From the UHGV virus genome UHGV-0261881: a stretch of DNA of 12,078 nucleotides. One strand, written 5' to 3'. Shown piece by piece: positions 1 to 12,078 of this stretch; within the stretch, counting starts at the first letter, position 1, and each line of letters begins with the position of its first letter. Made by a program: the position numbers and the translations under genes. The notes beneath the pieces are model-generated. The model did not search any database. It was not told the origin of the DNA and worked only from the letters and a program-made list of their open reading frames with translations. Source of the stretch: a virus.

Positions 1-246
1 GCGGGTAGGTGTACCAAAAATAATGGCGTCGTAATCGGCCAGTTCTTGCGGGGTTGCAACCGGTGCAGTTTGCGTTTTACCGCCTGCTTTTTCAAATAAT
101 TGCGGCGGCATGGTTTCCGGTACACGCTTAACGACAACTTCTGCGCCATCCACTTTGCTTGCACCCTCAGCGACTGCGCGTGCCATCGTTTCAATATGTC
201 CGTACATGGAATAATAAAGCACTAGTATTCTTGCCTTAACACTCAT
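1..246 (-). CDS. wrbA: NAD(P)H:quinone oxidoreductase WrbA, N-terminal 82 codons (3' end runs off the window); first 8 codons supplied by the inserted element
   Basis: Minus-strand translation from ATG at 246-244 gives [82 protein letters not shown]. From VLYYSMYGH onward this matches the WrbA N-terminus as I recall it ([31 protein letters not shown]...). SD aggaga sits 8 nt upstream on the minus strand (plus 254-259). Confidence 0.92.
216..225. other. attL junction (host wrbA side | element side), crossover within or next to AAAGCAC
   Basis: Sequence ggaataatAAAGCAC|tagtattc: left part matches wrbA, right part does not. The same AAAGCAC is found at the right junction. Confidence 0.7.
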
Positions 247-297
247 ATCATTGTTCTCCTGTTCAATGAACCACTTAGATAAGCATAGTCCGAAGAT

Positions 298-1941
298 ATG
301 AAGCTGCTAGTGACATACATCAGGTGGAGTACTAAAGAGCAAGACTCAGGAGACTCCTTAAGACGGCAAACAAACCTCATTGATGCTTTCTACTCTAAGC
401 ACAAAAATGATTATTACCTTCTTCCTGCTCACAGATACGTTGATAAGGGTAAATCTGGTTTTCACCAGCAACATAAGAATCAAGGTTCTGACTTCAGACG
501 TATGTTTGAAAATGTTATGTCTGGGGCTATTCCAGAAGGTTCCTTGATTGTTGTAGAGAACTTTGACCGCTTCAGTAGGGCTGATATCGACACAGCTATA
601 GATGATGTCAGGCAGATACTGAGGAAAGGAGTCTCTATACTGACTCTGGGAGATGGTGAACTCTACGACAAATCAGCATTAACAGACCCTGTGAAGTTGA
701 TTAAGCACATCATCATAGCTGAGCGAGCACATCAGGAATCTCTTGTTAAACAAAAGCGTATAGCTCAGGTCTGGAACCATAAAACACAGCTTGCAAGAGA
801 ACTTAAGAAGCCTATGGGTAAGCAAGCCCCCGGATGGTTAGAGCTATCAGATGATGGTTCACACTACATCGTTGATGAAGATAAAGCGTCACTGGTGAAT
901 ATCATCTATGACAAGCGTCTTTCTGGTATGTCGATGTTTGCTATCTGCAAATGGCTAAACGAACAAGGTTACCCGACCATTAATCAGCGTAAGGTCAGAA
1001 TATCCAAGACTAAGAAACCTGATGGTAACTGGTCAGCATTAAGCGTTAAACACATCCTGACTTCACGAAGTGTATTAGGTTACCTTCCCGCTAAGATTTC
1101 TACAGAAGACCGTAAAACAGTGTTACGTGAAGAAATTGAAGGGTTCTATCCTCAGATTGTCACAGACTCTAAGTTTTACGCTGTACAGCAACTGTTAGAG
1201 GAAACAGGGAAGGGGAAAACATCCAGCGGTGAACACTGGCTATATGTGAACATACTGAAGGGGCTTATCCGTTGTAAGTGTGGGCTTGTAATGACTCCTA
1301 CAGGGATACGTAAACCCGTTTATCAAGGTACTTACCGTTGCAATGGTAATAAGGAGTCCCGTTGTAGCTACGGTACAGTGTCCAGAAAGTTACTTGATAC
1401 ACAGCTTTGTAGTCGTCTGTTTAGCAAACTGTCACAGCTACACGATGAAGCTACCGATACAGCTAAATTAGATGAACTGCAACGCAGACTAAACACCGTT
1501 GATAGTGAACTGGAAAAACTCACTGAGACGCTGATACAGCTTCCTAACATCACTCAGATTCAAGAAGCACTACGGGTTAAACAGGAAGAAAAAGATGAAC
1601 TGATAGTTCAGTTATCACGAGAAAAGGCGAGGGTAAAATCTGTATCAAGCTTGGATTTAAGCGGTCTTGATATGGAGTCTGTAGAGGGGAGAACTGAAGC
1701 CCAGATTATTATTAAGCGTTTGGTGAAAGAGATTGTTGTTTCTGGTAATGAAAAGCTGGTGGATATATATCTTCACAATGGAAATATGATTCGTGGTTTT
1801 CCTCTTGATGGTAAAGATGACCACACCTTAACGCTTGAAGAAGCAACCGATGAGATGCAGTCATTAGATGATATGCTTATTTTTGGTGAACCAGTAACAA
1901 GGATTTATCCTGCTGGTGATATGGAAGAGGTGGACGCTTAG
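298..1941 (+). CDS. Large serine recombinase (integrase), 547 aa
   Basis: N-terminal catalytic motifs YIRWSTKEQ (catalytic Ser), [15 protein letters not shown] and ERAHQESL. Cys-rich stretch IRCKCG...[14 protein letters not shown] consistent with a recombinase zinc ribbon. Coiled-coil-like C-terminal region ([21 protein letters not shown]). ATG start at 298. Position next to the att junction. Confidence 0.88.
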
Positions 1942-1944
1942 GAA

Positions 1945-1960
1945 TTGGTATTGTTACCAA
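1945..1960. terminator. Hairpin between convergent genes (TTGGTA-ttgt-TACCAA), possible bidirectional terminator without a clear U-tract
   Basis: Perfect 6-bp inverted repeat with a 4-nt loop, exactly filling the gap between the integrase stop (1939-1941) and the minus-strand gene stop (1961-1963). Confidence 0.3.
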
Positions 1961-2734
1961 TCAATAAGTGCCCTTCTTATTCGGATTCACACTAAATTTC
2001 CGTAAAGCATTACCCGACTTAAGCACTTTTGAAGCCTGCTCATTAGCTGAGGCTGTGAAGGTGCTTACACCATCTTTCACCGTGACATTTTTAGAGCAAT
2101 TGCTACGGACCCTTAGCGCTTCATCAGATAGCTCAGATGCTGAGTAGCTATACAGTTCCTGACACATCAACATAGGTGCGTTATTGCGTTCAGTAGTCAC
2201 GTTACCCGCATTCTTCTTAGAAGTTGCGCCACCATCATTTGTGGTAGCGGCCTTTCCAGTTGCAGCAGAGATATCAGTCTGACCAACAACAGCTTTAAAG
2301 TTAATTTCCTGAAAAGTTAGCTGGATTCTTAGACCATTTGAAATACCAACATCTTTAGATGCTTTAAAGCTTGTAATAATGGAATCATCAATTTTAATTC
2401 CGTCCTTACAGATAACAGAAATAATTTGCTTCTGGTCACGCCAGCTTTCAAGAGTGTCAATGAAGTTTTCTACTAATTGACCCTGACGAGTTAATAATAA
2501 GCTTCCTTCATAGCCAACTACAACGACACCACTAATAGTGATTGTTCTGGGTGCTCTTTGCACATTATCTGTGACGGTTTGCCCTGATTGCATGTTCTGT
2601 GTAGTCACCTGCATAGGGCTATCAAATTCCATGTTTTCAGTTGCTGATAAGGTTAAGAAGGCATCTACATTGTCTCTTAAGTGGAAATAGATGCCATCTT
2701 TGCCACTGTAACGAATCTGATTAGAGTAAATCAT
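1961..2734 (-). CDS. Hypothetical protein, 257 aa; weak resemblance to a phage distal-tail/structural protein given its position after the tape-measure-like gene
   Basis: Long ORF. The track's TTG start at 2755 is replaced here by the ATG at 2734-2732, which has a strong SD (aaggag, 7 nt upstream on the minus strand). Beta-rich-looking sequence ([15 protein letters not shown]). No catalytic motif recognised. Confidence 0.6.
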
Positions 2735-2813
2735 TAAATTCTCCTTTGATTTCAAAGGCTTAGTGTATTTTAATCATTTTTAACCAAGCCTTTGATATAT
2801 AAGTATTTTCTCT

Positions 2814-2895
2814 GTTAAGCGTGAGCTACGTAAATTCTATTTTTCAGTGCAGGTATTAACTTTGCTTTATTCACGTAGCATTCGACTATTCATAG
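2814..2895 (-). promoter_or_regulatory. Promoter-like cassette, copy A, upstream of the 257-aa gene
   Basis: About 37 bp nearly identical to copy B (taagcgtgagctacgtaaattctatttttcagtg). On the minus strand it reads ...ctgaaaaaTAGAATttacgtagc..., a -10-like TAGAAT with no good -35. Dyad arms GCTACGTAAAT (2825-2835) and ATTCACGTAGC (2869-2879) flank and overlap the -10. Confidence 0.45.
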
Positions 2896-2968
2896 TTGAA
2901 TCGTCATACTAGATAAAGATTAATAGATTGCCATGTGTGGCAATAAATATTAGTAGTTCTAACATTGT

Positions 2969-5044
2969 TTATTCCTCTGGGTAAGCTGAGCTAATCAAGG
3001 TATCTTCCTGCATACGATTAATATGCGATGTGGTTCTTTCATCAATAACCTTTCCATCAAGTACCGTCTGAGTTGTGATATTGATTGTCTGAGGCTGAAT
3101 GTTTACTGACGGCTTGATAACCTTTAAATCTTGTGTGAATGTTTCCACTCGACCTTTCAGATTATTTAATGCTTCAGGTGAAAACTGTGGAACATCTTTT
3201 GATTTGCCCTGAACCATAGCCCATAAAACAGCGGCTAAAGAGTTCATGTCACCAGACAATGCTTGGTCTGTAGGTTCCACCTTTGACCTTACAACTTTGT
3301 CAATTGGATTATCTGACTTACTCATCTGACGTTCATAGAACGGTTTAACAATGGAGTTAATCACATCAGTTGCCATACCGACAATCATTACTTTGGTAAT
3401 TGCATCAGCTACAGATAATTTTCCTTTACCACCTTCAACACTACCGGAACGTGAATTAATTCTTCCTGCTGCTGTATTTGCTACATTTCCAAGCGTGGAA
3501 ATAGCCCTAATTAAGCTCCAGATGCCACCTACAGCACCAATACCAGACCTTACAGCAACAATACCAGCAAGTCCCTTTAATGCACTTAACAGGCCATTTG
3601 CGATACCATCAGCTACAGCTTTTTGAGTGTCATTTAATTCTCTGTAAGCAAGGGTCACTCTGTCAAAGAATCCCTGCACTCGGTAGCTAATCGTGGTTAA
3701 ATCATCAATACCGTTTGACATACTTTTCATCAAGTCGCCAAAATGTTCACCAAGATTTTTAGATTGCCCACCTAGCGAATTAAGTAAATTAGTCAGTGAC
3801 CTTGTAAAGTCTGTTAAACCTTCCTGTGAACCGTCGAACATTAAGGCCAGATTATTATTCCATGAATTAGAAAGGCGGCCTAACTGCGTCTGAGTAGAGT
3901 TAATAATCTTTTCCCATCCACCAGCTTTATCAATCATCCTTCCCATTTCAGCGGATACTTTAGGAAGAACATCTTTAGAAAGAACTTTACCGTCTTTCAT
4001 AGCCTTGTCTAATTCTTCTGTAGTCATCCCAAGGCTTCTGGCAAATAACTGGAAAGCACCTGCCATTCTGTCACCTAATTGACCACGTAGCTCTTCAGCC
4101 TGAATCTTCCCTTTAGAAGCCATCTGCTCGAAAGCTTTCAGAATCCCGTTAATTTCATCAGTACTTAAACCCATTAATCTGGATGTGCCAATCACATTAC
4201 TAAATAAGGATTCTTTCTGGCCTGCATCCATATCACCAGCACCAGCGGAAAACTTAGCAAAACTGCTTAATGTTTCAATCTGGTCAACACCAGTATTATT
4301 AGCAAGATTCTTAACAAATTCTGTAGCTCGTTTAGCACCTTCATCACCTAAAACGAATTGTGCCGCTCGTTGTGATGCTTCTTTTTTCAGACCAACCTCC
4401 ATAATCTTCCTGTAAGCTTCTAAGGCTGTCTGAAAACTATAAATGGCTGTACCTGCTTTGATTGCACTTGTAGCTAATACATCCAGACCATTCGAAGCAT
4501 TTTCACTGTGATTATTTTTGCTGGTGGTCTTGTTAAACTTAGAAAGTGTTTCACGAAGAGACTGATTTAATTTTGCTAACTCACGATTAAAAGCTTCGTT
4601 TCCAAGTGTCTTGGATTTACTACTTAATGCGTAAAACTGACTCTTAATGTATTTCTCGACAATTGGGTTAAGACCTTTCAGCTTGCTCATATTCGCTGAA
4701 TAAGCTGCTGTGATTGCTCTGTTTCCGCTAATTCGTGGTTGCCTTGATTGTTTTGGAGGATTAACAGTGTCATTAAATCTGGTGGCAAACTGAAATGCTT
4801 TTGTGCTTCTTGCTCTCTGTTCAATCTTGTCAAAGGTCTTATTAAACTTCCTTTCAAGCTGCCCTAAAGAACTTGTCAGATTGCTGTCAAGTTGCTTGGT
4901 ATCGACCTTAAACGCTCTATTCAAATTGCGTTCAATTCTTTGTGCTGACTGCAAAGCTGCCTTTTCAACTCTTTGCAAGCCCTTAATAACGTTTTCACTG
5001 AAACTAAGTTCAACGATAAAACTATCAACTGTGAATTTGCTCAT
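2969..5044 (-). CDS. Tape-measure-like protein (phage tail length tape measure domain), 691 aa
   Basis: Central block GLSTDEINGILKAFEQMASKGKIQAEELRGQLGDRMAGAFQLFARSLGMTTEELDKAMKDGKV resembles the tape-measure core domain. Gly/Ala-rich hydrophobic segment (GLLSALKGLAGIVAVRSGIGAVGGIWSLIRAISTLG) and coiled-coil-like N-terminus are typical of tape measure proteins. ATG start with SD agaggtg. Confidence 0.65.
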   Translation of the reverse strand: MSKFTVDSFIVELSFSENVIKGLQRVEKAALQSAQRIERNLNRAFKVDTKQLDSNLTSSLGQLERKFNKTFDKIEQRARSTKAFQFATRFNDTVNPPKQSRQPRISGNRAITAAYSANMSKLKGLNPIVEKYIKSQFYALSSKSKTLGNEAFNRELAKLNQSLRETLSKFNKTTSKNNHSENASNGLDVLATSAIKAGTAIYSFQTALEAYRKIMEVGLKKEASQRAAQFVLGDEGAKRATEFVKNLANNTGVDQIETLSSFAKFSAGAGDMDAGQKESLFSNVIGTSRLMGLSTDEINGILKAFEQMASKGKIQAEELRGQLGDRMAGAFQLFARSLGMTTEELDKAMKDGKVLSKDVLPKVSAEMGRMIDKAGGWEKIINSTQTQLGRLSNSWNNNLALMFDGSQEGLTDFTRSLTNLLNSLGGQSKNLGEHFGDLMKSMSNGIDDLTTISYRVQGFFDRVTLAYRELNDTQKAVADGIANGLLSALKGLAGIVAVRSGIGAVGGIWSLIRAISTLGNVANTAAGRINSRSGSVEGGKGKLSVADAITKVMIVGMATDVINSIVKPFYERQMSKSDNPIDKVVRSKVEPTDQALSGDMNSLAAVLWAMVQGKSKDVPQFSPEALNNLKGRVETFTQDLKVIKPSVNIQPQTINITTQTVLDGKVIDERTTSHINRMQEDTLISSAYPEE

Positions 5045-5057
5045 TCATGTTTCACCT

Positions 5058-5140
5058 CTTTAAGCGTGAGCTACGTAAATTCTATTTTTCAGTGTGGATA
5101 TTAGCTTTACAGATTTCATGTAGCACACATAGGATTCGAT
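5058..5140 (-). promoter_or_regulatory. Promoter-like cassette, copy B, immediately upstream of the tape-measure-like gene
   Basis: Same core as copy A. -10-like TAGAAT on the minus strand (plus 5079-5084) sits about 35 nt upstream of the ATG at 5044. Lies between an intrinsic terminator (5160-5201) and the gene start. Confidence 0.5.
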
Positions 5141-5159
5141 AGAAGACTATCTCATATAC

Positions 5160-5201
5160 AAAAAAGGGAGAAACTACCGATATCACTCGATAATCTCTCC
5201 C
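5160..5201 (-). terminator. Rho-independent terminator after the 67-aa gene
   Basis: Minus strand reads GGGAGAgattatcgagtgatatcggtagttTCTCCC followed by TTTTTT: 6-bp GC-rich stem plus U-tract, about 25 nt downstream of the stop at 5227. Confidence 0.6.
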
Positions 5202-5226
5202 GTTGATTTTCACCCAACCAATCTTT

Positions 5227-5430
5227 TTACCTAACCAGATAATAATTACCATCTTCACCGACAATCTGACAATCACTTGGTAATTTATCAAGACACCATT
5301 TAGCGATTCTTCTGATTCTGTTATTTTGCTTAGAGGTGGATGATTTGATTCGTTTTGGTTTGTTGGGTTGTTCTTTCAGTCGTTCACTAATTGCCTTGAT
5401 GAGTTCATAGCGTTCTGTTAAATCAATCAT
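5227..5430 (-). CDS. Hypothetical small basic protein, 67 aa
   Basis: ATG start with a strong SD (aaggaggtg). N-terminus MIDLTERYEL is paralogous to the upstream 102-aa protein (MSDLTERDKR). Confidence 0.55.
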   Translation of the reverse strand: MIDLTERYELIKAISERLKEQPNKPKRIKSSTSKQNNRIRRIAKWCLDKLPSDCQIVGEDGNYYLVR

Positions 5431-5455
5431 TCACCACCTCCTTTTTAATTCGATT

Positions 5456-5764
5456 TTAATCTAAGTAGTGTATACACTCGACACCGCGTTCATTCTTTTG
5501 AATTTCATAACGTAGTGAAAGACCAGTTTGATAATACACAGTATCAAGCTTATTTATCTTATCCTTGAGTTCGATAAGAAGTCGCGTTAAATCATCCCGA
5601 CCATCACACTTTAGTTCGGCAAGAGGCTTTTCTTCCATACGACCAATAAGATATTCAGTGACCTCCTGAATATCACCAAGAGTCATTTTAATTTCATTGA
5701 ACCTATCTTCAAAAGGCTCCATCACCCATTTCATTCTTTTATCGCGTTCTGTTAAATCACTCAT
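5456..5764 (-). CDS. Hypothetical small acidic protein, 102 aa
   Basis: ATG start. Its start overlaps the stop region of the upstream 234-aa gene (5764 versus 5773), suggesting translational coupling. Shares the M-x-DLTER N-terminus with the 67-aa protein. Confidence 0.6.
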   Translation of the reverse strand: MSDLTERDKRMKWVMEPFEDRFNEIKMTLGDIQEVTEYLIGRMEEKPLAELKCDGRDDLTRLLIELKDKINKLDTVYYQTGLSLRYEIQKNERGVECIHYLD

Positions 5765-5772
5765 TATTCACC

Positions 5773-6477
5773 TCAAACAGCCTTGCTAAATTCTCGTGGA
5801 ACACTCAGAAAATCATTGAAGCTGATAATCTGTGCCAACTCTTGACGGTACTCCTTAGCCAGCGCTTGATGGTCACTAATCAGCTTAGCCAGTCTTGATT
5901 TCAGCAATTTAATCTCATTTTCTCTTGCTTTCATCAGTTTCTCTTTGGCAATTTCTTCAAGCTCAGCTTGTGATTTATCAGCAACAATTAGAGACAGTTG
6001 ATGTGGCGCTCTGATGGCCCTTTCCGTACGAATAACCCTTTGACCTTCTGGTAAATCTGCAATCACTTTACCAATCTCTACAGGGTCATACCCCCAACCG
6101 TCACGGTCTAGTCGAGAGAAATAAGCATAAGGATTGGTTTGAAGCTCCATCAAAATAGCCATTTCGTCGATTTCGTCTTCAAGCTTGGACTGAATTTTCT
6201 CGTAAACACTTCTCATTGCTTCTTGAGAGTCTTTAATAGCTTGGAAATATCGGCGTTGCAGCTTCAGTTTCAAATCAAGCTCACATTTCTCATTCATCGA
6301 AAAATCAATTTCAACTCTTGGAATCTCGAGTGGTTCTGGTGGAATATATGGACCTTTATTTACTTCGTGTGATTCCCGCCAAGCTCTATCAAAAGATTCA
6401 CGCAAAGTTAATTCGTGAATATCAAGTGCACTTGGTCTGTTCTCAACAATCATTTCATTTTCATCACGGATAGCCAT
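5773..6477 (-). CDS. Hypothetical protein, 234 aa, charged and coiled-coil-rich
   Basis: Long ORF with ATG start. Its SD (agaagagga) lies inside the 3' arm of an 11-bp hairpin. No motif recognised. Confidence 0.6.
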   Translation of the reverse strand: MAIRDENEMIVENRPSALDIHELTLRESFDRAWRESHEVNKGPYIPPEPLEIPRVEIDFSMNEKCELDLKLKLQRRYFQAIKDSQEAMRSVYEKIQSKLEDEIDEMAILMELQTNPYAYFSRLDRDGWGYDPVEIGKVIADLPEGQRVIRTERAIRAPHQLSLIVADKSQAELEEIAKEKLMKARENEIKLLKSRLAKLISDHQALAKEYRQELAQIISFNDFLSVPREFSKAV

Positions 6478-6487
6478 TAATATTTTT

Positions 6488-6556
6488 CCTCTTCTAAGAT
6501 AATTTACGTTTCAGTTTTTAAAAAGCACACCTGACAACCTACGAACTTAGAAGAGG
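6488..6556 (-). promoter_or_regulatory. 5'-UTR hairpin sequestering the SD of the 234-aa gene
   Basis: Perfect 11-bp inverted repeat CCTCTTCTAAG (6488-6498) / CTTAGAAGAGG (6546-6556) with a 47-nt loop. On the minus-strand mRNA the 3' arm contains the SD, 10 nt before the ATG. Confidence 0.5.
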
Positions 6557-6594
6557 CTTAAAAGGCGTTTGCCAAGTATGCTTTTTAAAAGCTG

Positions 6595-6631
6595 AAAAAA
6601 GCCCTAGATAACTAAAACGCTATAAAGGGCT
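6595..6631 (-). terminator. Rho-independent terminator ending the upstream minus-strand operon
   Basis: Minus strand reads AGCCCTttatagcgttttagttatctAGGGCT followed by TTTTT(T). Confidence 0.5.
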
Positions 6632-6949
6632 AAGGTGAAGAAATTAAAACATCTAAAGGATTCAATAACGAATGAACAAGAGTACTTTTCGAGATGACCT
6701 CTCAGGTTATATAAGAGGTCATGTAGCGAAAAGCATTGCACCTTTCCAAATCAGAATATCCATCCATCGGATTATTGAAAATATGATTTTAGGAAGAGTT
6801 GCTCTTCCCTATAATTAAAATTATGTCATACTTAAGGTTATTTGTCAACAGCCTTTTAACAGATTGGTAACATCAATTTCTATTTACTGTGTTGCCTACC
6901 CAGCAACCAACAAATAAGCCAAGCAACGTCCAAGCAATTATTAAGCCCA

Positions 6950-7279
6950 TTAGTGAACCCTCACAGAATCCGTAACCAAAATATTGTCGCTGTACAGGAT
7001 TGTCACAGCACCTTTCAAAAATTGCTCTGGGGAAATACTGTATTTGTTCGTTTGCTCGATAACCAATCTTTTCATGTTGCTGTCTTTAATTGGTAGCATC
7101 ATTCGAGGCTCGTTAAACTCCACCGACTGAATAAAGTCAGAGATGCTTTCCGCATTATCAGTCATTAACTCTAACAACTTATCAAAGTCAACGCTAACAC
7201 CTACATCAGCGAAAGCCTGAATCATCATGGCGGTGTCGGTATCAATAAAAATCTGTAGTGGGAAGTTTAATTCTCTCAT
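6950..7279 (-). CDS. Hypothetical protein, 109 aa
   Basis: ATG start with SD aaggag. Lies immediately downstream (minus strand) of structured repeat copy 1. Confidence 0.55.
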   Translation of the reverse strand: MRELNFPLQIFIDTDTAMMIQAFADVGVSVDFDKLLELMTDNAESISDFIQSVEFNEPRMMLPIKDSNMKRLVIEQTNKYSISPEQFLKGAVTILYSDNILVTDSVRVH

Positions 7280-7304
7280 TTCTTAAAATCTCCTTTTTAC
7301 CAGA

Positions 7305-7430
7305 CCTCCTCAATCGCTCTGTAACGAGCTAAACAGTCTTTTTCAGGGGTAGCCTGTACAGTGGTATTACCCACCCTAAAATAAGGTAGTTTTTTGCGTT
7401 AGAATGCGATTGAGAGCGTCTGAGAAGCTG
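7305..7430 (+). repeat. Structured inverted-terminus repeat (SIR), copy 1, between the HNH-like gene and the 109-aa gene
   Basis: Aligns base-for-base in the same order with copy 2 (same orientation) and with the reverse complement of copy 3. Shared blocks GCTCTGTAACGAG, CAGGGGTAG, TACCCACCCTAAAATAA, GTTAGAATGCG and AGAGCGTCTGAGAAGCT. Termini are mutually complementary (CTCAATCGC / GCGATTGAG). Confidence 0.75.
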
Positions 7431-7435
7431 TTTTT

Positions 7436-7723
7436 CTAATTTCTCTTAAAGTCTCGGACTTGCATAAGATTTTTTGGTCTGGTATCGGCTCTGTTACCAT
7501 TTCGATGGATAATTTGCTTGTTGGATTGATAGCCATGATAAAGGAACCAGACAACATATTTCACGTAGAAAGTATATCGGCCTATATTAAATGTTTTGTT
7601 GCCGTAGTCGTCGGTATTTATCGTGACTGACTCTCCATCAGACCAGCACAGGGAATCACTGGATTCATCATAGATAAGGTGTTCTGTAAAATATCGTCTA
7701 ACATCTTCATGCCAAGGTTTCAT
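7436..7723 (-). CDS. Small HNH-family endonuclease-like protein, 95 aa
   Basis: C-terminal YVKYVVWFLYHGYQSNKQIIHRNGNRADTRPKNLMQV resembles the HNH motif of phage-type HNH nucleases (consensus-like ...W..hnG...IDHINGN..DNR..NLR). ATG start overlaps the upstream gene by 4 nt. Confidence 0.55.
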   Translation of the reverse strand: MKPWHEDVRRYFTEHLIYDESSDSLCWSDGESVTINTDDYGNKTFNIGRYTFYVKYVVWFLYHGYQSNKQIIHRNGNRADTRPKNLMQVRDFKRN

Positions 7724-7935
7724 AAAACCTCCTCACCCCAATAACCTAATTCAATCTTGTGACGCTCAAACCATTCCGGTTTAACTGCTGTTTTCAGTAC
7801 TTCATTTGGGTCAATGGCTTTAATGAAAATATCTTTTGAGTTATGGATGTCACCGAATCCGTTTCCTTTAATCAGGAGGTCGGAGATGTAGCGAATCATT
7901 TTATCTGTGTGGTATTCAAAGGTAACGCATAGCAT
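7720..7935 (-). CDS. Hypothetical protein, 71 aa
   Basis: ATG start overlapping the upstream stop (TAATG). Part of a tightly coupled operon. Confidence 0.5.
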   Translation of the reverse strand: MLCVTFEYHTDKMIRYISDLLIKGNGFGDIHNSKDIFIKAIDPNEVLKTAVKPEWFERHKIELGYWGEEVL

Positions 7936-8213
7936 TAAACCTCCATCGCTAACTTGTGAATCTTAAGACTCAATAGACGGGCAATATCAATTTTAAAGCC
8001 GTTAAGTGCCTTCAAAGTATCTAAAGCGTCCTGACTAATTCGGATGTGCTTACGACCTTTAGAGACTGGATATTTAAGTAAATCCGACTCAGTGACCTCT
8101 TTAGCAATTGCAAGTTGCATAATAGTTTGATGAGGTAAGTTAGTTGCTTGTTTAATTCTGGTAAGCTCGTTAAAAGCTTCCTCTGAAATACGGGTTAATG
8201 TGTGTTTATTCAT
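7935..8213 (-). CDS. Putative ribbon-helix-helix (RHH)-like DNA-binding protein, 92 aa
   Basis: N-terminus KHTLTRISEEAFNELTRIKQATNLPHQTIMQLAIAKE fits a strand-helix-helix pattern like CopG/Arc-type RHH. A second similar pattern (HIRISQDALDTLKALNGFKIDIARLL) follows. Stop of the upstream gene directly abuts its ATG. Confidence 0.4.
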   Translation of the reverse strand: MNKHTLTRISEEAFNELTRIKQATNLPHQTIMQLAIAKEVTESDLLKYPVSKGRKHIRISQDALDTLKALNGFKIDIARLLSLKIHKLAMEV

Positions 8214-8768
8214 TTAAAATTCCTCTGTAACTAAATACGGGTCAAACTCGAAATCTGGTTCACTAATCGTAAGGCTGATATTGCCCACTTCCGCATGATG
8301 ATTAATTGTCTCAATAACTTTCATGCAAATAGTGGCTAAGTTAGCGCAATATTTATCGCTTGGTAATTCATAGCTAAGTCTGGTTGCTTGTCTTTGAAGA
8401 TGGCTCGTCACTGTGCTTGAGCTAATCTTATCAAGGCTTCGAAGCAAATAGAAAATCTTCCGGTGATAGTTATCCCTTCCAAAGCTGCGACAAGTGCCGA
8501 TAATTACATCTTCAATTCGTGATGGTAGTTGCTCGTAAGAATCAAAGCCCATCAAGAAAGTTTTTAAAGTATTTTCTTTTTCTTTGCGTGTTGGCATATA
8601 TCTGTCTCGTGGCGTAATGCTACGAATGACCGCTTCAATGTTCTTACGTTCGGATTTGCTAAAGGTTGGGACTTCGTAGCTGGTGGGGGTGTCTGTGTAG
8701 CTGTAACCGTTGCTTCTGTTTCTTGCTTTGCTCTCTTCAAGAAACTTTTGAAAATCTTTGTCGTTCAT
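8214..8768 (-). CDS. Hypothetical protein, 184 aa, first gene of the operon
   Basis: ATG start 43 nt downstream of a consensus-like promoter. No motif recognised. Confidence 0.6.
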   Translation of the reverse strand: MNDKDFQKFLEESKARNRSNGYSYTDTPTSYEVPTFSKSERKNIEAVIRSITPRDRYMPTRKEKENTLKTFLMGFDSYEQLPSRIEDVIIGTCRSFGRDNYHRKIFYLLRSLDKISSSTVTSHLQRQATRLSYELPSDKYCANLATICMKVIETINHHAEVGNISLTISEPDFEFDPYLVTEEF

Positions 8769-8817
8769 TCATAAGCTGGCCCTTATAATTGTTAATTTCC
8801 TGTTAACTATATATACA

Positions 8818-8846
8818 ATCTTAGCAGTTTCAAAGGCTAATGTCAA
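8818..8846 (-). promoter_or_regulatory. Sigma70-type promoter of the minus-strand four-gene operon
   Basis: Minus strand reads TTGACA (plus 8846-8841), a 17-nt spacer, then TAAGAT (plus 8823-8818). Confidence 0.6.
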
Positions 8847-8854
8847 GCATTTTT

Positions 8855-8884
8855 TTAACATTTGATTAACATTTATGGTATAAT
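8855..8884 (+). promoter_or_regulatory. Extended -10 promoter firing rightward into the ORF-poor region
   Basis: TTAACA (8855-8860), 18-nt spacer, TGgTATAAT (8876-8884). Divergent from the operon promoter. Confidence 0.55.
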
Positions 8885-8917
8885 GGTTTTATGAGAGAGG
8901 GAAAATATAAAGGCGTG

Positions 8918-8975
8918 GCTATGAGGTTTATTCGATAAACCGAATCAACTATGAGAATGGTCACATGGTTATTGC
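8918..8975 (+). repeat. Direct repeat Rep2, copy A (contains cgaatcaactatgag)
   Basis: Homologous to 10493-10592 in the same orientation (ctatgagRtt ... cgaatcaactatgag ... aatggttatt). Confidence 0.6.
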
Positions 8976-8986
8976 ATTGCACACAG

Positions 8987-9082
8987 GCCTCTTCAATCGC
9001 TCTGTAACGAGTTAAATGGCCTCTTCAGGTCAACTCATAAGGTCAGGTACTTTTTGTATCAGAATGCGATTGAGAGCGTCTT
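8987..9082 (+). repeat. Structured repeat (SIR), copy 2 (shorter), forming the leader of a small ORF
   Basis: Shares the 5' block cttcaatcGCTCTGTAACGAG and 3' block AGAATGCGATTGAGAGCGTCT with copy 1. The central part differs. Terminal 8-bp complementarity TCAATCGC / GCGATTGA. Confidence 0.7.
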
Positions 9083-9095
9083 ACAAGGAAAACTA

Positions 9096-9272
9096 ATGGT
9101 AAACCTCCCTCCTGAGCTGGGGTCACCTGATGTTTGGGCTGGTGGAGGTGTGGGTCTGATTGCAGGCCTGCTACTTCGCTACGTCCTCGTCAGAGTGCTT
9201 GTTGTCTTTAAACTGTTCGGTCGTACATGGACGCTTGACCTTAAGGATAATGACCACACAGACCCCCGTTAA
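9096..9272 (+). CDS. Putative small membrane protein, 58 aa
   Basis: ATG at 9096 with SD aagga 7 nt upstream. Translation MVNLPPELGSPDVWAGGGVGLIAGLLLRYVLVRVLVVFKLFGRTWTLDLKDNDHTDPR has one hydrophobic helix and a charged tail. Weak hairpin (CCCCT/AGGGG, 9286-9309) downstream. Confidence 0.35.
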   Translation: MVNLPPELGSPDVWAGGGVGLIAGLLLRYVLVRVLVVFKLFGRTWTLDLKDNDHTDPR

Positions 9273-9391
9273 ACCCCCTTCAAAACCCCTATACCATCTC
9301 GTACAGGGGTATCTTTAGCATTTTGTGCTATCTATTAAAAAATAGCTTGACAGAACCGGAAAGCTGTATTTATCAAGTATTCACCTCTCTG

Positions 9392-9564
9392 ACAGTGATT
9401 TCTAAAAATACTTATTTTTCAATGAGTTGTAATCACCCATATATAGAGAACTGACAAGTCTCTTCACAGAGAACTCTGTAACCTTAACAGTAATTTCTAA
9501 AAATACTTATTTTTCAATGAGTTGTAATCACCCAATATATAAGGCTGTCCAGTACCTTCACAGA
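9392..9564 (+). repeat. Tandem direct repeat, two units of ~80 bp with a 95-bp period
   Basis: Units 9392-9470 and 9487-9564 share a ~55-bp near-identical core (acagtRatttctaaaaatacttatttttcaatgagttgtaatcacccatatata) and a downstream cttcacaga. A GCTCTGTAAC-like motif lies between the units (9474-9482). Confidence 0.7.
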
Positions 9565-10375
9565 TGACTTCAAGCCTTCTTAGCTATCCACTAAGCGGGA
9601 GAAGAGCGATAACCCCAGAGAGGGAAGCTCCCTTCTAATTGGTATTGTTATGAGGATGCTTCATCCGAATCATCTACCAATCCCTAAACCGACTCTCTTA
9701 ACCAGCCCTTTACGTTATTCGTTCACAGTGTTGATAAGTGGTTTTGCCCTCTGTTTCTGTTATCATCGGGCTTACCTTATCAGGGCTTTGAAATGCCCTG
9801 TAACTCCCCTCTTAACGGGAGAGAAAGAACATAGTGACCCCAAGCGAAGCGCCCCTCTAAAAAGATTTTTTAGCTACTTTGTTTAAAAGCACATCAAACG
9901 ATACATTTTATTGATTTAGGTCAAAGACAAAAGCATTGACAAAATGGTAAGATTGTTCACATGACCTTACTTAACAGATTCTTAAGAGCTTTGAAACGGC
10001 CTATTTAACAAGGTCACTACCTACGGTTCTTCGTTTTCCTTCTTTCTAGGTAGTCATCTGTTAAGAGTTTTTCAGTCTTACTCTTAAGAATCACTGTTAA
10101 GATGATACTCTCCCCTTCGGGTTATATCGTATCTCTTCTCCCGTTAAACACCCCTTCCTAACTATCTACATAATCACTTCTAAGAATCTTACAAGGTAAT
10201 ATCCAGACCTCTTATAGTTGACCTGATACAGAAGTTTTACAGGCATACTCTCTAGGTTACTAATCGGGTGCTATCAAGGGCCACTAAACGAGAGAGGGGA
10301 TATGTGACCATAGGGGAACCCCTCCTGTTAAAAAGGCCACTTAGAAGTCTGAGACTTTAGTAAAATCTGTGAATA

Positions 10376-10492
10376 TAGCTTCTCAGGCGCTCTGTAACGC
10401 ATTCTAAGCGATTTTACCCCTTTATTTTAAGGTGGGTGGTACATCCCTATAGACTACCCCTAAAAATGGGGTTAAAACTCGCTACAGAGCTT
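10376..10492 (-). repeat. Structured repeat (SIR), copy 3, inverted relative to copies 1 and 2
   Basis: The reverse complement of 10371-10500 aligns along its length with copy 1 (blocks GCTCTGTAGCGAG, AGGGGTAG, TACCACCCACCTTAAAATAA, GCTTAGAATGCG, AGAGCGCCTGAGAAGCT). Termini are complementary (GCTCTGTAGCG / CGTTACAGAGC). Confidence 0.7.
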
Positions 10493-10592
10493 TCTATGAG
10501 ATTAGCTTCATGAAGTAATTCATTACTGAATCACCTAATCGAATCAACTATGAGGCTTGGTAAGATTGTGCAAAATCTGTACAATGGTTATT
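10493..10592 (+). repeat. Direct repeat Rep2, copy B
   Basis: See Rep2 copy A. Here it abuts SIR copy 3. Confidence 0.55.
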
Positions 10593-10850
10593 TGGCTTCT
10601 GAAAATTTTTACAAAAATCATAGTAGCCCTCTTTGAATCTCATCTTCCCCGAATCTTCAAAAATATCTGACAGATGTCTGTAGCTGCTAAGTACCCGTCA
10701 CACCAGCTATGTGACCCCCTTTGCAAAAAAGCCAAATATCTATTGACTTTCTATGTGAATTGCTATAAAGGCATCTATCTAGACCTTTAACTGTATAAAT
10801 ACACATGACAACAAACGCCCGTTAAGTGTCTATATAAAAAGGTAGCTGTA

Positions 10851-10895
10851 GCTATAGACAACAATTGTGATAATTGATTTAATGGCTATAGACAA
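10851..10895 (+). promoter_or_regulatory. Two direct GCTATAGACAA repeats upstream of the small recombinase gene (candidate operator or binding sites)
   Basis: Identical 11-mers at 10851-10861 and 10885-10895 (34-bp spacing). Related TATATAG-like motifs at 10828-10836 and 10914-10922. Confidence 0.4.
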
Positions 10896-10935
10896 GCAAG
10901 ACAGACCTTTGTTGACTATATAGAGAGATAAGAAC

Positions 10936-11505
10936 ATGCGTACATTCCTTTATGCTCGTGTATCAGTTGATGACCTCACCACACAAAACCAAGTAGAAGC
11001 TGTTAAACGTGCTGGTTATGAAGTCAAACCTTCACGAGTGATTGAGGAAGTTATTAGTGGTGCTACACCAGCTATGGACAGACCACAATTTGTAAAGCTG
11101 GTGGATAAGCTGGAAGAAGGTGATTGTCTTGTAGTGACCAAGATTGACCGCTTAGGAAGGGATAACATTGATGTACAGAAGACCGTCACAATGTTACTGG
11201 ATATGGGTGTGAAGCTAATTTGTTTAGACCTGCCTGTAAAAGACCTTTCAAGTGCTGAAGGTAAACTTATCCTTCAACTATTCAGTACCTTTGCAGAGTT
11301 TGAACTTAACCGCATCAGAGAGCGAACCAGAGAGGGCTTAGAACGAGCTAAAGCACAAGGTAAGGTGTTGGGTCGTCCTGTAGCTAAAAACACTACAGAG
11401 GCCGTTTTAGAGCATAAGGCAAAGGGATTGTCACAAAGTCAGGTTGCAAAGCTTCTGAATCTCTCTGTGAGAACGGTTAGCCGTCACTGGACAAAGACAC
11501 TGTAA
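10936..11505 (+). CDS. Small serine recombinase (resolvase/invertase family), 189 aa
   Basis: Motifs YARVS (catalytic Ser), VVTKIDRLGRD and ERTREGLERAKAQGKVLGRP, plus a C-terminal helix-turn-helix (GLSQSQVAKLLNLSVRTVSRH). ATG start. Confidence 0.88.
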   Translation: MRTFLYARVSVDDLTTQNQVEAVKRAGYEVKPSRVIEEVISGATPAMDRPQFVKLVDKLEEGDCLVVTKIDRLGRDNIDVQKTVTMLLDMGVKLICLDLPVKDLSSAEGKLILQLFSTFAEFELNRIRERTREGLERAKAQGKVLGRPVAKNTTEAVLEHKAKGLSQSQVAKLLNLSVRTVSRHWTKTL

Positions 11506-11526
11506 GAAACTTAGTAGCATCTTCAT

Positions 11527-11550
11527 AGCCTCCTTCATGGGGGCTTTTTT
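11527..11550 (+). terminator. Rho-independent terminator after the small recombinase gene
   Basis: AGCCTCC-ttcat-GGGGGCT stem (one G-U pair) followed by TTTTTT, about 22 nt after the stop. Confidence 0.6.
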
Positions 11551-11558
11551 GTATCCAC

Positions 11559-11626
11559 TCTCTAAGCGTGTCCTACGCAAAATCTCCTGAACACTTACCC
11601 ACCCTCAGAAATAACTTTCACGTAAG
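11559..11626. repeat. Diverged third copy of the promoter-like cassette (copy C), containing a TTACCCACCCT block shared with the SIR repeats
   Basis: ctctaagcgtgtcctacgcaaaatctc resembles the cassette A/B core. The loop contains ttacccaccctcagaaataa, similar to TACCCACCCTAAAATAA in SIR copy 1. 3' arm ctttcacgtaag. Confidence 0.45.
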
Positions 11627-11937
11627 AAACTGTTAAGCAGCTTGATAGTTATTCTGTGTGACCAAACATCTATATATCGTTATATAGTCCTGTATATAGC
11701 ACTTTTCTAGGAGTCGAGAGAGGGACGACTAACACGATACAGTTTACCCTGAAAAGAGACTTCACAGATTCTCTATATATTTCAATAAGTTAGGCTAAAA
11801 AGAGACTATACCGATACTGCATAGAATCTGTGTAAAACTGCTTAGATACTTGGGAAAATGCCTTTAAATTGAATAGGGATTCACCTGATATTGTCCTGTT
11901 ATTAACAGGTAGTTGAATGTACGTGTTTAGCTATGTA

Positions 11938-11947
11938 AAAGCACCAG
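11938..11947. other. attR junction (element side | host wrbA side)
   Basis: Sequence ctatgtaaAAAGCAC|cagaactttagccat: the right part is the reverse complement of the native wrbA start ATGGCTAAAGTTCTGGTGC. Confidence 0.7.
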
Positions 11948-12078
11948 AACTTTAGCCATTTCTAACCACTCCTCGTGTTATCTCTATTCCGTAGCGATTC
12001 GCTACCACTTATTTAAAGATAAGACGTCCTTTTCAGAGTGCAAATTTCACAACCACTTATTTGATTTATAACAACTTT
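11945..12078 (-). other. wrbA: Displaced native wrbA start codon (11959-11957), first codons, SD and native upstream region
   Basis: Minus strand reads gaggagtggttagaaATGGCTAAAGTTCTGGTGC..., giving MAKVLV, the native WrbA N-terminus. It is separated from the rest of wrbA (1-222) by the element. Confidence 0.8.

Follow-up and report, generated by a model that had tools for sequence, protein, structure and literature searches.

What is the sequence that separates the first codons of wrbA from the rest of the gene in the virus genome UHGV-0261881, and does it live by a phage? The window (the whole stretch of DNA analysed here, 12,078 nucleotides) was described in a first-pass annotation as holding an entire satellite-like or island-type element, and we asked how far its junctions, genes and relatives agree with that description.

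A complete mobile island in wrbA

The flanks, the ends of the element and its two recombinases are as follows:

1-222, minus strand: wrbA body, residues 6-79 (VLYYS...TPTR), chromosomal flank, from translation and joined-flank identity
216-222: attL copy of the core AAAGCAC, the final 7 bases of the wrbA-body flank
223-260, minus strand: wrbA 5' end supplied by the element, ATG at 246-244, from sequence and translation
298-1941, plus strand: large serine recombinase (integrase), 547 aa; Pfam Resolvase and Recombinase, PHROG 95
10936-11505, plus strand: small serine recombinase of the resolvase/invertase type, 189 aa; Pfam Resolvase (7.4e-35) and HTH
11527-11545: terminator 3' of the small serine recombinase
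11674-11944: right end of the island, from comparison with relatives
11938-11944: attR copy of the core AAAGCAC
11945-12078, minus strand: native wrbA start (first 5 codons, ATG at 11959-11957) and upstream region, chromosomal flank

The in-silico join of 1-222 and 11945-12078, the empty-site check proposed in the first-pass annotation, is identical to uninterrupted wrbA at 356 of 356 positions, so that both wrbA junctions do lie within the window. The left flank was correctly placed on the minus strand, but translation gives it residues 6-79 and not codons ~6-82; on the right, the gene resumes at 11945-11959 with its native start, ATGGCTAAAGTTCTGGTGC, the reverse complement of 11941-11959. 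The 7-bp AAAGCAC had rightly been called common to both junctions, and the ~11.7-kb insert has a large serine integrase at its left end and a small serine recombinase at its right end, again as first read. The joined site is present over at least 80% as a single contiguous piece in 5,128 of 5,426 complete E. coli genomes, and thus the wrbA site is empty in most of them; an identical attL junction was found in 73 complete E. coli genomes, and the attL and attR of relatives are identical. The segment 223-11944 is a complete mobile ~11.7-kb island in E. coli wrbA.

The island brings a ribosome-binding site (AGGAG, the reverse complement of 256-260, 9 nt upstream of the replacement ATG), a start codon and 8 new codons (MSVKARIL...) fused in frame to wrbA, and hence a full-length hybrid WrbA frame (201 aa) is retained. 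In relatives PGAP calls an intact 606-bp wrbA CDS that starts 24 nt within the element, and an FMN_red product of 201 aa is called in sequence L029.

The 547-aa integrase contains the catalytic motif YIRWSTKEQ and matches PHROG 95 integrase (2.6e-78) and, weakly, Pfam Zn_ribbon_recom. It probably inserted the island at wrbA codons 6-8, with the crossover within the AAAGCAC core. Its gene forms an exchangeable integration module with 223-297 and the right arm 11910-11944; this attP arm is specific to wrbA-type elements, 11674-11909 is kept across the island family irrespective of the integrase, and the backbone common to yecE-type relatives runs from 1976 to 11909. The small serine recombinase is accessory cargo, missing or substituted in many relatives.

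Excision, distribution and selection

The predicted circular junction, GCTATGTAAAAGCAC joined to TAGTATTCTTGCC (11930-11944 and 223-235), which the first-pass annotation had suggested looking for, has an exact match in three metagenome contigs, among them one of 11,233 bp that has a 55-bp terminal overlap and is colinear with the whole element; the free circles have an assembly coverage of 14.7x, and a relative with a different serine integrase (~506 aa) forms a closed circle of 11,141 bp with a 126-bp overlap. The island excises as a circle by recombination of attL with attR, and circles of close relatives are present in metagenomes; because these assemblies come from samples of unspecified type, they show excision and not encapsidation. 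Neither the exact circular junction nor a circular family member was found in IMG/VR.

The core of the island family was matched in 478 of the 5,426 complete E. coli genomes, in all cases on the chromosome. The family is mosaic, its gene order and ~11-kb architecture are conserved, and some copies contain IS insertions. Three different serine integrases serve differing sites, including wrbA and yecE, with a large integrase of its own for each site. That wrbA is a prophage insertion site in E. coli, as the first-pass annotation stated, is borne out by the literature, where yecE appears as an Stx-phage site (PMC2323221). The island genes are under purifying selection (dN/dS 0.11-0.40 across the six genes tested). 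A literature search found no publication describing this family, which is probably undescribed so far as a phage parasite.

The classification as a satellite-like or island-type element and not a complete phage holds well: the island has no head, packaging or lysis genes, it belongs to a family of conserved ~11-kb architecture, and its small proteins have no homologue among 50,697 phage genomes.

Tail genes shared with Felixounavirus

That no capsid, terminase or replication genes can be recognised, as first stated, is correct, but two phage tail genes had been overlooked:

1961-2755, minus strand: tube-initiator (Dit-like) tail/baseplate protein, likely start ATG at 2734; Pfam Dit_like (2.4e-20)
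2969-5044, minus strand: tape measure protein (TMP), 691 aa; Pfam TMP_3, TIGR02675

Both are syntenic homologues of garuso_118/garuso_119 and of gp017/gp018 in PDB entry 9NDY, where the island TMP matches chain F, "Tape measure protein (gp017)" (E=1.6e-75), and the island tube initiator matches chain A, "Tube initiator protein (gp018)" (E=1.4e-121). The island TMP is 28% identical to the garuso TMP (735 aa) across its full length; its first 46 and last ~30 aa are conserved with Felixounavirus, as is the TMP_3 core in the middle, the C-terminal part retaining the phage ...QEDxLxSSxYPEE, and the rest is divergent. The TMP gene has a dN/dS of 0.16-0.22, and a tblastn search of 50,697 phage genomes gave full-length matches to it only in Felixounavirus-type phages.

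In the tube initiator, residues ~16-185 are phage-like and the final ~75 residues occur only in the element family. Within its gene, 2201-2710 shows 92-95% nucleotide identity to many Felixounavirus genomes. Nucleotides 61-420, the N-domain, are 95-100% identical to phage JK55, while the alleles of other islands are just 52-83% identical to phage over the same stretch, and hence the comparison indicates that this domain was recently exchanged with virulent phages. The hosts of the islands (Escherichia, Shigella, Salmonella, Citrobacter) agree with those named in Felixounavirus records. The two tail genes indicate both a likely helper phage and a mechanism.

Remaining genes and the ORF-poor region

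To the right of the TMP gene the island contains:

5166-5201, minus strand: strong intrinsic-terminator-like hairpin (15-bp stem and T run) separating the TMP gene from the small-gene block
5227-5430, minus strand: 67-aa element-specific gene (ORF)
5456-5764, minus strand: 102-aa element-specific gene (ORF), missing from some relatives
5773-6477, minus strand: 234-aa element-specific gene, coiled coil; PGAP "transposase" in some genomes
6478-6848, minus strand: untranslated region with a promoter-like site, a terminator-like hairpin and a long stable hairpin
6950-7279, minus strand: 109-aa gene, leftward block
7436-7723, minus strand: HNH endonuclease, 95 aa, leftward block
7720-7935, minus strand: 71-aa gene, leftward block
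7935-8213, minus strand: 92-aa gene, leftward block
8214-8768, minus strand: 184-aa gene, leftward block
8806-8884, both directions: divergent promoter-like sites
9096-9272, plus strand: 58-aa conserved protein with one hydrophobic helix (MVNLPPELGSPDVWAGGGVGLIAGLLLRYVLV...)
9273-10935: ORF-poor region, partly conserved
9462-9469, 9483-9490, 9556-9563, 9970-9977 (minus strand) and 10058-10065, 10094-10101 (plus strand): CTGT[TG]AAG cluster

Profile searches gave no firm family match for the 67-, 102- and 234-aa proteins, the homologues of whose genes are limited to islands of Escherichia, Shigella and Citrobacter; AF2 gave a pLDDT of 56 within this three-gene group (5227-6477), the structure models of two core proteins were of too low quality to be used, and the 234-aa gene has a dN/dS of 0.12-0.13. 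The long hairpin lies directly upstream of that gene (6478-6640 on the minus strand folds at -52.9 kcal/mol, z=-5.5), and the promoter-like site at 6848-6820 has 11 of 12 matches and an extended -10. The genes of the leftward block (6950-8768) have dN/dS values of 0.11-0.40. The conserved core of the family, as defined from the distant relatives L020 and L021, includes the 184-, 92- and 109-aa proteins, and at 90% identity the first of these falls into over 1,000 clusters, all of which are annotated as hypothetical and come from E. coli, Shigella, Salmonella, Citrobacter, E. albertii and E. fergusonii. The 58-aa protein has homologues of 74-76% identity at the same position in L020 and L021, and in relatives a gene of 58-62 aa is called for it. 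The leftward promoter-like sites 8846-8818 and 8833-8806 are directed at the gene block, and the rightward one at 8855-8884 (11 of 12 matches, extended -10) at the ORF-poor region. Neither a replication initiator nor a small terminase, a capsid-size factor or a tail assembly chaperone was recognised in profile searches of the island.

The ORF-poor region contains a 95-bp tandem duplication (9392-9569) and a 50-bp block (9636-9685) identical to sequence within the 628-bp terminal duplication of phage NBEco004. This block is present in just three phage records and just some islands, and this patchy occurrence rules it out as a universal packaging signal. The motif CTGTKAAG occurs 12 times in the window against 1.05 expected, having been picked after inspection of the data; a 7-mer test avoids this bias, and 7-mers enriched in the phage terminal-repeat region number 49 in the ORF-poor region of the island, where shuffled sequence gives 21.4 ± 5.6 (~2.3-fold). 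Every relative has 11-14 copies of CTGTKAAG in a conserved arrangement, and in garuso the motif clusters where the sequence aligns to the NBEco004 terminal duplication. The region is a hotspot for variable cargo and a candidate for acting in cis in replication or packaging.

A possible satellite of Felix O1-like phages

On balance we incline to the view, drawn from sequence and analogy, that the island is a satellite of virulent Felix O1-like myophages (Felixounavirus) that builds chimeric tails, as the Vibrio PLEs do with ICP1. Infection by Felixounavirus would trigger excision and expression of the leftward genes, and the ORF-poor region, with its phage-like motifs and 50-bp block, may let phage replication or packaging proteins act on island DNA. 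By the PLE/ICP1 analogy, the island TMP and tube initiator would substitute for phage gp017 and gp018 at the tail core. Interfaces compatible with the phage would be kept at the TMP termini and in the tube-initiator ring domain, which gene conversion from phages has refreshed, and the two island proteins would pair through their element-specific parts. Island-carrying particles would thus end up with chimeric tails, and phage yield would probably drop. The serine integrase could then put the circle into the empty wrbA of a new host, a step for which it has the capability. We infer induction, replication, packaging and transfer by the phage from these features; the island (~11 kb) has about one-eighth the length of the 86-kb phage genome, and its packaging by a terminal-repeat phage would require concatemers or small heads.

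The same two proteins could instead be dominant-negative decoys of an anti-phage defence island, mobile through its integrase and not transduced by phage. The phage-like interfaces of the two proteins would give them entry to Felixounavirus tails under assembly, the resulting tails would be dead or mis-measured, and the bacterial population would be protected much as it is by the Tai/Tab inhibitors of tail assembly. Such interfaces on both tail proteins are what a decoy requires, the island lacks packaging, capsid and replication genes, and interference with tail assembly is an established strategy on mobile elements (PMC11364771, PMC10884400). Satellites usually protect the population too, so the two readings overlap. 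We nevertheless consider defence by decoys unlikely: a PADLOC scan of 10 minus-strand genes gave no model match, known tail blockers are not full structural homologues but small, unrelated proteins, and a decoy explains neither the conserved ORF-poor region with its terminal-repeat-like motifs, nor the free circles at 14.7x coverage, nor purifying selection on a full-length TMP with both termini and on a complete partner.

If the island depended on another, unsequenced helper, e.g. a temperate myophage with a Felix O1-like tail module, occasional gene exchange would be all that underlies its near-identity to virulent Felixounaviruses. Most known enterobacterial satellites use temperate helpers, and such a helper would suit a TMP just 28% identical to those of Felixounavirus and tube-initiator alleles that are mostly 52-83% and not 95% phage-identical. 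Yet the PLE tail proteins, too, share just 19-41% identity with their counterparts in ICP1, the proven helper of the PLEs, the tblastn search of the 50,697 phage genomes gave full-length TMP matches only to Felixounavirus-type phages, and the order of TMP and then tube initiator, together with the shared non-coding features, points the same way, which makes another helper quite improbable. Very little credence can be given to a cryptic prophage remnant, or a plain integrative island with two chance tail genes and no phage-related life cycle, in spite of the classic prophage site, the PGAP names "phage baseplate protein" and "tape measure protein" amid hypotheticals, and the IS insertions in some copies. 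The ~11-kb architecture is kept in hundreds of genomes with three integrase types, six of six genes tested are under purifying selection, excised circles are seen, the remaining island genes lack relatives in any of the 50,697 sequenced phage genomes, and the recent gene conversion came from virulent phages, which do not lysogenise.

Relation to known elements

The PLEs, on which the Felixounavirus-satellite reading is modelled, combine a serine integrase with a virulent myophage as helper, and their own TMP and baseplate hub replace those of ICP1 in chimeric tails (PMC12987554). Like them, the island is a small chromosomal element with a large serine recombinase as integrase and without capsid or terminase genes; its presumed helper is likewise a virulent contractile-tailed phage, and the TMP that it encodes, together with an inner-baseplate partner, is distantly homologous to the helper proteins (28% and 75% identity for the island, 19-41% for PLEs), the TMP being shorter than the helper's in both (691 vs 735 aa; 582 vs 677 aa in PLE11). 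The island differs in host clade and helper genus, in size (~11 kb vs ~18 kb) and in its partner protein, a gp018-like tube initiator instead of the hub BhuB, and it has no recognisable tail assembly chaperone, RepA-type initiator, TcaP scaffold or NixI-type factor; satellite behaviour is proven for PLEs, whereas we infer it for the island.

EPIPs, satellites of Mycolicibacterium for which tail hijacking via the TMP has been proposed by their authors, are also small elements with a serine integrase and a TMP and with most tail genes missing (preprint PMC12822802). Unlike the island, they also carry a small terminase, head-tail adaptors, a scaffold and a capsid protein, and they use a temperate helper prophage in an unrelated host phylum.

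PICIs, cf-PICIs and P4-like elements resemble the island as E. coli chromosomal islands of ~10-15 kb that depend on phage virions, but their known helpers are temperate phages. Their hallmarks are a tyrosine integrase, AlpA, Pri-Rep, Rpp/TerS and capsid genes, or the Sid, Psu and alpha proteins of P4, and profile searches of the island detected none of these. Some cf-PICIs have predicted tmp genes (PMC12987554, Extended Data Fig. 10 legend).

The Felixounavirus tail core (gp017/gp018 in 9NDY, garuso_118/garuso_119) provides the direct homologues, in the same order, with a nearly identical tube-initiator ring domain and conserved TMP termini and core; the island copies differ in lying on a bacterial island without the other ~130 phage genes and in having an element-specific tube-initiator C-terminus (~75 aa) and most of the TMP rod element-specific. 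Lambdoid and Stx prophages (e.g. in O157:H7 and O111:H-) share with the island the 5' end of wrbA as attachment site. They are complete prophages of ~60 kb and use tyrosine integrases, and their insertions interrupt the gene at about position 200 of the joined site, ~22 bp from the island core.

Boundaries of the island and its insertion site

Positions 1-222 of the window translate, on the minus strand, into residues 6-79 of WrbA, and the native start of wrbA (ATGGCTAAAGTTCTGGTGC) is found as the reverse complement of 11941-11959. Copies of the core AAAGCAC lie at 216-222 and 11938-11944, and these 7 bp are common to both junctions. The first-pass annotation had proposed that a whole integrative element is captured between the two, and the joined flanks (1-222 + 11945-12078) bear this out: they reproduce uninterrupted wrbA, with 356 of 356 bases identical (100%). 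The joined site is contiguous in 5,128 of the 5,426 complete E. coli genomes. Hence, the insert corresponds to 223-11944 (or 216-11937, depending on which copy of the core is counted), i.e. approximately 11.7 kb. The few bases shared at the crossover (7 bp) and the precise restoration of attB upon joining the flanks are typical of serine recombinase att sites; dyad symmetry of the att sites was weak and uninformative. We are practically certain that this segment is a complete mobile island of a serine integrase, bounded as described here.

Features of the island (window coordinates, strand, description)
298-1941, plus: large serine recombinase (integrase), 547 aa; Pfam Resolvase 5.6e-11, Recombinase 5.6e-20
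1961-2755, minus: Dit-like protein, 264 aa
2969-5044, minus: tape measure protein (TMP), 691 aa
5166-5201, minus: strong terminator
between the terminator and the structured leader, minus: small genes of 67, 102 and 234 aa
6478-6848, minus: structured leader with a promoter-like site (fold z=-5.5)
right of the leader, minus: genes for a 109-aa protein, an HNH endonuclease (95 aa) and proteins of 71, 92 and 184 aa
8806-8884: divergent promoter-like sites
9096-9272, plus: conserved membrane-type peptide, 58 aa
right of the divergent sites, ~2.1 kb: nearly ORF-free region with the 58-aa peptide, a tandem duplication of 95 bp and numerous short repeats
10936-11505: small serine recombinase, 189 aa, followed by the right end

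The insertion does not truncate wrbA: the island supplies an AGGAG, an ATG and eight codons (223-260, minus strand). The resulting hybrid WrbA of 201 aa is in frame with 1-222, its ATG lies 24 bases inside the left end of the island and is preceded by the AGGAG, and in relatives PGAP calls the hybrid gene intact (606 bp). The native promoter and the first five codons are stranded at 11945-12078; no promoter of the hybrid gene was identified, and it would have to sit within the integrase gene region. In strains O111:H- 11128 and O157:H7 PA20 the wrbA match ends at position 200 of the joined site (window ~200) and in the island family at 222-225, which indicates that two different mobile elements use targets within the first 40 nt of wrbA, separated by ~22 bp. 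The second site of the island family, yecE, is a known insertion site of Stx phages (PMC2323221). An island residing in wrbA or yecE, both sites of Stx phages, may affect the acquisition of such phages.

Integrase and excised circles

The integrase carries both the catalytic and the recombinase domain, with the motif YIRWSTKEQ at residues 7-15, and matches PHROG 95 (integrase) with an E-value of 2.6e-78; its Zn_ribbon_recom score of 22.1 bits is slightly below the cutoff of 25.3. None of the island genes is recognisable by sequence as a recombination directionality factor, a role that may fall to a small orphan protein. With defined attP and attB in wrbA, the enzyme is a candidate tool for genome engineering.

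The circular junction predicted from these ends, GCTATGTAAAAGCAC joined to TAGTATTCTTGCC, was found exactly in three metagenome contigs, so that the search proposed in the first-pass annotation was successful; it was not found in IMG/VR. One relative (L018, an 11,233-bp SPAdes contig with coverage 14.7 and a 55-bp terminal overlap) is a closed circle colinear with the entire element, ~89-94% identical to it, with the junction exactly at the core. A relative with another integrase (L011) is likewise a closed circle of 11,141 bp (126-bp overlap), whose junction connects the integrase end with the right end. Thus, excision at the core is documented for close relatives (~89-94% identity) rather than for this very copy. 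Another contig of 11.5 kb (L024) was considered as a possible circle and rejected, as it is an integrated copy with short yecE flanks. A locus within OOBX01000469.1 (23,009 bp, about twice the element length) has the attP junction flanked to either side by element DNA; this contig, of which 6 kb was read, may be a head-to-tail dimer or tandem array, arising as a concatemer or by tandem integration.

The window is the complete MEGAHIT contig ERZ27264782 k141_16880, in which 141 nt separate the final base specific to the element (11937) from the right end (12078), a distance identical to the k-mer size that the contig name gives. Such spacing, absent at the left end, is the behaviour of a de Bruijn assembler where a second path, e.g. 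an empty attB, merges, and is a hint of mixed occupied and empty sites.

A family with a conserved core of orphan genes

The backbone of the island (2811-8937) matches 478 of the 5,426 complete E. coli genomes, always in the chromosome, in a highly mosaic form and mostly with 80-95% identity; the wrbA attL junction is present in 73 complete E. coli genomes. Other members reside in yecE and carry a 507-aa serine integrase, and a third integrase type, 34% identical, is found in one relative (L020). The wrbA-type and yecE-type elements have the backbone 1976-11909 in common, so that the integration module can be delimited to 223-1975 plus a 35-bp right arm. The conserved core comprises the integrase, the tube initiator, the TMP, the 67-, 234-, 109-, 92- and 184-aa proteins and the 58-aa peptide, while the HNH gene, the 71- and 102-aa genes, Dam methylase, AP2-HNH genes, small recombinases and IS elements vary. 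Between family members, dN/dS ranges from 0.11 to 0.40 for six genes, including both tail genes, i.e. all six are under purifying selection.

All homologs of the orphan proteins carry the name "hypothetical"; they occur in E. coli, Shigella, Salmonella, Citrobacter, E. albertii and E. fergusonii. The nine small proteins, run as one concatenated tblastn query, found no match in 50,697 phage genomes except for a weak one in an Aeromonas phage (E=3e-4), and PADLOC and NCBIfam yielded no match for the orphan proteins, and Pfam none that could be called firm. PDB sequence searches with the 184-aa and 92-aa proteins were empty. AlphaFold2 models of the 184-aa protein (pLDDT 39) and of the 234-aa protein (pLDDT 56, a coiled coil) were too poor to use. 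A scan with the 184-aa protein returned one locus in genome contigs and two in IMG/VR, too few for a survey of host range.

A member in the yecE site of GCA_012290065.1 encodes a TMP 100% identical in protein sequence to that of the window, in an island with a different early region, with a 314-aa protein weakly matching HTH_36, other small genes and an IS insertion. This member shows shuffling of modules within the family, and the position of the 184-aa gene hints at a replication or regulation module.

Tail genes shared with Felix O1-like phages

The only phage-related genes of the island are that of the TMP and the next one, which are syntenic with garuso_118 (TMP) and garuso_119 (tube initiator) of Escherichia phage garuso, a Felixounavirus. 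Their products match chains of PDB entry 9NDY: the TMP chain F, "Tape measure protein (gp017)" (E=1.6e-75), and the tube initiator chain A, "Tube initiator protein (gp018)" (E=1.4e-121). Nucleotides 61-420 of the tube-initiator gene are 95-100% identical to Shigella phage JK55, and this stretch is 92-95% identical to ~200 Felixounavirus records. According to the protein alignment it corresponds to the N-terminal domain. Past nucleotide ~540 the identity to the phage drops to ~50%, and the last ~75 residues are instead common to the islands; the island tube initiator is a chimera. In other island alleles the N-terminal domain is just 52-83% identical to the phage, so that the allele in the window results from a recent gene conversion from a virulent phage, which means that island and phage DNA must have met within one cell.

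The island TMP is 28% identical to the phage TMP overall and 44 residues shorter. It has retained the first 46 residues (~78% identical), the TMP_3 core in the centre and, at the C-terminus, ...QEDxLxSSxYPEE. We infer that the retained parts are those expected to contact other tail components of the phage, and the diverged ones those by which the two island proteins could recognise each other. It is very probable that both tail genes were derived from a Felixounavirus and have recently been exchanged with one.

The ORF-poor region and the presumed terminal repeat of NBEco004

A 50-bp block in the ORF-poor region (TAATTGGTATTGTTATGAGGATGCTTCATCCGAATCATCTACCAATCCCT, 9636-9685) has an identical counterpart in phages NBEco004 and EC106. 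The NBEco004 copy lies within an exact duplication of 628 bp at both ends of the record, which we take to be a direct terminal repeat; repeats of this kind have been reported for such phages by PhageTerm analyses (PMC11737134). The block (also at L003 311-360 and L005 3002-3051) is restricted to three Felixounavirus records and some islands; most phages and part of the islands lack it. Its fold is weak (z=-2.1). It may represent a segment of small size that is mobile or has been exchanged. In EC106 it apparently occurs as an inverted pair.

The NBEco004 duplication aligns to garuso 49412-50002, inside a 1.65-kb gene-free gap, and this region of garuso contains CTGTTAAG seven times on one strand, plus many TTGTTAAG/TTGTTAG variants. 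The motif CTGT[TG]AAG, selected after inspection of the data, occurs 12 times in the window against 1.05 expected (12 was reached in 0 of 200 shuffles). Of the 12 sites, eight fall within non-coding DNA between 9462 and 11767. The motif is present in 11-14 copies in each of the relatives, and its layout, with minus-strand sites first and plus-strand sites after them, is conserved. Because the motif was chosen post hoc, a second test counted 7-mers enriched in the phage region: the ORF-poor region of the island (2,167 bp) contains 49, compared to 21.4 +/- 5.6 in dinucleotide shuffles (maximum 44 of 500). These results are suggestive, though not proof, of a shared DNA-binding factor for replication, packaging or transcription.

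A tandem duplication with a unit of ~95 bp occupies 9392-9569; the two copies agree at 98% over their first 48 nt, both include CTGTKAAG sites as well as a promoter-like TTxACA...TATTTT, and relatives have one or two copies. The ORF-poor region was also considered as a decayed tRNA array of a phage; this was dropped, as the tRNA scan found no tRNA in the window.

A candidate satellite of Felixounaviruses

The analysis establishes a complete serine-integrase island whose empty site is precise and whose circles exist in nature, with a conserved gene set under selection and two tail-core genes that descend from Felixounaviruses and were recently exchanged with them. The island is a discrete, conserved mobile unit devoid of the full virion, packaging and lysis gene set, as is general for satellites. 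For induction, replication and packaging by a helper and for transfer to new cells, the indications are indirect: phage-derived tail genes and non-coding motifs, and the free circles. With slight preference, we regard it as a transducible satellite of Felixounaviruses that makes chimeric tails. The mechanism we propose follows the precedent of PLE, the Vibrio satellites of the virulent phage ICP1. By that analogy, Felixounavirus infection would induce the island, its cis region would recruit phage functions, and its TMP and tube initiator would seed the assembly of tail tubes on phage baseplates, giving chimeric tails on particles with island DNA, from which the integrase would place the circle into wrbA of the next host.

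The main competitor, to which we assign most of the remaining probability, is an island devoted to defence, in which the same two tail proteins serve as decoys. It fits the absence of packaging and replication genes and has parallels in Tai and Tab, known defence systems that inhibit tail assembly, but it leaves unexplained both the conserved cis region and the free circles. The 10 minus-strand genes had no match at E<=0.01 in PADLOC-DB v2, a library of 2023 that may lack Tai and Tab. A satellite could possibly also depend on a different, unsequenced helper phage, yet every full-length phage match is of the Felixounavirus type. A decaying prophage is contradicted by the selection, conservation, orphan gene content and circles, and of prophage genes the island has the two tail genes only, with no capsid, portal, terminase, sheath/tube or lysis genes or their remnants.

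Like PLE, the island has a large serine recombinase as its integrase, and it encodes a TMP and an inner-baseplate protein homologous to those of the presumed helper; the partner here is the tube initiator and not BhuB. The TMP, chaperone and hub protein that every PLE encodes are 19-41% identical to those of ICP1; the PLE TMP and hub take the place of the phage proteins in virions, whose tails are 10 nm shorter, and deletion of the PLE tmp lowers transduction by 96-99.9% (PMC12987554). Unlike PLE, the island has no tail assembly chaperone gene next to tmp: the two genes upstream, one of which is missing in several relatives, have no similarity to the phage chaperones garuso_116/garuso_117 in direct comparison, nor a Pfam match. 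Moreover, no Pfam, NCBIfam or PHROG match points to a RepA-type initiator, TcaP or other PLE core genes. With no equivalent of the chaperone, RepA or TcaP found in this comparison by gene content, the island would, as far as the evidence goes, act like a PLE and is not filed as one. Predicted tmp genes have been noted in Vibrio PLE-like elements and some cf-PICIs (PMC12987554). A preprint on EPIP, satellites of Mycolicibacterium, states that, PLE11 aside, TMPs are otherwise not present in satellites (PMC12822802).

PICI, cf-PICI and P4-like satellites are characterised by a tyrosine integrase, AlpA/Stl-type regulation, a Pri-Rep or alpha primase, TerS/Rpp, and capsid or Sid/Psu genes. None of these hallmark domains was detected in the island, whose integrase is a serine recombinase; judged by its predicted proteins against these hallmarks, it is not a PICI, cf-PICI or P4-like element. 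Literature searches covering open-access papers and bioRxiv found no E. coli or Felix O1 element of such kind.

To our knowledge, Vibrio PLE with ICP1 is essentially the only system in which satellites of a virulent phage are well understood, and the first reports of chimeric tails made by satellites date from 2025-2026. We tentatively suggest, at somewhat less than even chance, that the island represents, for Enterobacteria, the first family of satellites that parasitise virulent Felix O1-like phages: PLE-like, present in ~9% of complete E. coli genomes, forming chimeric tails with its own TMP and tube initiator, borrowing phage replication or packaging by mimicry of the terminal repeat, and limiting Felixounavirus predation as a by-product, which would matter for phage typing, biocontrol and therapy. 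An unrelated but analogous satellite family in E. coli, Salmonella and Citrobacter would show the strategy to be general and bring it into the host with the most tractable genetics. Felixounaviruses, which are frequent in wastewater, find wide use in biocontrol and therapy of Salmonella and E. coli; an island in about one in 11 genomes, if it interferes with their tail assembly, could account for strain-level patterns of resistance.

Additional features

The segment 6478-6640 (minus strand), upstream of the 234-aa gene, contains a terminator-like hairpin followed by a long hairpin, with a predicted fold of -52.9 kcal/mol (z=-5.5, 0 of 200 shuffles). Most of the leader and the 234-aa gene are covered by a stretch (5775-6606) ~95% conserved with the relative L001. 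The terminators ahead of the TMP gene and of the 234-aa gene suggest staged or antiterminated expression. A sub-threshold Rfam match to the plant miRNA MIR9563 (6499-6612; 35.5 bits versus a gathering score of 90) coincides with the hairpin upstream of the 234-aa gene and was rejected as a chance hairpin.

The small serine recombinase is cargo, missing or swapped in other members. Its gene and terminator are bracketed by a 17-nt imperfect inverted repeat (10914-10930 / 11673-11689, 82% complementary). No inverted version of 10914-11689 was found among the relatives compared, and the idea of an inversion switch found no support, since in relatives where the orientation is reversed the recombinase gene is a different one, without nucleotide similarity.

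The 58-aa peptide (9096-9272, plus strand), transcribed away from the main gene block, has one hydrophobic helix and is conserved in sequence (74-76% identity) and position as far as the most divergent members of the family; it might act on membranes, in lysis timing, exclusion or toxicity.

Follow-up and report, generated by a model that had tools for sequence, protein, structure and literature searches.

On entering prfC, the SXT element reportedly brings a promoter and 5′ codons of its own, and the hybrid prfC that results is functional. [quoted passage not shown] SPbeta and skin, which use the same class of recombinase as the element described below and also have an intragenic attB, split their targets, spsM and sigK, respectively (PMC5499854, PMC5025042). 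The E. coli stress gene wrbA, which encodes a flavodoxin-like type IV NAD(P)H:quinone oxidoreductase, is the integration site of the 933W, Sp5, and O104:H4-type Stx2 prophages, and a comparative study lists it among prophage-disrupted genes (PMC3603311).

Here we analyzed a 12,078-nucleotide stretch of the virus genome UHGV-0261881, referred to below as the window. It contains an island that has entered wrbA near the 5′ end of the gene and has joined a reading frame of its own to the host codons.

Results

A serine recombinase island in wrbA

The boundary between host and element was set by comparing attL and attR with the empty site of E. coli HB101. A 7-bp core, GTGCTTT in the wrbA sense (AAAGCAC on the plus strand), was found in one copy each at attL and attR (Table 1) and was identical in attB, attP, attL, and attR, with attP reconstructed as ...AAGGCAAGAATACTA/GTGCTTT/TACATAGCTAA... 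and the empty site rebuilt exactly from HB101. The core sits within wrbA codons 6 to 8. Since the two att sites both lie inside the window, the window contains the complete integrated element, which extends from position 223 to position 11937 (approximately 11.7 kb). The host part at positions 1 to 222 was 99 to 100% identical to wrbA in 5,417 of 5,426 complete E. coli genomes, and the alignments of nearly all E. coli genomes to the window ended at positions 222 to 225, as is the case for strains with an empty site. The native wrbA start (AACTTTAGCCAT) was found again at positions 11948 to 11959. The native MAKVL stub and the native promoter have thus been moved 11.7 kb away to attR, where a 10-codon stub now lies behind the native promoter.

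The integrase encoded at the wrbA-proximal end matched the Resolvase domain PF00239 at 43.2 bits (cutoff, 23.3), carrying the Y-x-R-x-S-T-x-x-Q serine nucleophile motif, and the Recombinase domain PF07508 at 71.9 bits, also above the cutoff. The zinc ribbon PF13408 scored 22.1 bits, just below its cutoff of 25.3. Residues 6 to 500 matched PHROG 95 (integrase) with an E value of 2.6e-78. These domains and the att sites, with attL and attR sharing a short core only, identify the element as an island of the large serine recombinase type. The initial annotation had not recognized a serine recombinase island, as opposed to the classical wrbA Stx phage.

The other genes of the island are listed in Table 1; roughly 2 kb of the island has no ORFs. 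NCBIfam provided no specific names for the ORFans, PADLOC gave no defense system matches apart from one subsignificant match to the small recombinase, and a search of the whole window against Rfam returned no RNA families. The island was observed at the same place in NZ_CP138419 and NZ_CP121151, flanked by wrbA and ymdF; its cargo varied, and IS insertions were present. A classical wrbA Stx2 prophage was considered and rejected: the recombinase is of the serine type, whereas 933W-type phages have a tyrosine integrase; the insertion is at window position 222 rather than at approximately 200, the position corresponding to the 933W attB; and searches of the phage database returned short mosaic matches only.

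Table 1. Positions of host, junction, and island features in the window
Feature	Position	Strand	Basis
Host wrbA CDS from native codon 6 (Val) on; 3′ part beyond the window	1-222	-	Genome alignments, translation, PDB 2r96 match
attL crossover core AAAGCAC	216-222		attB/attL/attR comparison and attP reconstruction
Element leader ATG AGT GTT AAG GCA AGA ATA CTA (MSVKARIL), overlapping the attP P′ arm	223-246	-	Invariant in 11 E. coli loci
Divergent int/wrbA spacer, 51 bp	247-297		0 variable sites in 11 E. coli copies
Shine-Dalgarno AGGAGA	255-260	-	Sequence; purine-rich SD kept in all relatives
Candidate sigma-S-type extended -10, CTATGCTTA; hexamer TATGCT at 287-282	280-288	-	Sole CTAYRCTT in the window
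Large serine recombinase (integrase), 547 aa, N-terminal motif YIRWSTKEQ	298-1941	+	Pfam, PHROG
Dit-like baseplate gene	1961-2755	-	
Tape-measure gene	2969-5044	-	
ORFans (leftward), including an HNH endonuclease	5227-8768	-	
Small serine recombinase	10936-11505	+	
Orphaned native wrbA start: ATG plus 5 codons fused to the element, stub MAKVLVLLHS*	11927-11959	-	att comparison
attR core copy	11938-11944		att comparison
Native wrbA upstream region (SD GGAG at 11972-11969 and promoter region), now facing the right end of the island	11960-12078	-	Identical to HB101

The rebuilt wrbA reading frame

On the minus strand, an ORF starting with the ATG at positions 246 to 244 opens with MSVKARIL and reads on in frame into host wrbA, the element giving eight codons in place of the five native ones (MAKVL). 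Translation of the reverse complement of positions 1 to 246 showed no stops and no frameshifts up to the edge of the window. The Shine-Dalgarno sequence is located 8 nt 5′ of the element-encoded ATG, and the integrase ATG lies on the other side of a divergent 51-bp spacer. The initial annotation had proposed an intact wrbA ORF with a new N terminus, the in-frame replacement of MAKVL by an ATG and seven further codons of the element, and a good Shine-Dalgarno sequence with the integrase diverging 51 bp away. Each of these proposals proved correct when the boundary was placed at 222/223 by comparison with HB101 and the gene was followed into carrier strains, where it encodes 201 residues.

Relative to the native protein, the fused WrbA has MSVK added at the N terminus and only two substitutions, K3R and V4I. 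The WrbA proteins of Klebsiella and Salmonella, as well as Erwinia-like WrbA, natively have isoleucine at position 4. Residues 5 to 82 of the fusion aligned to residues 2 to 79 of E. coli WrbA (PDB 2r96; E = 2e-46), with retention of strand beta1, the SMYGH FMN loop, and the flavodoxin-like fold at full length. The match to PDB 7q6n began at residue 34, indicating that WrbA has been crystallized with N-terminal extensions far longer than this one; from this structural comparison, the extra residues are unlikely to prevent folding. With every functional residue preserved, the island appears to leave a working WrbA.

Carriers in E. coli and Shigella

The junction was present in 74 of the 5,426 complete E. 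coli genomes, in many lineages, and wrbA was always annotated across it. All 11 of the E. coli loci inspected had the intact 201-aa ORF, most of them encoding WP_000111568.1, which PGAP calls an intact wrbA. In three of these loci (L006, L010, and L024), int was broken by IS1203, IS3, or ISEc12, with the fusion unchanged. Among the 11 copies, none of the 75 sites at positions 223 to 297 was variable, compared with 18 of 173 sites in the adjoining part of int at positions 298 to 470 (Fisher P = 0.002). At least 1,000 contigs encode the exact fused protein, which is identical to the Swiss-Prot/UniProt entry NQOR_SHISS, the WrbA of Shigella sonnei. In the literature searched, we found no description of the island, including as a Felixounavirus satellite, or of a chimeric S. 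sonnei WrbA.

Related junctions and variation in the leader

A search for related loci in species-representative genomes with the integrase only found none. Relatives were reached instead through a protein search followed by inspection of the encoding contigs and through a degenerate junction pattern, which added one species genome and 18 metagenomic contigs. Integrase homologues with 61 to 65% identity were identified in Klebsiella michiganensis, Enterobacter hormaechei, Erwinia, and several metagenomes, and all were divergent and separated by 40 to 51 bp from a wrbA gene of 205 to 206 aa followed by yccJ. Pantoea dispersa had the same leader and spacer with a shorter int ORF (414 aa) that is apparently truncated. 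The leaders of these relatives comprise 11 to 12 codons in frame with wrbA (MSSSELRGKPRIL, MTDEVRGKARIL, MQDEERVKARIL, and MQDEQRAKTRIL), and each has its own ATG and a purine-rich Shine-Dalgarno sequence 4 to 9 nt from it. A WrbA from Scandinavium starts with MSGKAKIL.

The fusion was in frame in 26 of 26 junctions recovered, representing six leader types when Scandinavium is counted and at least six genera. If the junction were placed at random in this sequence, approximately 4% of cases would be expected to have an ATG in frame at a distance of up to 20 codons, uninterrupted by a stop and preceded by a Shine-Dalgarno match of at least 4 nt. One case alone is therefore weak evidence, but the arrangement kept in 26 of 26 junctions counters this.

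The variable sites in the leader were then examined within the three clades with several members. All eight were synonymous third positions in the wrbA frame, a pattern with a probability of about 6e-6 to 9e-5 if there were no coding constraint. The eight sites represent six distinct positions, and the three GAT/GAC polymorphisms in D codons may not be independent; with six sites, P remains below 1e-3. As the variation is purely synonymous, it shows the signature of a leader that is translated in the wrbA frame and kept by selection, and it implies that the fused wrbA is expressed in nature. This pattern, together with the intact ORF, the retained FMN loop, and a Shine-Dalgarno sequence and ATG conserved across five genera, gives good support to the earlier proposal that the insertion is more than a simple knockout of wrbA.

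The E. coli type has a shorter leader. A by-eye comparison with the 11-codon types suggests that the ancestral ATG was lost in a deletion of approximately 7 nt. In the former frame, the sequence has become CAA TGA, and the new ATG is located three codons further on with the Shine-Dalgarno spacing kept.

A candidate promoter in the spacer

The initial annotation had suggested promoter prediction on the minus strand beside wrbA. A position-weight-matrix scan of the minus strand at positions 250 to 520 gave scores at chance level only, with nothing above background, and a sigma-70 consensus scan of window positions 1 to 900 found no promoter on either strand. The native wrbA promoter was missed by the same sigma-70 scan, so this negative result carries limited weight.

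The spacer does contain a candidate sigma-S-type extended -10 element (Table 1). Together with its flanking bases (aCTATGCTTAt), it matches 9 of the 11 positions of KCTAYRCTTAA, the consensus of Weber et al. 2005 as quoted in PMC5650638, including the full CTAYRCTT core and the C at -13. CTAYRCTT occurs once on the two strands of the 12-kb window, where 2.06 matches would be expected per 24 kb, and the chance of a match on the right strand of the 51-bp spacer is approximately 0.004. The candidate -35 (CTAGCA, positions 310 to 305 on the minus strand) is weak and overlaps codons 3 to 5 of int. With transcription predicted to start at approximately 275 to 276, the 5′ UTR would be about 29 nt long.

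The same motif, CTACGCTT (TG-C-TACGCT-T), was observed in the junctions of the Enterobacter/Pantoea/Erwinia type at an unchanged distance from the fused ATG, 33 nt 5′ of it; around the motif, the spacers have diverged and include a 7-nt indel. CTAYGCTT was kept in position in four of the five junction types, the K. michiganensis-type spacer being the one that had no such motif. In the Enterobacter and Erwinia types, the opposite strand has the start codon of int and an SD-like sequence, AAGGAAAG, directly next to the motif, and part of its conservation could therefore serve translation of int. A reading of the spacer motifs as a plus-strand promoter for int was also tried and fitted poorly, with no TAnnnT at a sensible distance in the Enterobacter and Erwinia types.

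The initial annotation had placed the promoter of the fused gene inside the element, probably within the 5′ end of int. An adjacent candidate does exist, but its -10 is located in the spacer, and only the weak -35 overlaps int; from the position of these motifs, an element promoter, if any, is more likely to be in the spacer than inside int. The initial annotation had also proposed that the element could rewire the regulation of a host stress gene; if the candidate -10 is real, the sigma-factor class of the wrbA promoter may have been preserved rather than changed. That this sigma-S-like promoter specifically drives the fused wrbA is a tentative assignment, to which we give slightly less than an even chance.

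Discussion

In the explanation that we favor, a large serine recombinase would integrate the island at the 7-bp core in wrbA codons 6 to 8, and the integrase-proximal end of the island brings a replacement 5′ end for wrbA, comprising a Shine-Dalgarno sequence, an ATG, and a short leader. The end of the leader, K-A-R-I-L, mimics the native A-K-V/I-L start of strand beta1, so that a full WrbA results, with four extra N-terminal residues, two conservative substitutions, and the FMN loop untouched. Transcription would come from an element-borne promoter in the int-wrbA spacer, for which CTATGCTTA is the best candidate. The wrbA gene would then stay a stationary-phase gene, and integration would be cheap for the host. 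We consider this explanation, in which the island rebuilds the wrbA 5′ end and a spacer promoter transcribes it, to be probably correct as a whole, and we give about the same likelihood to the wider claim that a 5′ cassette belonging to the island maintains wrbA expression.

The origin of the wrbA transcript could be explained in other ways. The rebuilt ORF might be transcribed by read-through of the leftward island genes (5044 toward 1961), antisense via int, in which case WrbA would be made mainly on island activation. The orientation of the island is suited to this, as the genes from 8768 to 1961 are all on the wrbA strand, no consensus promoter adjoins wrbA, and the minus strand between 1961 and 246 has no convincing terminator, just a weak 6-bp stem at 1239 to 1223. 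However, the leftward early operon is closed ahead of the tape-measure gene by a strong terminator at 5201 to 5166 (a 15-bp stem and a T run), and the read-through RNA would include about 1.6 kb of untranslated antisense sequence. Untranslated antisense RNA is exposed to Rho termination. The IS insertions that break int in three E. coli loci would also stop read-through, yet the fusion is intact there, and synonymous-only variation in the leader argues for regular expression. We therefore regard read-through as an unlikely source. Alternatively, the fused gene might be translatable in principle and yet essentially silent, the sigma-S promoter having been lost and none gained, which would make the carriers wrbA knock-downs. 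The failure to detect a sigma-70 consensus promoter and the listing of wrbA among prophage-disrupted genes (PMC3603311) fit with such silence, but that scan misses the native promoter too. Codon-level purifying selection on the leader, an intact fusion in every locus sampled, and maintenance of the Shine-Dalgarno sequence and ATG in spacers that have diverged beyond easy alignment, including the apparent replacement of the start codon in the E. coli type, would be difficult to reconcile with a silent gene, which we consider improbable.

The in-frame leader might also be a by-product, attributable to an attP that resembles attB for recombinase binding, plus chance, with no selection for WrbA expression. 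The part of the leader that coincides with the attP P′ arm (GTTAAGGCAAGAATACT) lends itself to this reading, since recognition by the recombinase may account for some of its likeness to the native codons. In their inner 12 bp, the P′ and B′ arms (GCAAGAATACTA and GCTAAAGTTCTG) are identical at 7 of 12 positions, which alone yields the A-K/R-V/I-L likeness, and a single random junction would restore an ORF with a Shine-Dalgarno sequence at the low frequency given above. However, an att arm typically spans approximately 25 bp and would reach no further than the Shine-Dalgarno sequence and ATG, which are kept in all six leader types despite differences in length and sequence; moreover, the variation in the leader shows a three-nucleotide periodicity and is synonymous, a pattern that a constraint on DNA recognition would not give. 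This makes the by-product reading very unlikely. At the other extreme, the insertion could amount to a reciprocal promoter swap, in which a portable cassette of sigma-S-type promoter, Shine-Dalgarno sequence, start codon, and leader keeps wrbA under element control while the native promoter (positions 11960 to 12078) transcribes into the right end of the island, antisense to the small serine recombinase. We think it unlikely that this full exchange applies; if it did, the behavior of the island would be tied to the stationary-phase or stress state of the host.

The favored explanation, a wrbA 5′ end rebuilt by the island, has consequences for how occupancy of this site is scored. Occupancy of wrbA is not always loss of wrbA: the Stx2 phage destroys the FMN-binding N terminus, whereas the island does not. 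Because the island leaves a working-looking enzyme, scoring of wrbA as "disrupted" by PCR or BLAST misclassifies approximately 1.4% of complete E. coli genomes, and S. sonnei, whose reference WrbA is a chimera, is presumably affected likewise. The N terminus of NQOR_SHISS is encoded by a mobile element, which bears on annotation and on structure/function work with this protein. The family also offers a compact and naturally optimized attB/attP pair, and integration by its large serine recombinase would be neutral by design for the target. It further provides a clean system in which to test the replacement of 5′ regulatory signals by mobile elements.

Among the known systems that occupy wrbA, the 933W, Sp5, and O104:H4-type Stx2 prophages resemble the island in that PGAP annotates a "wrbA" CDS across the junction. 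Their tyrosine integrase is co-oriented with wrbA, and their insertion is about 10 codons deeper, with the host match ending near window position 200. At the Stx2 junction of O104:H4 C227-11, the annotated "wrbA" has 192 aa (MINHILRH/VETMAR...) and is devoid of strand beta1 and the YYSMYGH FMN loop; as read from this junction, the O104:H4 Stx2 insertion examined is a true disruption of wrbA in the N-terminal FMN-binding region. We rejected an annotation artifact of this kind for the island, in which the fusion keeps the whole fold.

Of the systems in which the target is restored, e14 in icd and the tRNA-targeting prophages are like the island in carrying a surrogate gene end, but they restore the 3′ end, whereas the island replaces the 5′ end. 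Restoration of a 3′ end needs no expression signals; with replacement of the 5′ end, the Shine-Dalgarno sequence, start codon, and promoter are all needed on the element. SPbeta and skin differ in another way, as the genes that they split are restored only by excision, whereas the wrbA island keeps its target whole while integrated. The closest analogue of the wrbA island is SXT/R391 in prfC, in which the insertion is likewise located a few codons into the gene. SXT is a conjugative element of approximately 100 kb with a tyrosine recombinase, Xis, and a 17-bp near-identical att core; the island, by contrast, is 11.7 kb long with a large serine recombinase, a 7-bp core, phage tail genes, wrbA as its target, and a promoter that is only inferred. 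Such repair has been described before in general terms, and the island therefore adds little conceptually unless the reciprocal promoter swap is true. The strategy of repairing an interrupted target is shared with these systems; the recombinase class and the target are different, and the comparative evidence of selection on the replacement codons is unusually clear.

Naming of wrbA in annotated genomes

In E. coli O104:H4 C227-11, an Stx2-phage lysogen, PGAP assigned the name wrbA to a 192-aa ORF (L002, 2141-2719) whose start (MINHILRH...) lies within the phage tyrosine integrase gene, 4 nt before that gene ends. Neither the FMN loop nor the beta1 strand is present in its product. This ORF is probably a non-functional remnant carrying a normal gene annotation. 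The fused WrbA (P0019, 201 aa), with its element-encoded leader, is identical to NQOR_SHISS (Shigella sonnei), its UniProt/Swiss-Prot representative, and to an NCBI "MULTISPECIES [Enterobacterales]" protein, and neither the UniProt/Swiss-Prot nor the NCBI entries mention the mobile-element origin of its N-terminus.

Truncation of the integrase and targets of its relatives

In three of the 11 sampled islands, the large serine recombinase gene was cut by IS1203, IS3 or ISEc12. Although the integrase was truncated, the leader, spacer and fused wrbA were unchanged in all three, and these islands are probably immobilised. More distant integrase relatives occupied other 5'-proximal or intragenic sites (L021/L022, L023). 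A relative with 35% identity is separated by 34 bp from what remains of a DUF72 (yecE-like) gene, a 121-aa 3' fragment adjoining yecN/cmoA/cmoB; this gene seems to have been truly disrupted. One with 53% identity sits immediately 5' of rlmB, whose start (MSEMIYGIHA) is intact. Restoration of the target gene thus seems to be a specific trait of the wrbA clade of integrases.

Transcription signals and the ORF-poor region

The native wrbA signals stranded at attR now precede a 10-codon stub (MAKVLVLLHS*) and face into the island, antisense to the small serine recombinase gene. Since the sole intervening terminator has the plus-strand orientation, the host stationary-phase wrbA promoter may feed antisense transcription into the island.

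A very strong intrinsic terminator lies between the leftward operon, comprising genes of unknown function and an HNH endonuclease gene, and the tape-measure/Dit module. Control of the tail genes as a unit is therefore separate, and no promoter of their own was evident. Neither a convincing ORF nor an Rfam match was found between 8800 and 10900 (~2 kb). This region contains a 48-nt direct repeat, the copies being 98% identical and spaced 95 nt apart, each adjoined by a second repeated block, as well as strong divergent promoter-like sites. It may act as an iteron-containing origin of replication or give rise to non-coding RNAs.

Features of the island and its carriers
Feature	Window position	Strand	Remarks
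IS-truncated integrase			L006, L010, L024 (E. coli WP7-S17-ESBL-04, O55:H7 DEC5B, E47)
Tape-measure gene and next gene	1961-5044	-	
Intrinsic terminator	5166-5201	-	15-bp stem and T run
Leftward operon	8768 down to 5227		
Promoter-like sites	8806-8885		divergent
Direct repeat copies	9392-9439, 9487-9534		
Small serine recombinase gene	10936-11505	+	
Intervening terminator	11527-11545	+	
Native wrbA promoter, SD, ATG and stub	11927-12078	-	at attR

Relationship to FelixO1-like phages

The island tape-measure gene and the next gene correspond in gene order to the tail module of the FelixO1-like phages (Felixounavirus), which are strictly virulent. The Dit-like protein shares ~98% identity with garuso_119 across residues 13-170, and many Felixounavirus genomes match nt 2201-2710 at 94-95% identity. 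The tape-measure protein is 44 residues shorter than its Felixounavirus counterpart, with an overall identity of only 28%; the parts retained are the first ~45 residues, the central domain and SSAYPEE at the C-terminus. Genes for capsid, terminase or lysis are absent from the island, and a literature search found no report of a satellite or interference island directed at FelixO1-like phages. The combination of Felixounavirus-like tail genes with the lack of capsid, terminase and lysis genes suggests that this island is such an element.

Follow-up and report, generated by a model that had tools for sequence, protein, structure and literature searches.

Does insertion of a mobile element at the Escherichia coli wrbA locus split the promoter of the element's integrase gene (int), so that the gene is expressed differently on the chromosome and in an excised circle? 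A sequence-only reading of this DNA had proposed such a split, on the grounds that int starts close to the left junction and that its upstream sequence would be the hybrid 5' end of wrbA in the integrated state and the element's right end in a circle. We followed up the proposal in the whole stretch of 12,078 nucleotides (UHGV virus genome UHGV-0261881), here called the window, and in its relatives.

Junctions, attachment site, and the rebuilt wrbA start

When the two ends of the window were aligned with the K-12 wrbA locus lacking the insertion, an element of 11,722 bp (223..11944) was placed in the E. coli gene, with K-12 identity stopping at 222 on the left and restarting at 11938 on the right. 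The attP/attB identity in the window is 7 bp, AAAGCAC, and the first element-specific base is 223, which leaves 75 bp before the int ATG at 298, in agreement with the earlier estimate of about 75 bp. The features of the two ends are as follows (strand given where a feature has one).

1..246, minus strand: the part of the hybrid wrbA coding sequence lying in the window; by translation, codons 1 to 8 (246..223) are element derived and the remainder is host
207..215, plus strand: host-derived, extended −10-like TGgAATAAT, antisense within wrbA codons (score 4.7, chance level)
216..222: attL core AAAGCAC, from alignment with the empty site and a coordinate check
223..247: P' half-site of attP/attL; 224-242 (AGTATTCTTGCCTTAACAC) is conserved in the integrase homologs of 61 to 65% identity
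244..260, minus strand: start codon (246..244) and Shine-Dalgarno sequence AGGAGA (260..255) of hybrid wrbA, supplied by the element
247..297: divergent leader of 51 bp between hybrid wrbA and int, containing the conserved octamer AAGCATAG at 281-288
298..1941, plus strand: int, a large serine recombinase of 547 aa (PF00239, PF07508, phrog_95)
11912..11937: P arm of attP/attR (GTTGAATGTACGTGTTTAGCTATGTA), which moves with the integrase cassette
11938..11944: attR core AAAGCAC, from alignment with the empty site and a coordinate check
11945..11959, minus strand: displaced native 5' end of wrbA (ATG 11959..11957), its start MAKVLVL stranded at the right junction

The catalytic domain of Int (PF00239, E = 5.6e-11) covers residues 5 to 155, and the catalytic serine is presumed to be residue 11, in YIRWSTKEQ. 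PF07508 scored 71.9 bits, and the zinc ribbon PF13408 scored 22.1 bits, under the cut-off of 25.3. The closest solved structure is the phiC31 integrase, a distant relative (E = 1.7e-9 over the catalytic region). Homologs with 61 to 65% identity occur in Klebsiella, Enterobacter, Erwinia, and metagenomes, and all of them adjoin a rebuilt wrbA of 205 to 206 aa, with a gap to int of only 40 to 45 bp.

Comparison of homologous systems set the crossover point, on the assumption that related integrases cleave at equivalent positions; scanning the att sites blindly for symmetry gave no decision. Right junctions were readable for two relatives, and the attP/attB identity is AAAGCAC in the window, ACCAG in the Klebsiella relative L010, and AC only in the Erwinia relative L017. 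The crossover dinucleotide is most likely AC at 221-222, because AC is the only sequence common to the identity blocks of the three systems. The distal P' motif TTAACAC (236-242) mirrors GTGTTTA (11923-11929) symmetrically about this crossover, and the arms, read outward, agree at 11 of 20 positions by hand count. Short sites, imperfect inverted arms around a non-palindromic dinucleotide, and a few base pairs of attP/attB identity fit a large-serine-recombinase module; the anatomy is that expected for a serine-integrase attP, and 223-247 is its P' half-site. As in phiC31-type modules, attP lies directly upstream of int, with short att sites, imperfect inverted arms, and a 2-bp crossover. Our comparison thus adds a precisely mapped serine-integrase site, with crossover AC, a 26-bp P arm, and a P' arm of about 25 bp.

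Left of 223, the window reads wrbA antisense, so that the sequence upstream of the integrated int is indeed the hybrid 5' end of that gene. The element-encoded N terminus substitutes for MAKVLVLYYSM, and since the element supplies eight codons and a ribosome-binding site, the host wrbA remains intact; in strain FAM21845, the equivalent hybrid gene is called an intact wrbA by the NCBI annotation pipeline. Unlike in phiC31-type modules, the P' arm thus doubles as the replacement N terminus and ribosome-binding site of a host protein, an observation that we add here. Because wrbA is rebuilt on the other strand, the 75 bp consist of 24 bp of hybrid wrbA coding sequence and the 51-bp divergent leader, which holds two ribosome-binding regions; the int Shine-Dalgarno sequence is weak in this window. 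The 75 bp ahead of int are, then, half an attachment site plus a rebuilt wrbA start, and an int gene that begins within a few dozen bases of its attachment site is a common and already known arrangement.

The most conserved block of the int-wrbA leader is the octamer at 281-288 (AAGCGTAG in relatives). wrbA is natively sigma-S dependent, and the reverse complement of the octamer, CTAYGCTT, found about 41 nt before the hybrid wrbA ATG, resembles the sigma-S extended −10 consensus. The octamer could equally belong to the translation start region of int; a position-weight scan found no conserved promoter for hybrid wrbA. The native wrbA promoter region, beyond 11959, now reads into the element's right end. 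At the other side of int, 19 bp (1942-1960), with no terminator, separate the int stop codon from the end of a leftward operon (8768 to 1961), whose transcripts could run antisense through int into hybrid wrbA.

A genome-derived viral contig (L006, positions 2900-3290) carries the element in tandem with another prophage, whose right end has a 35-bp wrbA-like stub finishing in the same core; wrbA can therefore hold two elements side by side. This contig, the sole one from an IMG/VR integrase search, was considered as an attP and rejected owing to the tandem arrangement with a stub-carrying prophage. A genome-contig scan with a single protein query gave no match.

The excised circle and the integrase cassette

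The circular joint predicted from the window ends (GCTATGTAAAAGCACTAGTATTC) is matched exactly in three metagenome contigs (L019, L020, and L021) and is absent from IMG/VR viral contigs. L020 (ERZ506742 NODE_633; 11,233 nt) has an exact 55-nt terminal overlap, and its alignment to the window shows the whole element in circularly permuted form, corresponding to a circle of 11,178 bp. Compared with the joint rebuilt from the window ends, it is exact from the core through 223-297; further upstream, its P arm is 96% and its backbone right end 90% identical to the window. The exact joint and the circularly permuted contig together establish that the excised circle exists and that, as had been supposed, it puts the right end upstream of int. 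Excision to an attP-bearing circle is precise and conservative, as in a large-serine-recombinase module, and its proof in nature is an addition of this work. L021 (OOBX01000469.1), of which 6 kb was covered, is 23,009 nt long; this is about twice unit length, and the contig may be two copies joined head to tail.

The right end of the element carries the following features.

11527..11545, plus strand: intrinsic terminator, after the small serine recombinase gene
11658..11911: noncoding backbone right end, conserved across different integrases, with TATATAG motifs, CTTCACAGA motifs, and repeats
11895..11909: palindrome CCTGTTATTAACAGG, the last conserved backbone feature, abutting the cassette boundary between 11911 and 11912

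The same backbone occurs in E. coli with other serine integrases, at yecE (L003 and L005) and directly upstream of tonB (L004), and its homology to the window begins at about 1961-1976 and reaches about 11909-11914. In comparisons of the window with L020, L021, and L001, identity is 88 to 90% in the backbone right end and 96 to 100% in the P arm, core, 75 bp, and int. This contrast indicates that the DNA from the P arm through int is mobile as a single, self-contained cassette. The cassette comprises 11912-11944 plus 223 to about 1960, and its boundary is marked by a sharp identity step (88 to 90% against 97 to 100%) after the palindrome. The window's cassette is carried by 59 complete genomes, and FAM21845 and 14EC020 are examples of strains with the element at wrbA. 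The palindrome was compared by inspection with LexA-box and CRP-site consensus sequences, and both assignments were discarded because the spacing is wrong. In L003-type elements, present in at least eight complete genomes, a segment of 0.9 kb with a 278-aa opposite-strand gene lies between the palindrome and a shortened P arm.

In the tonB-type element L004, the start codon of tonB falls within a 13-bp core (TCAAGGGTCATTG) present at 2347-2359 and 13545-13557. The DNA natively upstream of tonB, which holds the Fur-regulated promoter, is shifted 11 kb to attR, and tonB is now preceded by element DNA with TGcTACAAT and TACAAT boxes. An important host gene has apparently had its promoter replaced by the tonB-type element. 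Near the right end of the window, 10936-11505 encodes a small serine recombinase of the resolvase/invertase type (189 aa), which in L004 is on the opposite strand (12432-12980) and is absent from some family members. Multimer resolution, inversion, and cassette exchange are possibilities for its role.

Search for the int promoter

Promoter-like sites were sought with a consensus scan and a position-weight scan, both based on sigma-70 models. In 223-297, the best position-weight site, TTGCCT-18-TCTCCT, scored 6.4, with 0.27 such sites expected per 75 nt. Relatives gave stronger candidates: TTAACA-17-GATAAT in L017 and L018 scored 9.4 (0.025 expected per 75 nt), the unrelated yecE cassette has TTTAAA-17-TACAAT with a score of 8.2 (0.043 expected per 75 nt), and L009, L013, and L015 carry weaker forms of the element-side site. 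The −35 boxes in relatives lie 12 to 14 nt inside the element, overlapping the distal P' motif, and in every case the top-scoring site in the 160 nt ahead of int is element-side; the tonB-type cassette has no comparable promoter-like site. In the window, 20 nt separate TTAACA (236-241) from the nearest −10-like sequence, TTCAAT (262-267), and the relatives' promoter geometry is broken because the hybrid wrbA N terminus is 12 nt shorter than theirs. TTAACA may be conserved solely as an integrase-binding motif.

These comparisons do not bear out an integrase promoter split by integration, since 223-297 holds no above-chance site and the candidates in relatives are wholly element-side. The wider interpretation stands in part: on integration, all sequence ahead of 223 is exchanged, and the circle is real, but the sequence does not support a split promoter. 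Comparative evidence favors a promoter that would be undivided by the crossover and would overlap predicted integrase-binding DNA.

We therefore lean, with a confidence that stops just short of an even chance, toward the following explanation. The stretch 223-297 is the P' half-site plus a compact divergent leader. Recombination at AC (221-222) leaves these 75 bp joined to int in both states, and only the sequence upstream is swapped, wrbA codons on the chromosome for the 26-bp P arm and backbone right end in the circle. The most likely source of int transcripts would be a weak element-side promoter that overlaps the P' arm and works at a low level differing little between the two states; if so, bound integrase could repress its own gene. 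The direction of recombination, integration versus excision, would then be set by a directionality factor and not by int transcription. Besides the mapped junctions, crossover, and circle, the conserved P' arm, the element-side sites of relatives, the self-contained cassette, and a right end with a terminator and no detected rightward promoter speak for this account; the broken geometry in the window, the possible integrase-binding role of TTAACA, the tonB-type cassette, and the weak int Shine-Dalgarno sequence speak against it.

Such a layout has a precedent in KplE1 (CPS-53), where the promoter of intS lies across attL and is under autoregulation by both integrase and the directionality factor (Panis et al. 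2010, PMC2951348); this arrangement has been reported as widespread among tyrosine integrases next to tRNA genes (PMC2951348). As in KplE1, int is the first gene inside attL and reads inward, and its candidate promoter overlaps predicted recombinase-binding DNA, for which reason autoregulation would be expected here as well. KplE1, however, has a tyrosine integrase with arm-type sites and a DNA-binding directionality factor and lies beside a tRNA gene, whereas the present element has a large serine recombinase and a site of about 50 bp in a protein-coding gene, and its promoter is only predicted and falls below significance in the window. A second precedent is the PLE of Vibrio cholerae, whose large serine recombinase has its own promoter and is expressed constitutively in the integrated state, with excision under the control of a phage-encoded directionality factor (PMC6002521). 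PLE logic requires int expression in the integrated state and so fits the element-side promoter that we prefer. Both are small chromosomal elements with a large serine recombinase, and a link with a virulent myovirus is suspected for the present one as well; on the other hand, the two share no sequence relationship, PLE integrates into Vibrio cholerae repeats (VCRs), and the helper dependence of the present element is putative.

State dependence could also run from the host side. The extended −10-like TGgAATAAT at 207-215 is present only in attB and attL and is a weak candidate for an int promoter that would work in the integrated state alone; int would then be read from host DNA on the chromosome and its expression would drop in the circle, the yecE-type equivalent being read-through from the co-oriented yecD-yecE operon. 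This sequence lies just upstream of the crossover and is fixed by wrbA coding constraint in all relatives, and the yecE-type int is co-oriented with the interrupted host gene. Yet its score is at chance level, integration after transfer needs integrase in the circular state, and the wrbA-type and tonB-type cassettes diverge from the host gene, leaving no logic common to the three. We regard this explanation as very unlikely.

The converse would be a circle-specific boost from the right end. In ICEclc, excision fuses the strong outward promoter Pcirc upstream of the weak Pint (reviewed in PMC5812530), and here too excision puts the element's far end upstream of the integrase gene. An outward right-end promoter fused to int only in the circle would boost integrase for reintegration after transfer. 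The real circle, which sets 11658-11944 upstream of int, speaks for this, as do the ICEclc precedent (PMC5812530), the E. coli cassette without a recognizable promoter of its own, and a right end that is conserved whichever integrase is present and has an excess of TATATAG, including copies on the plus strand at 11681 and 11693. Against it, the plus strand of 11550-11944 has no site reaching 9/12 of the consensus and no position-weight score above 7.2, which is chance density; the sole 9/12 match in this interval (11834..11805) points leftward. Whereas Pcirc was shown experimentally, no outward promoter is detectable in this right end, and the candidate region is 250 to 330 nt from the int ATG. 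Moreover, in the L003-type variant the 0.9-kb segment with its opposed gene parts the right end from attP, so the right end is not an obligatory upstream partner of int; this spacing argues against an obligatory backbone promoter for int and is compatible with read-through. In the circle, the terminator at 11527-11545 would limit rightward read-through toward attP. Taken together, a Pcirc-like promoter appears unlikely.

The conserved right end and a possible Felix O1 link

The earlier description of the right end as rich in TATATAG and repeats was borne out: TATATAG occurs nine times against 1.9 expected, four of the nine copies lying in 11670-11779, and direct and inverted repeats are present in this part as well. 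A count of nine was reached in none of 200 shuffles, and CTTCACAGA-like motifs number 18 against 3.9 expected. Folding of either strand gave z-scores of −0.2 and −0.4, with no RNA-structure signal, which makes an RNA gene in the right end unlikely. The right end had no Rfam match and, by blastn, no match among phage records. Its conservation across integrases and its motif enrichment mark it as clearly functional DNA, and since it shows no RNA signal and no Rfam match, it more likely holds protein-binding, replication, or packaging sites.

Within the element, TATATAG is confined to the noncoding right third (8807-11779). This part includes about 2.2 kb (8770-10935) with no credible open reading frame, conserved in relatives, that may be an origin or a regulatory region; it holds a tandem duplication of about 95 nt (9392-9475 and 9487-9569). 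Exact plus-strand copies of CTTCACAGA lie at 9462, 9556, and 11760. The only Rfam hit, to MIR9563, was subthreshold (35.5 bits; gathering score, 90) and is probably due to chance; it marks a plus-strand hairpin at 6499-6612, within the leftward operon's gap at 6478-6949.

The minus strand of 1961-5044 codes for two tail proteins, a tape measure protein of 691 aa and a Dit-like baseplate protein of 264 aa. The latter shares 76% identity with the protein whose gene adjoins the tape measure gene in Felixounavirus phages such as wV8 and PHB11; the former matches its Ounavirinae counterparts at about 30% identity along its entire length. No capsid, terminase, or obvious replication gene was recognized in the element. 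This gene content suggests a satellite or a defense island aimed at Felix O1-like virulent phages; we found no description of the element family in the literature.

If such phages act as helpers, TATATAG-type motifs in the noncoding right third might be recognized as promoter or cis-acting sites during Felix O1-like infection and int boosted only after induction, mainly on the circle. The tail-protein relationships and the enrichment of TATATAG in the element's noncoding DNA are consistent with this idea. So is the distribution of the motif in phage wV8 (L022), where seven of the eight copies in the first 45 kb cluster at 15179-15427, a 250-bp stretch in the 1.65-kb noncoding gap between gp27 and gp28; the cluster may be a cis-acting site common to element and phage. 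However, copies of the motif occur in either orientation, the first 45 kb of wV8 shows no overall enrichment, the cluster there could equally be a replication or packaging site, and the element has no extended DNA similarity to any phage record. Helper control of int is, in our judgment, a long shot.

Little is at stake in the proximity of int to its attachment site as such, the known consequences of which are an autoregulated integrase (KplE1) or a boost confined to the circle (ICEclc); the surrounding element family is of more interest. In the boldest reading, this would be an undescribed satellite or defense-island family of Felix O1-like phages, about 11 to 12 kb in size and with interchangeable cassettes, in which the right end, with its palindrome and TATATAG-type motifs, controls the integrase through the circle or a helper. 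We consider that full combination decidedly improbable; if it were true, integrase output would switch with the element's physical state, whichever cassette is plugged in. The wider interest may lie in a family that swaps its cassettes among wrbA, yecE, and tonB and carries Felix O1-type tail genes.

Follow-up and report, generated by a model that had tools for sequence, protein, structure and literature searches.

Results

We analysed a 12,078-nucleotide stretch of DNA (UHGV virus genome UHGV-0261881), referred to below as the window. Comparison with the empty wrbA site, the state found in most E. coli genomes, revealed an integrated island of 11,712 bp at positions 226-11937, in agreement with the 11.7-kb element described in an initial annotation. 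Aligned to an uninterrupted wrbA site, the two flanks (window positions 1-225 and 11938-12078) overlap by 10 nt. The crossover cores are 10 bp long and lie in E. coli wrbA: attL (AAAGCACTAG, positions 216-225) is within the 5' end of the gene, and the original start of wrbA comes after attR (AAAGCACCAG, positions 11938-11947). The plus strand encodes a 547-aa large serine recombinase at 298-1941; it carries the Pfam domains Resolvase, Recombinase and Zn_ribbon_recom and matches the integrase family PHROG 95 (3e-78). The island was inserted in the 5' end of wrbA by this recombinase of its own. As is typical of phage satellites, it is integrated, brings a recombinase and att sites of its own and is missing from many strains.

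The five open reading frames (ORFs) that the initial annotation had placed between positions 1961 and 6477 are all found there, on the minus strand. The ORF at 2969-5044 encodes a 691-aa protein that had been said to have the hallmarks of a tape measure protein (TMP). This was borne out by matches to Pfam TMP_3 (PF20155; 3e-20, 73.1 bits, cut-off 41 bits), TIGR02675 (tape_meas_nterm; 1e-16, 60.5 bits, cut-off 21.35), PHROG 4036 (1e-98) and the Bas63 tape measure protein gp017 (PDB 9ndy_F; E=1.6e-75). Judged by these matches, the protein is a genuine TMP, a divergent homologue of Felixounavirus gp17. Its residues 1-691 align end to end with residues 1-734 of the TMP of phage garuso at 28% identity, the island protein being 44 aa shorter than that of the phage. 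All satellite TMPs examined measure 688-710 aa, and the phage TMPs 735-742 aa. The phage-like parts of the island TMP are the N-terminal ~45 aa, a central core and the C-terminal tip. Mean identity between the satellite TMPs and the phage TMP was 0.73 at the start of the alignment (first 30 columns), 0.70 in its last block and about 0.6 in the TMP_3 core. Two satellite TMP allele types exist, with a mutual identity of ~52%, and both retain the phage-like ends. In Bas63, the last 25 TMP residues touch the puncture apparatus and the baseplate hub (PMC12609058). At the nucleotide level, two segments of the TMP gene are 79-80% identical to Felixounavirus.

The TMP gene had been regarded as an orphan, which did not hold. 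Its neighbor at 1961-2734 (minus strand) encodes a Dit-like tail tube initiator, a homologue of Bas63 gp18, with a length of 257 aa from an ATG at 2734 or 264 aa from a TTG at 2755, ending at 1961 in either case. The protein matches Pfam PF21821 (Dit_like; 2e-20, 73.4 bits, cut-off 24.2) and the Bas63 "Tube initiator protein gp018" (PDB 9ndy_A; 1.4e-121), and the module therefore has two tail genes, not one. Amino acid identity to the garuso homologue is 77%. It reaches about 95% to the phage protein in the N-terminal tube-like domain but only ~45% in the C-terminal extension, the C-terminal ~80 aa being satellite specific. Within the gene, 510 nt (window 2201-2710) are 93% identical to Felixounavirus. 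The tube initiator rests on the baseplate hub, where it nucleates the tube. The TMP and tube-initiator genes stand in the same order as the adjacent genes of garuso and other Felixounavirus phages, in which the tube-initiator gene comes after the TMP gene. The island codes its own alleles of two neighboring helper tail genes.

In the phage these two genes abut, whereas in the island they are separated by a 234-nt spacer with a repeated element. This palindrome-bearing element of 66 nt (direct repeat D2), a candidate promoter or operator, lies upstream of the tube-initiator gene (2815-2880, minus strand), and a second copy lies upstream of the TMP gene (5060-5125, minus strand). The copy upstream of the tube-initiator gene is kept in all seven of the family members compared. 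The element was not found in phage garuso, and helper-driven late transcription is therefore without sequence support.

Upstream of the TMP gene, the minus strand encodes a satellite-specific protein of 234 aa (5773-6477), an acidic protein of 102 aa (5456-5764) and a basic protein of 67 aa (5227-5430). The 67-aa gene is present in every family member, as two allele types, and the 102-aa gene in some members only. A near-consensus sigma-70 promoter (6848-6820, minus strand) precedes the 234-aa gene, with an inverted repeat of 29-nt arms (6509-6597) in between, and the operon of the three genes ends with an intrinsic-terminator-like hairpin (5166-5201, minus strand), a 15-pair stem followed by a T-run. 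The 102- and 67-aa genes have their first residues and ribosome-binding site in common (repeat D6); their ORFs are 25 nt apart and do not overlap. The 67-aa gene occupies the place where a TMP chaperone would be expected.

Profile HMM searches and structure prediction had been proposed as checks on this module. The searches matched the TMP and tube-initiator families, and no similarity was detected between the 67- and 102-aa proteins and garuso_116, garuso_117 or any chaperone in PDB, Pfam or PHROG. No tail assembly chaperone or programmed-frameshift pair was recognizable upstream of the TMP gene. The AF2 model of the 234-aa protein (pLDDT 78) predicts a long hairpin, an antiparallel coiled coil, with a small alpha/beta domain at its tip, and it gave no specific fold match. 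We found no phage homologue of this protein; its homologues are only 40 close clusters plus 4 full-length but distant representatives. The coiled-coil protein and its small companions may be satellite-specific accessory factors, with a capsid-size scaffold, a chaperone and a helper inhibitor as candidate roles.

Farther along lies an early-looking block of genes on the minus strand (6950-8768), which encodes a protein of 109 aa, an HNH_3 endonuclease of 95 aa (7436-7723), and proteins of 71, 92 and 184 aa. In a Citrobacter relative, the slot of the 184-aa gene holds an O-like/DnaD-like replication initiator. Divergent from this operon, the plus strand carries a conserved gene for a 58-aa single-pass membrane protein (9096-9272), near-identical to annotated genes in the relatives L003 and L014. 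An ORF-poor and candidate cis-acting region follows (9273-10935), with a 95-nt tandem duplication at 9392-9570. Moreover, 51 nt at 9636-9686 recur unchanged in the Felixounavirus NBEco004, at positions 311-361 of its direct terminal repeat (628 bp). The 51-nt match was found in only three phage records, in one of which it is located elsewhere, and we read it as a trace of DNA exchange, short of proof of a packaging signal. With at most one mismatch allowed, the word TCTTAACAG was counted 16 times, the expectation being 5.0. Window 8819-10333 holds ten of these occurrences, a cluster that starts upstream of the ORF-poor region and lies mostly within it, and the phage terminal repeat is filled with the same word. 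The last gene, on the plus strand at 10936-11505, encodes a 189-aa small serine recombinase of the resolvase/invertase type and occupies a variable cargo slot, which in relatives contains a Dam methylase, AP2-HNH or other genes.

Only two virion genes were recognized among 13 (12 ORFs plus the 58-aa membrane-protein gene), and the genes for autonomous virion production are missing. No island ORF matched a capsid, portal, terminase, tube or sheath family in Pfam, PHROGs or NCBIfam, and none in this island copy matched RepA_N or another replication family. The initial view that the element has no recognizable major structural or packaging gene stands for capsid, terminase, tube and sheath but not for the tube initiator.

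Relatives of the island occur in 494 of 5,426 complete E. coli genomes (about 9%), with one gene order and an architecture of 11-12 kb, and others with the same tail module are present in Citrobacter. The family uses two att sites, wrbA and yecE, and the recombinase of the yecE relatives is 34% identical. All seven core genes tested against six relatives have intact frames and dN/dS values of 0.05-0.40. In IMG/VR, contigs with genes of the family measure 20-55 kb, and there was no sign of an 11.7-kb packaged form. The family is apparently undescribed.

Discussion

Three molecular links tie the island to Felixounavirus: the 93% nucleotide identity of the tube-initiator gene, the TMP termini and the 51-nt match. 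The tube-initiator gene, the TMP segments and the piece of terminal repeat together indicate recent DNA exchange between the island and the helper lineage. Only the TMP and the tube initiator match Felixounavirus, and the other 10 of 12 island proteins have no phage match. Of the possibilities raised in the initial annotation, we favor the one in which the island is a satellite and contributes or alters a tail component of a helper, given the gene order, the nucleotide identity, the unrelated remainder of the island and its own recombinase and att sites. We consider, with a probability of about 0.65, that the island exploits virulent Felix-O1-like myophages (Felixounavirus) as their satellite or, at a minimum, as a hitchhiker that depends on them. 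Its mobilization by a helper phage is something that we infer from sequence; most likely, the island rides on these phages by building hybrid tails.

According to our model, Felixounavirus infection would induce the island, which would be copied and packaged by helper functions, possibly via the ORF-poor region that resembles the terminal-repeat region of the helper. The island TMP and tube initiator would take the place of gp17 and gp18 in baseplates, tubes and sheaths otherwise made by the phage, and the resulting chimeric tails would be about 6-7 nm shorter than those of the phage. Where the TMP has to dock to helper parts, at its termini, it would have stayed phage-like while the remainder diverged. 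This divergence could let the satellite tell its own tails from those of the phage or, alternatively, could escape a satellite-made inhibitor of the phage TMP.

The two tail proteins could instead be decoys that enter Felixounavirus tails during assembly and poison the process, so that the population is protected and the island itself is not packaged. Interference with tail assembly is a documented defense of mobile elements (PMC11364771; Rta, PMC12987554), the island has no packaging or capsid function, and its TMP is phage-like just in the core and the docking ends, as a dominant-negative subunit would need. However, the TMPs are full length, within 3-7% of the phage length, under purifying selection and present as two allele types, none of which a decoy needs, and the ORF-poor region is similar to the terminal-repeat region of the helper. 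We regard an island that serves defense only as unlikely, although defense and transfer are compatible, as PLE shows.

A degraded prophage of a Felix-O1-like relative, in which an integrase and two tail genes were left by chance, had also been considered. In its favor, the two tail genes are neighbors and keep the order of the phage, wrbA is a classic insertion site of prophages, and records of Stx-converting phages match the wrbA flanks of the island. Nevertheless, Felixounaviruses with known sequences are virulent, have genomes of 84-90 kb and showed no lysogeny genes. The island architecture is repeated at two att sites across hundreds of genomes, the core genes are intact with low dN/dS, and 10 proteins have no phage counterpart; we consider this origin very improbable. 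Much the same holds for a third proposal, that a TMP-like protein was recruited to a role outside tails, such as a membrane-active or secreted effector, with no helper phage involved. TMPs are long helical proteins, some of which have extra activities (references in PMC12609058), but this one is paired with a tube initiator and belongs to an island with recent nucleotide-level exchange with Felixounavirus. Recruitment is less likely because the protein retains its full length and both phage-like termini, including the C terminus that docks to the baseplate, and we give it very little weight.

Hybrid tails have a parallel in the PLEs of Vibrio cholerae. PLEs are about 18 kb in size and their integrases are large serine recombinases; the E. 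coli island is smaller, at 11.7 kb, and has an integrase of the same type. Both are chromosomal islands, known (PLEs) or presumed (the E. coli island) to parasitize a strictly lytic myophage, and both have their own divergent TMP and a baseplate-proximal tail protein but no tube, sheath or fiber genes. With a TAC, a TMP and a baseplate hub protein of their own, PLEs assemble shorter chimeric tails that include parts of ICP1, as demonstrated by mass spectrometry, western blotting, electron microscopy and tmp deletions (PMC12987554). The satellite TMP is shorter than that of the helper in both systems, by 95 aa in PLE11 and by 44 aa here. By analogy, the best reading is that the E. coli island builds chimeric tails as PLEs do with ICP1. 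PLEs have a RepA_N initiator with a cognate origin, whereas the island has no RepA_N match and no clear TAC, and its tail genes are much closer to those of the helper than in PLE (95% aa in the tube-initiator N-domain). Because its host is E. coli and its linked phage a Felixounavirus, in place of V. cholerae and ICP1, we do not file the island as a PLE but liken the two by gene content.

The E. coli satellites of Barth et al. (2023) encode a major capsid protein, a decoration protein and RepA_N, mostly with a tyrosine integrase at a tRNA gene (PMC10055350/PMC10448857). These and our island are E. coli islands of 10-14 kb with a TMP and a Dit-like protein, and they have the same gene order: integrase, Dit-like baseplate protein, TMP and a gene of ~67 aa, after which come other genes, an ORF-poor region and a small serine recombinase. 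In contrast, the helper lineage differs, and the capsid, decoration and RepA_N slot is held by the 234-aa coiled-coil protein in our island. In tblastn and blastn comparisons with the representative L012, similarity was confined to the small recombinase (31%), and four accessions of our island family are absent from Table S6 of that study (PMC10055350/PMC10448857). The direct homologues of the two tail proteins, in the same order and with conserved TMP termini and tube-initiator N-domain, are Felixounavirus gp17 and gp18 (Bas63, PDB 9ndy), though the genes described here sit in a bacterial island and not in a phage genome. Like cf-PICIs and P4-like satellites, the island is integrated and would need virion parts from a helper. 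Putative tmp genes are also present in some cf-PICIs (PMC12987554, Extended Data Fig. 10). No island gene matched the capsid, protease, portal, terminase or head-tail connector families of cf-PICIs, and no homologue of the P4 genes sid, psu, delta or alpha-primase was detected.

A more far-reaching reading, which we offer as tentative, would join these observations. Widespread satellites of Felix-O1-like phages in E. coli and Citrobacter, with no capsid or packaging genes of their own, would use a mimic of the helper terminal-repeat region for replication or packaging. They would also exchange the phage TMP and tube initiator for their own, which would steer functional tails preferentially toward satellite particles; in this scheme the 234-aa coiled-coil protein would redirect capsid size or tail assembly, as a protein of a new type. 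If this is true, the island would be both a tail-hijacking parasite and a population-level defense against a phage genus that is used in biocontrol and therapy.

Tape measure protein and tube initiator

We searched the 691-aa protein encoded on the minus strand at 2969-5044 against profile and structure databases. It matched the Pfam family TMP_3 (73 bits; cut-off, 41 bits), TIGR02675, PHROG 4036 (1e-98), and gp017, the tape measure protein (TMP) chain in the solved baseplate of phage Bas63 (PDB 9ndy_F; 1.6e-75), all in agreement with the initial annotation of this protein as a TMP. The same annotation had regarded it as an orphan, having failed to recognize its 257-aa neighbor (257 or 264 aa; 1961-2734 or 1961-2755, minus strand). 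The latter matches Pfam Dit_like (73 bits versus a cut-off of 24) and PDB 9ndy_A, "Tube initiator protein gp018" (1.4e-121), and by these similarities it is a tail tube initiator. Phage garuso has this pair side by side in the same arrangement (genes 118 and 119), and so do genomes of Felixounavirus, the Felix-O1-like virulent myophages to which garuso and Bas63 belong. Therefore, the TMP is not an orphan, and the module contains a TMP-tube initiator pair.

In the Bas63 structure, the hexameric tube initiator serves as an adaptor between the trimeric hub and the sixfold tube, and its C-terminal extension of ~100 aa runs through the baseplate; the last 25 residues of the TMP touch both the puncture apparatus (gp21) and the hub (gp20) (PMC12609058). 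The TMP of the window aligns end to end with that of garuso (1-691 versus 1-734) at only 28% identity. Conservation is mosaic and covers the N-terminal ~45 residues, the TMP_3 core (residues ~300-370), and the C-terminal ~35 residues, which end in ...SSAYPEE. Among six relatives, we found two TMP allele types, ~52% identical to each other, both of which retain phage-like ends. Mean identity between satellite and phage TMPs was 0.73 over the first 30 and 0.70 over the last 30 alignment columns, compared to 0.02-0.3 over most of the remaining columns. Given the contacts made by the C terminus in Bas63, the preserved parts are those that must dock on phage-made components. Every satellite TMP examined was shorter than those of the phages (688-710 versus 735-742 aa). 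The tube initiator is also mosaic. Its N-domain shares 95% amino acid identity with the phage protein in the window and 74-82% in other family members, whereas its C-terminal ~80 residues are 45-53% identical to the phage and yet conserved among the islands.

At the nucleotide level, a megablast search against ~50,000 phage records matched more than 200 Felix-O1-like phages at 92-95% identity, over a common stretch (2201-2710) that encodes the N-terminal domain of the tube initiator. Alignment at high sensitivity to the complete garuso genome added two TMP segments (3954-4135 and 4910-5053, 79-80% identity) and the 3' terminus of the tube-initiator gene, with no match beyond these two genes. 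Similarly, when the twelve island proteins were compared to the phage by tblastn, only the TMP and the tube initiator matched.

Anatomy of the island and its insertion in wrbA

The window is a segment of an E. coli chromosome. Compared with an empty site, 1-225 and 11938-12078 together make up one uninterrupted wrbA site and meet in a 10-nt imperfect core (AAAGCACTAG / AAAGCACCAG). Therefore, the inserted element spans 226-11937 (11,712 bp). Direct reading of the sequence placed the insertion at wrbA codons 5-8 (216-246 / 11938-11961). A replacement start codon and N terminus (MSVKARI...) come from the island, so that wrbA stays open; the original start (MAKV...) remains at attR.

ORF calling recovered all of the ORFs listed in the initial annotation. 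A large serine recombinase of 547 aa with Resolvase, Recombinase, and Zn-ribbon domains (298-1941, plus strand; PHROG 95, 3e-78) precedes the tube-initiator and TMP genes. These are followed, also on the minus strand, by ORFs of 67 aa (5227-5430), 102 aa (5456-5764), and 234 aa (5773-6477), and then by ORFs of 109 aa, 95 aa (an HNH_3 endonuclease), 71 aa, 92 aa, and 184 aa (6950-8768). A resolvase/invertase of the small serine recombinase type (189 aa; 10936-11505, plus strand) occupies a cargo slot adjoining attR. The window contains no tRNA genes, an Rfam scan gave no matches above threshold, and PADLOC defense-system models had no significant match.

Between 8770 and 10935, there is no credible ORF other than a 58-aa gene (9096-9272, plus strand), which falls below the default listing threshold of 60 aa and has near-identical annotated counterparts in two relatives (L003 and L014). 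This gene is divergent from the 184-aa operon and encodes a single-pass membrane protein. It may be a small lysis-modulating protein like LidI of PLE, the Vibrio cholerae satellite of phage ICP1.

A family of islands under purifying selection

Relatives of the tail module (1961-6477) were detected in 494 of 5,426 complete E. coli genomes, in up to 5 places per genome. Strains FAM21845 (CP017220) and M19 (CP010221) are among the carriers of the island. In the seven members that we inspected in detail, the genes follow one common order. The serine recombinase gene comes first, then those for the tube initiator, the TMP, and a protein of 67-72 aa. A 102-aa gene may or may not be present after these, and genes of 234-236 aa and ~108 aa follow. 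Next is a gene for either an HNH endonuclease or an HTH protein, succeeded by genes of ~71, ~93, and ~184 aa, and the ORF-poor region and a variable cargo gene complete the island. The cargo is a small serine recombinase in the window and a Dam methylase, an AP2-HNH endonuclease, or a 277-aa protein in relatives; the slot was compared in L002, L004, and L013 and also in L012, a representative of the E. coli satellites of Barth et al. 2023 (PMC10055350 / PMC10448857). The seven members use two integration sites, wrbA and yecE (DUF72), the latter with a recombinase 34% identical to that of the window. Alleles are reshuffled among members; nonetheless, all core genes are under purifying selection (dN/dS, 0.05-0.40 by the Nei-Gojobori method; seven genes against six relatives).

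Citrobacter freundii and metagenomes also yielded relatives with the same module of 235-aa, 93/102-aa, 71-aa, TMP, and Dit-like proteins. In the C. freundii copy (L016), the tail module is kept, and a 317-aa O-like/DnaD-like replication initiator (1351-2304 of that locus; PHROGs 8102, 270, and 678) replaces the 184-aa gene. This replacement suggests that the 184-aa slot is a replicon module; the 184-aa protein itself had no detectable homologues of known function. A similar swapping of replicon modules has been reported for PLEs and Barth-type satellites.

Small proteins and transcription signals

The 234-aa protein belongs to a very small family that is restricted to the islands. A search of 5.8 billion proteins gave 40 clusters, whose sources were E. 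coli, Shigella, or Citrobacter in every case; there were only four distant full-length representatives among 1.8 billion proteins and no homologues among phages. Because Barth satellites carry capsid and decoration genes in the corresponding slot, a capsid-directed or assembly-directed role is plausible. In RefSeq, some homologues are named "transposase" (L005, 12400-13110; L013, 13365-14075; one of them a pseudogene with an internal stop), a name that found no support in Pfam, NCBIfam, or PHROGs.

The 67-aa protein is basic and occurs in every family member in two allele types, while the 102-aa protein is acidic and facultative. Their genes have in common a 37-nt stretch (5404-5440 and 5738-5774) comprising the ribosome-binding site and first codons (MIDLTER and MSDLTER, respectively), which suggests duplication or cassette exchange. 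We also asked whether one of the small proteins encoded upstream could be a tail assembly chaperone. A BLAST comparison with garuso gp116/gp117 was negative, no chaperone similarity was found by PDB sequence search or in Pfam, PHROGs, or NCBIfam, and the 67- and 102-aa genes lack a frameshift overlap. An Odn-type phage anti-satellite nuclease bearing a domain of the 184-aa or 234-aa protein was also sought, with no matches in Felixounavirus.

A near-consensus sigma-70 promoter lies at 6848-6820 on the minus strand (11/12 matches, with TG). Between it and the 234-aa gene is an inverted repeat (6509-6597) with 29-nt arms that are 86% complementary; this hairpin gave only a sub-threshold, miRNA-like match in Rfam. 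A strong terminator-like hairpin (5201-5166) is located 3' of the 67-aa gene. Moreover, a 66-nt palindrome-bearing element containing the 11-bp inverted repeat GCTACGTGAA...TTCACGTAGC stands ahead of both the tube-initiator (2815-2880) and TMP (5060-5125) genes. All seven members compared have it ahead of the tube-initiator gene, and three of the seven also have it ahead of the TMP gene; we regard it as a candidate operator or activator-dependent promoter. In RNA folding it does not stand out (z = -1.0), and its core words are missing from the garuso genome, in disagreement with a copied helper promoter. Together, the promoter with its inverted repeat, the terminator-like hairpin, and the two 66-nt elements suggest separate transcription units.

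The minus strand has three copies of the 12-mer CGTTACAGAGCG (7315-7326, 8998-9009, and 10388-10399; 0.04 expected), which lie within longer repeats of 42 and 37 nt ahead of gene blocks. Family members conserve this 12-mer, the unrelated Barth-type satellite L012 has it once, and the phage loci lack it.

The ORF-poor region and the Felixounavirus terminal repeat

Positions 9636-9686 (51 nt) match positions 311-361 of phage NBEco004, another Felixounavirus, at 100% identity. The NBEco004 record has the same 628 bp at both its start and end, which are thus its direct terminal repeat; Felixounaviruses package via such repeats, with 581 bp reported for phage Pr103Blw (PMC8303462). The 51-mer was found in only three phage records, being 94-97% identical in NBEco005 and EC106, and the EC106 copy occupies another position within that non-coding region. 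For these reasons, the match is best read as a trace of exchange with the helper lineage and not as the packaging signal itself. A structured RNA was not supported (z = -1.2).

The word TCTTAACAG, allowing ≤1 mismatch, was counted 16 times in the window (5.0 expected), a number reached by none of 200 shuffles. Ten of these copies fall within 8819-10333, largely in the ORF-poor region. In the phage locus (L006), 11 of the 13 matches are within the terminal repeat (1-628), with 1.4 expected in the locus. This enrichment suggests that the ORF-poor region may be a cis-acting mimic of the helper terminal region. The region also holds a 95-nt tandem duplication (9392-9570; two copies with a 48-nt core 98% identical), a candidate iteron or origin. 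IMG/VR contigs with the island family were all 20-55 kb and uninformative on a packaged 11.7-kb form.

A putative tail-remodeling satellite of Felixounavirus

Of the three options in the initial annotation, that of a satellite supplying or modifying a helper tail component is the one supported. The data fit a Felixounavirus satellite whose own TMP and tube initiator would be built into tails made otherwise by the helper. According to this model, the island would be induced by helper infection, replicated and packaged by helper functions, and its two tail proteins incorporated into tails; it may also exert a defense effect. Such tails would be ~6-7 nm shorter (44 aa, about 1.5-2 of 26 tube rings), possibly with smaller capsids. 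A decaying prophage, the second option, is contradicted by the conserved compact architecture, by the purifying selection on the core genes, and by the virulent lifestyle of the related phages. Recruitment of the TMP for a function outside the tail is unlikely, as it is paired with a tube initiator and its docking ends are conserved. A defense-only "decoy" is compatible with the mosaic TMP and may coexist with transfer, but it explains less well the upkeep of full-length TMPs and of a region resembling the phage terminal repeat.

The closest precedent for a satellite that remodels tails is PLE. PLEs have genes for a chaperone, a TMP, and a hub protein of the baseplate that replace those of ICP1 in PLE virions; PLE tails are 10 nm shorter, the three proteins are needed for 96-99.9% of transduction, the fraction lost in tmp deletions, and putative tmp genes in other satellites are also mentioned (PMC12987554). 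Tail swapping was demonstrated experimentally for PLE, whereas for the island we infer the same mechanism from its genes. The Barth satellite L012 has the same gene order as the island, and Barth-type satellites often carry a small "resolvase" at the attR-side end, like the cargo slot of the island. Membership in the Barth 2023 family was rejected, as there is no sequence similarity to L012 and four accessions of our family are missing from the Barth table. The literature searched contained no papers linking satellites with Felixounavirus.

The island appears to belong to the satellites that remodel tails, in a family that appears undescribed and common. Satellite-built chimeric tails have so far been shown in one system only, V. 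cholerae PLE with ICP1 (2026); if our model is true, the island would add a case in E. coli that is independent and unrelated in sequence. Since the Bas63 virion structure is solved (PDB 9ndy), the docking interfaces are directly testable, and E. coli with Bas63 offers a convenient experimental system for these interfaces and for the PLE-type chimeric-tail mechanism. Felixounavirus is a genus of use in Salmonella typing, biocontrol, and phage therapy. Being present in ~9% of complete E. coli genomes, the island family could influence gene transfer as well as the host range and therapeutic efficacy of Felixounavirus.

Follow-up and report, generated by a model that had tools for sequence, protein, structure and literature searches.

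A fixed-length 65-nt cassette occurs three times in the 12,078-nt stretch of viral DNA analysed here (UHGV virus genome UHGV-0261881; hereafter the window), and two of its copies, A and B, lie upstream of two consecutive minus-strand genes for tail proteins. The cassette has a defined anatomy with fixed spacing, keeps its orientation and distance relative to the downstream gene, is conserved family-wide and is portable to other mobile elements. What we infer for it is promoter activity, a start site, the existence and origin of a regulator, and expression timed after helper infection. Judging from the sequence, we lean tentatively towards reading it as a factor-dependent promoter that lacks a -35 hexamer and carries three CGTGA-type operator half-sites.

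The window contains an 11.7-kb element (240-11961) inserted in wrbA of E. coli, as shown by its att junctions. Its recombinases are of the serine type, including a serine integrase. Because it carries Felixounavirus-related tape-measure and Dit-like hub genes together with Felixounavirus-type iterons, the element looks, as far as its sequence goes, like an undescribed satellite family of Felix-O1-like phages. As in phage satellites generally, it is integrative, does not encode a full virion gene set and contains helper-specific genes or cis sites. Searches of the element against Pfam, PHROGs, NCBIfam and PADLOC returned only serine recombinases, the tape-measure protein, the Dit-like protein and an HNH endonuclease, and revealed no hallmarks of P4-like satellites (alpha primase, psu, sid, delta) or PICIs (alpA, pri-rep, terS) and no cfPICI capsid genes; the 234-, 184-, 109-, 102-, 92-, 71- and 67-aa proteins gave no significant family or PDB match. 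A 51-nt block of the element is identical to phage NBEco004. Matches to the element were found in 571 of 5,426 complete E. coli genomes (~10%), O157:H7 included, and the element is a more novel object than the cassette. The Dit-like gene shows 94-95% nucleotide identity to many Felixounavirus genomes, and its product is 77% identical to gp119 of phage garuso, with residues 6-180 nearly identical; the tape-measure protein is 28% identical overall to its garuso counterpart, with the N-terminus, centre and C-terminus conserved. Since the two garuso genes abut with zero spacer, cassette A is an element-specific insertion that uncouples the two tail genes. The features concerned are as follows.

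1961-2734, minus strand: gene for a Dit-like tail hub or 'phage baseplate protein', 257 aa (Pfam Dit_like, phrog_3721)
2744-2803, minus strand: stable hairpin (13 bp, z = -2.94) in the part of the leader that separates cassette A from the Dit-like ribosome-binding site
2815-2879, minus strand: cassette A, 65 nt; the Dit-like hub gene (ATG 2734) begins 80 nt downstream; 80 bits
2815-2824, minus strand: box of A, TCACGCTTAA
2825-2835, minus strand: right (3') arm of A, ATTTACGTAGC (plus strand GCTACGTAAAT), with a G.T at pair 8-48
2834-2839, minus strand: -10-like TAGAAT of A, cassette positions 41-46
2869-2879, minus strand: left (5') arm of A, GCTACGTGAAT (plus strand ATTCACGTAGC)
2927-2944, minus strand: short, weakly terminator-like hairpin ATTGCCA/TGGCAAT after the tape-measure stop, upstream of A; missing from some relatives
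2969-5044, minus strand: tape-measure protein gene, 691 aa (Pfam TMP_3, phrog_4036)
5060-5124, minus strand: cassette B, 65 nt, whose box abuts the Shine-Dalgarno AGAGGTG and stops 15 nt short of the tape-measure ATG (5044); 83 bits
5060-5069, minus strand: box of B, TCACGCTTAA
5070-5080, minus strand: right arm of B, ATTTACGTAGC (plus strand GCTACGTAAAT)
5079-5084, minus strand: -10-like TAGAAT of B, cassette positions 41-46
5114-5124, minus strand: left arm of B, GCTACATGAAA (plus strand TTTCATGTAGC), with an A.C mismatch at pair 6-50
5166-5201, minus strand: intrinsic terminator (15-bp stem, T6) ending the upstream 234/102/67-aa operon, immediately before B
11562-11626, minus strand: copy C, with arms and box in the A/B orientation and the loop inverted; 55 bits

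A repeat search recovered the duplication described in the initial annotation, 2815-2880 and 5060-5125 being 85% identical over 66 nt. The two copies share an identical core, which is 35 nt long (2815-2849 = 5060-5094) rather than the ~37 bp first given, and an exact repeat of that length within 12 kb is far beyond chance; the duplicated unit is likewise 65 nt and not ~85 bp. The diverged third copy that had been placed near the right end was found there, with its loop inverted relative to the box. The bit scores listed above come from a covariance model built from relatives, whose next-best match in the window, with the reverse strands of the cassettes excluded, reached only 10 bits, so the window holds exactly three copies. 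No extra half-sites were detected across the window besides those of the three cassettes.

Read on the minus strand, the unit consists of 11-nt inverted arms (GCTACGTGAAW and WTTYACGTAGC), a variable 33-nt loop between them and an invariant gene-proximal box. The dyad arms bracket the -10-like hexamer as originally reported, with one extra mismatch in copy B. The loop sequence is free, at least five types occurring in the satellite family and three unrelated loops elsewhere, and the loop length is fixed at 33 +/- 1 nt, a combination that fits a DNA spacing constraint. With the gap between the arms set to 9-38 or 42-72 nt, searches gave only chance matches plus one inserted-palindrome variant, in which 27 palindromic nucleotides interrupt the left arm (L005 and L011). 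The loop of copy C is the reverse complement of the type-2/3 loops in relatives' cassettes (gapped score +12 reversed versus -16 forward, shuffles -12.7 +/- 3), with the box still in the A/B orientation, and on the plus strand this copy reads box', arm, forward loop (TAACTT at 11612-11617) and arm.

The search for the dyad in related elements, a check proposed in the initial annotation, revealed that the 65-nt unit is conserved in relatives; 462 E. coli genomes gave a match. Among loci that were retrieved through a cassette match, and whose counts are therefore cassette-ascertained, 112 of 113 Dit-like genes have a cassette upstream (107 full, 5 half), and tape-measure genes are preceded by a full cassette in 50 cases, a half cassette in 5 and none in 45. 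The box faces the downstream gene in all 176 instances having one, and it ends 12-19 nt from the tape-measure start (27 nt in one locus) and 19 or 78-81 nt from the Dit-like start. The proposed duplication that co-regulates both genes thus describes about half of the family, but not the 45 loci without a cassette before the tape-measure gene or the yecE element of O157:H7, which has cassette A but lacks copy B. These relatives (~45%) retain the terminator and an intact tape-measure gene, and the terminator is conserved in 8 of 8 aligned elements, two of them without B; with the cassette absent and the terminator retained, their tape-measure gene needs read-through or is silent. The presence of copy B did not correlate with any element gene.

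Beyond the satellite family, the cassette was found in a P1-like phage, 32 nt from the ATG of a 353-aa gene, and 36 nt from the ATG of an Xer-like recombinase gene (L117), in both cases with unrelated loops. No homologues of the 353-aa gene or the L117 recombinase were detected in the satellite loci. A LexA box ~90 nt upstream of the P1-like cassette indicates that this copy may be transcribed as part of a leader. A 17-mer scan of GTDB species representatives gave mostly chance matches, the real ones being confined to Shigella flexneri and Escherichia albertii; a cassette search of a phage collection yielded no copy, and a literature search on a Felixounavirus satellite, the integration-site context and the cassette sequence found nothing relevant.

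The favoured promoter reading starts from the hexamer. TAGAAT is present on the minus strand of A and B as the initial annotation had it, and all forward-loop variants fit the canonical sigma-70 pattern nAnnnT. A42 and T46, the two most critical -10 positions, are kept in every such variant, and their conservation extends across 55 distinct cassettes; the hexamers are TATTTT in 23, TAGAAT in 15, TAGATT in 5, TAATTT in 3, CAGAAT in 2 and TAGTTT in 1. The reported lack of a -35 also held: a sigma-70 scan returned no minus-strand site in A or B, no TTGACA-like hexamer lies 16-18 bp upstream, positions 17-23 differ among loop types, and AA instead of the extended -10 TGn precedes the hexamer. Lacking a -35 is typical of activator-dependent late promoters. 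The suggestion of an activator- or repressor-dependent promoter is accordingly borne out by the 5' control position, the constant orientation with the downstream gene, the terminator before B (which separates it from the upstream operon, as had been noted), the retention of A42 and T46 and the missing -35; it is weakened in that hexamer positions 43-46 fall inside an extended palindrome (15 bp in L098), so that their conservation is not independent -10 evidence. The three independent contexts (satellite family, P1-like phage and Xer-like recombinase) count for a promoter in that the box faces the gene in each. In the relative L002 the terminator T-run abuts the left arm, which leaves no space for another promoter before the cassette. 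Single-strand DNA folding gave -7.1, -2.6 and -5.6 kcal/mol for A, B and C, with the arms pairing only in A, and such weak hairpins favour sequence-specific recognition of double-stranded DNA. Against a promoter, copy C has an inverted loop and is not followed by a gene: on the minus strand, the next 200 nt contain no start of an ORF of at least 45 aa, and no gene was found downstream of the right-end copies.

If the cassette is such a promoter, transcription would start about 7 nt past the hexamer, inside the right arm, and a short leader with the invariant box at its beginning would lead straight into the ribosome-binding site. An oligomeric DNA-binding regulator might then occupy the three CGTGA-type half-sites, in the left arm at about -52/-42, in the right arm at about -8/+3 and in the box at about +4/+13. 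The terminators would insulate the two helper-related tail genes from upstream transcription, giving them their own starts, which would be switched together.

The regulators first proposed, an RHH-like protein and the 102/67-aa paralogues, found no support: the 102-aa paralogue is rare in relatives, and none of 12 tested window proteins has a homologue near the extra-family cassettes, which lie in three unrelated contexts. Apart from the HNH endonuclease, no DNA-binding Pfam or NCBIfam family scored above threshold among the tested element proteins. The analogy to phage late promoters, taken as a copied helper promoter, had to be dropped: in garuso, sub-motif counts and the covariance-model search gave no cassette and no enrichment of arms and box, and the cassette is therefore not a borrowed helper-phage promoter. 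As for other known signals, the sigma E, 32, 28 and 54 consensus sequences, T7-like promoters, the RfaH ops element, CRP, ArgR, DnaA and IHF boxes and the P1 ParB boxA were compared by eye and rejected, each showing chance-level partial resemblance.

In architecture the cassette resembles the Ogr/Delta-dependent late promoters of P2 and P4 (PF, PO, PP, PV, Psid and PLL), which have a good -10, no -35 and an upstream dyad (TGT-N12-ACA centred at about -55), stand before several morphogenetic units and serve the P4 satellite in timing helper-related genes. Unlike in those promoters, the TGT-N12-ACA dyad was not seen in the cassettes by eye, and the second arm and box overlap the expected start in the manner of an operator; no Ogr/Delta-type zinc-finger protein was matched by Pfam or NCBIfam among the element proteins. 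The Felix O1 genome paper lists repeated promoter-like cassettes of the early region (PMC3185647). The Felixounavirus early-region cassettes (90-103 nt; garuso 44-49 kb) are also placed before consecutive genes and have a dyad bracketing the -10, but their sequence is unrelated, with a -35-like TTTACA and short G+C-rich stems.

The main alternative, possible though rather unlikely, is that the cassette acts as a 5'-UTR RNA element controlling translation, processing (by RNase III or E, for example) or stability of the downstream cistron. Here an 11-15-bp stem with a dispensable loop would be followed by the single-stranded box CACGCUUAA beside the Shine-Dalgarno, and transcription would arrive from upstream, by terminator read-through or antitermination in the satellite, where a promoter lies near 6848, and from a LexA-controlled promoter in the P1-like phage, where the upstream LexA box is in keeping with it. 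Read-through transcripts are plausible, since tape-measure expression has to depend on them wherever copy B is absent. Where only one side of an inner-stem pair has changed, the result on the transcribed-sense strand is mostly G.T (pairs 8-48, 7-49 and 4-52, versus one A.C at 6-50), a no more than suggestive bias that an RNA hairpin would explain better: minus-sense stems tolerate G.U, with pair 8-48 being G-C in 23 distinct cassettes, G.U in 31 and A-U in 1, and the mirror change, A8 with C48, which a symmetric DNA operator should tolerate equally, was never seen. In copy C, pair 1-55 is swapped to C-G and three pairs are G.U. The arm stem is paired in 88% of cells across cassettes and appears in the RNA minimum-free-energy folds of 3 of 3 copies, arms and box are kept although the loop is free in sequence and even orientation, and the box can directly abut the Shine-Dalgarno. 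However, covariation of the stem is not significant (55 of 500 shuffles score at least as high), the z-scores of folding lie near -1.1, and the stem is conserved by sequence and not by compensation. A strong terminator stands directly before B, L002 offers no promoter space, and a fixed length is unusual for an RNA loop of free sequence. Rfam gave no match at the cassettes, its sole match in the window at E <= 1 being a spurious miRNA at 6499-6612. Compared by eye, the nut and rrn boxB-boxA arrangement is similar in that a hairpin precedes a conserved single-stranded motif with terminators nearby, and CGCTTAACA vaguely resembles boxA (CGCTCTTA / GCTCTTTAACAA); unlike in nut sites, boxA can be matched only by deleting 2 nt, copy B does not retain the AACA part, the nearest terminator precedes the cassette instead of following it, and no N-like protein was identified.

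It is unlikely, but worth stating, that the cassette is no ordinary promoter but a portable, self-contained palindromic switch made of arms, box and a free 33-nt loop, which the undescribed Felixounavirus satellites, a P1-like phage-plasmid and other mobile elements share, which a trans factor from the host or an infecting phage would recognise as DNA or as an RNA hairpin, and which would turn cargo on only during infection. The satellite cargo so switched on would be decoy or hijacking tail proteins.

We consider it improbable that the cassette is a palindromic module junction or relic mobile element, akin to a miniature inverted-repeat element or quasipalindrome and serving to mark and promote module exchange (tape measure, hub and right-end cargo), with no dedicated role in expression. 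The cassettes do flank exactly the modules that vary between elements, copy C lies at the boundary of a variable module and the conserved right end, the loops are mosaics of left and right halves, and the cassette is present in unrelated mobile elements too. Palindrome-driven instability is also evident from the loop inversion, the left-arm insertion of L005/L011 and an IS within the loop (L015 and L029), and some copies carry an inverted box on the left, which yields ~21-bp inverted repeats ending in TTAA. Nevertheless, target-site duplications are absent, each genome has at most 5 matching places, all chromosomal, and the box is one-sided, always gene-proximal where a downstream gene exists; the strict conservation of arms and box across hosts, which the flanks do not share, implies selection for function. 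Correia (nemis) elements of Neisseria, with 26-bp terminal repeats, TA target duplications and hundreds of copies per genome, are likewise short palindromes before genes and can give outward promoters or, once transcribed, processing hairpins, but the cassette has neither such repeats and duplications nor the high copy number; a Correia-like miniature element was rejected, the left inverted box occurring in only some copies. Integron attC sites, too, are imperfect palindromes, variable in the centre and placed between gene modules, and GCTTAAC fits RYYYAAC; they were rejected as a match, for the cassette has one conserved end, a fixed length and a misfitting GCTTAAA in copy B, the element recombinases are of the serine type with no integron integrase among them, and the Xer-like neighbour in L117 is below the integron-integrase cutoff.

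More improbable still is a docking site for the helper-phage DNA-binding protein whose targets are the CTGTTAAG/CTTAACA iterons in the non-coding region of Felixounavirus; its role would be in replication, packaging or helper sensing instead of promoter activity. The octamer CTGTTAAG is enriched in the window (7 versus 0.68 expected), with one copy overlapping the box of A (box plus the next 3 nt, CTTAACAG, giving the octamer on the plus strand at 2812-2819) and another abutting copy C (11630-11637), and every A-type copy retains CACGCTTAACAG. Garuso has iterations of CTGTTAAG at 49.4-50.5 kb, and the 9.4-10.6-kb region of the window has blocks in common with that iteron region. Yet copy B reads CTTTAAG, the extra-family cassettes have no octamer, the invariant part is CACGCTTAA and not the iteron, and arms and box are missing from the phage genome. 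A recombination site used in the res/hix manner by the small serine recombinase (10936-11505) is very improbable: dyad symmetry, the position of copy C ~55 nt downstream of the recombinase gene and full C-type copies in the two examined elements with this allele (the window and L004) speak for it, but many elements have A and B and no such recombinase, arms 33 bp apart are unlike a 26-30-bp crossover site, and A and B are direct repeats, between which recombination would delete the tape-measure gene.

To our knowledge, there are very few satellites of virulent phages in which the timing of hijacking genes is understood. For Felix-O1-like phages, the timing of the phage genes themselves is not known (PMC3185647). 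Because the element matches ~10% of complete E. coli genomes, its regulation is relevant to Felixounavirus susceptibility; these phages have been suggested as a means of controlling Salmonella during food production (PMC8300805). If the cassette is the switch of the satellite tape-measure and hub genes, it would provide a defined 65-bp handle for finding the sensing factor, infection-responsive reporters, and a test of whether the element remodels or sabotages the helper tail. That these arms and this box recur in a P1-like phage and next to an Xer-like recombinase hints that unrelated mobile elements may exchange a regulatory module.

A repeat search of the window recovered the two copies described in the initial annotation, pairing 2815-2880 with 5060-5125 (66 nt, 85% identical). 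Alignment with relatives defined the unit as a minus-strand cassette of fixed length, 65 nt, and base-by-base reading gave an identical core of 35 nt (2815-2849 = 5060-5094); the repeat with a core thus stands, with the lengths first proposed, ~85 bp and ~37 bp, shortened. Each cassette consists of two inverted-repeat arms around a loop, followed by a gene-proximal box:

Cassette positions 1-11, minus strand: left arm, GCTACGTGAA(A/T)
Cassette positions 12-44, minus strand: loop, 33 nt
Cassette positions 45-55, minus strand: right arm, (A/T)TT(C/T)ACGTAGC
Cassette positions 56-65, minus strand: invariant box, TCACGCTTAA
2815-2879, minus strand: cassette A, 80 bits with a covariance model from relatives
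5060-5124, minus strand: cassette B, 83 bits with the same model
11562-11626, minus strand: cassette C, 55 bits with the same model
2839-2834, minus strand: TAGAAT of A, cassette positions 41-46
5084-5079, minus strand: TAGAAT of B, cassette positions 41-46

The covariance model found nothing else above 10 bits in the window except the reverse strands of A, B and C. As had been noted from the sequence, A and B both carry the -10-like TAGAAT, and a sigma-70 promoter scan found no -35 match in either.

The cassettes reside in an insert that splits wrbA into window 1-239 and 11962-12078; element-free genomes align across the junction. Its main features are as follows:

240-11961: insert of 11.7 kb in wrbA
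298-1941, plus strand: large serine recombinase (integrase)
1961-2734, minus strand: Dit-like tail hub
2969-5044, minus strand: tape-measure protein
10936-11505, plus strand: small serine recombinase

The insert further encodes an HNH endonuclease and small proteins without an assigned family; nothing in it was recognisable as a capsid, terminase or replication gene. The hub gene is 94-95% identical at the DNA level to many genomes of Felixounavirus (Felix-O1-like phages), and its protein is 77% identical overall to gp119 of the helper-type phage garuso, with residues 6-180 near-identical. The tape-measure protein has its N-terminus, central domain and C-terminus in common with the phage counterpart. 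Since protein family searches of the element revealed no P4-like, PICI or cfPICI hallmark genes and a literature search found no published description of such an element, we treat the insert, on sequence grounds, as a probable satellite of Felix-O1-like phages, with putative mobilisation, from an undescribed family. PADLOC returned zero hits on the element. Of 5426 complete E. coli genomes, 571 matched the element and 462 the cassette region; the relatives examined have wrbA or yecE as insertion site. Among GTDB species representatives, a 17-nt cassette core had real matches only in Shigella flexneri and Escherichia albertii. The 67-aa (5227-5430) and 102-aa (5456-5764) proteins are N-terminal paralogues with repeated start regions; the former, with an arginine-rich stretch (NNRIRRIAKW), is present in all relatives and the latter is rare among them.

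In 176 instances collected from E. coli genomes, IMG/VR and metagenomes, with 55 different 65-mers among them, the arms and box are near-invariant, and the loop (33 +/- 1 nt) falls into at least five sequence types that are mosaics of left and right halves. Other arm spacings yielded only chance matches, bar one variant whose left arm is interrupted by a 27-nt palindrome (L005, ~11667-11760; L011, 4511-4599). The hexamer at positions 41-46 reads TATTTT, TAGAAT, TAGATT, TAATTT, TAGTTT or CAGAAT, with A invariably second and T invariably sixth, a conservation only partly independent of the arms because positions 43-46 lie in the extended palindrome. Of 113 loci, 112 have a cassette ahead of the Dit-like gene (107 complete, 5 half), a figure biased by retrieval of the loci via a cassette match. 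Upstream of the tape-measure gene, 50 full and 5 half cassettes were found and 45 loci had none; the O157:H7 element and two further loci (L007 and L008) have no copy B and retain the terminator. In garuso the tape-measure and Dit-like genes adjoin with zero spacer, which makes cassette A an insertion specific to the element. Cassettes are also rearrangement hot spots, and in two loci (L029 of Shigella flexneri, 3037-3101, and L015) an insertion sequence breaks the loop just before TAGAAT. A stable 13-bp minus-strand hairpin (2744-2803, z = -2.94) lies in the leader that joins cassette A to the hub gene. Its 3' half (AAGCCTTTG) has the Shine-Dalgarno AAAGGAG as a possible alternative partner, suggesting translational control; the relatives' 19-nt-leader variant has no such hairpin.

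We tentatively read the cassette, at somewhat less than even confidence, as a promoter without a -35 element joined to its operator, in which three CGTGA-type half-sites would lie at approximately -47, -2 and +8. Several features fit this reading: the cassette faces the gene, is placed after terminators and lies at a short, stereotyped distance from ribosome-binding sites; its spacing is fixed and its loop sequence free; the A and T of the -10 are kept; and the arms keep sequence, not pairing, with covariation not above shuffles and weak single-strand folding. The main rival, a hairpin in the 5'-UTR of the RNA followed by a single-stranded box, is rather unlikely; one-sided arm substitutions biased to G.U, the irrelevance of the loop, the read-through needed by elements without copy B and a LexA box upstream of the cassette in a P1-like phage speak for it.

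The diverged third copy, first placed at 11559-11626, is a cassette with its loop inverted relative to relatives. In copy C the arms are retained, with pair 1-55 swapped to C-G and three of the pairs G.T, the box has the orientation seen in A and B, and the loop is the reverse complement of type-2/3 loops. Its plus strand accordingly runs box'-arm-loop-arm towards attR, TAACTT occupying the -10 position. In the circularised element this direction would lead into the integrase gene; on the minus strand, no ORF of at least 45 aa starts within 200 nt downstream. Copy C marks where a variable module (10669-11611) meets the conserved right end. A less likely reading takes the cassette as a palindromic junction between modules or the relic of a mobile element. 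A site for the small serine recombinase is also less likely. Elements without this enzyme carry a half-cassette (right arm and box) at copy C's place. The recombinase terminator and copy C lie within a segment bracketed by a 27-nt direct repeat (11502-11528 and 11622-11648, 78% identical), a layout suggestive of insertion or duplication of that segment.

Outside the family, arms, box and spacing recur with unrelated loops at three places:

P1-like phage: Cronobacter phage JK004 and IMG/VR or metagenome relatives
A+T-rich bacterium: ahead of a Xer-like tyrosine recombinase, at a distance of 36 nt
Enterobacterial chromosome: flanked by nlpC and a convergent GGDEF-EAL gene; no gene lies downstream

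In the P1-like phage the cassette lies between loxP with the LexA box and a 353-aa gene, which is followed by cre. Homologues of the 12 window proteins tested are absent from all three places; a binder, if there is one, is therefore encoded apart from the cassette.

Helper-type features cluster between 9.4 and 10.6 kb, where the window is non-coding. Across the whole window there are 7 copies of the octamer CTGTTAAG, with 0.68 expected:

9483, 9970, 10058 and 10094; also 2812, 3585 and 11630: CTGTTAAG

It is iterated in a 1.6-kb non-coding region of garuso and, at 11- and 31-nt spacing, in 1.1-1.6-kb non-coding regions of Felixounavirus genomes. A garuso iteron context is matched exactly by window 10052-10066 (agtcatCTGTTAAGa). 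The array may represent an origin or a regulator array of helper type. A less likely reading of the cassette is as a site where the helper's iteron-binding protein docks. A 51-nt block (9636-9686), which contains an inverted repeat (TTGGTA...TACCAA), matches positions 311-361 of phage NBEco004 at 100% identity, within the phage iteron array; it was found in only 3 phage records, and in other family elements lies near the right end, once inverted. A palindromic block at ~10495-10545 (ATGAAGTAATTCATTACTGAATCAC...ATCGAAT) is common to NBEco004 ~980-1025, in the phage non-coding region. The window also contains a second intergenic repeat of ~105-125 nt, distinct from the cassette (7301-7427, 8984-9087 and 10374-10415), with two long copies 83-86% identical over aligned 37- and 42-nt blocks and one diverged; one copy adjoins divergent sigma-70-like promoters (8806-8884). 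A ~95-nt tandem repeat (9392-9475 and 9487-9569; 48-nt core 98% identical) ends in each copy near a CTGTTAAG/CTTCACAGA motif. An inverted repeat at 6509-6597 (29-nt arms, 86% complementary), which caused a spurious Rfam miRNA match, lies between the best sigma-70-like promoter (6848-6820, 11/12 matches) and a 234-aa gene.

Cassette, arms and box are absent from the helper-type phage, and the cassette does not derive from the helper. Garuso has its own promoter-like cassettes at 44-49 kb (L041, 1-5000), repeats of 90-103 nt before consecutive early genes with TTTACA and a G+C-rich dyad around the -10; such phage repeats are listed as direct repeats, with no function given, in the Felix O1 paper (PMC3185647). 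A late-type promoter with an operator in a satellite is of a kind already known, which the cassette resembles. The suggested duplicated, co-regulating promoter has partial support: the repeat is a control element of the helper-like tail genes and plausibly a regulated promoter, an RNA-level role being less probable, but the duplication holds for only about half of the family. The palindromic, portable cassette and the element carrying it appear to be new.

Follow-up and report, generated by a model that had tools for sequence, protein, structure and literature searches.

RNA structures that mask a ribosome-binding site are a familiar principle of gene control. In the preQ1-II, SAM-II and rpsO/S15 leaders, the SD is sequestered by a loop-to-tail (H-type) pseudoknot whose second helix blocks 30S binding. 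The lambda N leader carries an RNase III hairpin, and its inhibitory contacts are made via the hairpin base and the N-nut complex. In phage Mu, a stem over the SD or start codon of mom silences this late, potentially harmful gene until Com binds an adjacent hairpin. Fold-back inhibition in IS10 and IS50 silences read-through transcripts by means of an upstream complement of the ribosome-binding site. In the immI operon of P1, which includes c4, the anti-SD and its target are part of the same constitutive transcript (PMC8198154, citing Citron and Schuster 1990).

The window analyzed here is the whole 12,078-nt stretch of DNA of the virus genome UHGV-0261881. It includes an ORF-poor stretch (6478–6949) ahead of a gene coding for a 234-aa protein, and the leader of this gene lies within it. 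The features of the leader and the gene, following the predicted transcript from 5′ to 3′, are:

6820–6848, minus strand: near-consensus sigma-70 promoter, TTGACA (6848–6843), 17-nt spacer, TG (6828–6827), CATAAT (6825–6820)
6791–6809, minus strand: hairpin H1, GGGAAGAG-CAA-CUCUUCCU, at the leader's predicted 5′ end (-10.4 kcal/mol, z = -4.5)
6694–6722, minus strand: mid-leader hairpin, AUGACCUCU / AGAGGUCAU, a 9/9 repeat that gives an 11-pair stem on folding
6595–6631, minus strand: terminator-like hairpin T (AGCCCU..AGGGCU, inner AUAGC/GUUAU) with U6 at 6600–6595 (-15.0 kcal/mol, z = -5.4)
6569–6597, minus strand: A1, 5′ arm of the long helix A (UUUCAGCUUUUAAAAAGCAUACUUGGCAA), from the repeat search and covariation
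6546–6556, minus strand: B1, anti-SD segment CCUCUUCUAAG, in the mRNA the 5′ arm of the hairpin of the first-pass annotation
6509–6537, minus strand: A2, 3′ arm of helix A (UUGUCAGGUGUGCUUUUUAAAAACUGAAA), which fills most of what had been supposed to be a 47-nt loop
6488–6498, minus strand: B2, CUUAGAAGAGG, the SD-bearing arm of helix B, 10 nt past A2 and 10 nt ahead of the start codon
5773–6477, minus strand: gene for the 234-aa helical protein, the first of the operon, an ORF with highly divergent alleles

The first-pass annotation of the window had described an 11-bp perfect hairpin with a 47-nt loop that sequesters the ribosome-binding site of the 234-aa gene. A repeat search found the two arms as claimed at 6488–6498 and 6546–6556 (CCTCTTCTAAG / CTTAGAAGAGG), 11/11 complementary and 47 nt apart. 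On the minus-strand mRNA, B1 is followed by the 47 nt, B2, 10 nt and the AUG at 6477 that starts the 234-aa ORF. The SD was correctly placed in the 3′ arm of the mRNA, as B2 (6498–6488) includes the GAGG core and its end lies 10 nt ahead of the A of the ATG. The B2 sequence is present only once in the window. Folding of the isolated 77-nt B hairpin gave -22.9 kcal/mol (z = -3.65). Taken alone, the 11-bp repeat is within chance expectation: dinucleotide-shuffled windows contained on average 0.47 perfect 11-bp inverted repeats with loops of 3–100 nt, and at least one was present in 29% of these shuffles. Its significance derives from its placement on the SD and from its conservation with covariation.

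A second, larger inverted repeat was found at 6509–6537 / 6569–6597, with 29-nt arms separated by 31 nt. As minus-strand RNA, 28 of the 29 positions are paired (25 Watson–Crick and 3 G·U pairs) and the remaining one is C·A. The two repeats interleave in the 5′-to-3′ order A1 (6597–6569), 12 nt, B1 (6556–6546), 8 nt, A2 (6537–6509), 10 nt, B2 (6498–6488). Therefore, the anti-SD segment B1 is located in the 31-nt apical loop of A1:A2. The spacing proposed for helix B stood, and the idea of a simple hairpin did not, since its “loop” houses one arm of a stronger, conserved 28/29-bp helix. The isolated A hairpin (96 nt) folded with -36.1 kcal/mol (z = -7.4). A1:A2 also has the length (at least ~20 bp) and the scarcity of mismatches expected of an RNase III substrate. 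An intrinsic-terminator U-run was found neither after A2, which ends at 6509 and is followed by CGUAAAUUAU, nor after B2, which is followed by AAAAAUAUUA.

This arrangement shares elements with each of the known systems. As in preQ1-II, SAM-II and rpsO, a hairpin loop pairs with an SD-bearing 3′ tail; unlike in these leaders, the first helix, with 28 bp and a 31-nt loop, is far larger, and neither a ligand pocket nor an autoregulatory protein is evident. The lambda N leader has in common with it a strong phage promoter, a long near-perfect helix right before the ribosome-binding site of the first gene, and a structure that would limit translation until processed, but in the present case the partner of the SD is a distinct 11-nt stretch of the loop. 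A structure over the SD would gate translation of the gene, as it does in Mu mom, although neither a Com-like zinc-finger protein nor a binding site could be identified and the elements are interleaved instead of forming two adjacent hairpins. The upstream segment complementary to the ribosome-binding site is reminiscent of IS10 and IS50; there, the element's own promoter must lie between the arms, whereas none was found here and the strong promoter precedes both. ROSE and FourU elements also pair the SD within the 5′ UTR, but helix B consists of 11 perfect pairs, 5 of them G-C, and places neither U-rich nor non-canonical pairs across from the SD. The c4 RNA of P1/P7 and the CI RNA of P4 are similar in layout: the promoter is constitutive, the leader carries the complement of the first gene's ribosome-binding site, and the sequence classes described below could be specificities. 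In the present leaders, the antisense segment B1 lies upstream of the matching B2 on one RNA, and this order is conserved. Unlike c4 and P4 CI, they have no likeness to the Rfam C4 family, no second target site and no evidence of RNase P processing, and action in cis is sufficient.

The whole window was compared to Rfam 15 and 0 matches were obtained at the gathering threshold. With E values up to 10, the region 6400–7000 matched only the long hairpins of plant miRNA precursors (best 35.5 bits vs. a 90-bit threshold) besides noise, and the S15 leader model scored 14 bits vs. a threshold of 39.5 bits. The module belongs to none of these kinds of system: it has no Rfam match, its helix A exceeds by far those of the riboswitch pseudoknots, and neither an internal promoter nor a second target or ligand pocket was seen. 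The loop-to-tail pseudoknots and the gated phage leaders are the closest in principle, and c4 is close by layout only.

The promoter at 6848–6820 matches the consensus at 11 of 12 positions and has an extended -10; this score is the highest in the window, where it is shared, and the site is the best on the minus strand. The arrangement TTGACA-17-TGnCATAAT was kept in 96 related loci, while in the others the -10 is GATGAT or the site lies beyond the extraction window. Its use in the cell is predicted from the sequence, with transcription expected to start at about 6813–6810 and to yield a leader of roughly 335 nt. A consensus scan for minus-strand sites of the sigma-70 type detected none with at least 9/12 matches between 6820 and 6477. 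The first-pass annotation had considered a transcript that starts inside the hairpin and lacks its 5′ arm. The sequence lends no support to such a start, and the only good promoter is upstream of both arms. The hairpin is thus expected to be in the mRNA, because the promoter precedes both arms and there is no site of at least 9/12 between them.

The 5′ two-thirds of the leader hold further hairpins. H1 has other sequences in the relatives that still pair (GAGAGAA..UUCUCUC, GGGAGAG..CUCUCU). The mid-leader hairpin (-14.4 kcal/mol, z = -4.7) occurs in three sequence versions, each of them pairing, and sits right after a 20-nt motif, GAAAGGUGCAAUGCUUUUCG. This motif (6736–6755, minus strand) did not differ among the first nine loci, whose collection had not relied on it, and later served as the search seed; it includes an SD-like AAGGUG followed by AUG, and the ORF after it is not conserved. 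Besides H1, the mid-leader hairpin and T, the consensus fold of this part of the leader includes only invariant or weakly supported long-range pairs. In hairpin T, the stem is directly followed by the U-run, as in an intrinsic terminator, and this U-run overlaps the 5′ end of arm A1. The GCCCU/AGGGC stem was kept in all relatives. Termination at T is a prediction and may vary, because the U-run is interrupted (CUAUUCA) in some relatives. The longer leaders L010, L012, L014 and L122 (e.g., L122 6200–6300) have an additional terminator-like hairpin, GCCCUAA..UUAGGGC plus a U-run, in which the U-run doubles as the 5′ arm of the next A-U-rich hairpin (CUUUAAGAG..CUCUUAAAG). The extra module is laid out like T followed by helix A, which suggests a module duplication. 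Antitermination of the lambda Q type was considered for the combination of promoter, leader and terminators and was set aside as speculative; downstream of the start site there is no convincing -10-like pause element.

Protein-based and motif-based searches identified 122 related loci from viral contigs, metagenomes and genomes. The loci found through the motif all share one exact 20-mer, which is an ascertainment bias. The comparison set consisted of 80 distinct sequences spanning from hairpin T to the start codon, all of them collinear and with no sign of inversion. Of 5426 complete E. coli genomes, 472 (~9%) carried the leader, always in the chromosome, and it was annotated in none of them; about 45 E. 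coli genomes had two or three copies. On a MAFFT alignment, the 25 pairs of the helix A core had 93.6% of their cells paired, and 14 of these pairs had changed on both sides. When helices A and B were considered jointly, 90.9% of the cells were paired as opposed to 39–56% when the partners were slid by 1–3 columns, and none of 500 shuffles reached the paired fraction or the covariation score of the real alignment. G·U cells numbered 242 and A·C cells 72. This excess of G·U points to selection on the minus-strand RNA and not on the DNA, as it would be expected only in that case. The cell counts overstate the number of independent covariation events, because the sequences form about five lineages.

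Column-based counting on the MAFFT alignment underrates helix B (86% paired), with two of the sequence classes, B and E, placed in a shifted register. Because of this misregistration, helix B was assessed by a register-free test. All 80 leaders keep 8–13 contiguous pairs (median 12) between the A loop and the 3′ tail, and this pairing covers the SD. Shuffled tails matched the observed length of B in at most 2.4% of cases for most classes, and in 9–14% for the classes with helices of 8–9 bp. There were 22 distinct pairs of B arm sequences, which were grouped into at least five classes:

Class A (this window): CCUCUUCUAAG / CUUAGAAGAGG
Class B: UUCACCUCU / AGAGGUGAA, helices of 8–9 bp, individually weak
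Class C: UCUUCUAAGUGU / ACACUUAGAGGA
Class D: CUUCUAAGUGUG / CACACUUAGAGG
Class E: AUUCACCUC / GAGGUGAAU

The register of helix B shifts along the SD from class to class, and the GAGG is covered in all of them. One-sided substitutions in B are mostly transitions that leave a G·U pair (the common UCUCUUC variant, L021, L042, L007 and L016); the only variants that weaken the helix are L065, with a C·A mismatch, and L083, with a 1-nt deletion. The comparison showed that both predicted helices are conserved and co-vary as minus-strand RNA. Pairing over the SD, the core of the earlier proposal, is thus a feature of the 80 leaders and of at least five co-varying classes, but it is one half of a two-helix leader.

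Both helices are under selection; therefore, the question is whether they co-exist or alternate. Folding of the leader, which had been suggested as a check on the hairpin, gave a divided answer: helix B is stable as an isolated hairpin, but longer transcripts choose A over B. In nested folds of leader segments of 146 and 351 nt, A was formed every time and B was not. The energies of the helices alone are -31.6 kcal/mol for A and -14.3 kcal/mol for B. In the ensemble folded into A, the bases 6495–6492 of the SD arm are ~90% unpaired and those of the GAGG core (6491–6488) are 29–60% unpaired. At 25, 30, 37 and 42 °C, nested folds with A were ahead of those with B by 4.6–5.8 kcal/mol and the ranking did not change. 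Control by temperature, one of the mechanisms named in the first-pass annotation, is not favored by this constant preference, nor by the 11 Watson–Crick pairs of B or by the lack of a ROSE or FourU match. Control by upstream translation fared no better: no conserved leader ORF ends near the arms, and the only minus-strand ORFs in the leader (45 and 21 aa), which would be the candidates for translational coupling, are broken by indels in relatives.

Nested folding considers A or B, and the interleaved order also allows a pseudoknot of the kind found in SD-sequestering operators, with bases of the A loop paired to the SD-bearing 3′ tail; the complementarity for such pairing was found in 80 of 80 leaders. 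The reach of the linkers was compared to the length of helix A, and this crude, upper-bound geometry forbade co-existence in 0 of the 80. A Dirks–Pierce-style estimate that ignores sterics placed the pseudoknot at about -46 to -48 kcal/mol vs. -36 to -38 kcal/mol for the best nested fold. In the tightest leaders (e.g., one with a 29-bp helix A and a 2-nt linker from A2 to B2), the linkers would need to be nearly fully extended, and helix A may have to open at its A-U-rich base. These models suggest that the two helices can co-exist. A pseudoknot is favored because the geometry permits co-existence and the estimated energy is below that of the best nested fold.

We consider it reasonably probable, on the basis of these models, that a loop-to-tail pseudoknot keeps translation of the 234-aa gene low. 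The strong promoter at 6848–6820 would yield the structured leader, and the transcripts that extend past hairpin T would first fold, co-transcriptionally, the 28-bp helix A, whose apical loop would present the 11-nt anti-SD B1. B2, with the SD, would emerge 10 nt past helix A and be captured by the loop as soon as it is made, and the resulting pseudoknot between loop and 3′ tail would occlude the ribosome-binding site. The predicted outcome is that the first, hypervariable gene is poorly translated by default although its promoter is near-consensus, with hairpin T and the pseudoknot jointly restraining the output of the first protein of a strongly promoted operon. The device could be a fixed damper, or it could be a lock opened by, for example, RNase III cutting helix A or an RNA-binding factor from a helper phage or the island. 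A protein or RNA trigger, also contemplated in the first-pass annotation, is possible. If this model holds, the leader would be a new cis-regulatory RNA motif for annotation, it would provide a handle on how a strongly promoted island operon is silenced, and its natural compensatory variants could serve for testing pseudoknot-based translational control. This module, which places an anti-SD in the loop that caps a 28-bp helix, interleaves it with the SD and is backed by covariation, is absent from Rfam and unannotated in all genomes checked.

A different relationship between the helices would be a two-state switch, in which A and B are mutually exclusive, formation of A keeps the anti-SD in a loop and leaves the SD free (ON), and B represents the OFF state. 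The A1-B1-A2-B2 order of the arms suits such a switch, and forced nested folds gave either A (-38.0 kcal/mol) or B (-33.3 kcal/mol), not both, with A ahead by 4.7 kcal/mol. The shortest linkers between A2 and B2 (2–4 nt) would also strain a full helix A sterically when B is formed. We regard the switch as unlikely, given that A always wins both co-transcriptionally and thermodynamically, so B would be useful for a minority of RNAs only, and yet it is kept in 80 of 80 leaders. As a corollary, B would form only in RNAs without A1, e.g., after a cleavage between 6569 and 6556, or in those in which A1 is sequestered. A transcript that starts past A1 does fold into the B hairpin (-24.9 kcal/mol), but no promoter-like site was found between A1 and B1, and this part of the proposal seems equally unlikely. 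Moreover, the crude geometry permits co-existence throughout and the pseudoknot estimate is the lowest of the energies.

The layout shared with c4 raises the alternative that the RNA acts in trans. Hairpin A would be excised as a stable small RNA in the style of P1 c4 or P4 CI, a reading that we find doubtful. Consistent with it, the hairpin that presents the anti-SD in its apical loop is long and stable and derives from the target's own constitutive transcript, the B1/B2 classes are discrete and co-vary, and the duplex formed in trans would be stable (-19.5 kcal/mol). Against it, no match to Rfam C4 or another family was found, no processing signals were identified, and pairing in cis is the simpler account of the same data. 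It is improbable, too, that the loop segment B1 binds ribosome-binding sites on other transcripts in an immunity-like manner with the classes as heteroimmunity groups, because B2 has only one copy in the window. As a second target in trans, the ribosome-binding site of the tape-measure gene, GAGGUGAA, was considered and rejected: it has the same sequence in every leader class and shows no covariation with B1. In its fullest form, this proposal would make hairpin A the self-encoded immunity RNA of an undescribed family of satellite-like islands that bear a tape-measure gene, which we also hold to be improbable. If it were true, the part of the leader from promoter to terminator would be an abundant RNA of ~215 nt in the resting state. 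The pseudoknot acting in cis remains our preferred reading, and two further alternatives were weighed against it.

Helix A could mainly be a site for RNase III processing or for stabilization, as in the lambda N leader and T7 mRNAs, with B of little regulatory effect. With 28 of 29 positions paired the helix is long enough, and it lies directly upstream of the ribosome-binding site, but cleavage is not predictable from sequence, and the coordinated changes of B1 and B2 over five classes and the G·U-preserving substitutions would be left unexplained, so that we consider this very unlikely. An element acting at the level of DNA, such as the operator of a dimeric regulator or a site for an island serine recombinase, might be imagined for inverted repeats in an island with two serine recombinases and a highly conserved promoter spacer and leader, but it has hardly any probability given the G·U excess, which makes sense only for minus-strand RNA, the arms that change freely while staying complementary (the opposite of a protein-recognition site), and the collinearity of the 80 leaders.

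The ATG at 6477 as the start codon of the 234-aa ORF is backed by the relatives, in which the N-terminus M(A/S)IRDE is kept and the sequence upstream of it diverges in a non-coding fashion. Searches of PHROGs, Pfam, PADLOC, NCBIfam and PDB sequences with the 234-aa protein returned nothing but a sub-threshold hit to Pfam DUF7384. Among 5.8 billion proteins, its homologues, all of them annotated as “hypothetical”, come only from E. coli, Shigella and Citrobacter. An AlphaFold model was all-helical and of low confidence (pLDDT 55). The gene (5773–6477) and the EC25 allele (L122 6451–7161) are homologous with 26% identity, while the next gene, which codes for a 102-aa protein, is 95% identical. 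The blastn junctions fall at ~6483, between the SD and the ATG, and leaders of the same class precede widely differing alleles of the first gene. In these sequence comparisons, the leader behaves like a single module that extends through the SD, and the pattern suggests diversifying selection or cassette exchange on the 234-aa gene.

The window is essentially one chromosomal island of ~12 kb, which in E. coli WP9-S17-ESBL-11 (NZ_AP022287) splits a DUF72 (yecE-like) gene. The island corresponds to 1–12078 of the window and to 15010–26719 of L009, and related island sequence was detected in 448–472 of the 5426 complete E. coli genomes. The module thus resides in a mobile island of ~9% of the complete E. 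coli genomes, and the island is apparently undescribed in the searched literature: topic and sequence-string searches found no description of the island or its leader. A blastn search of sequenced phages with a 1.6-kb region gave no match, and a search of viral contigs with the conserved 102-aa protein retrieved no islands. Besides small ORFs, an HNH endonuclease and a small serine recombinase, the island encodes:

298–1941, plus strand: large serine recombinase
1961–2755, minus strand: Dit-like tail protein
2969–5044, minus strand: tape-measure protein

The island looks satellite-like, because the tape-measure and Dit-like genes are present but there are no capsid, terminase or tail-tube genes.

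Several other observations were made in the window. A strong intrinsic terminator with a 15-bp stem and T6 (5160–5201, minus strand) separates a 67-aa ORF from the tape-measure gene. It is immediately followed by TTGTATATGAGATAGTCTTCTATCGAA, which is similar to the promoter-proximal portion of alternative leaders such as L022, and in some relatives the T-run of this terminator directly abuts the tape-measure ribosome-binding site. This ribosome-binding site, GCUUAAAGAGGUGAA, is partly complementary to CCACCUCUAAGC within the upstream 67-aa ORF (5326–5337 / 5050–5064, minus strand). The pairing consists of 4 + 7 pairs with a 2-nt bulge, at a distance of ~270 nt, and could be due to chance or be a coupling device. 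Upstream of the leader promoter, a hydrophobic mini-ORF of 25 aa (MGLIIAWTLLGLFVGCWVGNTVNRN) occupies 6873–6950 on the minus strand, and its ATG overlaps the stop codon of a 109-aa gene (TAATG). The relatives have a mini-ORF that is also hydrophobic and differs in sequence (EC25: MELVIICFVLIGMIAGASIKV).

In the region 8769–10935, ~2.1 kb, all ORFs fall short of 80 aa, with 72 and 78 aa for the longest. A tandem repeat of ~95 bp (9392–9439 / 9487–9534, 98% identical, continuing to 9569) and a perfect 12-bp inverted repeat (9977–9988 / 10081–10092) lie within this region, which may serve in replication or regulation. It also has divergent near-consensus promoters at 8806–8884.

Follow-up and report, generated by a model that had tools for sequence, protein, structure and literature searches.

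Next to the core of a cer-type site, on the XerC side, stand ~180 bp of accessory DNA, with an ArgR box placed ~100 bp away from the core (PMC5357621, PMC2831885). The arm that separates this box from the XerC/XerD core shows ~10.5-bp phasing, is wrapped by PepA and ArgR and includes the Pcer promoter (PMC2831885, PMC5357621). A cer-like site is present in ColE2/MOBQ4 plasmids (PMC6856555), and the XerD arms of cer and dif show a G/T difference (PMC5935869). The PeSL cassettes of T4-type phages combine a strong sigma-70 early promoter with a terminator stem-loop (PMC2839356).

The window analysed here is a stretch of 12,078 nucleotides of the virus genome UHGV-0261881. The initial annotation had recognized three copies of a palindromic repeat (SIR) in it and had proposed a structured RNA, a DNA recombination or binding site, or a mobile palindrome. 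The three copies were confirmed (Table 1), and each folds into an imperfect hairpin of 105–125 nt; the positions that they occupy are called slots 1, 2 and 3. Their settings are also as described. Copy 1 is intercistronic in the minus operon, between the stop codon of the HNH ORF (7436) and the start of a 109-aa ORF (7279). Copy 2 lies between a sigma-70-like promoter (8855–8884, 11/12 matches) and a 58-aa ORF (ATG at 9096) encoding a small hydrophobic protein, and copy 3 lies in an ORF-poor region. Copies 1 and 2 share their orientation in the DNA but are transcribed in opposite senses. Copy 3 had been taken for a direct repeat because the box GCTCTGTAACG occurs on the + strand in all three copies; it in fact matches copy 1 in reverse complement, at 71% identity over 114 nt that take in the interior and a flank of ~45 nt, and carries the slot 1 flank, AAGTCTGAGACTTTAG. 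Copy 2 shares only its arms with copy 1 (83% over 42 nt and 86% over 37 nt), its interior being shorter and unrelated. The 38-nt extension of the slot 1 block ends in AAAGTCTCGGACT and encodes the last nine codons and the stop codon of the HNH ORF.

Table 1. Positions of the palindrome copies and associated features in the window.
Feature	Position	Strand	Description
Slot 1 conserved block	7283..7460 (about)	+	RBS region of the downstream 109-aa ORF, then copy 1 hairpin, then 38-nt extension
Copy 1 hairpin	7301–7422		Inside the slot 1 conserved block
Copy 1 3' arm	7396..7425	+	Three tandem ~10-nt units, from the sequence and alignments A4/A5
Small palindrome	8964..8981	+	TATTGCATTGCACACAGG; ~95–112 nt upstream of the core-like site, read from the sequence
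Copy 2	8984..9087	+	Leader of the 58-aa ORF
Putative vestigial Xer core after copy 2	9076..9104	+	GCGTCTTACAA - GGAAAAC - TAATGGTAAAC
Copy 3	10345..10497	-	Reverse-complement homologue of the copy 1 block, ORF-poor stretch

Each arm consists of three tandem units of ~10 nt, GCGTTAGAAT, GCGATTGAGA and GCGTCTGAGA. The second arm is an inverted duplicate of the first, which accounts both for the hairpin potential and for a slippage of the pairing by one unit. The 3' arm of copy 1 is the best-conserved part of the whole family. The terminal pairings quoted in the initial annotation are all present: CTCAATCGC (7309–7317) pairs with GCGATTGAG (7406–7414) in copy 1, TCAATCGC with GCGATTGA in copy 2 and GCTCTGTAACG (10389–10399) with CGCTACAGAGC (10480–10490) in copy 3. 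The last pairing includes a single A.C when read on the + strand; the - strand has G.T there, and the closing stem on that strand is GCTCTGTAGCG/CGTTACAGAGC. The change of register and of paired bases noted for copy 3 is real, but it reflects a one-unit slip along the tandem units rather than covariation between homologous sites: the middle unit has undergone three substitutions (GCGATTGAG to GCGTTACAG), and these shifted the pairing partner by one unit.

Every copy and its reverse complement were folded, as had been proposed, and compared with shuffled sequences. The z scores on the + and - strands were -4.1 and -4.5 for copy 1, -3.4 and just -1.05 for copy 2 (the weakest value), and -2.7 and -4.0 for copy 3. 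In the copy 2 family the sense strand folds better by 6 kcal/mol in 25 of 28 sequences, G.U pairs favouring one strand, and variants among the homologues are commonly wobble-compatible (36 cells) and rarely disruptive (14 cells). The better-folding strand is the untranscribed one for the slot 1 elements of the L041 and L050 types and the - strand for slot 3. At locus L057 the apical 17 nt are inverted.

No compensatory pair was found within the copy 2 family (28 distinct homologues, 31 pairs examined); its covariation was 0.063, against 0.065 in shuffles, and all covariation measures equalled those of the shuffles. For the copy 1/3 family RNAalifold gave a covariation term of -0.44 and no long stem common to its members. 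Across element types the hairpin persists through different pairings, with at least four compensatory pairs distinguishing the copy 1 type from the L041 type (44-121, CG/GC; 50-115 and 51-114, AU/UA; 53-110, CG/AU); such pairs appear in between-type comparisons only. A search of Rfam 15 with E-value thresholds gave no family match, the sub-threshold hits being to miRNA-precursor-type and other eukaryotic RNA models only. The proposed structured RNA was thus not borne out, the lack of covariation among homologues being the outcome that the initial annotation had itself named as contrary. The opposite transcription of copies 1 and 2, whose DNA orientation is shared, likewise speaks against an RNA family. 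The three repeats are real hairpin-forming palindromes, but they resemble duplicated parts of a plasmid cer-like XerCD dimer-resolution site more than a structured RNA kept by covariation.

The 3' arm of copy 1 matches ColE2-type plasmids with 89.5% identity over 38 nt (E = 8e-4 against 28 Gb; hits H64/H65). The matching plasmid stretch is found in 1176 PLSDB plasmids, lies ~200 nt upstream of rep in pColE8 and ends 8–9 nt before GGGTACGTACAA-CAGGAG-TTATGGTAAAT, which we take to be a cer-type XerC–spacer–XerD core. Islands and plasmids have the 5' AATCGC, the T-run and the 3' arm in common (alignment A5). The conserved arm (T-run and GCGTYAGAAN GCGNNTGAGA GCGT) is 87–90% identical over 38–39 nt to the part of the ColE2-type plasmids immediately upstream of the XerC arm, and a phasing of ~10 nt is shared with ColE2-type and ColE1-type sites, including the Pcer/Rcd region. 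The carriers in both cases are small circular or excisable E. coli mobile elements. The alignment of a copy 2 profile (nhmmer) extends across the plasmid Xer core with a gap of 11 nt (E = 2e-6 to 2e-4); the window's own copy 2 gave no match in PLSDB at E <= 0.01. The conserved arm may therefore descend from, or share ancestry with, the accessory arm of a ColE2-type cer-like XerCD multimer-resolution site.

The core-like site that follows copy 2 was compared with a GGTGCGTACAA-like XerC-binding arm and with the 11-bp XerD-binding arm, which is TTATGGTAAAT in cer sites and TTATGTTAAAT in dif sites. Its XerC-like arm is poor (7/11, with the inner TACAA alone retained); compared with the plasmids, a deletion of 11–14 nt takes out GGGTACG, which is most of this arm. 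The XerD-like arm matches at 9/11 in the window and, as TAATGGTAAAT, at 10/11 in most islands, and the 7-bp spacer is within the allowed range of 6–8 bp. The pattern ACAA-N6-8-XerD-like (ACAA-N7-TAATGGTAAAT) has a chance probability of 1e-5 to 1e-4, and this is the sole such site in the window. By itself the XerD-like 11-mer is not rare in the AT-rich window (11 matches against 6.4 expected), and it persists in islands without copy 2. The core-like site overlaps the ATG of the 58-aa ORF, the XerD-like arm doubling as codons 1–3.

By eye, a TTGCATTGCA palindrome lies at about -100 of this site; it is not an 18-bp or canonical ARG box, and the plasmid site has an ARG-box-like TGTGCATAGTTATGCAGG at a distance matching that of the island palindrome. 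Copy 2 would thus retain the full cer-like layout in the same part order as the plasmids (palindrome at about -100, accessory arm, an XerC-like end in ...ACAA, a spacer of 7 bp within 6–8 bp and an XerD-like arm, T(T/A)ATGGTAAAT), the homology to the plasmid accessory region on this side covering ~40 nt of the arm. Copies 1 and 3 exceed copy 2 in length and are inverted relative to each other, and a scan found no XerC–spacer–XerD core pattern after their arm. The proposal of a DNA recombination or binding site gains, in a way that the initial annotation had not foreseen, from the homology to a cer-like XerCD/ArgR/PepA accessory arm and from the apparent vestigial core after copy 2. The islands further differ from cer-like sites in that most of the XerC arm is deleted at copy 2, no canonical ARG box is present and the elements are palindromised, the arm being duplicated in inverted form, whereas long-range palindromy in the plasmids is weak and not conserved (pColE8); the islands also appear to resolve through another dif-like core or a serine recombinase.

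The islands that carry the family are ~11 kb long, form a mosaic family and look like Felixounavirus satellites in E. coli. Further copies in the host genome had been suggested as a check. Matches occur in 422 of 5426 E. coli genomes (median one, maximum seven matching places per genome), and all loci examined are islands or island remnants; besides these there are plasmids with arm-only matches. The palindromes are confined to three slots at most per island (nhmmer), each present, absent or replaced depending on the island. The slot 1 block, always directly after p71 or HNH, is 97–100% identical across islands in which both flanks are unrelated (at least three right-flank and two left-flank types), and so stands at a junction of swapped modules. 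Slots 2 and 3 show simple indels or replacements within homologous flanks. The slot 2 edges are exact (filled, CACAGG[CCTC...TTACAAGG]AAA; empty, CACAGGAAA); the only edge repeat is the 3-bp AGG (or CAGG/AAGG), which microhomology deletion fits equally well, and internal copy 2 fragments retained at some 'empty' sites indicate deletion. Slot 3 elsewhere holds an sRNA-like cassette or is empty, with no target duplication evident. Slot 1 and copy 2 assort independently (approximate tally: 16 both, 13 copy 2 only, 17 slot 1 only, 7 neither). At 21 loci a dif-like core, AGTGCGTAAAA-CAGCTA-TTATGTTAAAA, takes the place of the small serine recombinase of this window, and the two are mutually exclusive in the examined loci. 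The islands therefore appear to use multimer resolution by one means or the other, which counts in favour of a cer-derived origin.

Membership of ERIC or REP was rejected. Scans with the consensus cores gave 0 matches for ERIC (<=3 mismatches) and 0 for REP (<=2 mismatches), and the copy number does not fit; the possibility of a known enterobacterial intergenic repeat, which would have counted against the initial proposal, can be set aside on the absence of these cores. The elements resemble the REP/BIME, ERIC/IRU and Correia-type repeats as imperfect palindromes of ~100–130 bp in transcribed intergenic regions, in either orientation and with presence/absence polymorphism. They have no sequence relation to REP/BIME or ERIC/IRU, and differ from all three classes in their restriction to island-bearing genomes, without chromosomal dispersal or clear target duplication. 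Nomura et al. 1991 reportedly described single-strand initiation (ssi) hairpins of plasmids, a lead suggested by strand-specific hairpins of ~100 nt near replication functions and by the G.T/G.U asymmetry that favours one strand, copies 1 and 2 being mirrored relative to copy 3. The plasmid homologue, however, proved to be the cer-like site and not a documented ssi, and no primase or Rep domain was found in the island proteins. The ssi work is cited in PMC6856555 and PMC6854812.

Several alternatives were weighed against an origin from cer accessory DNA. It is rather unlikely that the elements are cis-acting RNA hairpins, i.e. long, near-double-stranded stem-loops 17–24 nt upstream of the start codons of the 58-aa ORF (copy 2) and the 109-aa ORF (copy 1, as its reverse complement), serving mRNA processing or stability (an RNase III-type site or 5' stabiliser) or translational insulation, with a dsRNA stem indifferent to orientation. 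Such a role would suit a stability far above that of shuffles, the ends of copies 1 and 2 just before the SD and ATG in the transcribed direction, the 6 kcal/mol advantage of the transcribed sense of copy 2 with its fixed G.U pairs and mostly wobble-compatible variants, and the compensatory or alternative pairings that preserve hairpin potential across element types. It is opposed by the absence of statistical covariation in both families and of an Rfam match, by the strand preferences of the L041/L050 types and slot 3, by the lack of a gene downstream of copy 3, by the dispensability of every slot in many islands together with the independent assortment of slots 1 and 2, and by a conservation that is stricter for sequence than for structure. 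An antisense pair is far less probable: the copy 2 RNA would be complementary over 28 and 38 nt to the copy 1 RNA carried by the leftward operon mRNA, and to a copy 3 RNA if read rightward, in the manner of trans-encoded type I toxin–antitoxin repeats or the P4 seqA/B/C system. The shared DNA orientation and opposite transcription of copies 1 and 2 have the right logic for this, and the 58-aa product is small and hydrophobic, but copy 2 and the slot 1 element assort independently and both RNAs would be locked into stable hairpins without complementarity between their loops.

A selfish or passively duplicated, functionless miniature palindrome, either MITE-like or a junction cassette spread by homologous recombination in the manner of PeSLs, is unlikely. 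The mobile palindrome of the initial annotation is weakly favoured by the exact filled and empty edges, slot 2 perhaps having a 3-bp AGG repeat, and is in keeping with the replacement of another cassette at slot 3, the near-identical slot 1 block between unrelated flanks, the slot 1 flank carried by copy 3 and the extreme mosaicism of the island family. PeSLs provide a precedent (PMC2839356, PMC4122927): they too are short conserved intergenic stem-loop cassettes repeated in one mobile genome, and they border indels and gene replacements in a family of high mosaicism, much as the slot 1 block joins unrelated modules. In contrast to PeSLs, the island elements have neither a strong sigma-70 promoter (the best match inside the elements is 9/12, on the copy 1 sense strand) nor a stem followed by a U-tract, and they occupy only three slots; where PeSLs have a short terminator stem, their hairpin measures ~120 nt. 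As in MITEs, there are imperfect inverted arms, but a target-site duplication is suggested only by AGG at slot 2 and is ambiguous beside the deletion-like 'empty' sites; many dispersed copies were not found (422/5426 genomes, median one place), nor an autonomous IS with matching ends. Three fixed slots in one island family speak against such an element, and the homology to a functional plasmid site points to an ancestor that had a function. Very improbable, finally, are crossover or accessory sites for island serine recombinases, whether for inversion of the 7.3–10.5-kb segment between copies 1 and 3 or, for the small recombinase, as a res-like site. In favour, 3 kb separate the inverted repeats formed by copies 1 and 3, a gene of the Hin/resolvase type is found 440 nt away from copy 3 and the element, at ~120 bp, is near the length of a res site; yet all six loci with both copies are identical in gene order and orientation, copy 3 and the small recombinase each occur without the other in some islands, and the recombinase gene is not adjacent to the element.

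We tentatively favour, at not quite an even chance, a reading from sequence comparison in which the palindromes derive from cer accessory DNA and are relics or architectural sites at the DNA level, duplicated into other intergenic slots. In the excised circular island the elements would serve, or would once have served, as DNA wrapped by proteins, with an architectural role or as accessory sequences for recombination. Multimer resolution would now be carried out by the small serine recombinase (this window) or by a good dif-like core (other islands), the copies remaining as relics or architectural sites moved by recombination to other intergenic slots, and the RNA hairpins in transcripts would be a by-product. 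The apical inversion in L057 and the copy 2 fragments at 'empty' sites, which may reflect DNA-level palindrome dynamics, count in favour of this reading. Weighing against cer descent are a plasmid homology that is solid over ~40 nt and the core-like end only, the poor XerC-like arm and lack of a canonical ARG box, an XerD-like 11-mer that is common, codon-constrained and kept without copy 2, the maintenance of a long hairpin through different pairings across element types, and the one-strand G.U preference (copy 2 sense), a prediction of selection on a single-stranded hairpin. Nor does cer descent account for the present function of the coreless copies 1 and 3.

A bolder form of the cer-derived origin, which we regard as a long shot, is that all three copies, two direct and one inverted, are live wrapping sites of the PepA/ArgR type, or for a helper-phage factor. 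They would synapse in the excised 11-kb circle, mimicking the cer–cer synapse of a plasmid dimer, and would thereby register the topology or multimer state of the satellite as it replicates. Under their control would be the divergent early promoters and the small membrane protein, which has its start codon within the vestigial XerD arm. If this were true, an Rcd-like checkpoint would have been rebuilt inside a satellite of virulent Felixounaviruses.

A repeat search of the window returned the family as two repeats: D1, a 42-nt left arm in three copies, and D5, a 37-nt right arm in two. Each copy folded as a single long imperfect hairpin, far more stable than its dinucleotide shuffles, and the terminal pairings quoted in the initial annotation were found in the sequence. 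Copy 1 folds at −44.1 kcal/mol, with z values against dinucleotide shuffles of −4.1 on the plus strand and −4.5 on the minus strand; the corresponding values are −3.4 and only −1.05 for copy 2, and −2.7 and −4.0 for copy 3. By local BLAST, copy 3 is the reverse complement of copy 1 (71% identity over 114 nt, interior included) and copy 2 has only the two arms in common with copy 1, in direct orientation (83% over 42 nt and 86% over 37 nt). An inverted ~45-nt flank of copy 1, AAGTCYGAGACTTTA...AGCTTCTCAG, is also present in copy 3. The right arm is built of three tandem ~10-nt units, and the left arm is its inverted counterpart. In copy 3 the middle unit differs by three substitutions (GCGATTGAG to GCGTTACAG), which let the invariant box GCTCTGTARCG pair with it; the middle unit of copy 1 is paired instead by an extra CTCAATCGC. 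The earlier observation that the register changes while pairing is kept therefore holds, its cause being slippage between similar tandem units rather than covariation at homologous positions.

Features of the window, with coordinates and composition where available
Feature	Position	Composition or context
Island (also L001, L005–L008)	298–11900	~11 kb; large serine recombinase, Dit-like baseplate, tape-measure
Copy 1 hairpin	7301–7422	slot 1, minus operon
Copy 2 hairpin	8984–9087	slot 2, leader of 58-aa ORF
Copy 3 hairpin	10345–10497	slot 3
D1 left arm, starts	7301, 8984, 10374	42 nt
D5 right arm, starts	7391, 9051	37 nt
Copy 1 right arm	7396–7425	GCGTTAGAAT / GCGATTGAGA / GCGTCTGAGA
Copy 2 right arm		GTATCAGAAT / GCGATTGAGA / GCGTCTTACA
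Copy 3 right arm, copy 1 sense		CGCTTAGAAT / GCGTTACAGA / GCGTCTGAGA
Core-like site after copy 2	9076–9104	GGAAAAC-TAATGGTAAAC in place of GGAAATT-TAATGGTAAAT
Small serine recombinase	10936–11505
HNH gene	7436–7723
Small indel element	8925–8957, 10505–10556	30–52 nt
Two tandem 95-bp units, with partial inverted copies	9392–9534, 11744–11823	98% identical over 48-nt cores
66-nt repeat	2815–2880, 5060–5125	85% identity
~50-nt modules	9582–9636, 9812–9860, 10283–10335	TAAxCGxGAGA...GACC...CCCTxCT
Palindrome	6509–6597	29-nt arms, 86% complementary; 31-nt spacer
92-aa protein	7935–8213
58-aa product	9096–9272	small hydrophobic protein

A structured RNA was among the readings offered initially. The covariation check went against it for copy 2: there were 0 compensatory pairs among 28 distinct sequences, and every measure equalled that of the shuffles (98.4% of cells paired versus 98.5%, covariation 0.063 versus 0.065). 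RNAalifold gave no common long stem for the copy 1/3 family. When the minimum free-energy structure of each type was mapped onto the alignment, the copy 1 type and another element type, L041, were collinear, with compensatory pairs between them at 44–121 (CG/GC), 50–115 and 51–114 (AU/UA) and 53–110 (CG/AU). These pairs, together with the inversion of the apical 17 nt in the slot-1 copy of L057, therefore indicate that hairpin potential is maintained. Palindrome processes acting on DNA, such as template switching, are known, and with only 4–5 independent types the maintained potential cannot separate selection on RNA from selection on DNA.

Outside the islands the only matches were to an arm alone, on plasmids (89.5% over 38 nt, E = 8e-4). 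The matching stretch is present in 1176 PLSDB plasmids, comprising small ColE2-type replicons (e.g. pColE8) and large plasmids with the same replicon cluster; it lies ~200 nt upstream of rep, and its end falls just short of GGGTACGTACAA-CAGGAG-TTATGGTAAAT. This sequence matches the cer core, GGTGCGTACAA-TTAAGGGA-TTATGGTAAAT. A cer-like site is present on ColE2/MOBQ4 plasmids (PMC6856555). Sites of the cer type include about 180 bp of accessory DNA that PepA/ArgR wraps, A-T tracts with a phasing of about 10.5 bp, an ArgR box located about 100 bp upstream, and a promoter, Pcer, from which Rcd is transcribed toward the core (PMC2831885, PMC5357621). Given the plasmid match and this architecture, the arm of the element corresponds to the accessory arm beside the XerC site (alignment A5). 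In most islands the sequence after copy 2 reads GCGTCTTACAA-GGAAATT-TAATGGTAAAT. This core-like pattern has a chance expectation of 1e-5 to 1e-4 and occurs once in the window, where the XerD-like 11-mer by itself is not rare. In nhmmer the copy 2 profile aligned across the plasmid core (E = 2e-6 to 2e-4), the alignment carrying an 11-nt gap in place of most of the XerC arm. Global alignment with shuffling gave no significant full Xer core for the window's version of copy 2 (p = 0.19), which also had no match in PLSDB at E ≤ 0.01. Support for the vestigial core comes from the pattern-based test and from the profile alignment.

A dif-like core, AGTGCGTAAAA-CAGCTA-TTATGTTAAAA, was found as a good match in 21 compared loci (e.g. 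L049:4396, L005:7511, L039:3130), where it occupies the place of the window's small serine recombinase. In the sampled loci the two never occur together and so look like alternative multimer-resolution modules, which fits an island existing as a replicating circle; no island replication protein was recognised. With these modules in the islands, the degenerate core at copy 2 looks like a superseded site.

The region 7000–10900 was matched in 564 of 5426 complete E. coli genomes, chromosomal in every case, and copy 1 in 422 (median one place, maximum seven). Among 64 related loci from genomes, metagenomes and viral contigs, searched by BLAST and nhmmer, the element was confined to three slots. 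Slot 1 always follows p71 or an HNH gene inserted downstream of p71, and its conserved block (about 7283–7460) is identical between islands with unrelated neighbour genes on both sides. Copy 2 shows precise presence or absence in a leader that is homologous otherwise; internal fragments of it persist at some empty sites, which suggests deletion. Slot 3 holds copy 3, a promoter with a GGT-repeat RNA-like unit and a terminator, or almost nothing. Occupancy of slots 1 and 2 assorts independently in a tally over the compared loci.

We tentatively favour the reading that the repeats are DNA-level palindromes derived from a cer-type accessory sequence, copy 2 being a decayed cer-like site and copies 1 and 3 core-less paralogues moved by recombination. 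The copies would be wrapped by PepA/ArgR; their ancestral function would have been multimer resolution, and at present they may be relics or architectural sites. An orientation-independent mRNA hairpin just upstream of the RBS is rather doubtful. The maintained hairpin potential is consistent with it, and G·U pairs favour the copy 1 sense by a mean of 6 kcal/mol in copy 2 (25 of 28 sequences) and by 3–7 kcal/mol in most copy 3 and L041-type sequences. The copy 1 type shows no strand bias in folding energy, the favoured sense is the transcribed one for copy 2 only, and copy 2 covaries no more than its shuffles. Antisense pairing between copies, to which the opposite transcription of the like-oriented copies 1 and 2 would lend itself, is most improbable given the independent slots.

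A cassette of the MITE or PeSL kind, selfish or sited at junctions, would agree with the identical slot 1 block and the precise slot 2 boundaries, and is unlikely for an element confined to three slots and, in some islands, apparently lost from slot 2 by deletion. That the repeats are sites for the serine recombinases is very improbable. Other identities were rejected. No Rfam match reached threshold or rose above chance. ERIC and REP cores are absent, so the repeats are not the known enterobacterial intergenic family considered at the outset, and with the distribution this rules out a genome-wide repeat. An inversion switch between copies 1 and 3 was discarded (inverted isomer absent in six of six loci with both copies), as were the intrinsic-terminator and PeSL identities, since the stem is not directly followed by a U-tract and no good promoter is present. 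An HNH homing target was excluded: the HNH gene was inserted recently beside slot 1, yet in arrangements B and C the element stands directly after p71 without it. Published Frpo sequences are unrelated 330-nt elements (Frpo/ssi), and a circle junction, suggested by eye from the left flanks of copies 3 and 2, was not significant in BLAST.

Other variable elements lie in or beside the slots. The HNH gene is present in only 14–18 of 62 loci, with 97–100% DNA identity; inserted between p71 and the conserved block, from which its last 9 codons and stop are borrowed, it looks like a recently spreading homing-type insertion, and tblastn found no phage homologue of its protein. The compact unit replacing copy 3 (L052:4645–4885, L063:5295–5520 and similar loci) runs from a sigma-70 promoter (TTGACG-17-TATAAT) through ~170 nt in which the number of GGT/GGTA repeats varies to a hairpin and a clean intrinsic terminator; it resembles an sRNA gene and may be a protein sponge. 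The small indel element, variably present across islands, ends in CGAATCAACTATGAG with CTATGAG direct repeats on its flanks and adjoins both copy 2 and copy 3.

Partial inverted copies of the 95-bp units occur 2.2 kb farther right, so that copy 3 and the small recombinase gene fall between the two sets; these could be facing promoters or invertase sites. The 66-nt repeat, upstream of the Dit-like and tape-measure genes, includes an inverted repeat, GCTACGTRAAT...ATTTACGTAGC; it is probably a regulatory site common to both genes. Each ~50-nt module, spaced through the ORF-poor region, holds a short GGGG/CCCC-type hairpin and may mark the end of a small transcript. The palindrome, in the 470-nt gap that precedes the 234-aa ORF operon, gave the one near-hit in Rfam, which was to a miRNA-precursor model and is a matter of chance. 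By eye, the 92-aa protein appears to comprise two ribbon-helix-helix-like repeats, and it has a weak DndE-like match; it is probably the repressor at the TGTTAAC/TTAACATTT repeats between the divergent promoters.

The island lies between yegR and yegS, its relatives at tonB/yciI and yecN/yecE, and it also carries small ORFs, the HNH endonuclease and the small serine recombinase; no tRNA or tmRNA was found in the window. Its Dit-like protein is 76% identical to the Felixounavirus counterpart, and the DNA of 2201–2710 is 92% identical to Felixounavirus phage NBEco005. The island is a candidate satellite of this virulent coliphage genus. A 51-nt stretch (9636–9686) has an identical counterpart within the non-coding terminal 1.2 kb of NBEco005, at two places per phage record. 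Motifs of the CTGTTAAGA type, which fill that terminal region, number 16 in the window against 4.9 expected, mostly in the ORF-poor stretch (9461–10333); with the 51-nt stretch they may mimic a packaging or replication site. No helper-phage copy of the repeats was found by blastn of 7000–10900 against 50,697 phage records, which gave only the 51–58-nt terminal-region match, and nhmmer against bases 1–45,000 of NBEco005 gave E = 0.4 for the repeat family.

The repeats are a cautionary case: apparent pairing kept through sequence change can arise by tandem-unit slippage in an inverted duplication, without selection at the RNA level. The extremely mosaic family of ~11-kb islands, of which literature searches found no published description and which is apparently undescribed, is probably the more interesting object, with its homologues of Felixounavirus tape-measure and baseplate proteins, phage-terminus mimic, alternative resolution modules and sRNA-like cassettes. 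If the cer-derived reading is true, plasmid Xer-site accessory DNA can be captured, palindromised and multiplied in a different kind of mobile element.

Follow-up and report, generated by a model that had tools for sequence, protein, structure and literature searches.

To our knowledge, satellites of strictly virulent phages have been well studied essentially only for PLE and its phage ICP1 in Vibrio cholerae. An arrangement of exchangeable genes is found in T4-type phages, where the PeSL 'mobile regulatory cassettes' consist of gene cassettes flanked by conserved intergenic stem-loops. PLE is a satellite of the virulent myophage ICP1 and is integrated by a large serine recombinase (PMC9410903). 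The DNA analyzed here, UHGV virus genome UHGV-0261881 (12,078 nt, below called the window), contains a leftward cluster of four small genes between positions 8768 and 7436 on the minus strand, which has the appearance of a conserved control operon belonging to a mobile E. coli island that has apparently not been described before.

The island of approximately 11.7 kb (window ~226–11947) was found inserted in wrbA, and comparison with an empty wrbA site showed a 10-nt core at both junctions (window 216–225 and 11938–11947). It encodes a large serine recombinase of 547 aa and contains two tail genes, predicted to encode a tape-measure protein (TMP) and a Dit-like protein, which over parts of their length showed 92–95% nucleotide identity with Felixounavirus. 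The original prediction had missed this key context, namely that the operon sits in an integrative island with phage tail genes. Apart from the TMP and Dit-like genes, the island proteins showed no phage homologue, including when the other small proteins were compared with phages by tblastn, and family scans of the whole window detected no capsid, terminase or portal family. The one line of evidence on a helper phage is the tail-gene homology, which suggests a Felix O1-type virulent phage as the probable helper; nothing relevant to a described Felixounavirus satellite was found in the literature searched. The cassette region was present in 434 of 5426 complete E. coli genomes (~8%), O157:H7 included, and the island may be linked to 'SpLE2' of O157 Sakai, a small integrative element. 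Sister islands with different recombinases were located at yecE, tonB-yciI, and dinB-lafU. A scan of genome contigs yielded a single fragment.

An excised circular form exists for a relative, as distinct from the window island itself. The relative, L040, was assembled as a contig of 11,141 bp whose termini overlap by 126 nt, and in it the left and right island ends are joined via the core seen at both junctions of the integrated element L014, and L042 carries the same attP junction. The matches found in IMG/VR were contigs of 7–55 kb from genomes or metagenomes rather than island-sized virion contigs, and no virome evidence of packaging was found in that database. Since the island itself encodes no packaging functions, any transfer would have to rely on those of the helper. 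This would fit a packaging-redirection module, as raised in the original prediction, in which a small HNH protein assists the helper terminase in packaging island DNA, on the pattern of HK97-like cos phages, and the conserved hairpins described below could then be recognition sites. However, the HNH gene of the window has none of the adjacency to terS, terL or portal genes that marks the HK97 gp74-type HNH-terminase module, and its product is of the homing-endonuclease HNH_3 type, degenerate and optional across the island family. In addition, the hairpins were unmatched in 50,697 phage records, and the four operon proteins have no Felixounavirus homologues. We consider packaging redirection extremely improbable.

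The operon begins with a gene encoding 184 aa (8768–8214), the hallmark of the island family, followed by genes encoding a predicted tandem ribbon-helix-helix (RHH) protein of 92 aa (8213–7935), a protein of 71 aa (7935–7720) and a 95-aa protein with a truncated HNH_3 domain (7723–7436), all on the minus strand. Abutting or overlapping start and stop codons had been proposed for every junction, and this was borne out by the sequence: the TAA stop of the first gene (8216–8214) directly abuts the ATG at 8213, the second and third genes share a 1-nt overlap in TAATG (7937–7933), and the third and fourth a 4-nt overlap in ATGA (7723–7720). Each of the four genes has a Shine-Dalgarno sequence; those of the three internal start codons are GAGGA, GGAGG, and GAGGAGG, 5–13 nt upstream. 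The consensus-like promoter predicted ahead of the operon was likewise recovered by a consensus scan as a sigma-70-like TTGACA-17-TAAGAT (8818–8846, minus strand; 10/12 matches), of which the -35 hexamer and the T-A-x-x-A-T positions of the -10 are kept in eight related islands. The dN/dS ratio was 0.16–0.28 for the 184-aa gene, 0.10–0.22 for the 92-aa gene and 0.08–0.50 for the 71-aa gene, and three close comparisons of the HNH gene gave 14 synonymous and 1 non-synonymous difference. Judged from these substitution patterns, the four genes are real coding sequences, all under purifying selection. Further downstream on the minus strand lies a 109-aa gene (6950–7279) whose position is conserved in all islands. 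As the interval from the HNH gene to the 109-aa gene (7280–7435, minus strand) showed only a large hairpin and neither a predicted promoter nor a predicted terminator, the transcription unit probably comprises five genes. The coupling behind the proposed four-gene operon is real, but the unit itself probably extends to this fifth gene, and only its first two genes are constant across the family.

Comparison across the island family showed a fixed and an exchangeable part of the operon, below called the constant pair and the variable slot. Every island had the 184-aa and 92-aa genes, and the remaining operon genes varied, the slot containing the 71-aa and HNH genes, variants of both in switched order (HNH'+71'), an HNH' gene with a 128-aa gene, the 128-aa gene alone or a 66-aa gene alone. 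In sister islands the 71-aa gene was thus either replaced by the 66-aa or 128-aa gene or switched in order. Homologues of the 71-aa protein were found only in these enterobacterial islands, and no match was detected in Pfam, PHROGs, PADLOC, NCBIfam or PDB, in agreement with the original prediction, which had recognized no motif in it. The alleles of the constant pair do not always covary: in L011 the 184-aa protein is 84% and the 92-aa protein 54% identical, and in L012 the corresponding values are 60 and 94.5%, which argues against a tight specific complex of the two proteins. The block at window 7313–7912 was 98–100% identical among islands, compared to 52–90% for the flanking genes there, and dS was 0.04–0.18 for the HNH gene versus 0.17–1.5 for the 184-aa gene.

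The fourth gene had been described as encoding a small HNH-like nuclease. The family assignment holds: the 95-aa protein passed the gathering score of Pfam HNH_3 (PF13392; 34.3 bits against 24.8, E = 1.8e-8), also matched PHROG HNH families, and aligned to a phage HNH-AP2 protein and to residues 18–92 of I-HmuI (1u3e), including the H...N...NL core. Its H73 aligns with the His of VVDHKDGN in I-HmuI, so that the general-base His of the beta-beta-alpha-metal motif is retained. In I-HmuI the Asp before this His is a metal ligand. The 95-aa protein reads Q-I-I-H where I-HmuI and gp51 of phage EE36phi1 read V-D-H, the metal-binding Asp being replaced by Ile. Besides, the motif helix is incomplete, as the chain stops 10 residues past NL and that of the type-2 islands 5 residues past, and the protein contains neither an AP2 nor a helix-turn-helix domain; EE36phi1 gp51 runs more than 60 residues further. 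The type-2 HNH variant is 40% identical, and its residue at the position of the catalytic His is Phe. As the window protein keeps the catalytic His and its gene is under strong purifying selection, residual nicking may be retained.

The near-identity of the slot between diverged flanks and the low dS of the HNH gene are also what would be expected if the 71-aa and HNH genes were a selfish cassette of homing-endonuclease origin, spreading between islands by recombination or homing and merely tolerated in the operon. The polymorphism of the cassette in presence, absence and order, the relationship of HNH_3 to the I-HmuI homing-endonuclease family and the full-length HNH_3-AP2 genes found elsewhere in sister islands point the same way, and the proposal is compatible with our main reading of genes 1 and 2. 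Nevertheless, the excess of synonymous differences in the HNH gene and its overlap of start and stop codons speak for a function acquired by domestication, and autonomous homing is unlikely because the protein has no DNA-recognition domain, misses the metal-binding Asp and has a truncated motif helix. A purely selfish cassette is, in our judgment, an unlikely account of the slot.

The RHH-like regulator named in the original prediction was supported by structure prediction, although not by profile scores. In the AlphaFold2 (AF2) model, the 92-aa protein forms two beta-alpha-alpha units whose N-terminal strands are paired as a DNA-reading ribbon, and it is predicted to be a single-chain tandem RHH protein (a pseudo-dimer) of the Arc/MetJ clan, resembling TraY and DndE. 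The model was built from a shallow alignment of 18 sequences of at least 71% identity, and two of the five AF2 models scored just 43–50 pLDDT. All profile scores were below the family thresholds: 14.5 bits against 25 for DndE and 13.7 against 27.9 for VAPB_antitox in Pfam, and 18.6 against a cut-off of 71.85 for TIGR03184 in NCBIfam. Homologues of the 92-aa protein were confined to these enterobacterial islands.

An RHH protein translationally coupled to a nuclease-like gene, followed by a slot that is a variable hotspot, is reminiscent of a toxin-antitoxin, abortive-infection or anti-phage module, which the original prediction had considered. The RHH protein would then act as antitoxin or repressor, with either the HNH or the 184-aa protein as the toxic effector set free upon infection; defence genes are frequent cargo of satellites and islands. 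Nevertheless, none of the four proteins matched a toxin or defence family in PADLOC, Pfam, NCBIfam or PHROGs. In the predicted model the two RHH units fill all 92 residues and would leave no toxin-neutralizing tail, and a large gene in first position is an unusual order for RHH toxin-antitoxin pairs. Many islands lack the HNH gene or have another gene in its place yet keep the RHH gene, and the HNH protein is without the metal-binding Asp and, in type 2, also without the catalytic His. These observations make a toxin-antitoxin or defence module improbable.

Sequence analysis upstream of the operon revealed a candidate operator for the RHH protein. The paired motif TGTTAA-N5-TGTTAA, with an 11-bp period, occurs twice in the window against 0.03 expected, both times at the divergent promoters and in inverted orientation. 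The left half (8790–8806, plus strand) lies just downstream of the predicted leftward start, and the right half (8855–8871, minus strand) overlaps the -35 of a rightward promoter. This divergent promoter, TTAACA-18-TGgTATAAT with an extended -10 (8855–8884, plus strand; 11/12 matches plus TG in the scan), is predicted to serve hairpin element 2 and a small membrane protein ORF, and its TGGTATAATG is invariant in eight islands. The candidate operator is largely conserved in the same number of islands: in the left half the promoter-proximal half-site TGTTAAC is invariant and the distal one reads TGTTAT in three of them. The divergent promoters were more conserved than the genes.

The operon is bracketed by two hairpins. 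Hairpin element 1 (~127 nt, 7301–7427) lies between the HNH gene and the 109-aa gene and forms a direct repeat with hairpin element 2 (8984–9087, plus strand). Its conserved basal stem is formed from box A TCAATCGCTCTGTAACG and box B GAATGCGATTGAGAGCG, its predicted fold has a free energy of -44 kcal/mol (z = -3.6 to -4.7), and it is nearly identical in islands where the flanking genes are just 34–90% identical. Hairpin element 2 is located in the rightward 5′ leader, directly before the Shine-Dalgarno sequence of the membrane ORF, and one-sided changes in it are mostly G.U-compatible on the plus strand. The gene that follows (9096–9272, plus strand; AAGGA 8 nt upstream of the ATG) is predicted to encode a 58-aa single-pass membrane protein, which was intact and 95–98% identical in six sister islands and was without annotation in the RefSeq records inspected. 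A search of the hairpins against Rfam gave nothing except a spurious miRNA-family match at 6499–6612. Three identities for the hairpin were considered and rejected: an integron attC site, as the boxes, compared by eye, do not fit RYYYAAC/GTTRRRY and an integron integrase is absent; an intrinsic terminator, as the minus strand shows no U-tract after it; and a copy of helper-phage sequence, as the search of phage records mentioned above gave 0 matches.

For the 184-aa protein, profile, PDB and fold searches gave no informative match, the PDB searches with both the single sequence and the profile, which agrees with the original prediction that it has no recognizable motif. Since no informative fold match was obtained, any role assigned to the protein is a guess. 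The protein has a helical core at approximately aa 66–161 and a conserved acidic-aromatic C-terminal tail, EPDFEFDPY, of which the pattern D-F-x-F-D...Y is retained in relatives at 20–30% identity. Outside such islands, members of its family were found only in a few phages. A function as recombination directionality factor is unlikely, as the alleles follow neither recombinase type nor integration site: the protein of L001, which is also integrated at wrbA, is only 61% identical to that of the window, and that of L003, from another site, is 95% identical.

The surroundings of this gene suggest a possible replication-initiation module, with the 184-aa protein as initiator or origin-binding adaptor on the adjacent repeats, its tail recruiting the helper or host replisome, the RHH protein bending DNA and the HNH protein as an optional nickase. 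Approximately 1.5 kb of conserved DNA without long ORFs, containing 95-nt tandem units and hairpins, adjoins the operon, and distant 184-aa homologues are likewise followed by non-coding gaps of 280–550 nt. The island contains no other candidate replication gene, and the tail of the 184-aa protein is conserved. In structure, the RHH protein comes nearest to the relaxosome-associated TraY and to DndE, a protein that binds nicked DNA. On the other hand, the 184-aa protein is unlike any Rep, DnaA-like, primase or helicase-loader family, a classical iteron array with an AT-rich region was not identified, one of the 95-nt units is absent from L002, and the HNH gene is dispensable and degenerate. 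A replication-initiation module is, in our view, decidedly unlikely.

The explanation we favor, tentatively and at a little short of an even chance, is that the genes make up an early or control operon, transcribed leftward, of a phage-satellite-like island, with an autoregulated constant pair, an exchanged variable slot and a probable Felix O1-type helper. The analysis established the gene structure, the purifying selection on the genes, their predicted folds, the context and family-wide architecture of the island, the excised circle and the motif statistics, and what follows on binding, regulation and helper dependence is inferred. The 92-aa protein would bind the two inverted TGTTAA pairs overlapping the divergent promoters, and would thereby control how strongly its own operon and the rightward transcript with hairpin 2 and the 58-aa membrane protein are expressed. 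The 184-aa protein would be a DNA- or protein-associated adaptor, whose acidic-aromatic tail may bring in a factor of the host or the helper and so serve activation or island replication. In the slot, the 71-aa gene and the HNH gene would represent a recently exchanged accessory cassette of homing-endonuclease descent, the HNH protein presumably no longer being a canonical nuclease. A bolder version, which we regard as somewhat unlikely, would see in the operon the central module for control and replication in a new enterobacterial satellite family parasitizing virulent Felix O1-type myophages, an E. coli counterpart of PLE. The 184-aa protein would then be a new kind of adaptor and the tandem RHH protein the switch, and the catalytically crippled HNH domains of the slot would be domesticated homing-endonuclease fragments used against or with the helper.

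If the satellite reading is true, the island would offer a tractable E. coli system for satellite biology, with relevance for Felix O1-type phage therapy and biocontrol. The operon is an obvious starting point for genetics because it is the most conserved non-structural module of the family. It offers as test objects a hallmark protein without fold match, a tandem RHH protein of TraY/DndE type for which there is a clear candidate operator, and HNH_3 domains that have lost catalytic residues but are still under strong purifying selection. If helper dependence fails, it would be an ordinary regulatory operon of an uncharacterized integrative element.

Compared to known systems, the operon shares with type II toxin-antitoxin operons, which encode RHH antitoxins of, for example, the CopG, ParD or VapB type, a small RHH gene coupled translationally to small genes, one of them nuclease-like, but it differs from them in having no toxin family, no toxin-binding tail and variable partner genes. 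The 95-aa protein is related to I-HmuI-type HNH_3 endonucleases by its Pfam match and H...N...NL core, but corresponds to the N-terminal half only, without the C-terminal DNA-binding domain and with Ile in place of Asp. F-plasmid TraY, DndE and AvtR of an archaeal virus are single-chain tandem RHH proteins, as the 92-aa protein is predicted to be, but they share only 6–14% sequence identity with it, the profile scores are sub-threshold, and no relaxase or dnd genes were found near the operon. The position of hairpins 1 and 2 on either side of the operon resembles the PeSL arrangement; however, the sequences are unrelated, and the island elements are larger (104–129 nt), and no early promoter was seen inside them. 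No PLE or other satellite family was matched in protein-family scans. Nevertheless, this island and PLE are both small chromosomal elements with a large serine recombinase, PLE with a link to a virulent myophage and the island with a probable one, and both are counted as lacking virion genes of their own, although the island has the tape-measure and Dit-like genes. In addition, the small membrane protein gene near the control region of the island recalls LidI of PLE.

A wrbA sequence was found at both ends of the window, and comparison with an empty wrbA site showed an insertion of approximately 11.7 kb, each of whose junctions carries the 10-nt core (216-225 and 11938-11947). The island contains genes for a large serine recombinase of 547 aa (298-1941), a Dit-like baseplate protein (1961-2755), a tape-measure protein of 691 aa (2969-5044) and a resolvase/invertase of 189 aa (10936-11505); the rest consists of several small unknown genes, a four-gene operon and some 2 kb lacking long ORFs. 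Genes for capsid, portal or terminase were not found in the island. Approximately 500 nt of the Dit-like gene showed 94-95% identity to many Felixounavirus genomes, and the match to phage garuso ran on from this gene into the tape-measure region; over parts of the genes only, tape-measure and Dit-like genes were 92-95% identical to Felixounavirus at the nucleotide level. The remaining island proteins had no phage homologues, except for a weak match of the core of the 184-aa operon protein to Aeromonas phage 85AhydR10PP. The island may be a satellite of virulent phages of the Felix O1 type.

Of 5426 complete E. coli genomes, 434 matched the cassette region, and 222 of these covered at least 80% of it. 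Sister islands share the gene order and were found at four or more integration sites, including yecE (also in O157:H7), tonB-yciI, dinB/lafU and wrbA, each paired with its own serine recombinase. A metagenome contig of 11,141 bp from a sister island (L040) has a terminal overlap of 126 nt and is thus circular. Its recombinase end is fused directly to its resolvase end through a core of approximately 13 nt (near L040:2009-2021) that is also present at both flanks of an integrated copy, L014. Since the left and right ends of the island are joined through the att core, L040 represents the excised attP form, and L042, from another sequencing run, has the same junction; the island family thus excises to a circle. 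No description of this family was found in the literature searched.

The best-supported reading of the operon, held tentatively and at somewhat less than an even chance, is that it is the early/control operon of this satellite-like island. The four minus-strand ORFs, of 184 aa (8768-8214), 92 aa (8213-7935), 71 aa (7935-7720) and 95 aa (HNH; 7723-7436), were located as originally predicted, and all three junctions were read from the sequence as abutting or overlapping: the TAA stop at 8216-8214 is followed directly by ATG at 8213, TAATG gives a 1-nt overlap at 7935, and ATGA a 4-nt overlap at 7723-7720. Every internal start codon is preceded by a good Shine-Dalgarno sequence (GAGGA, GGAGG, GAGGAGG). 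All four ORFs are under purifying selection and are real genes; compared to sister loci, dN/dS was 0.16-0.28 for the 184-aa gene, 0.10-0.22 for the 92-aa gene and 0.08-0.50 for the 71-aa gene, and the HNH gene showed 14 synonymous differences and one non-synonymous. As the consensus scan predicted neither promoter nor terminator in the stretch from the HNH gene to the following 109-aa gene (7279-6950), the transcription unit probably comprises five genes.

The same scan found a consensus-like leftward promoter (TTGACA-17-TAAGAT, 8846..8818, minus strand) and detected a divergent rightward one (TTAACA-18-TGgTATAAT, 8855-8884, plus strand). Conservation of this region exceeds that of the genes: it is 86-91% identical in comparisons that give about 61-73% for the 184-aa gene. 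It holds the only two copies of TGTTAA-N5-TGTTAA in the window (0.03 expected by chance), one just 3' of the predicted leftward transcription start (8790-8806) and an inverted one covering the rightward -35 hexamer (8855-8871); their 11-bp period and inverted layout would suit cooperative binding of an RHH protein. Additional TGTTAA sites were observed at approximately 9971-10100. The rightward transcript would include the large hairpin at 8984-9087 and a 58-aa ORF (9096-9272, plus strand), divergent from the operon, with a good Shine-Dalgarno sequence and one predicted transmembrane segment. Six sister islands carry this ORF intact, at 95-98% identity, and it is unannotated in the RefSeq records inspected; the predicted membrane protein may serve in lysis or exclusion. 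A 30-nt insertion in the leader, CTATGAGGTTTATTCGATAAACCGAATCAA (8920-8950), is common only to the window and the sister island L012, and its end, CGAATCAACTATGAG, was found again near 10540 (10537-10552).

The 184-aa and 92/93-aa genes were adjacent and present in every sister island compared. The AF2 model of the 92-aa protein (pLDDT 89.9) contains beta-alpha-alpha twice, although from a shallow alignment and with two of five models poor, and sub-threshold DndE and VapB profile matches are consistent with it. The protein is thus predicted to be a single-chain tandem RHH, and its original description as an RHH-like regulator was right. Close homologues of the 184-aa protein number 1072, in Escherichia, Salmonella and Citrobacter; it has just 22 representatives among 1.84 billion clusters. 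In its model (pLDDT 77.5) the N-terminal half is disordered and a helical core (about 66-161) is confident, and an acidic-aromatic C-terminal tail (D-F-x-F-D...Y) is retained in distant relatives. Relatives at 27-29% identity (L005-L009) lie in islands with a tape-measure gene and resolvase, two of which (L008 and L009) also carry a large serine recombinase and one (L009) a Dam methylase, so the element class seems to extend beyond E. coli-type islands. A role of the 184-aa/RHH pair in replication initiation, which overlaps with the control-operon reading, is considered unlikely.

The position of the other two genes is variable. The window, sister islands L001-L003 and others contain the 71-aa and HNH genes; elsewhere a second HNH type (40% identical) precedes a diverged 71-aa homologue or is found with a 128-aa protein, or a 128-aa or 66-aa protein occurs alone. 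The 128-aa protein showed a weak, sub-threshold C-terminal HTH match. The 71-aa protein is confined to this family of islands, and its family was not detectable in Pfam, PHROGs, PADLOC, NCBIfam and PDB searches. The 95-aa protein scored above the Pfam HNH_3 threshold, in agreement with the proposed small HNH-like nuclease, but is truncated and non-canonical. A small profile retrieved I-HmuI; the alignment places Q-I-I-H of the 95-aa protein opposite V-D-H of I-HmuI and of a phage HNH-AP2 protein, and the chain ends 10 residues past the NL motif, lacking the DNA-binding domain. In the second type, Phe replaces the catalytic His and the chain ends 5 residues past NL. The island HNH proteins are truncated, non-canonical domains, yet under strong purifying selection. 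Positions 7313-7912, spanning a hairpin, the HNH gene and the 71-aa gene, were 98-100% identical to three islands in a sliding comparison, although the flanking genes were just 52-90% identical, and dS was far lower for the HNH gene (0.04-0.18) than for the 184-aa gene (0.17-1.5). Together with the varying slot content, this argues that the 71-aa/HNH pair is a recently exchanged cassette inside an older two-gene core. That the pair is a selfish cassette is a minor but real possibility, compatible with the control-operon reading. The modules originally proposed gained support from no test: a toxin-antitoxin or defence function is quite improbable, and packaging redirection highly so.

Two copies of an imperfect hairpin of 104-127 nt, its basal stem conserved, flank the operon (7301-7427 and 8984-9087), and a third that has diverged further is found at approximately 10374-10491. 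The three share the core CGCTCTGTAACG (four matches with at most two mismatches, compared to 0.42 expected). The first copy was near-invariant even where RHH or tape-measure proteins were 34-42% identical to the window. Among 12 distinct copies, one-sided changes in the stem mostly left G.U pairs on the plus strand; double changes were seen at three pairs. No Rfam entry, no match in the phage genomes searched and no following U-tract were found; the elements may be sites of RNA processing or stabilisation, palindromes bound by proteins, or recombination boundaries for cassette exchange.

Further repeats were observed, as were more intergenic hairpins: a 66-nt repeat (85% identical; 2815-2880 and 5060-5125) precedes both the Dit-like and tape-measure genes, and a strong hairpin with 29-bp arms (6509-6597, z = -5.0), which caused a spurious Rfam miRNA match, precedes a 234-aa gene. 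A 37-nt repeat over the starts of the 67-aa and 102-aa genes (5404-5440 and 5738-5774), with similar N-termini (M(I/S)DLTER), suggests local duplication. The region 8885-10935 lacks long ORFs over its roughly 2 kb but is conserved across islands, with approximately 90-98% identity over long stretches to one sister island or more; it may be an origin or code for ncRNA. Within it lies a 95-nt tandem duplication (9392-9581), one unit of which is missing from the related locus L002. Inverted repeats of 30 nt (9451-9480 and 11738-11767; 73% complementary, with the motif TTCACAGA) distantly flank the gene for the resolvase/invertase-type serine recombinase, with which they might form an invertible segment or res system. 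This gene was found in some islands only, others having Dam methylase or HNH-AP2 genes there.

In the control-operon reading, the tandem RHH protein would be a DNA-binding switch close to the promoter, the 184-aa hallmark protein would serve as adaptor or activator, and the variable slot would hold a domesticated cassette of homing-endonuclease origin. The operon matters chiefly as the anchor of the island family; helper dependence and every binding activity are predictions. Neither the composition of the operon nor its host element appears to be described in the sources searched, and the folds in the operon are of known kinds, RHH and HNH_3.

Follow-up and report, generated by a model that had tools for sequence, protein, structure and literature searches.

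A conserved non-coding region, proposed to be a control region, with a predicted folded RNA in a mobile island of Escherichia coli

What fills some 2.1 kb of a compact mobile element in which hardly a gene can be read? The question is raised by positions 8855–10935 of virus genome UHGV-0261881, a stretch of 12,078 nucleotides analysed at its full length (the window). The preliminary description saw a repeat-dense sequence under one strong promoter, and offered regulatory RNA, an origin with iterons or a recombination substrate as its content. Based on the analysis presented here, 8855–10935 is best read as a conserved non-coding control region of a mobile E. coli island of ~11.7 kb, and the 2.1 kb are a mosaic of separate units, not one promoter-driven unit.

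The island and its gene-poor region

tonB and yciI flank the insertion site of the island, and carrier strains include E. coli A0 34/86 (CP120567) and O111:H21 15A (CP077477). Next to its left att site stands a large serine integrase, followed by a minus-strand cluster with tail genes and then by a gene-free stretch of 2–3 kb. The att core GTGCTTT is found at 216–222 and 11938–11944. In a metagenome contig of 11,233 bp (L030), window position ~216 is joined to ~11947 across GTGCTTT, a junction that reads as the excised circular form of the island and that a tandem dimer would also fit. The TMP and Dit-like genes show 86–95% DNA identity to Felixounavirus, and the tail genes of the island appear to have been copied from this genus (Felix-O1-type phages). 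The layout, the tail genes and the attP junction all speak for the satellite context hinted at earlier; the island is satellite-like, and its dependence on a helper is predicted from the tail genes and a 51-bp fragment of the phage terminal repeat.

Matches to the region are found in 569 of 5426 complete E. coli genomes, with at least 80% of it in one place in only 26 of them. The search of a plasmid collection gave no match and a one-genome-per-species scan a single short E. albertii contig. The homologues of the neighbouring 184-aa protein form 1072 clusters (90% identity); the best 120 of these carry no protein names, and the named sources among them are Escherichia, Shigella, Salmonella and Citrobacter. 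A full-text literature search returned no paper describing a satellite of Felix-O1-type phages.

The scarcity of ORFs noted earlier was confirmed: when ORFs were mapped in all six frames, the region in the window and its counterparts in 10 E. coli homologues had only one in common, which ends at 9272. Beyond this 58-aa ORF the region is non-coding in 43/43 related islands; PGAP annotation of the homologous loci has at most the same small ORF, translation of the flanking genes with the standard code is normal, and a tRNA/tmRNA search found none. The DNA of the region is 80–95% identical between islands, even where the neighbouring 184-aa protein is only 63–68% identical; at the latter loci, the core (8769–10740) keeps 80–84% DNA identity. 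The non-coding region is also the most conserved part of the island.

Predicted promoters, small gene and repeats

The left part of the region and its edge contain the following features:
8818–8846, minus strand: predicted leftward operon promoter, TTGACA-17-TAAGAT after TG, 10/12 consensus matches; TGcTAAGATTGT (8815–8826) is placed within this feature
8855–8884, plus strand: predicted rightward promoter with extended −10, TTAACA-18-TGgTATAAT, 11/12 consensus matches with TG; conserved
8984–9090, plus strand: SIR copy 2, an optional insert of ~105 bp in the small-ORF leader, of one repeat family with 7301–7427
9096–9272, plus strand: gene of a 58-aa single-pass membrane peptide, the sole conserved ORF, in all homologues
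9286–9309, plus strand: GC-rich 9-bp hairpin, then UAUCUUUAGCAUUUU (U-rich tail), directly 3′ of the small ORF
9349–9380, plus strand: near-invariant block TTGACAGAACCGGAAAGCTGTATyTATCAAG, 94% conserved and kept in divergent variants (L025 type)
9392–9581, plus strand: two tandem units of ~95 bp, each with CTkACAG-TrATTTCTAAAAATAC and CTTCACAG

The two promoters stand back to back, and the block of the leftward one is 92–96% conserved. The extended −10 element of the operon promoter (TGnTAAGATTGT) has two further copies, at 9945 and 10558; TGNTAAGATTGT occurs three times compared with 0.02 expected, one copy being the operon promoter. From the extended −10 match at 9945–9953, we infer a transcription start at ~9960. 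TGnTAAGATTGT as a promoter type of the helper was rejected: the phage has three TAAGATTGT, none of them after TGn or a −35 hexamer.

Concerning the small ORF, which begins with ATG at 9096, variation at codon positions 1/2/3 is 6.07/2.46/9.86 and the translations are conserved, a pattern that reads as a coding signature. The hairpin at 9286–9309 together with UAUCUUUAGCAUUUU is likely the intrinsic terminator of its transcript. The stem is kept in 23/23 distinct rows (9291/9304 is G.U in 19, G-C in 2 and A.C in 2), a U-run follows the hairpin on the other strand too, and folding z-scores around 9270–9340 are low in the homologues. The strong extended −10 promoter of the preliminary description is recovered as a consensus match at 8855–8884, but its supposed control of the whole 2.1 kb finds no support in view of this hairpin and of the promoter-like elements downstream. 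The block at 9349–9380 is a candidate promoter-like or protein-binding site.

The repeats described earlier were recovered. SIR copies are located at 7301–7342, 8984–9025 and 10374–10415, to which 7391–7427 and 9051–9087 can be added. SIR copy 2 is present in ~52% of the homologues, and its occurrence in 214/5426 E. coli genomes, at a median of one place per genome, means that it is restricted to this island family. The Rep2 A/B pair probably corresponds to 8938–8955 and 10537–10554. In the tandem repeat of 95-bp period, 9392–9439 and 9487–9534 are 98% identical, 9441–9475 and 9535–9569 71%; the second unit is missing from ~25–30% of the homologues. The hairpin CAGGGC..GCCCTG is present in the window, its 6-bp stem in only part of the homologues. 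The corresponding features are:
9781–9800, plus strand: small hairpin CAGGGC-UUUGAAAU-GCCCUG, other forms having stems of 3–4 bp instead
10374–10495, no strand assigned: SIR copy 3, structured and found in only part of the family, z −5.5 (plus) and −3.5 (minus)
10537–10569, plus strand: paralogue of 8938–8955, then a third TGgTAAGATTGT element, from repeat comparison and the TGNTAAGATTGT statistics
Across homologues, the full-length SIR copies 3 fold well on either strand, with a slight edge for the minus strand.

A predicted folded RNA and its candidate pairing partners

The region is predicted to hold an uncatalogued folded RNA that is maintained in evolution, composed as follows:
9924–9953, plus strand: promoter-like element, AAGACA-18-TGgTAAGAT, from the TGNTAAGATTGT statistics, 92–94% conserved
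9970–10101, plus strand: hairpin 1, an interrupted stem-loop of ~135 nt, its apical loop CU-rich and its base stem (CUUAACAG/CUGUUAAG) invariant
10104–10133, plus strand: hairpin 2, lower stem GAUAC/GUAUC, tip invariant cUUCGg
10134–10152, plus strand: CU-rich tail UCUUCUCCCGUUAAAC with near-invariant core CUCCCGUUAAA, equal to motif copy 3 of the preliminary description on the plus strand

The hairpins sit ~10 nt downstream of the predicted start of the 9945 element, and both appear to be maintained by compensatory substitutions across three sequence forms in 43 loci. The covariance model of hairpin 1 (R1) matches 43/43 loci with 68–173 bits. In alignments that had been fitted to the covariance model, 97.9% of the hairpin 1 cells are paired compared with 91.1 ± 0.4 in shuffles and 42–57% in slid controls, and 90.2% of the hairpin 2 cells compared with 75.3 ± 1.5 and 25–49%, respectively. 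Double changes are found in 17/35 pairs of hairpin 1 (8.4 ± 1.8 in shuffles; reached by 0/500) and stem for the most part from two or three replaced blocks that many sequences have inherited. Its mean folding z is −4.5, with the plus strand the more stable in 29/35. Wobble pairs are also asymmetric: G.U occurs in 137 cells versus 6 for A.C, and paired cells fall from 97.9% to 87.1% when the minus strand is read; the RNA is therefore assigned to the plus strand.

The model of hairpin 2 (R2) likewise matches 43/43 loci. Its lower stem covaries to AGAACC/GGUUCU, GUAAC/GUUAC and AAUAC/GUAUU, and its support comes from 41 double-changed cells versus 14.2 expected, double changes in 4/9 pairs being not above shuffles (3.9). 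The tail is unpaired in the MFE fold of 9960–10152 (−48.9 kcal/mol, z −4.40), and no clear terminator was found past 10152. The covariance and comparative checks that had been proposed thus gave two hairpins above shuffled and slid controls. As far as sequence goes, the suggested RNA stands as two covarying, strand-specific hairpins, and for its function we infer a regulatory role, possibly beside helper-dependent cis-acting DNA.

A cmscan of the whole window with Rfam 15 at E ≤ 1 gave no match in the region, C4/CI antisense RNA, 6S, GOLLD/ROOL and riboswitches included. Outside the region, MIR9563 at 6499–6612 (35.5 bits; gathering score 90) was set aside as a chance match to a long hairpin. 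In folding z-scores per homologue, signals were confined to hairpin 1, the small ORF with its terminator and, at a weak level, ~10560. These scans showed no conserved fold over the greater part of the 2.1 kb, so that RNA structure accounts for only ~10% of it. Sliding RNAalifold/SCI scans of the 44-sequence alignment had SCI near 0 almost everywhere, hairpin 1 included, and were judged uninformative because this alignment mixes non-alignable forms. A long-range stem seen in the window (10582–10598/10729–10745) was rejected as not conserved (10572–10750, mean z −0.7).

The purine-box motif reported in three copies (TAAsCGGGAGArrAG) was confirmed: CGGGAGARRAG is found at 9596 (plus), 9816 (plus) and 10133–10143 (minus), three matches versus 0.40 ± 0.63 expected, a number reached in 2/200 shuffles, and a diverged fourth copy lies at 10287 (plus). 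Three copies belong to larger modules:
9591–9640, plus strand: module c1, purine box TAAGCGGGAGAAGAG and a small hairpin AGAGGGA..UCCCUUCU
9811–9862, plus strand: module c2, TTAACGGGAGAGAAAG ... GCGAAGCGC
10283–10335, plus strand: module c4, imperfect hairpin CTAAACGAGAGAGGGG ... GGGGAACCCCTCCTGTTAAAAAG
Part of the c1 box is deleted in ~8 homologues, and c2 is the insertion site of a Dam methyltransferase gene in some islands. Duplex prediction ranks module c4 first, for the tail as well as for the hairpin 1 loop; the best partners are c4, c1, 8892–8921 (the 5′ end of the rightward transcript) and 5191–5220 on the minus strand (a minus-strand leader), at −23 to −28 kcal/mol, all low-complexity, the complementarity being one of purine versus pyrimidine runs. 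In c4 and c1, the predicted sites are 10275–10316 and 9579–9608, respectively. The c2 box varies opposite an invariant tail, so that pairing is not co-conserved at this box, and a long-range helix between the two was rejected. In the putative helper NBEco004, no antisense target of the tail was found at ≤3 mismatches.

Signals in common with Felixounavirus and the function of the region

The origin with iterons suggested earlier was not borne out. No array of at least three regular direct repeats of 17–22 bp is present, only the two-copy 95-bp tandem, itself optional, and scattered two-copy repeats; DnaA boxes (TTWTNCACA) are at chance level in the window (2 matches versus 1.69 expected); and no Rep, primase or helicase family was found among the island proteins with Pfam, PHROGs, NCBIfam and PADLOC. 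For the small island proteins, these databases and PDB sequence searches gave nothing usable, and an AlphaFold model of the 184-aa protein was not used because its pLDDT was 53. The unannotated island proteins are possible initiator candidates, and the region may contain a helper-dependent origin of a kind without iterons.

The octamer CTTMACAG has 12 copies in the window versus 1.03 ± 1.02 expected, 9 of them intergenic, and these boxes form islands of conservation. Read by eye, they were rejected as −35 hexamers, no consistent −10 lying downstream. The octamer is common to the island and the Felixounavirus terminal repeat, and the invariant base stem of the RNA carries the same octamer as the terminal-repeat arrays of the helper. 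The terminal ~2.2 kb of Felixounavirus are gene-free, with CTTAACA/CTAACAAG arrays phased at 11 bp and enriched 40–110 fold. One further feature connects the two genomes:
9636–9686, plus strand: 51-bp insert, 100% identical to a segment within the 628-bp direct terminal repeat of Felixounavirus NBEco004
The insert is found in 4/11 sequences of the E. coli set (window included) and in ~7% of the 44-sequence alignment, and was the only match when a phage collection was searched with the region. More extended homology to the phage terminus was rejected (best extra alignment 34, null maximum 33). R1 gives a weak match at the right end of the helper terminal repeat (26 bits, E about 0.02).

The explanation that we favour, with about even confidence, is that the region is the control region of a satellite-like island, in which the RNA would be an antisense-type regulator and other DNA would serve replication or packaging. 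Back-to-back sigma-70 promoters would start the leftward operon and a rightward unit made of the membrane-peptide gene and its terminator. A second rightward unit from about 9960 would give an RNA of roughly 190 nt or more, with the 135-nt hairpin, the short UUCG-tipped hairpin and the conserved CU-rich single strand; a further unit would consist of purine-box modules, paralogous to one another, and of inserts whose presence changes from island to island. The CU-rich loop and tail would pair with GGGAG-type purine boxes and with the leaders of island transcripts, and the RNA would act as P4 CI RNA or the PLE RNA IIR does; the three forms of the hairpins may then be specificity types. The remaining conserved DNA, CTTMACAG boxes included, would serve helper-dependent replication or packaging.

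The closest layout is that of PLE of Vibrio cholerae, whose non-coding region of ~2.7–3 kb produces an abundant ncRNA with antisense homology to ORF leaders and also contains the origin (PMC7145576, PMC7567579). The island has this PLE-like layout, with a large serine integrase at one terminus, a cluster on the minus strand and 2–3 kb of non-coding DNA; the large serine recombinase lies by the left att site, and the region flanked by the cluster has several repeat families; the helper of PLE is a virulent myovirus, to which the putative helper of the island is likened. Unlike PLE, the island is 11.7 and not 18 kb long, has another host and helper and near-copies of the tape-measure and Dit-like genes of its putative helper, and no RepA_N protein or semi-palindromic iterons were found in it. 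The P4 CI RNA and the P1/P7 c4 family are antisense immunity RNAs (Rfam C4 family). As there, the island has no recognisable protein repressor, a small structured RNA, here a predicted one, downstream of a promoter (here a promoter-like element), complementary boxes that recur within one presumably transcribed region, and allelic forms with a possible part in specificity. It differs in that Rfam gave no match at E ≤ 1, the fold is a 135-nt rod plus a short hairpin, and the boxes are low-complexity and not co-conserved at c2. PICMI has a tyrosine integrase and encodes AlpA and primase, whereas the island carries tail genes and serine recombinases and has a large non-coding region. As minimalist satellites of virulent vibriophages, PICMI are described with a reduced gene content and no capsid-remodelling genes; the likeness lies in a small island with few genes and an apparent dependence on a virulent helper (PMC10803314).

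We consider it a tentative possibility, and an unlikely one at present, that the island represents an undescribed satellite family comparable to PLE, exploiting virulent Felix-O1-type phages in E. coli and its relatives, with a decision circuit run by a new structured RNA whose three interchangeable inner-stem forms would be immunity or helper-matching types. To our knowledge, only a few systems of satellites of strictly virulent phages have been described, with PLE/ICP1 and PICMI of vibrios as the main cases. Phage therapy and biocontrol make wide use of the genus Felixounavirus, and an E. coli satellite aimed at it would matter, given matches to the region in about one tenth of E. coli genomes; if a satellite, the island would be a tractable model for satellites of virulent phages. 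The region offers concrete targets, namely the predicted RNA of ~190 nt with two covariation-supported helices and natural allelic forms, and a short motif common with the genome ends of the helper; both may have a part in immunity, replication, packaging or the sensing of the helper.

Among the other readings, the one that we take most seriously, though we still think it improbable, is that the region acts mainly as DNA, as a helper-dependent origin and/or packaging signal imitating the gene-free Felixounavirus terminus. The CTTMACAG boxes and the 9970–10101 palindrome would then bind replication or terminase proteins of the helper. The excess and conservation of the boxes, the gene-free helper terminus with its phased arrays, the terminal-repeat segment within the region, the weak R1 match, the PLE origin in the equivalent region and the conservation, across most of the region, of primary sequence that shows no fold are all consistent with it. 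However, the motif density is far below that of the phage and phased arrays are absent, the 51-bp insert occurs in a minority of islands with all other alignment to the phage terminus at noise level, and no initiator gene was recognised; the G.U/A.C asymmetry (137 versus 6) and the UUCG tip are unexpected for double-stranded DNA sites. Such a role and the RNA can coexist. It is far less probable that the long hairpin works as folded single-stranded DNA, i.e. as an attC-like site, a single-strand origin or a primosome site. Integron attC boxes are RYYYAAC/GTTRRRY, and the hairpin 1 ends ACTTAAC...GTTAAGA agree with them by eye at 7/7 and 6/7 positions (6/7 being the 3′ box GTTRRRY); an imperfect hairpin of comparable length whose fold is kept while its sequence varies, and a strand asymmetry that would also fit one DNA strand, add to the likeness. 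Yet the window has no integron integrase (IntI), relaxase or rolling-circle Rep, the hairpin is single-copy with no cassette array, a promoter-like element lies directly upstream and the adjacent covarying hairpin has a UUCG tetraloop, which is specially stable in RNA; attC identity was rejected, no tyrosine integrase being found in the window.

We have equally little belief in former coding DNA that is in decay, or in neutral filler whose apparent conservation reflects no more than the youth of the family. RBS-like purine boxes do precede very short or broken reading frames, and the region is rich in internal duplication and in insertions and deletions between islands. Against this, divergent islands have kept the region better than the protein-coding gene next to it, two helices show compensatory evolution and short motifs are invariant inside variable surroundings. 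Least probable of all is that the small serine recombinase next door uses the bulk of the region as its substrate for recombination or inversion. The gene abuts the region, and inverted half-sites are found at its right end:
10741–10935, plus strand: upstream region of the variable small-recombinase module, res-like half-sites
10827–10834, 10853–10860 and 10887–10894: half-sites TGTCTATA/TATAGACA, with TGACTATA at 10913–10920
The module is absent or replaced in islands L007–L011 and in many metagenome loci, but the core 8769–10740 is equally conserved in islands without this recombinase or with another on the opposite strand; the region is not flanked by long inverted repeats, and the 43 loci are colinear, with no inverted or deleted forms. 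What holds of the proposed recombinase substrate is at most the module-specific last ~110 bp, to which the half-sites are confined: those at 10827–10930 are likely candidate sites of the small recombinase.

Gene content, promoters and conservation of the region

The window contains one complete integrative island, whose features are the following:

298-1941, + strand: large serine recombinase, 547 aa, at the left end of the island
1961-2755, - strand: Dit-like/baseplate protein, in the minus-strand cluster
2969-5044, - strand: tape-measure protein (TMP), in the minus-strand cluster
minus-strand cluster, - strand: several small unknown ORFs
7436-7723, - strand: HNH endonuclease, 95 aa, in the minus-strand cluster
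8214-8768, - strand: unknown protein, 184 aa, in the minus-strand cluster
10936-11505: resolvase/invertase-type recombinase, 189 aa, 3' of the ORF-poor stretch

The core GTGCTTT is common to both island ends (216-222 and 11938-11944), and in E. coli O111:H21 the same island sits between tonB and yciI. The attP-type junction of both ends is carried by the metagenome contig L030 (ERZ506742 NODE-633, 11,233 bp; L030:3020-3075); since the ends are joined directly there, the island is about 11.7 kb long and occurs either in an excised, circular state or in tandem. Several further metagenome contigs are of about island size (10.6-12.1 kb).

All features listed in the preliminary description of the region were found where it had placed them, and its view of 8855-10935 as ORF-poor is borne out by six-frame maps: the ORF ending at 9272 is the only one common to the window and ten E. 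coli homologues, no other conserved ORF is found in the region in this set and PGAP annotates nothing else there. Variation at codon positions 1, 2 and 3 of this 58-aa ORF is 6.07, 2.46 and 9.86 and the translation is conserved, which shows that the ORF is a genuine gene and encodes a membrane peptide. The promoter said to drive the whole region (TTAACA-18-TGgTATAAT, 8855-8884) matches 11 of 12 consensus positions; against a single transcription unit, however, speaks a GC-rich hairpin of 9 bp, followed by a U-rich tail, directly 3' of the small ORF (9286-9309) and kept in 23 of 23 distinct homologous sequences. The strong promoter therefore probably serves the peptide gene only. Concerning the rest of the region, the 12-mer TGNTAAGATTGT has three copies in the window (0.02 expected): one coincides with the extended -10 of the leftward operon promoter, itself canonical (TTGACA-17-TGcTAAGAT), and the other two, on the + strand, are at 9945 and 10558. 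This 12-mer was rejected as a promoter type of the presumed helper phage, so we infer two additional host-type promoters within the region, at 9945 and 10558.

Of 5426 complete E. coli genomes, 569 have a match to the region, and the plasmid collection has none. The window was aligned with 10 loci from genomes and 33 from metagenomes or viral contigs; nearly all of them contain the core (8769-10740), whose column identity is 80-95%. Its DNA is still 80-84% identical where the adjacent 184-aa protein is only 63-68% identical, which points to constraint on the nucleotide sequence of the core itself. The repeat search recovered the 95-bp tandem pair, the copies of the SIR repeat family and the 18-nt pair 8938/10537; CGGGAGARRAG has three copies (0.4 expected) and a diverged fourth at 10287. 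Some pieces are optional: SIR copy 2 is found in ~52% of the homologues, the second 95-bp unit in ~70-75% and a 51-bp piece (9636-9686) in a minority. SIR is restricted to this island family (214 carrier genomes, median one place each). In some islands a DNA N6-adenine methyltransferase gene is inserted on the minus strand within the non-coding region, at the position of the purine-box module c2 (L006, CP027140, 2173-2841; H33, H34, H57, H59-H61).

The stretch 10741-10935 and the small recombinase form a variable module: many islands lack it or have it replaced or inverted. The proposal that the region is the substrate of this recombinase may hold at most for 10827-10930, to which the likely sites TGTCTATA/TATAGACA are confined, within the recombinase's own module, and is not supported for the rest. 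The small serine recombinase (10936-11505) is exchangeable cargo (L007 and L009 are among the loci compared): some islands encode another recombinase, of ~182 aa, on the opposite strand, and others carry no such gene. The stretch 10741-11620 has no matching phage record.

A predicted structured RNA and the DNA around it

A regulatory RNA had also been proposed, and the covariance-model and comparative structure checks reveal two hairpins held by paired changes. Hairpin 1 (9970-10101) is long and imperfect, and its 5' end is ~10 nt 3' of the start site predicted from the 9945 element. In 35 of 35 distinct homologues its fold is significantly more stable than those of shuffled sequences (mean z -4.5), with the greater stability on the + strand in 29 of the 35. 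The homologues have three forms, whose inner stems are not mutually alignable and whose rod-like fold is the same; a covariance model from one form recovers the hairpin in 43 of 43 loci. Standard pairs make up 97.9% of cells (91.1 +/- 0.4 shuffled), falling to 42-57% when the partners are slid by 1-3 columns, and both sides are changed in 17 of 35 pairs (8.4 +/- 1.8 shuffled). G.U outnumbers A.C by 137 to 6, so selection for the fold acts on the single-stranded + strand. Hairpin 2 (10104-10133) follows immediately, with an invariant cUUCGg tip and a lower stem that varies as GAUAC/GUAUC, AGAACC/GGUUCU, GUAAC/GUUAC and AAUAC/GUAUU; its pairing is 90.2% (75.3 +/- 1.5 shuffled), with 41 double-changed cells (14.2 expected). 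Both hairpin alignments were fitted to their models, and many of these double changes descend from few block replacements. Next comes the near-invariant CU-rich stretch UCUUCUCCCGUUAAAC (10134-10149), which is the third motif copy of the preliminary description read on the opposite strand. The fold of 9960-10152 has -48.9 kcal/mol (z -4.40). Rfam contains no match to this structured RNA, whose transcript is predicted from sequence.

CU-rich single strands are found in the apical loop of hairpin 1, the loop of hairpin 2 and the tail. The RNA would be made from the 9945 promoter, and its CU-rich parts may pair with GGGAG-type purine boxes. The best partners in a duplex scan, all low-complexity sequences, are the purine-box modules c4 (10275-10316) and c1 (9579-9608), 8892-8921, placed at the 5' end of the rightward transcript, and the leader 5191-5220 on the operon strand; the c2 box is not co-conserved with the tail. 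Such a scheme would resemble those of the P4 CI RNA and of PLE, the Vibrio cholerae satellites, whose IIR RNA is homologous in antisense to the leaders of ORFs (PMC7567579).

No conserved folding was found in the window or its homologues beyond the small ORF, the putative terminator (9286-9309), hairpins 1 and 2 and the SIR blocks, which are optional, so the remaining conservation is of primary sequence. The surrounding sequence may act as DNA in helper-dependent replication or packaging, a live alternative which may coexist with the RNA. The octamer CTTMACAG occurs 12 times in the window (1.03 +/- 1.02 expected); nine of these are in intergenic DNA, and 9462-10101 contains six, among them those in both base-stem arms of hairpin 1; the copies are more conserved than their surroundings. 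Motifs of the same family fill the terminal ~2.2 kb, free of genes, of the Felixounavirus NBEco004, the presumed helper: CTTAACA/CTAACAAG is enriched there 40-110 fold, with frequent 11-bp phasing, within and beside a 628-bp direct terminal repeat. The 51-bp insert (9636-9686) has a 100% identical counterpart within this repeat, and R1, the covariance model of hairpin 1, weakly matches an inverted CTTAACA arrangement at its right end (26 bits). Homology to the phage terminus does not extend beyond the shared motif, the 51-bp piece and the R1 match. As to the suggested origin with iterons, no iteron array, DnaA-box excess or recognisable initiator was found.

Relation to known satellites and to Felixounavirus

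The nearest known system in layout is PLE, where the integrase lies next to the left att site and a minus-strand cluster flanks ~2.7-3 kb of non-coding DNA; this DNA has repeats of four types and, in its right quarter, the origin, and PLE ncRNAs are abundant (PMC7145576, PMC7567579). Host and helper differ, RepA_N and iterons were not found in the present island, and, unlike PLE, it carries stolen tail genes and is smaller. No description of a satellite of Felix-O1-type phages was found in full-text searches of a collection that includes a minority of subscription journals. We read the region as the control region of a putative satellite, with an RNA family absent from Rfam.

In DNA, the Dit-like and tape-measure genes (1961-5064) share 86-95% identity with Felixounavirus phages and are near-copies of genes of that genus (up to 95% in 2201-2710); the TMP has 691 aa in the island, and its gene in NBEco004 has 2229 bp. 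The two copies of a 66-nt repeat (2815-2880 and 5060-5125, 85% identical) are upstream of the Dit-like and the TMP gene, each copy containing the inverted pair GCTACGTGAAT/ATTTACGTAGC; a similar motif, TTTACGTAAC, repeats just inside the left end of NBEco004. The record of this phage (MN994498.1) is labelled circular; 1-628 and 84889-85516 are the same 628-bp sequence, so it represents a linear genome with both direct terminal repeats, and ~2.2 kb around its ends have no annotated gene. A box, ATCAACGGGAG(G/A), with a short hairpin after it is found in two early intergenic gaps of the phage (L012 ~2052 and ~4886 (-)) and once within the island operon (5204 (-)), upstream of an in-frame GTG at 5186; it looks like a ribosome-binding site whose reading frame is very short or missing. 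Staphylococcus phage SA1 (GU169904), by record name, matches the Dit-like gene at 93.9%, and ~20 records of Stx1a-converting phages are highly identical to the window in some part of it.

Elsewhere in the island, the genes for the 234-aa and 109-aa proteins are separated by an intergenic gap with a long hairpin (6499-6612), whose 29-nt arms are 86% complementary; it gave the sole Rfam match in the window, to the plant microRNA family MIR9563 (35.5 bits, gathering score 90), which is read as chance. Between the recombinase and attR there are ~430 bp more of gene-free DNA (11506-11937), through which the non-coding region reaches ~2.7 kb in islands without the small recombinase. This stretch is kept across islands at 80-95% in 11612-11909 and contains two more CTTMACAG boxes (11637 (-) and 11760 (+)) and a repeat with 46-bp spacing at 11744/11790.

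Follow-up and report, generated by a model that had tools for sequence, protein, structure and literature searches.

The window, by which we mean the whole 12,078-nt stretch of DNA analyzed here, is on its sequence a ~11.7-kb chromosomal island of the large-serine-recombinase type, lying in the 5′ end of wrbA. Its leftmost 250 bases, read on the minus strand, code for an N-terminal portion of WrbA in which the first codons are replaced, and homology to other copies of the island stops at about position 11911. Those other copies are found in yecE or beside yciI, and their recombinases measure 506 or 507 amino acids (aa) versus 547 aa here. The recombinase, a tape measure protein, and a protein homologous to the Felixounavirus tube initiator make up the island backbone, and the right arm holds variable cargo. 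Nominally "non-coding" DNA of the island is conserved to the same degree as its genes (8776-10250, 10576-10740, and 11676-11900, each in 20 to 23 of 24 loci). The features discussed below, which center on a small gene at 9096-9272, are collected in Table 1.

Table 1. Features of the island in the window, with the evidence or sequence characters that define them
Feature	Coordinates	Strand	Characters and basis
Large serine recombinase	298..1941	+	Island backbone
Felixounavirus tube-initiator homologue	1961..2755	-	Island backbone
Tape measure protein	2969..5044	-	Island backbone
Hairpin repeat copy C	7301..7427	+	Same orientation as copy A; between a 109-aa gene and an HNH gene
Predicted divergent promoter, back to back with P1	8818..8846	-	TTGACA, 17 nt, TAAGAT with TG; conserved
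Predicted promoter P1 of the small gene	8855..8884	+	TTAACA, 18 nt, TATAAT with TG (extended -10); 11/12
5′ leader	8891..9095	+	Alignments and folding of 16 variants
Hairpin repeat copy A ("SIR copy 2" of the sequence-only reading)	8985..9087	+	Fold; optional
Shine-Dalgarno sequence AAGGA	9085..9089	+	6 nt before ATG
Gene for 58-aa bitopic membrane peptide	9096..9272	+	dN/dS, codon pattern, invariant columns, AlphaFold, KD(19)
Terminator-like hairpin CCCCTATAC-CATCTC-GTACAGGGG	9286..9330	+	Fold and alignment
19-codon ORF MVTYPLSRLVALDSTRLVT (MVTYPLS...)	10252..10311	-	GGAGGGG upstream; not conserved
Hairpin repeat copy B	10379..10492	-	Inverted relative to copy A
Small serine recombinase, 189 aa, resolvase/invertase type	10936..11505	+	Pfam Resolvase

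Several lines of homology connect the island to Felixounavirus. The tube-initiator homologue shares 75 to 76% aa identity with a Felixounavirus protein encoded beside the tape-measure gene, and its DNA is 92.7% identical to that of phage EC106 over 510 nt. In phage Bas63, gp17 is the tape measure protein (TMP) and gp18 is the tube initiator (PMC12609058); judged by gene position, the island homologue corresponds to Bas63 gp18. The island tape measure has 29% aa identity overall to that of Felixounavirus, with patches at 77 to 81% nucleotide identity, and nine small island genes have no match in the phage. Outside genes, a 51- to 58-nt stretch (9629-9689) is 94 to 100% identical to part of a 1.7-kb non-coding region of Felixounavirus genomes. 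Furthermore, the motif TTAACA-N5-TTAACA occurs five times in the window versus 0.18 expected (0 of 200 shuffles reach five) and 16 times in half of the EC106 genome versus 0.78 expected, 14 of these in the phage non-coding region. Of the copies in the window, two belong to the divergent promoters by the small gene, and another closely follows a third promoter-like site. In the literature, we found no description of a Felixounavirus satellite or of a yecE/wrbA serine-recombinase island, and a comparative paper on Felixounavirus is silent about that region of the phage. Since the island itself encodes tape-measure and tail-tube-initiator proteins of the Felixounavirus kind, we infer that it resembles a PLE-like satellite or a defence island directed against virulent Felix-O1-type myoviruses.

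The small ORF, whose 58-aa product is MVNLPPELGSPDVWAGGGVGLIAGLLLRYVLVRVLVVFKLFGRTWTLDLKDNDHTDPR, runs from an ATG at 9096 to a TAA at 9270-9272. A longer, TTG-started form of 72 aa (9054-9272) was also given by the ORF lister; because this TTG falls within an optional hairpin, is not conserved, and is missing in relatives, it was rejected as a start, and ATG 9096 is the conserved start of the ORF. Among 12 distinct DNA alleles, substitutions are codon patterned and purifying, with 18, 4, and 30 variable sites at codon positions 1, 2, and 3, respectively, a mean dN/dS of 0.15, and a synonymous arginine change from AGA to CGG. The sole length change is an in-frame 12-nt insertion that gives a 62-aa allele. 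Thirty alignment columns are invariant over 15 sequences, down to a 60-aa Citrobacter copy that is 56% identical (tblastn) and has kept the frame, the promoter, and the leader. The exact 58-aa protein was found in 1050 blocks of the assembly collection, and of 5426 complete E. coli genomes, 407 (~7.5%) have the DNA of the gene, mostly without annotation.

That the RefSeq pipeline leaves the ORF unannotated in most genomes, and that the peptide is matched by no known family, would suit a chance ORF within non-coding DNA. A frame that stays intact at 56% identity, together with the dN/dS, the codon-patterned substitutions, and the in-frame indel, speaks against this reading, which the substitution pattern had already ruled out and to which we give next to no weight. 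Because purifying, codon-patterned substitutions come together with 1050 blocks carrying the exact protein, the ORF is far more than chance and is almost certainly a true accessory gene. The sequence-only reading, which had proposed a 58-aa ORF with a Shine-Dalgarno (SD) sequence and had named a broken frame in related elements as one result that would speak against it, is borne out in both respects: the AAGGA is in place, and the frame is unbroken down to the Citrobacter copy. Islands of one module type (L009, L011, and L012) do not have the gene, from which it follows that it is accessory and dispensable for the core life cycle of the island. No non-orthologous small membrane ORF was seen in its place in the gene-less islands, of which L011 was inspected. 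We also considered a coupling of the peptide allele to the tape-measure allele and rejected it, since L007 (62-aa peptide) and L014 (58-aa peptide) both carry a 688-aa tape-measure protein.

The small gene is predicted to be a self-contained cassette that consists of a sigma-70 promoter, a leader, an SD sequence, 58 codons, and a hairpin terminator. Promoter P1 is kept in all 16 aligned relatives, the Citrobacter copies included. Its -35 element and spacer are made up of two TTAACA(T) repeats 11 bp apart (8855-8871), an exact match to TTAACA-N5-TTAACA, and the same motif recurs at 8790-8806, after the divergent promoter that drives a leftward operon beginning with a 184-aa gene. From the position of the -10 element, the transcript of the small gene is inferred to start at about 8891. 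Every leader contains a conserved small hairpin, GUGGCUAU...AUGGUCAC, at about 8917-8965, the loop of which carries in this window an optional 30-nt insertion (8922-8951). AGGA or AAGG stands at the same distance from the ATG in all variants, whether or not the hairpin repeat is present, and the SD sequence is mostly unpaired in the predicted folds (P of about 0.6 to 0.8 in most of the 16 leader variants). In the minimum-energy folds of 7 of the 16 leader variants, a 5′ purine run (GAGAGGGA or GGGGAGA) pairs with CUCCCUC of codons 3 to 6. Since both partners are low in complexity and no covariation between them was found, we treat this pairing as a lead only. Downstream of the stop codon, the terminator hairpin proper (9286-9309) folds at -16.1 kcal/mol (z = -3.8); after it come a U-rich tail and another small hairpin. 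The form of the terminator hairpin in the window and in locus L006 is the reverse complement of the form found in most relatives.

The structured element directly upstream of the gene, copy A, belongs to a family of hairpin repeats with three copies in the window, each ~105 to 135 nt long, with conserved ends and a variable interior. The fold of copy A (~103 nt) has an energy of -34.2 kcal/mol (z = -3.5), which none of 200 shuffles matched. A structured hairpin upstream of the ORF, with an inverted partner elsewhere, had been predicted from the letters of the sequence, and copies A and B confirm it. The further suggestion, that this hairpin controls translation of the ORF, does not hold up. 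Copy A varies among loci as an insertion/deletion: the window has it, as do L003, L006, L007, L013, L017 to L020, and L022, and it is absent in 7 of 16 distinct relatives. Loci without it are L004, L005, L008, L014, L023, L025, L026, and L035, which include all of the most-diverged copies, and where it is absent the promoter, the SD sequence, and the ORF are unchanged. Where present, it stops 3 to 4 nt before the SD sequence, and the junction re-creates AAGGA. No U-tract follows copy A in the window. An Rfam search at a permissive threshold gave no match in the leader and one sub-threshold match to a miRNA model elsewhere in the window, and no tRNA was found in the window. Because copy A is polymorphic by insertion/deletion, leaves the SD sequence mostly unpaired in the predicted folds, and has no U-tract after it, we rejected it as a dedicated riboregulator; it is, as far as comparison of relatives indicates, an optional member of a repeat family. 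Its layout recalls the PeSL cassettes of T4-like phages, in which intergenic stem-loops are repeated beside promoters and bracket small variable ORFs, but the sequences differ.

We asked whether the ORF might be the target of an antisense RNA, as had also been suggested. No minus-strand promoter was predicted over 8850-10400. Complementarity in trans between the translation start and 50-nt stretches of the non-coding region reached at best -34.3 kcal/mol, within the range of shuffled controls (mean, -29.4; standard deviation, 3.0; minimum, -37.6 kcal/mol). An antisense partner therefore finds no support in either search.

The same reading raised the possibility that small ORFs are swapped by inversion. 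In its full form, the model has the repeat control translation and the small serine recombinase invert a 1.3-kb segment, thereby swapping the 58-codon ORF and a 19-codon ORF on the minus strand. Inverted repeat copies on either side of 9088-10378 and a resolvase/invertase-type gene 0.45 kb away count in its favor. Against it, a query made to represent the junction of copies A and B after inversion matched 420 complete E. coli genomes, in none of which did any place cover at least 80% of it; its two halves always lay on opposite strands, as in the window, and all fetched island loci were collinear. Copies A and B and the small recombinase also occur independently of one another, A or B often being missing and the recombinase being part of the variable cargo of the right arm, where other copies of the island have Dam, HNH-AP2, or other genes instead. 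The recombinase itself scores 75 bits against the NCBIfam family of Mpi invertases, below the cut-off of 272 bits. As for the 19-codon ORF, it does exist with GGAGGGG upstream, at about 10311-10252 and thus slightly off the 10300-10244 first given for it, but it is not conserved. It lies within a purine-rich/GTGACC motif that occurs three times (~9598-9640, 9816-9860, and 10283-10327), and its orthologues have a GTG start (L023), a 27-nt insertion, lengths from 9 to >27 aa, and differing frames. With start, length, and frame all variable, it was rejected as a gene. Neither an invertible segment nor an exchange of small ORFs by inversion is compatible with these observations, and we regard the model as almost certainly wrong.

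The peptide is the only island protein with a transmembrane-grade segment: its Kyte-Doolittle maximum over 19 residues, KD(19), is 2.27, while all other island proteins are at or below 1.58. AlphaFold models a single helix over residues 11 to 51 (mean pLDDT, 71; 88 to 89 at residues 21 to 40). The N-terminus is acidic (E7 and D12), the hydrophobic helix spans approximately residues 14 to 38, and the C-terminal tail starts with K39 and R43. Membrane orientation can be read from the positive-inside rule, and since the N-terminus is acidic and lysine and arginine residues follow the helix, the peptide would be expected to lie N-out/C-in in the inner membrane. The helix contains an invariant glycine zipper, G16-x3-G20-x3-G24 (G or S at position 16), and two invariant arginines, R28 and R33. 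Small-xxx-small motifs usually signify helix-helix packing or oligomerization, and the combination of the zipper with the two invariant arginines suggests that the peptide oligomerizes in the membrane. The earlier description of a single-helix membrane protein with a charged C-terminus thus applies to a real small gene.

Searches for relatives of the peptide returned only its own kind. There was no match in Pfam, PHROGs, PADLOC, or NCBIfam, nothing in a tblastn search of 50,697 phage records at E values up to 1, and no DNA match in the plasmid collection. Nothing but the peptide's own family came back from 5.8 billion proteins searched by word index or from 1.84 billion representatives searched exhaustively with a HMMER profile. 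That family has members in E. coli, E. albertii, and Citrobacter, and the island context is the same in every case. To judge by these searches, the peptide is an orphan family confined to this island family and a new one among the small membrane effectors of phages and satellites.

We can only speculate on what the peptide does. Our preferred reading, which we hold tentatively and consider plausible though short of probable, is that it is a membrane effector of satellite-helper conflict, similar to LidI or to a holin. The gene would be transcribed from its sigma-70 promoter, and the product would form one long inner-membrane helix that oligomerizes through the glycine zipper. Acting most likely at the inner membrane during conflict between satellite and helper, it would perturb membrane integrity or the lysis clock of the helper, as LidI or a pinholin does, such that the infection ends early and on the island's terms. 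Expression would probably be tuned by a protein that reads the 11-bp-phased TTAACA repeats, given that the repeats of P1 are shared with the Felixounavirus non-coding region and with other island promoters.

LidI of the Vibrio PLEs offers the closest comparison by description, and the two were set side by side in that way only. At 66 aa in PLE1 and PLE2, it had long gone without annotation and escapes detection before infection; its ORF, which contains a transmembrane segment, has a homologue in each of the five PLEs and none elsewhere (PMC7182436). The island peptide is likewise small, unannotated, and confined to its own island family, and where LidI is the transmembrane ORF common to all five PLEs, the peptide is alone among the proteins of its island in having a transmembrane-grade segment. 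Island and PLE alike integrate by means of a large serine recombinase, have a tape measure of their own, and show a link to a virulent myovirus. They differ in that LidI is undetectable before infection, whereas the peptide gene has a predicted promoter that looks strong and housekeeping-like, which counts against a LidI-like reading, as does the expectation that a pore-former made constitutively should be toxic. Felixounavirus, moreover, is not known for lysis inhibition, EC106 having only genes annotated rIIA and rIIB. With regard to holins, pinholin S21-68 uses a glycine-zipper transmembrane motif, and the glycine-zipper helix of the peptide seems similarly suited to oligomerization; unlike in such systems, the peptide has a single helix, lacks a dual-start motif and a family match, and has neither endolysin nor spanin encoded beside it. 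We found no similarity of the peptide to any holin, antiholin, LidI-like, or exclusion family and no endolysin or lysis cassette in the island, where the only PHROG matches annotated as lysis are weak secondary ones to the tube-initiator homologue. Of the likeness to toxins and holins put forward in the sequence-only reading, the architecture of a small phage or satellite membrane effector has stood; the peptide may be a toxin, a holin, or something else that acts at the membrane, and no holin-family match, lysis cassette, or antisense partner turned up.

Alternatively, the peptide may be the product of a superinfection-exclusion moron, made continuously and blocking entry of phage genomes at the inner membrane, as does HK97 gp15. 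A near-consensus sigma-70 promoter with an extended -10 element, a terminator of its own, an SD sequence predicted to be open, and a location in the cargo-variable arm of the island are all consistent with this, and the architecture is the same as that of gp15, a 62-aa protein with one helix and a charged tail next to the ~60 aa and identical layout of the peptide. Both are autonomous cassettes with their own terminator and an association with a tape-measure gene, gp15 being annotated as a moron with a terminator and adjoining that gene in HK97. The two proteins are nevertheless non-homologous (hhalign probability, 1.7%), the helix of gp15 lies at the extreme N-terminus and lacks a glycine zipper, and gp15 comes from a temperate phage whereas the peptide comes from a satellite-like island. 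PADLOC is without a match, the glycine zipper and the membrane-embedded arginines are left unexplained, and an element that depends on a helper gains nothing by excluding it, such that the targets would have to be other phages. On this evidence exclusion strikes us as rather unlikely. We consider it still less likely that the peptide is a type I toxin-like product, serving island addiction or abortive infection and silenced by its own leader through pairing of the 5′ purine run with codons 3 to 6. Its size, single helix, and charged tail resemble toxins of the Hok, Ldr, and Fst type, and as a small hydrophobic membrane peptide (58 aa; KD(19), 2.27) encoded behind a long 5′ leader it shares the general form of the Hok, Ldr, Fst, and TisB classes; the pairing with CUCCCUC just past the AUG in 7 of 16 leader folds points the same way. 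In contrast to those systems, no antisense or trans-acting antitoxin RNA is detectable for the peptide, with no antisense promoter over or near the gene and no complementarity of island RNA above shuffles, while the 5′-to-start pairing is of low complexity and shows no covariation and the SD sequence is predicted to be accessible.

The reading as a membrane effector of satellite-helper conflict draws on the likeness of the whole island to the PLEs, satellites of phage ICP1 and the nearest system so far described. PLE genomes are roughly 18 kb, and the island, at about 12 kb, is similarly small; it too has a large serine recombinase and a long non-coding region rich in repeats, and its TMP and baseplate/tube-initiator genes have diverged from those of the presumed helper. 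It differs in its hosts (E. coli, E. albertii, and Citrobacter), in that the presumed helper is a Felixounavirus, and in having no recognizable replication initiator, capsid-remodeling gene, or nuclease genes. PLEs, which use a large serine recombinase, supply a tape measure, a chaperone, and a baseplate hub of their own and assemble chimeric tails, and PLE11 makes a small protein of 80 aa, Rta, before infection (PMC12987554). It is conceivable, if in its entirety rather doubtful, that the island belongs to an undescribed family of E. coli, E. albertii, and Citrobacter satellites that exploit virulent Felixounavirus phages and build chimeric tails as in PLE-ICP1, in which the peptide would be the membrane effector, either a counterpart of LidI or a pre-made weapon like Rta, and its promoter would be wired to the TTAACA repeats of the helper.

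A conserved small protein has been missed by standard annotation here: ~7.5% of complete E. coli genomes (407 of 5426) carry its gene, mostly without annotation. The larger interest lies in the island and in the cis-motifs that it has in common with Felixounavirus. Felix-O1-type phages, to which the island appears to be tied, are widely used in typing, biocontrol, and therapy. Should the peptide change the timing of lysis, the integrity of the membrane, or the entry of phages, it would offer a tractable counterpart, in E. coli, of the Vibrio PLE/ICP1 system and would be a hidden determinant of the susceptibility of E. coli to phages.

Among the island's non-coding sequences, the 11-bp-phased repeat TTAACA-N5-TTAACA is strongly enriched at promoters; for CTGTTAA by itself, the window has 17 occurrences where 2.75 would be expected. 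A non-coding region of Felixounavirus, the presumed helper, carries a 14-site array of TTAACA-N5-TTAACA (L029 36778-37377). Taken together, the promoter sites and the phage array suggest a DNA-binding protein common to the island and Felixounavirus, perhaps of the initiator or regulator kind. A purine-rich GAGAGRGGRA motif, of which the island has three to four copies, is likewise found in Felixounavirus non-coding sequence (L002 ~3140-3190). The two also share a mini-element of ~52 nt that is 94 to 100% identical between island and Felixounavirus phages. In some islands it also sits exactly at the right end, and Felixounavirus phage EC106 has an additional copy without the central 24 nt. The mini-element behaves like a tiny mobile insertion.

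Feature positions (window coordinates unless a locus is named; L009 and L013, loci with related island copies; L002, Felixounavirus sequence)
Feature	Position	Remark
Island, ~11.7 kb, essentially complete	1-11911	Flanks 1-250 and 11912-12078
Genes for 67-aa and 102-aa proteins	5227-5430 and 5456-5764	Minus strand
TTAACA-N5-TTAACA sites	8790-8806 (-), 8855-8871 (+), 9971-9987 (+), 6845-6872 (+)	
Three extended -10 boxes, TGnTAAGATTGT	8818-8830 (-), 9945-9956, 10558-10569	
Hairpin repeat family, ~105-135 nt	7301-7427, 8985-9087, 10379-10492	
Second, short hairpin insertion type, GGTTTATTCGATAAACCGAATCAACTATGAG	8922-8951	CTATGAG-flanked
Two direct repeats, 95-nt-spaced	9392-9475, 9487-9569	In conserved non-coding stretch
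GAGAGRGGRA motif	~9598-9640, 9816-9860, 10283-10327; also 8893-8965	Followed by (A)TAGTGACC or ATGTGACCAT
Mini-element, ~52 nt	9629-9689; L009 11007-11058; L013 12938-12989; L002 2501-2554, ~3254-3285	Ends TTGGT...ACCAA
Palindrome, CCTGTTATTAACAGG	11880-11911	Island right end, adjoining recombination junction

Approximately 1.1 kb without a conserved open reading frame (9300-10250 and 10576-10740) is kept in 20 to 23 of 24 diverged islands. This DNA may serve as an origin or packaging signal, or it may encode non-coding RNAs. The right arm is also a cargo hotspot (window 9300-11600 compared with island loci L003-L027), holding, depending on the island, a Dam methylase, an HNH-AP2 nuclease, unknown proteins of 221 or 277 aa, or small serine recombinases, which are found in both orientations. 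The palindrome at the right end is kept as CCTGTTTTTAACAGG in other island copies.

Several kinds of hairpin vary among islands. Members of the longer repeat family have conserved ends and variable interiors, and their presence or absence differs from one island copy to another. Insertions of the GGTTTATTCGATAAACCGAATCAACTATGAG type occupy several unrelated non-coding sites, with a 57-nt version in island loci L008 and L014 and a 27-nt version in L023, at the GAGAGRGGRA motif copy equivalent to that at window ~10283-10327. Relative to most related islands, the terminator hairpin at 9286-9309 is flipped to its exact reverse complement, which turns a G-U pair of the RNA stem into an A-C mismatch. 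Another long hairpin (6499-6612) lies inside the intergenic gap at 6478-6949. Compared with Rfam, it matched a plant microRNA model below threshold, at 35.5 bits where the gathering score is 90; the hairpin itself is real, while the microRNA identity is almost certainly spurious.

Among the small genes, that for the 67-aa protein lies immediately upstream of the tape-measure gene, the position expected for a tail chaperone. Since the 67-aa and 102-aa proteins have the N terminus M(I/S)DLTER in common, they may be paralogues.

The island lies within the 5′ end of wrbA and takes the place of the gene's first codons; the literature searched contained no description of this island. Its genes include a large serine recombinase and Felixounavirus-derived tape-measure and tube-initiator genes. 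With this combination of recombinase and phage-derived tail genes, the wrbA island looks like a satellite with a virulent E. coli phage as its helper, of the type represented by PLE, the Vibrio satellite islands of phage ICP1.

Follow-up and report, generated by a model that had tools for sequence, protein, structure and literature searches.

A conserved 95-bp tandem repeat in the control region of an Escherichia coli element related to Felix O1-like phages, and its possible role in helper-dependent packaging or replication

The stretch of DNA analysed here (12,078 nt of the UHGV virus genome UHGV-0261881, below called the window) contains an 11.7-kb element (216-11944) integrated in wrbA by a large serine recombinase. 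The outer parts of the window, 1-215 and 11938-12078, belong to E. coli wrbA; as an empty site, these flanks are matched in 5418 of 5426 complete genomes. The crossover core of the att sites, AAAGCAC, occurs at 216-222 and 11938-11944. The large serine recombinase gene (298-1941, plus strand) is followed by a minus-strand block (1961-8768) that encodes a Dit-like baseplate protein, a tape measure protein, an HNH endonuclease and proteins without an assigned role. Further to the right lie an ORF for a 58-residue membrane protein (9096-9272), an ORF-free control region of 1.6 kb with the repeats considered below (9290-10935), a small serine recombinase gene of the resolvase/invertase type (10936-11505), and a non-coding right end of 430 bp. 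About 20% of the element is non-coding. Relatives of the element are located in yecE, between tonB and yciI, and in mdtG, and the integrases are only 28-37% identical. The family members covered were L001-L005, L008-L011, L035, L070 and L072.

The control region is preceded by a divergent promoter region (8806-9310). A strong rightward sigma-70 match, TTAACA-N18-TATAAT with a TG, is found at 8855-8884 upstream of the 58-residue hydrophobic ORF, which is the best conserved part of this region. The region ends with a terminator hairpin (9281-9310), the orientation of which in the window and in L002, L008, L019 and L052 is the reverse of that in most relatives. A long hairpin element of about 115-145 nt is present in three copies (7295-7432, 8978-9092 and, inverted, 10345-10490), one of them adjacent to the HNH endonuclease gene and another within the 5' leader of the small ORF. 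Its outer stem is formed by CTCAATCGCTCTGTAACG and the complement of this sequence, and the folding z-scores range from -3.1 to -4.3. A scan of the whole window against Rfam produced only a chance microRNA-like match at 6499-6612, and none in the repeat.

The earlier note described a two-unit tandem repeat in the control region, and this repeat is real. It consists of two 95-bp plus-strand units, 9387-9481 and 9482-9576, arranged head to tail. A repeat search finds the segments 9392-9439 and 9487-9534 as a 48-nt direct repeat with 98% identity at a spacing of 95 nt. The unit tails, 9441-9475 and 9535-9569, are 71% identical and contain CTTCACAGA at 9462 and 9556. When the full units are aligned globally, 77 of the 97 columns are identical. 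Tandem Repeats Finder gave no entry for this two-copy array. With an HMM constructed from 96 distinct units, the two units of the window score E 1e-29 and 4e-28.

The first half of unit 1 consists of the head box CTGACAG, the block TTCTAAAA, an A/T-rich tract and an IHF-like 13-mer (TTTCAATGAGTTG, 9417-9429). The second half contains GTTGTAATCACCC, an (AT)n run, CTGACAAG, CTTCACAG and an inverted GTTACAGAG. Unit 2 has the same order of blocks, with the head box CTTAACAG and the IHF-like 13-mer at 9512-9524. Short boxes lie between and after the cores. Four of them, about 11 bp apart, occupy 9451-9490 between the two cores: CTGACAAG at 9451, CTTCACAG at 9462, the inverted GTTACAGAG at 9471-9479, and CTTAACAG at 9483. 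A second run, 9545-9574, follows core 2 and includes CTGTCCAG at 9545, CTTCACAG at 9556 and ACTTCAAG at 9567.

Directly upstream of unit 1 there is a leader block (9318-9386, plus strand), which is the most conserved non-coding block of the family, with 93-96% column identity. It holds CTTGACAG at 9346 and TATCAAGTATTCA at 9371-9383, the latter with one mismatch to the IHF consensus. The leader may be a degenerate third unit or a promoter/operator.

The motif search in related elements proposed in the earlier note found the repeats to be kept in 64 related loci. In the HMM census, a pair of units is found in 48 of these loci, a single unit in 15 and a triplet in one. Two tandem units are also present in a Citrobacter portucalensis element and in a Salmonella-type element. 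The non-coding region is matched in 569 of the 5426 complete E. coli genomes (about 10%) and is never annotated. A pattern of 23 nt from the core was found in E. albertii among species-representative genomes, in four IMG/VR contigs and in 50 metagenome contigs. No units were observed in L004 and L005, where the left regulatory module is different or absent and the right end is the same. Given this, and given that the unit number varies from one to three, the units are not indispensable for every member of the family.

In the alignment of 96 distinct unit copies approximately 60 of 95 positions are strongly conserved. The invariant or nearly invariant blocks are T[GA]ACAGT, TTCTAAAA, CTTATTTTTCAA, AGTTGTAAT, CC, ATATA, CTG..AG and CTTCACAG. 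The (AT)n run between the core and the tail varies by 1-6 nt, and the first and last units retain position-specific tails. Downstream of the units, in the segment equivalent to 9625-9705, the loci L049, L013, L010, L045 and L030 have one to four tandem copies of the 13-nt sequence CTTCTTAACCGAC. A 26-nt hairpin insertion, TAGTTGGGCTTGTATAACACAACCCC, occurs in some loci and is missing from others.

The units do not encode a protein, as every one of the six frames is interrupted by stop codons in each of the 49 loci that have two or more units. They were also rejected as structured RNAs: the fold z-scores of the two units are -0.69 and 0.55, no covariation was observed among the 96 units, and no Rfam match was found at E up to 1. 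A hairpin formed by GTGATT and AATCAC initially looked attractive, as a few of its pairs seemed compensatory. However, the alleles combine freely in the 96-unit alignment, and the folding is no better than that of shuffled sequences. For the 420 nt downstream of the units no pairs were predicted in a consensus RNA structure; here the relatives are mosaic.

The variable number of units raises the possibility that function resides in one unit only, the other copy being a neutral product of slippage. Indeed, alleles such as TCACCC and TTAGCC are shuffled between the unit positions, which suggests frequent unequal exchange. However, two copies are kept in three quarters of the 64 loci and across genera, and the specific tails of the first and last units are preserved. 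This explanation is thus unlikely, and the same holds for its variant in which the units encode a structured small RNA, given the z-scores, the lack of covariation in GTGATT/AATCAC and the lack of Rfam matches.

The centre of each unit conforms to an IHF-type bending site, TCAA-N4-TTG behind an A/T-rich tract, and binding of IHF at this site is predicted from the sequence. The consensus WATCARNNNNTTR is matched with at most one mismatch by 97 of 98 units. Its positions 3-6 (TCAA) and 11-13 (TTG) are invariant across units, as is the G at position 10, whereas positions 7 and 8 vary freely, position 9 varies rarely, and some variation occurs at positions 1-2; T stands in place of A at position 2 in 95 of 97 units. 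The 15 nt upstream of the core are on average 81% A+T. Two divergent Citrobacter units have a perfect IHF consensus despite altered flanks. The relaxed pattern WWTCAANNNNTTR has seven matches in the window, including both units and a fragment near attR, compared with 2.55 expected, and three of 200 shuffles reach seven. On the other hand, the IHF consensus is short and degenerate and positions outside it are also invariant, so the real reader of this site may be another protein.

The related fragment that the earlier note placed near the right att site does exist, although it is mainly an inverted unit tail and differs from the original description. It occupies 11739-11792 in the conserved right end and combines the inverted tail, a CTTCACAG box and the IHF-like 13-mer TTTCAATAAGTTA. 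The third-best match of the unit HMM in the window is on the minus strand at 11778-11739, a 40-nt inverted tail with E 0.068, and a match in the direct orientation at 11749-11769 has E 0.96. Taken alone, with these E-values, the fragment is of borderline significance. It contains an exact CTTCACAGA at 11760, where the CTTCACAG box also lies, and TTTCAATAAGTTA in the direct orientation at 11780-11792, which resembles the centre of the unit core. The block around the fragment is nearly invariant across 41 distinct related loci.

This right-end block (11660-11912) is the same in these loci whatever the type of integrase. It contains direct repeats CT(G/A)AAAAGAGACT that enclose the IHF-like site at a distance of 46 nt from each other, as well as an inverted repeat of 10 bp, CACAGATTCT/AGAATCTGTG. 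The palindrome CCTGTTATTAACAGG (11895-11909) closes the block just inside the integrase-specific att arm. A 22-nt hairpin insertion, GGGGTTGGAACAAGCCCAAC, is present in the right end of some loci and absent from others. BLAST of 11600-11940 against 50,697 phage records, with E up to 10, returned only noise.

The position of the crossover is fixed by a related element, L035 (ERZ506742 NODE-633), which is 88% identical. This metagenome contig of 11,233 nt has a 55-nt terminal overlap and thus represents a circle of 11,178 bp, in which the right end is joined to the integrase gene via an attP with the core AAAGCAC. This is direct evidence that a related element exists in an excised or concatemeric form. 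The junction places the crossover of the family at 216-222 and 11938-11944 and demonstrates that the family excises. Consequently, the fragment is some 150 bp inward of attR, and 2.4 kb separate the tandem repeat from the crossover. The units were therefore rejected as a part of the att site of the large recombinase. It is also very unlikely that the large integrase or its excision factor uses the units as arm-type accessory sites. The fragment is indeed close to attR, and it shares motifs with the units. However, the attP of the circular contig needs only the last 35 nt or so, and the same units and right end occur with integrases that are only 28-37% identical and in four other target loci. 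Besides, large serine integrases use att sites of about 50 bp and function without arm sites, and their directionality factors bind the integrase protein.

The other recombinase of the element is also a poor candidate. It could be supposed that the units are recombination or accessory sites of the res, hix or gix type for the small serine recombinase, and that the fragment near attR is their inverted partner at the other end of an invertible 2.3-kb segment. The small recombinase matches PHROG 125, DNA invertase, with E 6e-55; its gene is flanked by an inverted repeat of 30 nt with 73% complementarity (9451-9480 and 11738-11767), and unit 1 contains a small dyad, ACAGAG-AA-CTCTGT. However, this dyad is not conserved, other units having ACAGTTAACTCTGC or ACAGATGACTTCAA in its place. 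Among 44 complete loci with the repeats the small recombinase gene is absent from 20, and it is on the minus strand in 14 and on the plus strand in 10. Its alleles are unrelated, with no nucleotide similarity, and thus the gene is variable cargo. All 58 loci compared are collinear, and no inverted segment was observed in any of them, so an invertible segment was rejected. Since the gene is lacking in 20 of 44 loci and no inversion occurs, the units are not sites of the small recombinase, contrary to the binder named in the earlier note; of the readings considered, this one is the least probable.

The gene lies in a variable cargo slot (10740-11631) between conserved non-coding blocks. The slot may contain a small serine recombinase gene of either of two unrelated allele groups and on either strand, a gene for a DNA N6-adenine methyltransferase (L001) or for an AP2-domain protein (L002), or nothing recognisable.

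The most informative context of the repeat, which was absent from the earlier note, is its link to helper phages. The 264-residue Dit-like baseplate protein of the element is 75% identical to a protein of Felixounavirus EC106 that is encoded beside the tape measure gene. The tape measure protein of the element and that of EC106 have 29% identity over the full length. Both genomes lack GATC: there are no occurrences in the element (42 expected) and none in the 87.8-kb genome of EC106 (309 expected). The survey covered the window (1-12078), EC106 (L068 and L069), L001-L005, L070 and L072. GATC is absent from L001, L004 and L005. L002 and L003 do have GATC sites, all of them within inserted IS elements apart from one in L002; in general, the GATC sites of the relatives, this one aside, are confined to host flanks or inserted IS elements. 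Avoidance in both suggests that the same selective agent acts on them, such as a GATC-directed nuclease or pressure related to Dam or MutH.

Felixounaviruses package their DNA with direct terminal repeats, for instance of 581 bp in Pr103Blw (PMC8303462, PMC11737134). In agreement with this, the record of NBEco005 has an identical 651-bp sequence at both ends. Two segments of the control region align with this terminus. The segment 9629-9709 is 86.6% identical to a sequence inside the 651-bp repeat of NBEco005 (E 5e-18). Within it, a hairpin-forming stretch of 51 nt (9636-9686) is 100% identical to NBEco004 and also lies inside the NBEco005 repeat. Further downstream, 10588-10752 aligns across the boundary between the terminal repeat and the unique sequence of NBEco005 (62.7% identity, 169 nt, E 3e-7). 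Here the counterpart of the phage junction GGGTTACC/AAGCAG is 10684-10696, read on the opposite strand. Judging by this alignment, the stretch is a candidate site for terminase cutting or recognition in the element.

The 9636-9686 sequence is carried by only about 10-25% of related elements, and some have a short version, TTGGTATTGTTACCAA. Its copies or pieces are found at other module junctions, in L002 at 16899-16950 and, inverted, in L004 at 14984-14933. A 66-nt direct repeat with 85% identity (2815-2880 and 5060-5125) is located immediately upstream of the minus-strand genes of the Dit-like and tape measure proteins. It carries TTTACGTAGC, similar to the TTTACGTAAC repeats beside the helper terminal repeat, and these copies may be helper-dependent promoters.

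From the protein homologues, the absence of GATC and the matches to the terminus, the element looks like a satellite of virulent Felix O1-like phages, or a derivative of them, with parts of the helper terminus copied in its non-coding region. Similarity to the terminus is seen in the non-coding region around the units, and the units themselves have only box-level similarity to the helper and one weak match of 35 nt. The latter is between the run 9545-9574 and the array ATACATAGGCTTTACAGAGTCTTAACAGATGACT of the helper terminal repeat (77% identity, E 0.07). BLAST of the repeat region (9330-9600) against the 50,697 phage records, with E up to 10, returned only noise, and the best match of the unit HMM in the complete EC106 genome, outside the terminal region, has E 0.15. 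Thus no phage counterpart of the 55-bp unit core was found in these searches, and no IHF-like site was found in the terminal region of EC106.

The box-level similarity concerns the octamer CTTNACAG. It occurs nine times in the 2,081 nt of non-coding DNA, with 0.37 expected, and none of 1000 shuffles reaches nine. Boxes of this type flank the IHF-type consensus at a spacing of about 11 bp. EC106 has 64 genomic copies of CTTNACAG, of which 13 fall within the 1.74-kb terminal non-coding region, and 12 of these 13 share a strand. In NBEco005 the terminal repeat has five copies of CTTNACAG and 12 of TTAACAR.

The main competing explanation sees in the units weak sigma-70 promoters in tandem, which may include operators for a regulator encoded by the element. 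From them, transcription would run rightward into the non-coding region and the cargo gene, at a level tuned by the duplication. The units lie directly downstream of the terminator of the small ORF. Each unit of the window has CTGACA or TTAACA, a spacer of 18 nt and TATTTT, that is, nine of 12 matches; a -35-like CTGACA, TTAACA or CTAACA is present in 92 of 96 units and TATTTT in 88 of 96. A second layout, TTCAAT-N16-18-TATA(AT/TA/AA/GA), yields a perfect TATAAT in 21 units, the conserved leader contains TTGACA-N18-TATCAA, and the early promoters of the helper are sigma-70-like. However, an 18-nt spacer with a -10 hexamer matching at four of six positions makes a poor promoter, as does the loss of the T at -7, which most TATA-run variants of the second layout lack. 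The promoter scan lends no statistical support, since 8700-12078 contains nine promoter-like sites compared with 8.0 +/- 2.8 expected from shuffles. The conservation extends well past both hexamers, for example to TTCTAAAA, GTTGTAATCACCC and CTTCACAG. The hexamers, which the Escherichia units conserve, are degraded in unit 1 of Citrobacter: TATTTT is changed to TTAAAA and TTCAAT to ATCAAC, whereas the IHF-type consensus improves. Finally, there is no terminator or conserved RNA structure downstream of the units, and in L001 a convergent methyltransferase gene lies 200 nt downstream. On balance, we consider the promoter explanation possible but rather doubtful.

The explanation that we prefer, with a probability of roughly 0.4, is that the 95-bp unit is a cis-acting module for the assembly of a nucleoprotein complex in helper-dependent packaging and/or replication. 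The element would be a satellite-like parasite of virulent Felix O1-like phages, with a 1.6-kb non-coding region that copies the terminus of the helper genome. A box-binding protein, provided by the helper or possibly by the element, would load onto the repeat, and the IHF-type bend would bring the clusters of boxes together. The resulting complex would mark the DNA of the element for helper-dependent packaging and/or replication, and the inverted partial copy near attR might serve as a second docking point for the same proteins. The conservation of the units, their non-coding nature, the enrichment of motifs, the independence of the small recombinase and the kinship with the helper terminal region are supported directly; the identity of the box-binding protein and the process served by the units we infer from these sequences.

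The general idea of the earlier note, that the repeats are protein-binding arrays, agrees with the non-coding, unfolded and conserved character of the units and with their short boxes; the binders that it named fare worse. Of these, a replication initiator may be the binder, although no initiator-like gene was found in the element. Neither a replication initiator nor a small terminase subunit is recognisable among its genes, and the structure model of a neighbouring 184-residue protein was uninformative. No DnaA boxes are conserved near the units; exact matches to TTWTNCACA occur only elsewhere, at 10567 and 11829.

Similar arrangements are known in several systems. In phage lambda, the R sites of cosB, which bind terminase, flank the IHF site I1, and the packaging protein assembles on bent DNA. 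The units likewise have short boxes on both sides of a predicted IHF bend, and the region around them also mimics the helper terminus. However, the two share no sequence relationship, the helper does not belong to the cos phages, and no small terminase subunit was identified. The iteron origins of SaPI/PICI satellites and of plasmids such as pSC101 and R6K combine direct repeats with an adjacent A/T-rich tract and an IHF site, here IHF-like, and such modules are swapped between relatives together with adjacent regulatory genes, as in L004 and L011 compared with the window. Unlike these origins, which have four to seven short iterons, the element has one to three long units of 95 bp with an internal A/T tract, and neither a cognate initiator gene nor a conserved DnaA box was found. 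As no initiator gene is recognisable, the units cannot be assigned to the iteron origins and may be said only to work like them. The arrays in and beside the terminal repeats of Felixounavirus share with the units the octamer family CTTNACAG/TTAACAR, the spacing of about 11 bp and the bias to one strand, but lack the 55-bp core.

Together with lambda cosB, the non-coding region of the Vibrio cholerae satellite PLE is the closest functional analogue. In this region the RepA iterons constitute the origin, and a neighbouring stretch copies a part of the pac site of ICP1 (PMC7145576; 10.1101/2024.04.22.590561). Like PLE, the element is linked to a virulent myovirus as a satellite, integrates by a large serine recombinase and has a long ORF-free region with several types of repeats. 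Unlike PLE, it has no recognisable RepA_N or other initiator, and it has no homology to PLE at the sequence or protein level. Its units are 95 bp long with an IHF-like core, in contrast to the semi-palindromic iterons of PLE of about 30 bp. The helper uses direct terminal repeats and not pac/headful packaging, and the element has tail genes, of which PLE has none.

The repeat is a new sequence family within a known class, the protein-binding repeats of satellite control regions. We tentatively suggest, as somewhat less probable than not, that it is a part of a packaging and/or replication cis-signal of an undescribed family of satellites of virulent Felix O1-like phages. A literature search found no described E. 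coli or Felix O1 satellite family of this kind, and, to our knowledge, satellites of virulent phages are known mainly from Vibrio (PLE, PICMI). If the suggestion is true, satellites hijack a direct-terminal-repeat helper by copying its terminal region, the elements escape whatever selects against GATC in the helper, and the architecture of an IHF-type site with boxes is a handle by which helper proteins recognise satellite DNA.

The repeat is of value chiefly because it leads to a family of Escherichia elements, linked to virulent Felix O1-like phages, that is common and apparently undescribed. These phages are in use for typing and therapy, and an abundant Escherichia counterpart of the Vibrio satellites would bear on the prediction of phage therapy outcomes. 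It would also inform how a helper with direct terminal repeats recognises its satellites, and a candidate for this recognition step is the tandem repeat, which is small, well defined and open to deletion.
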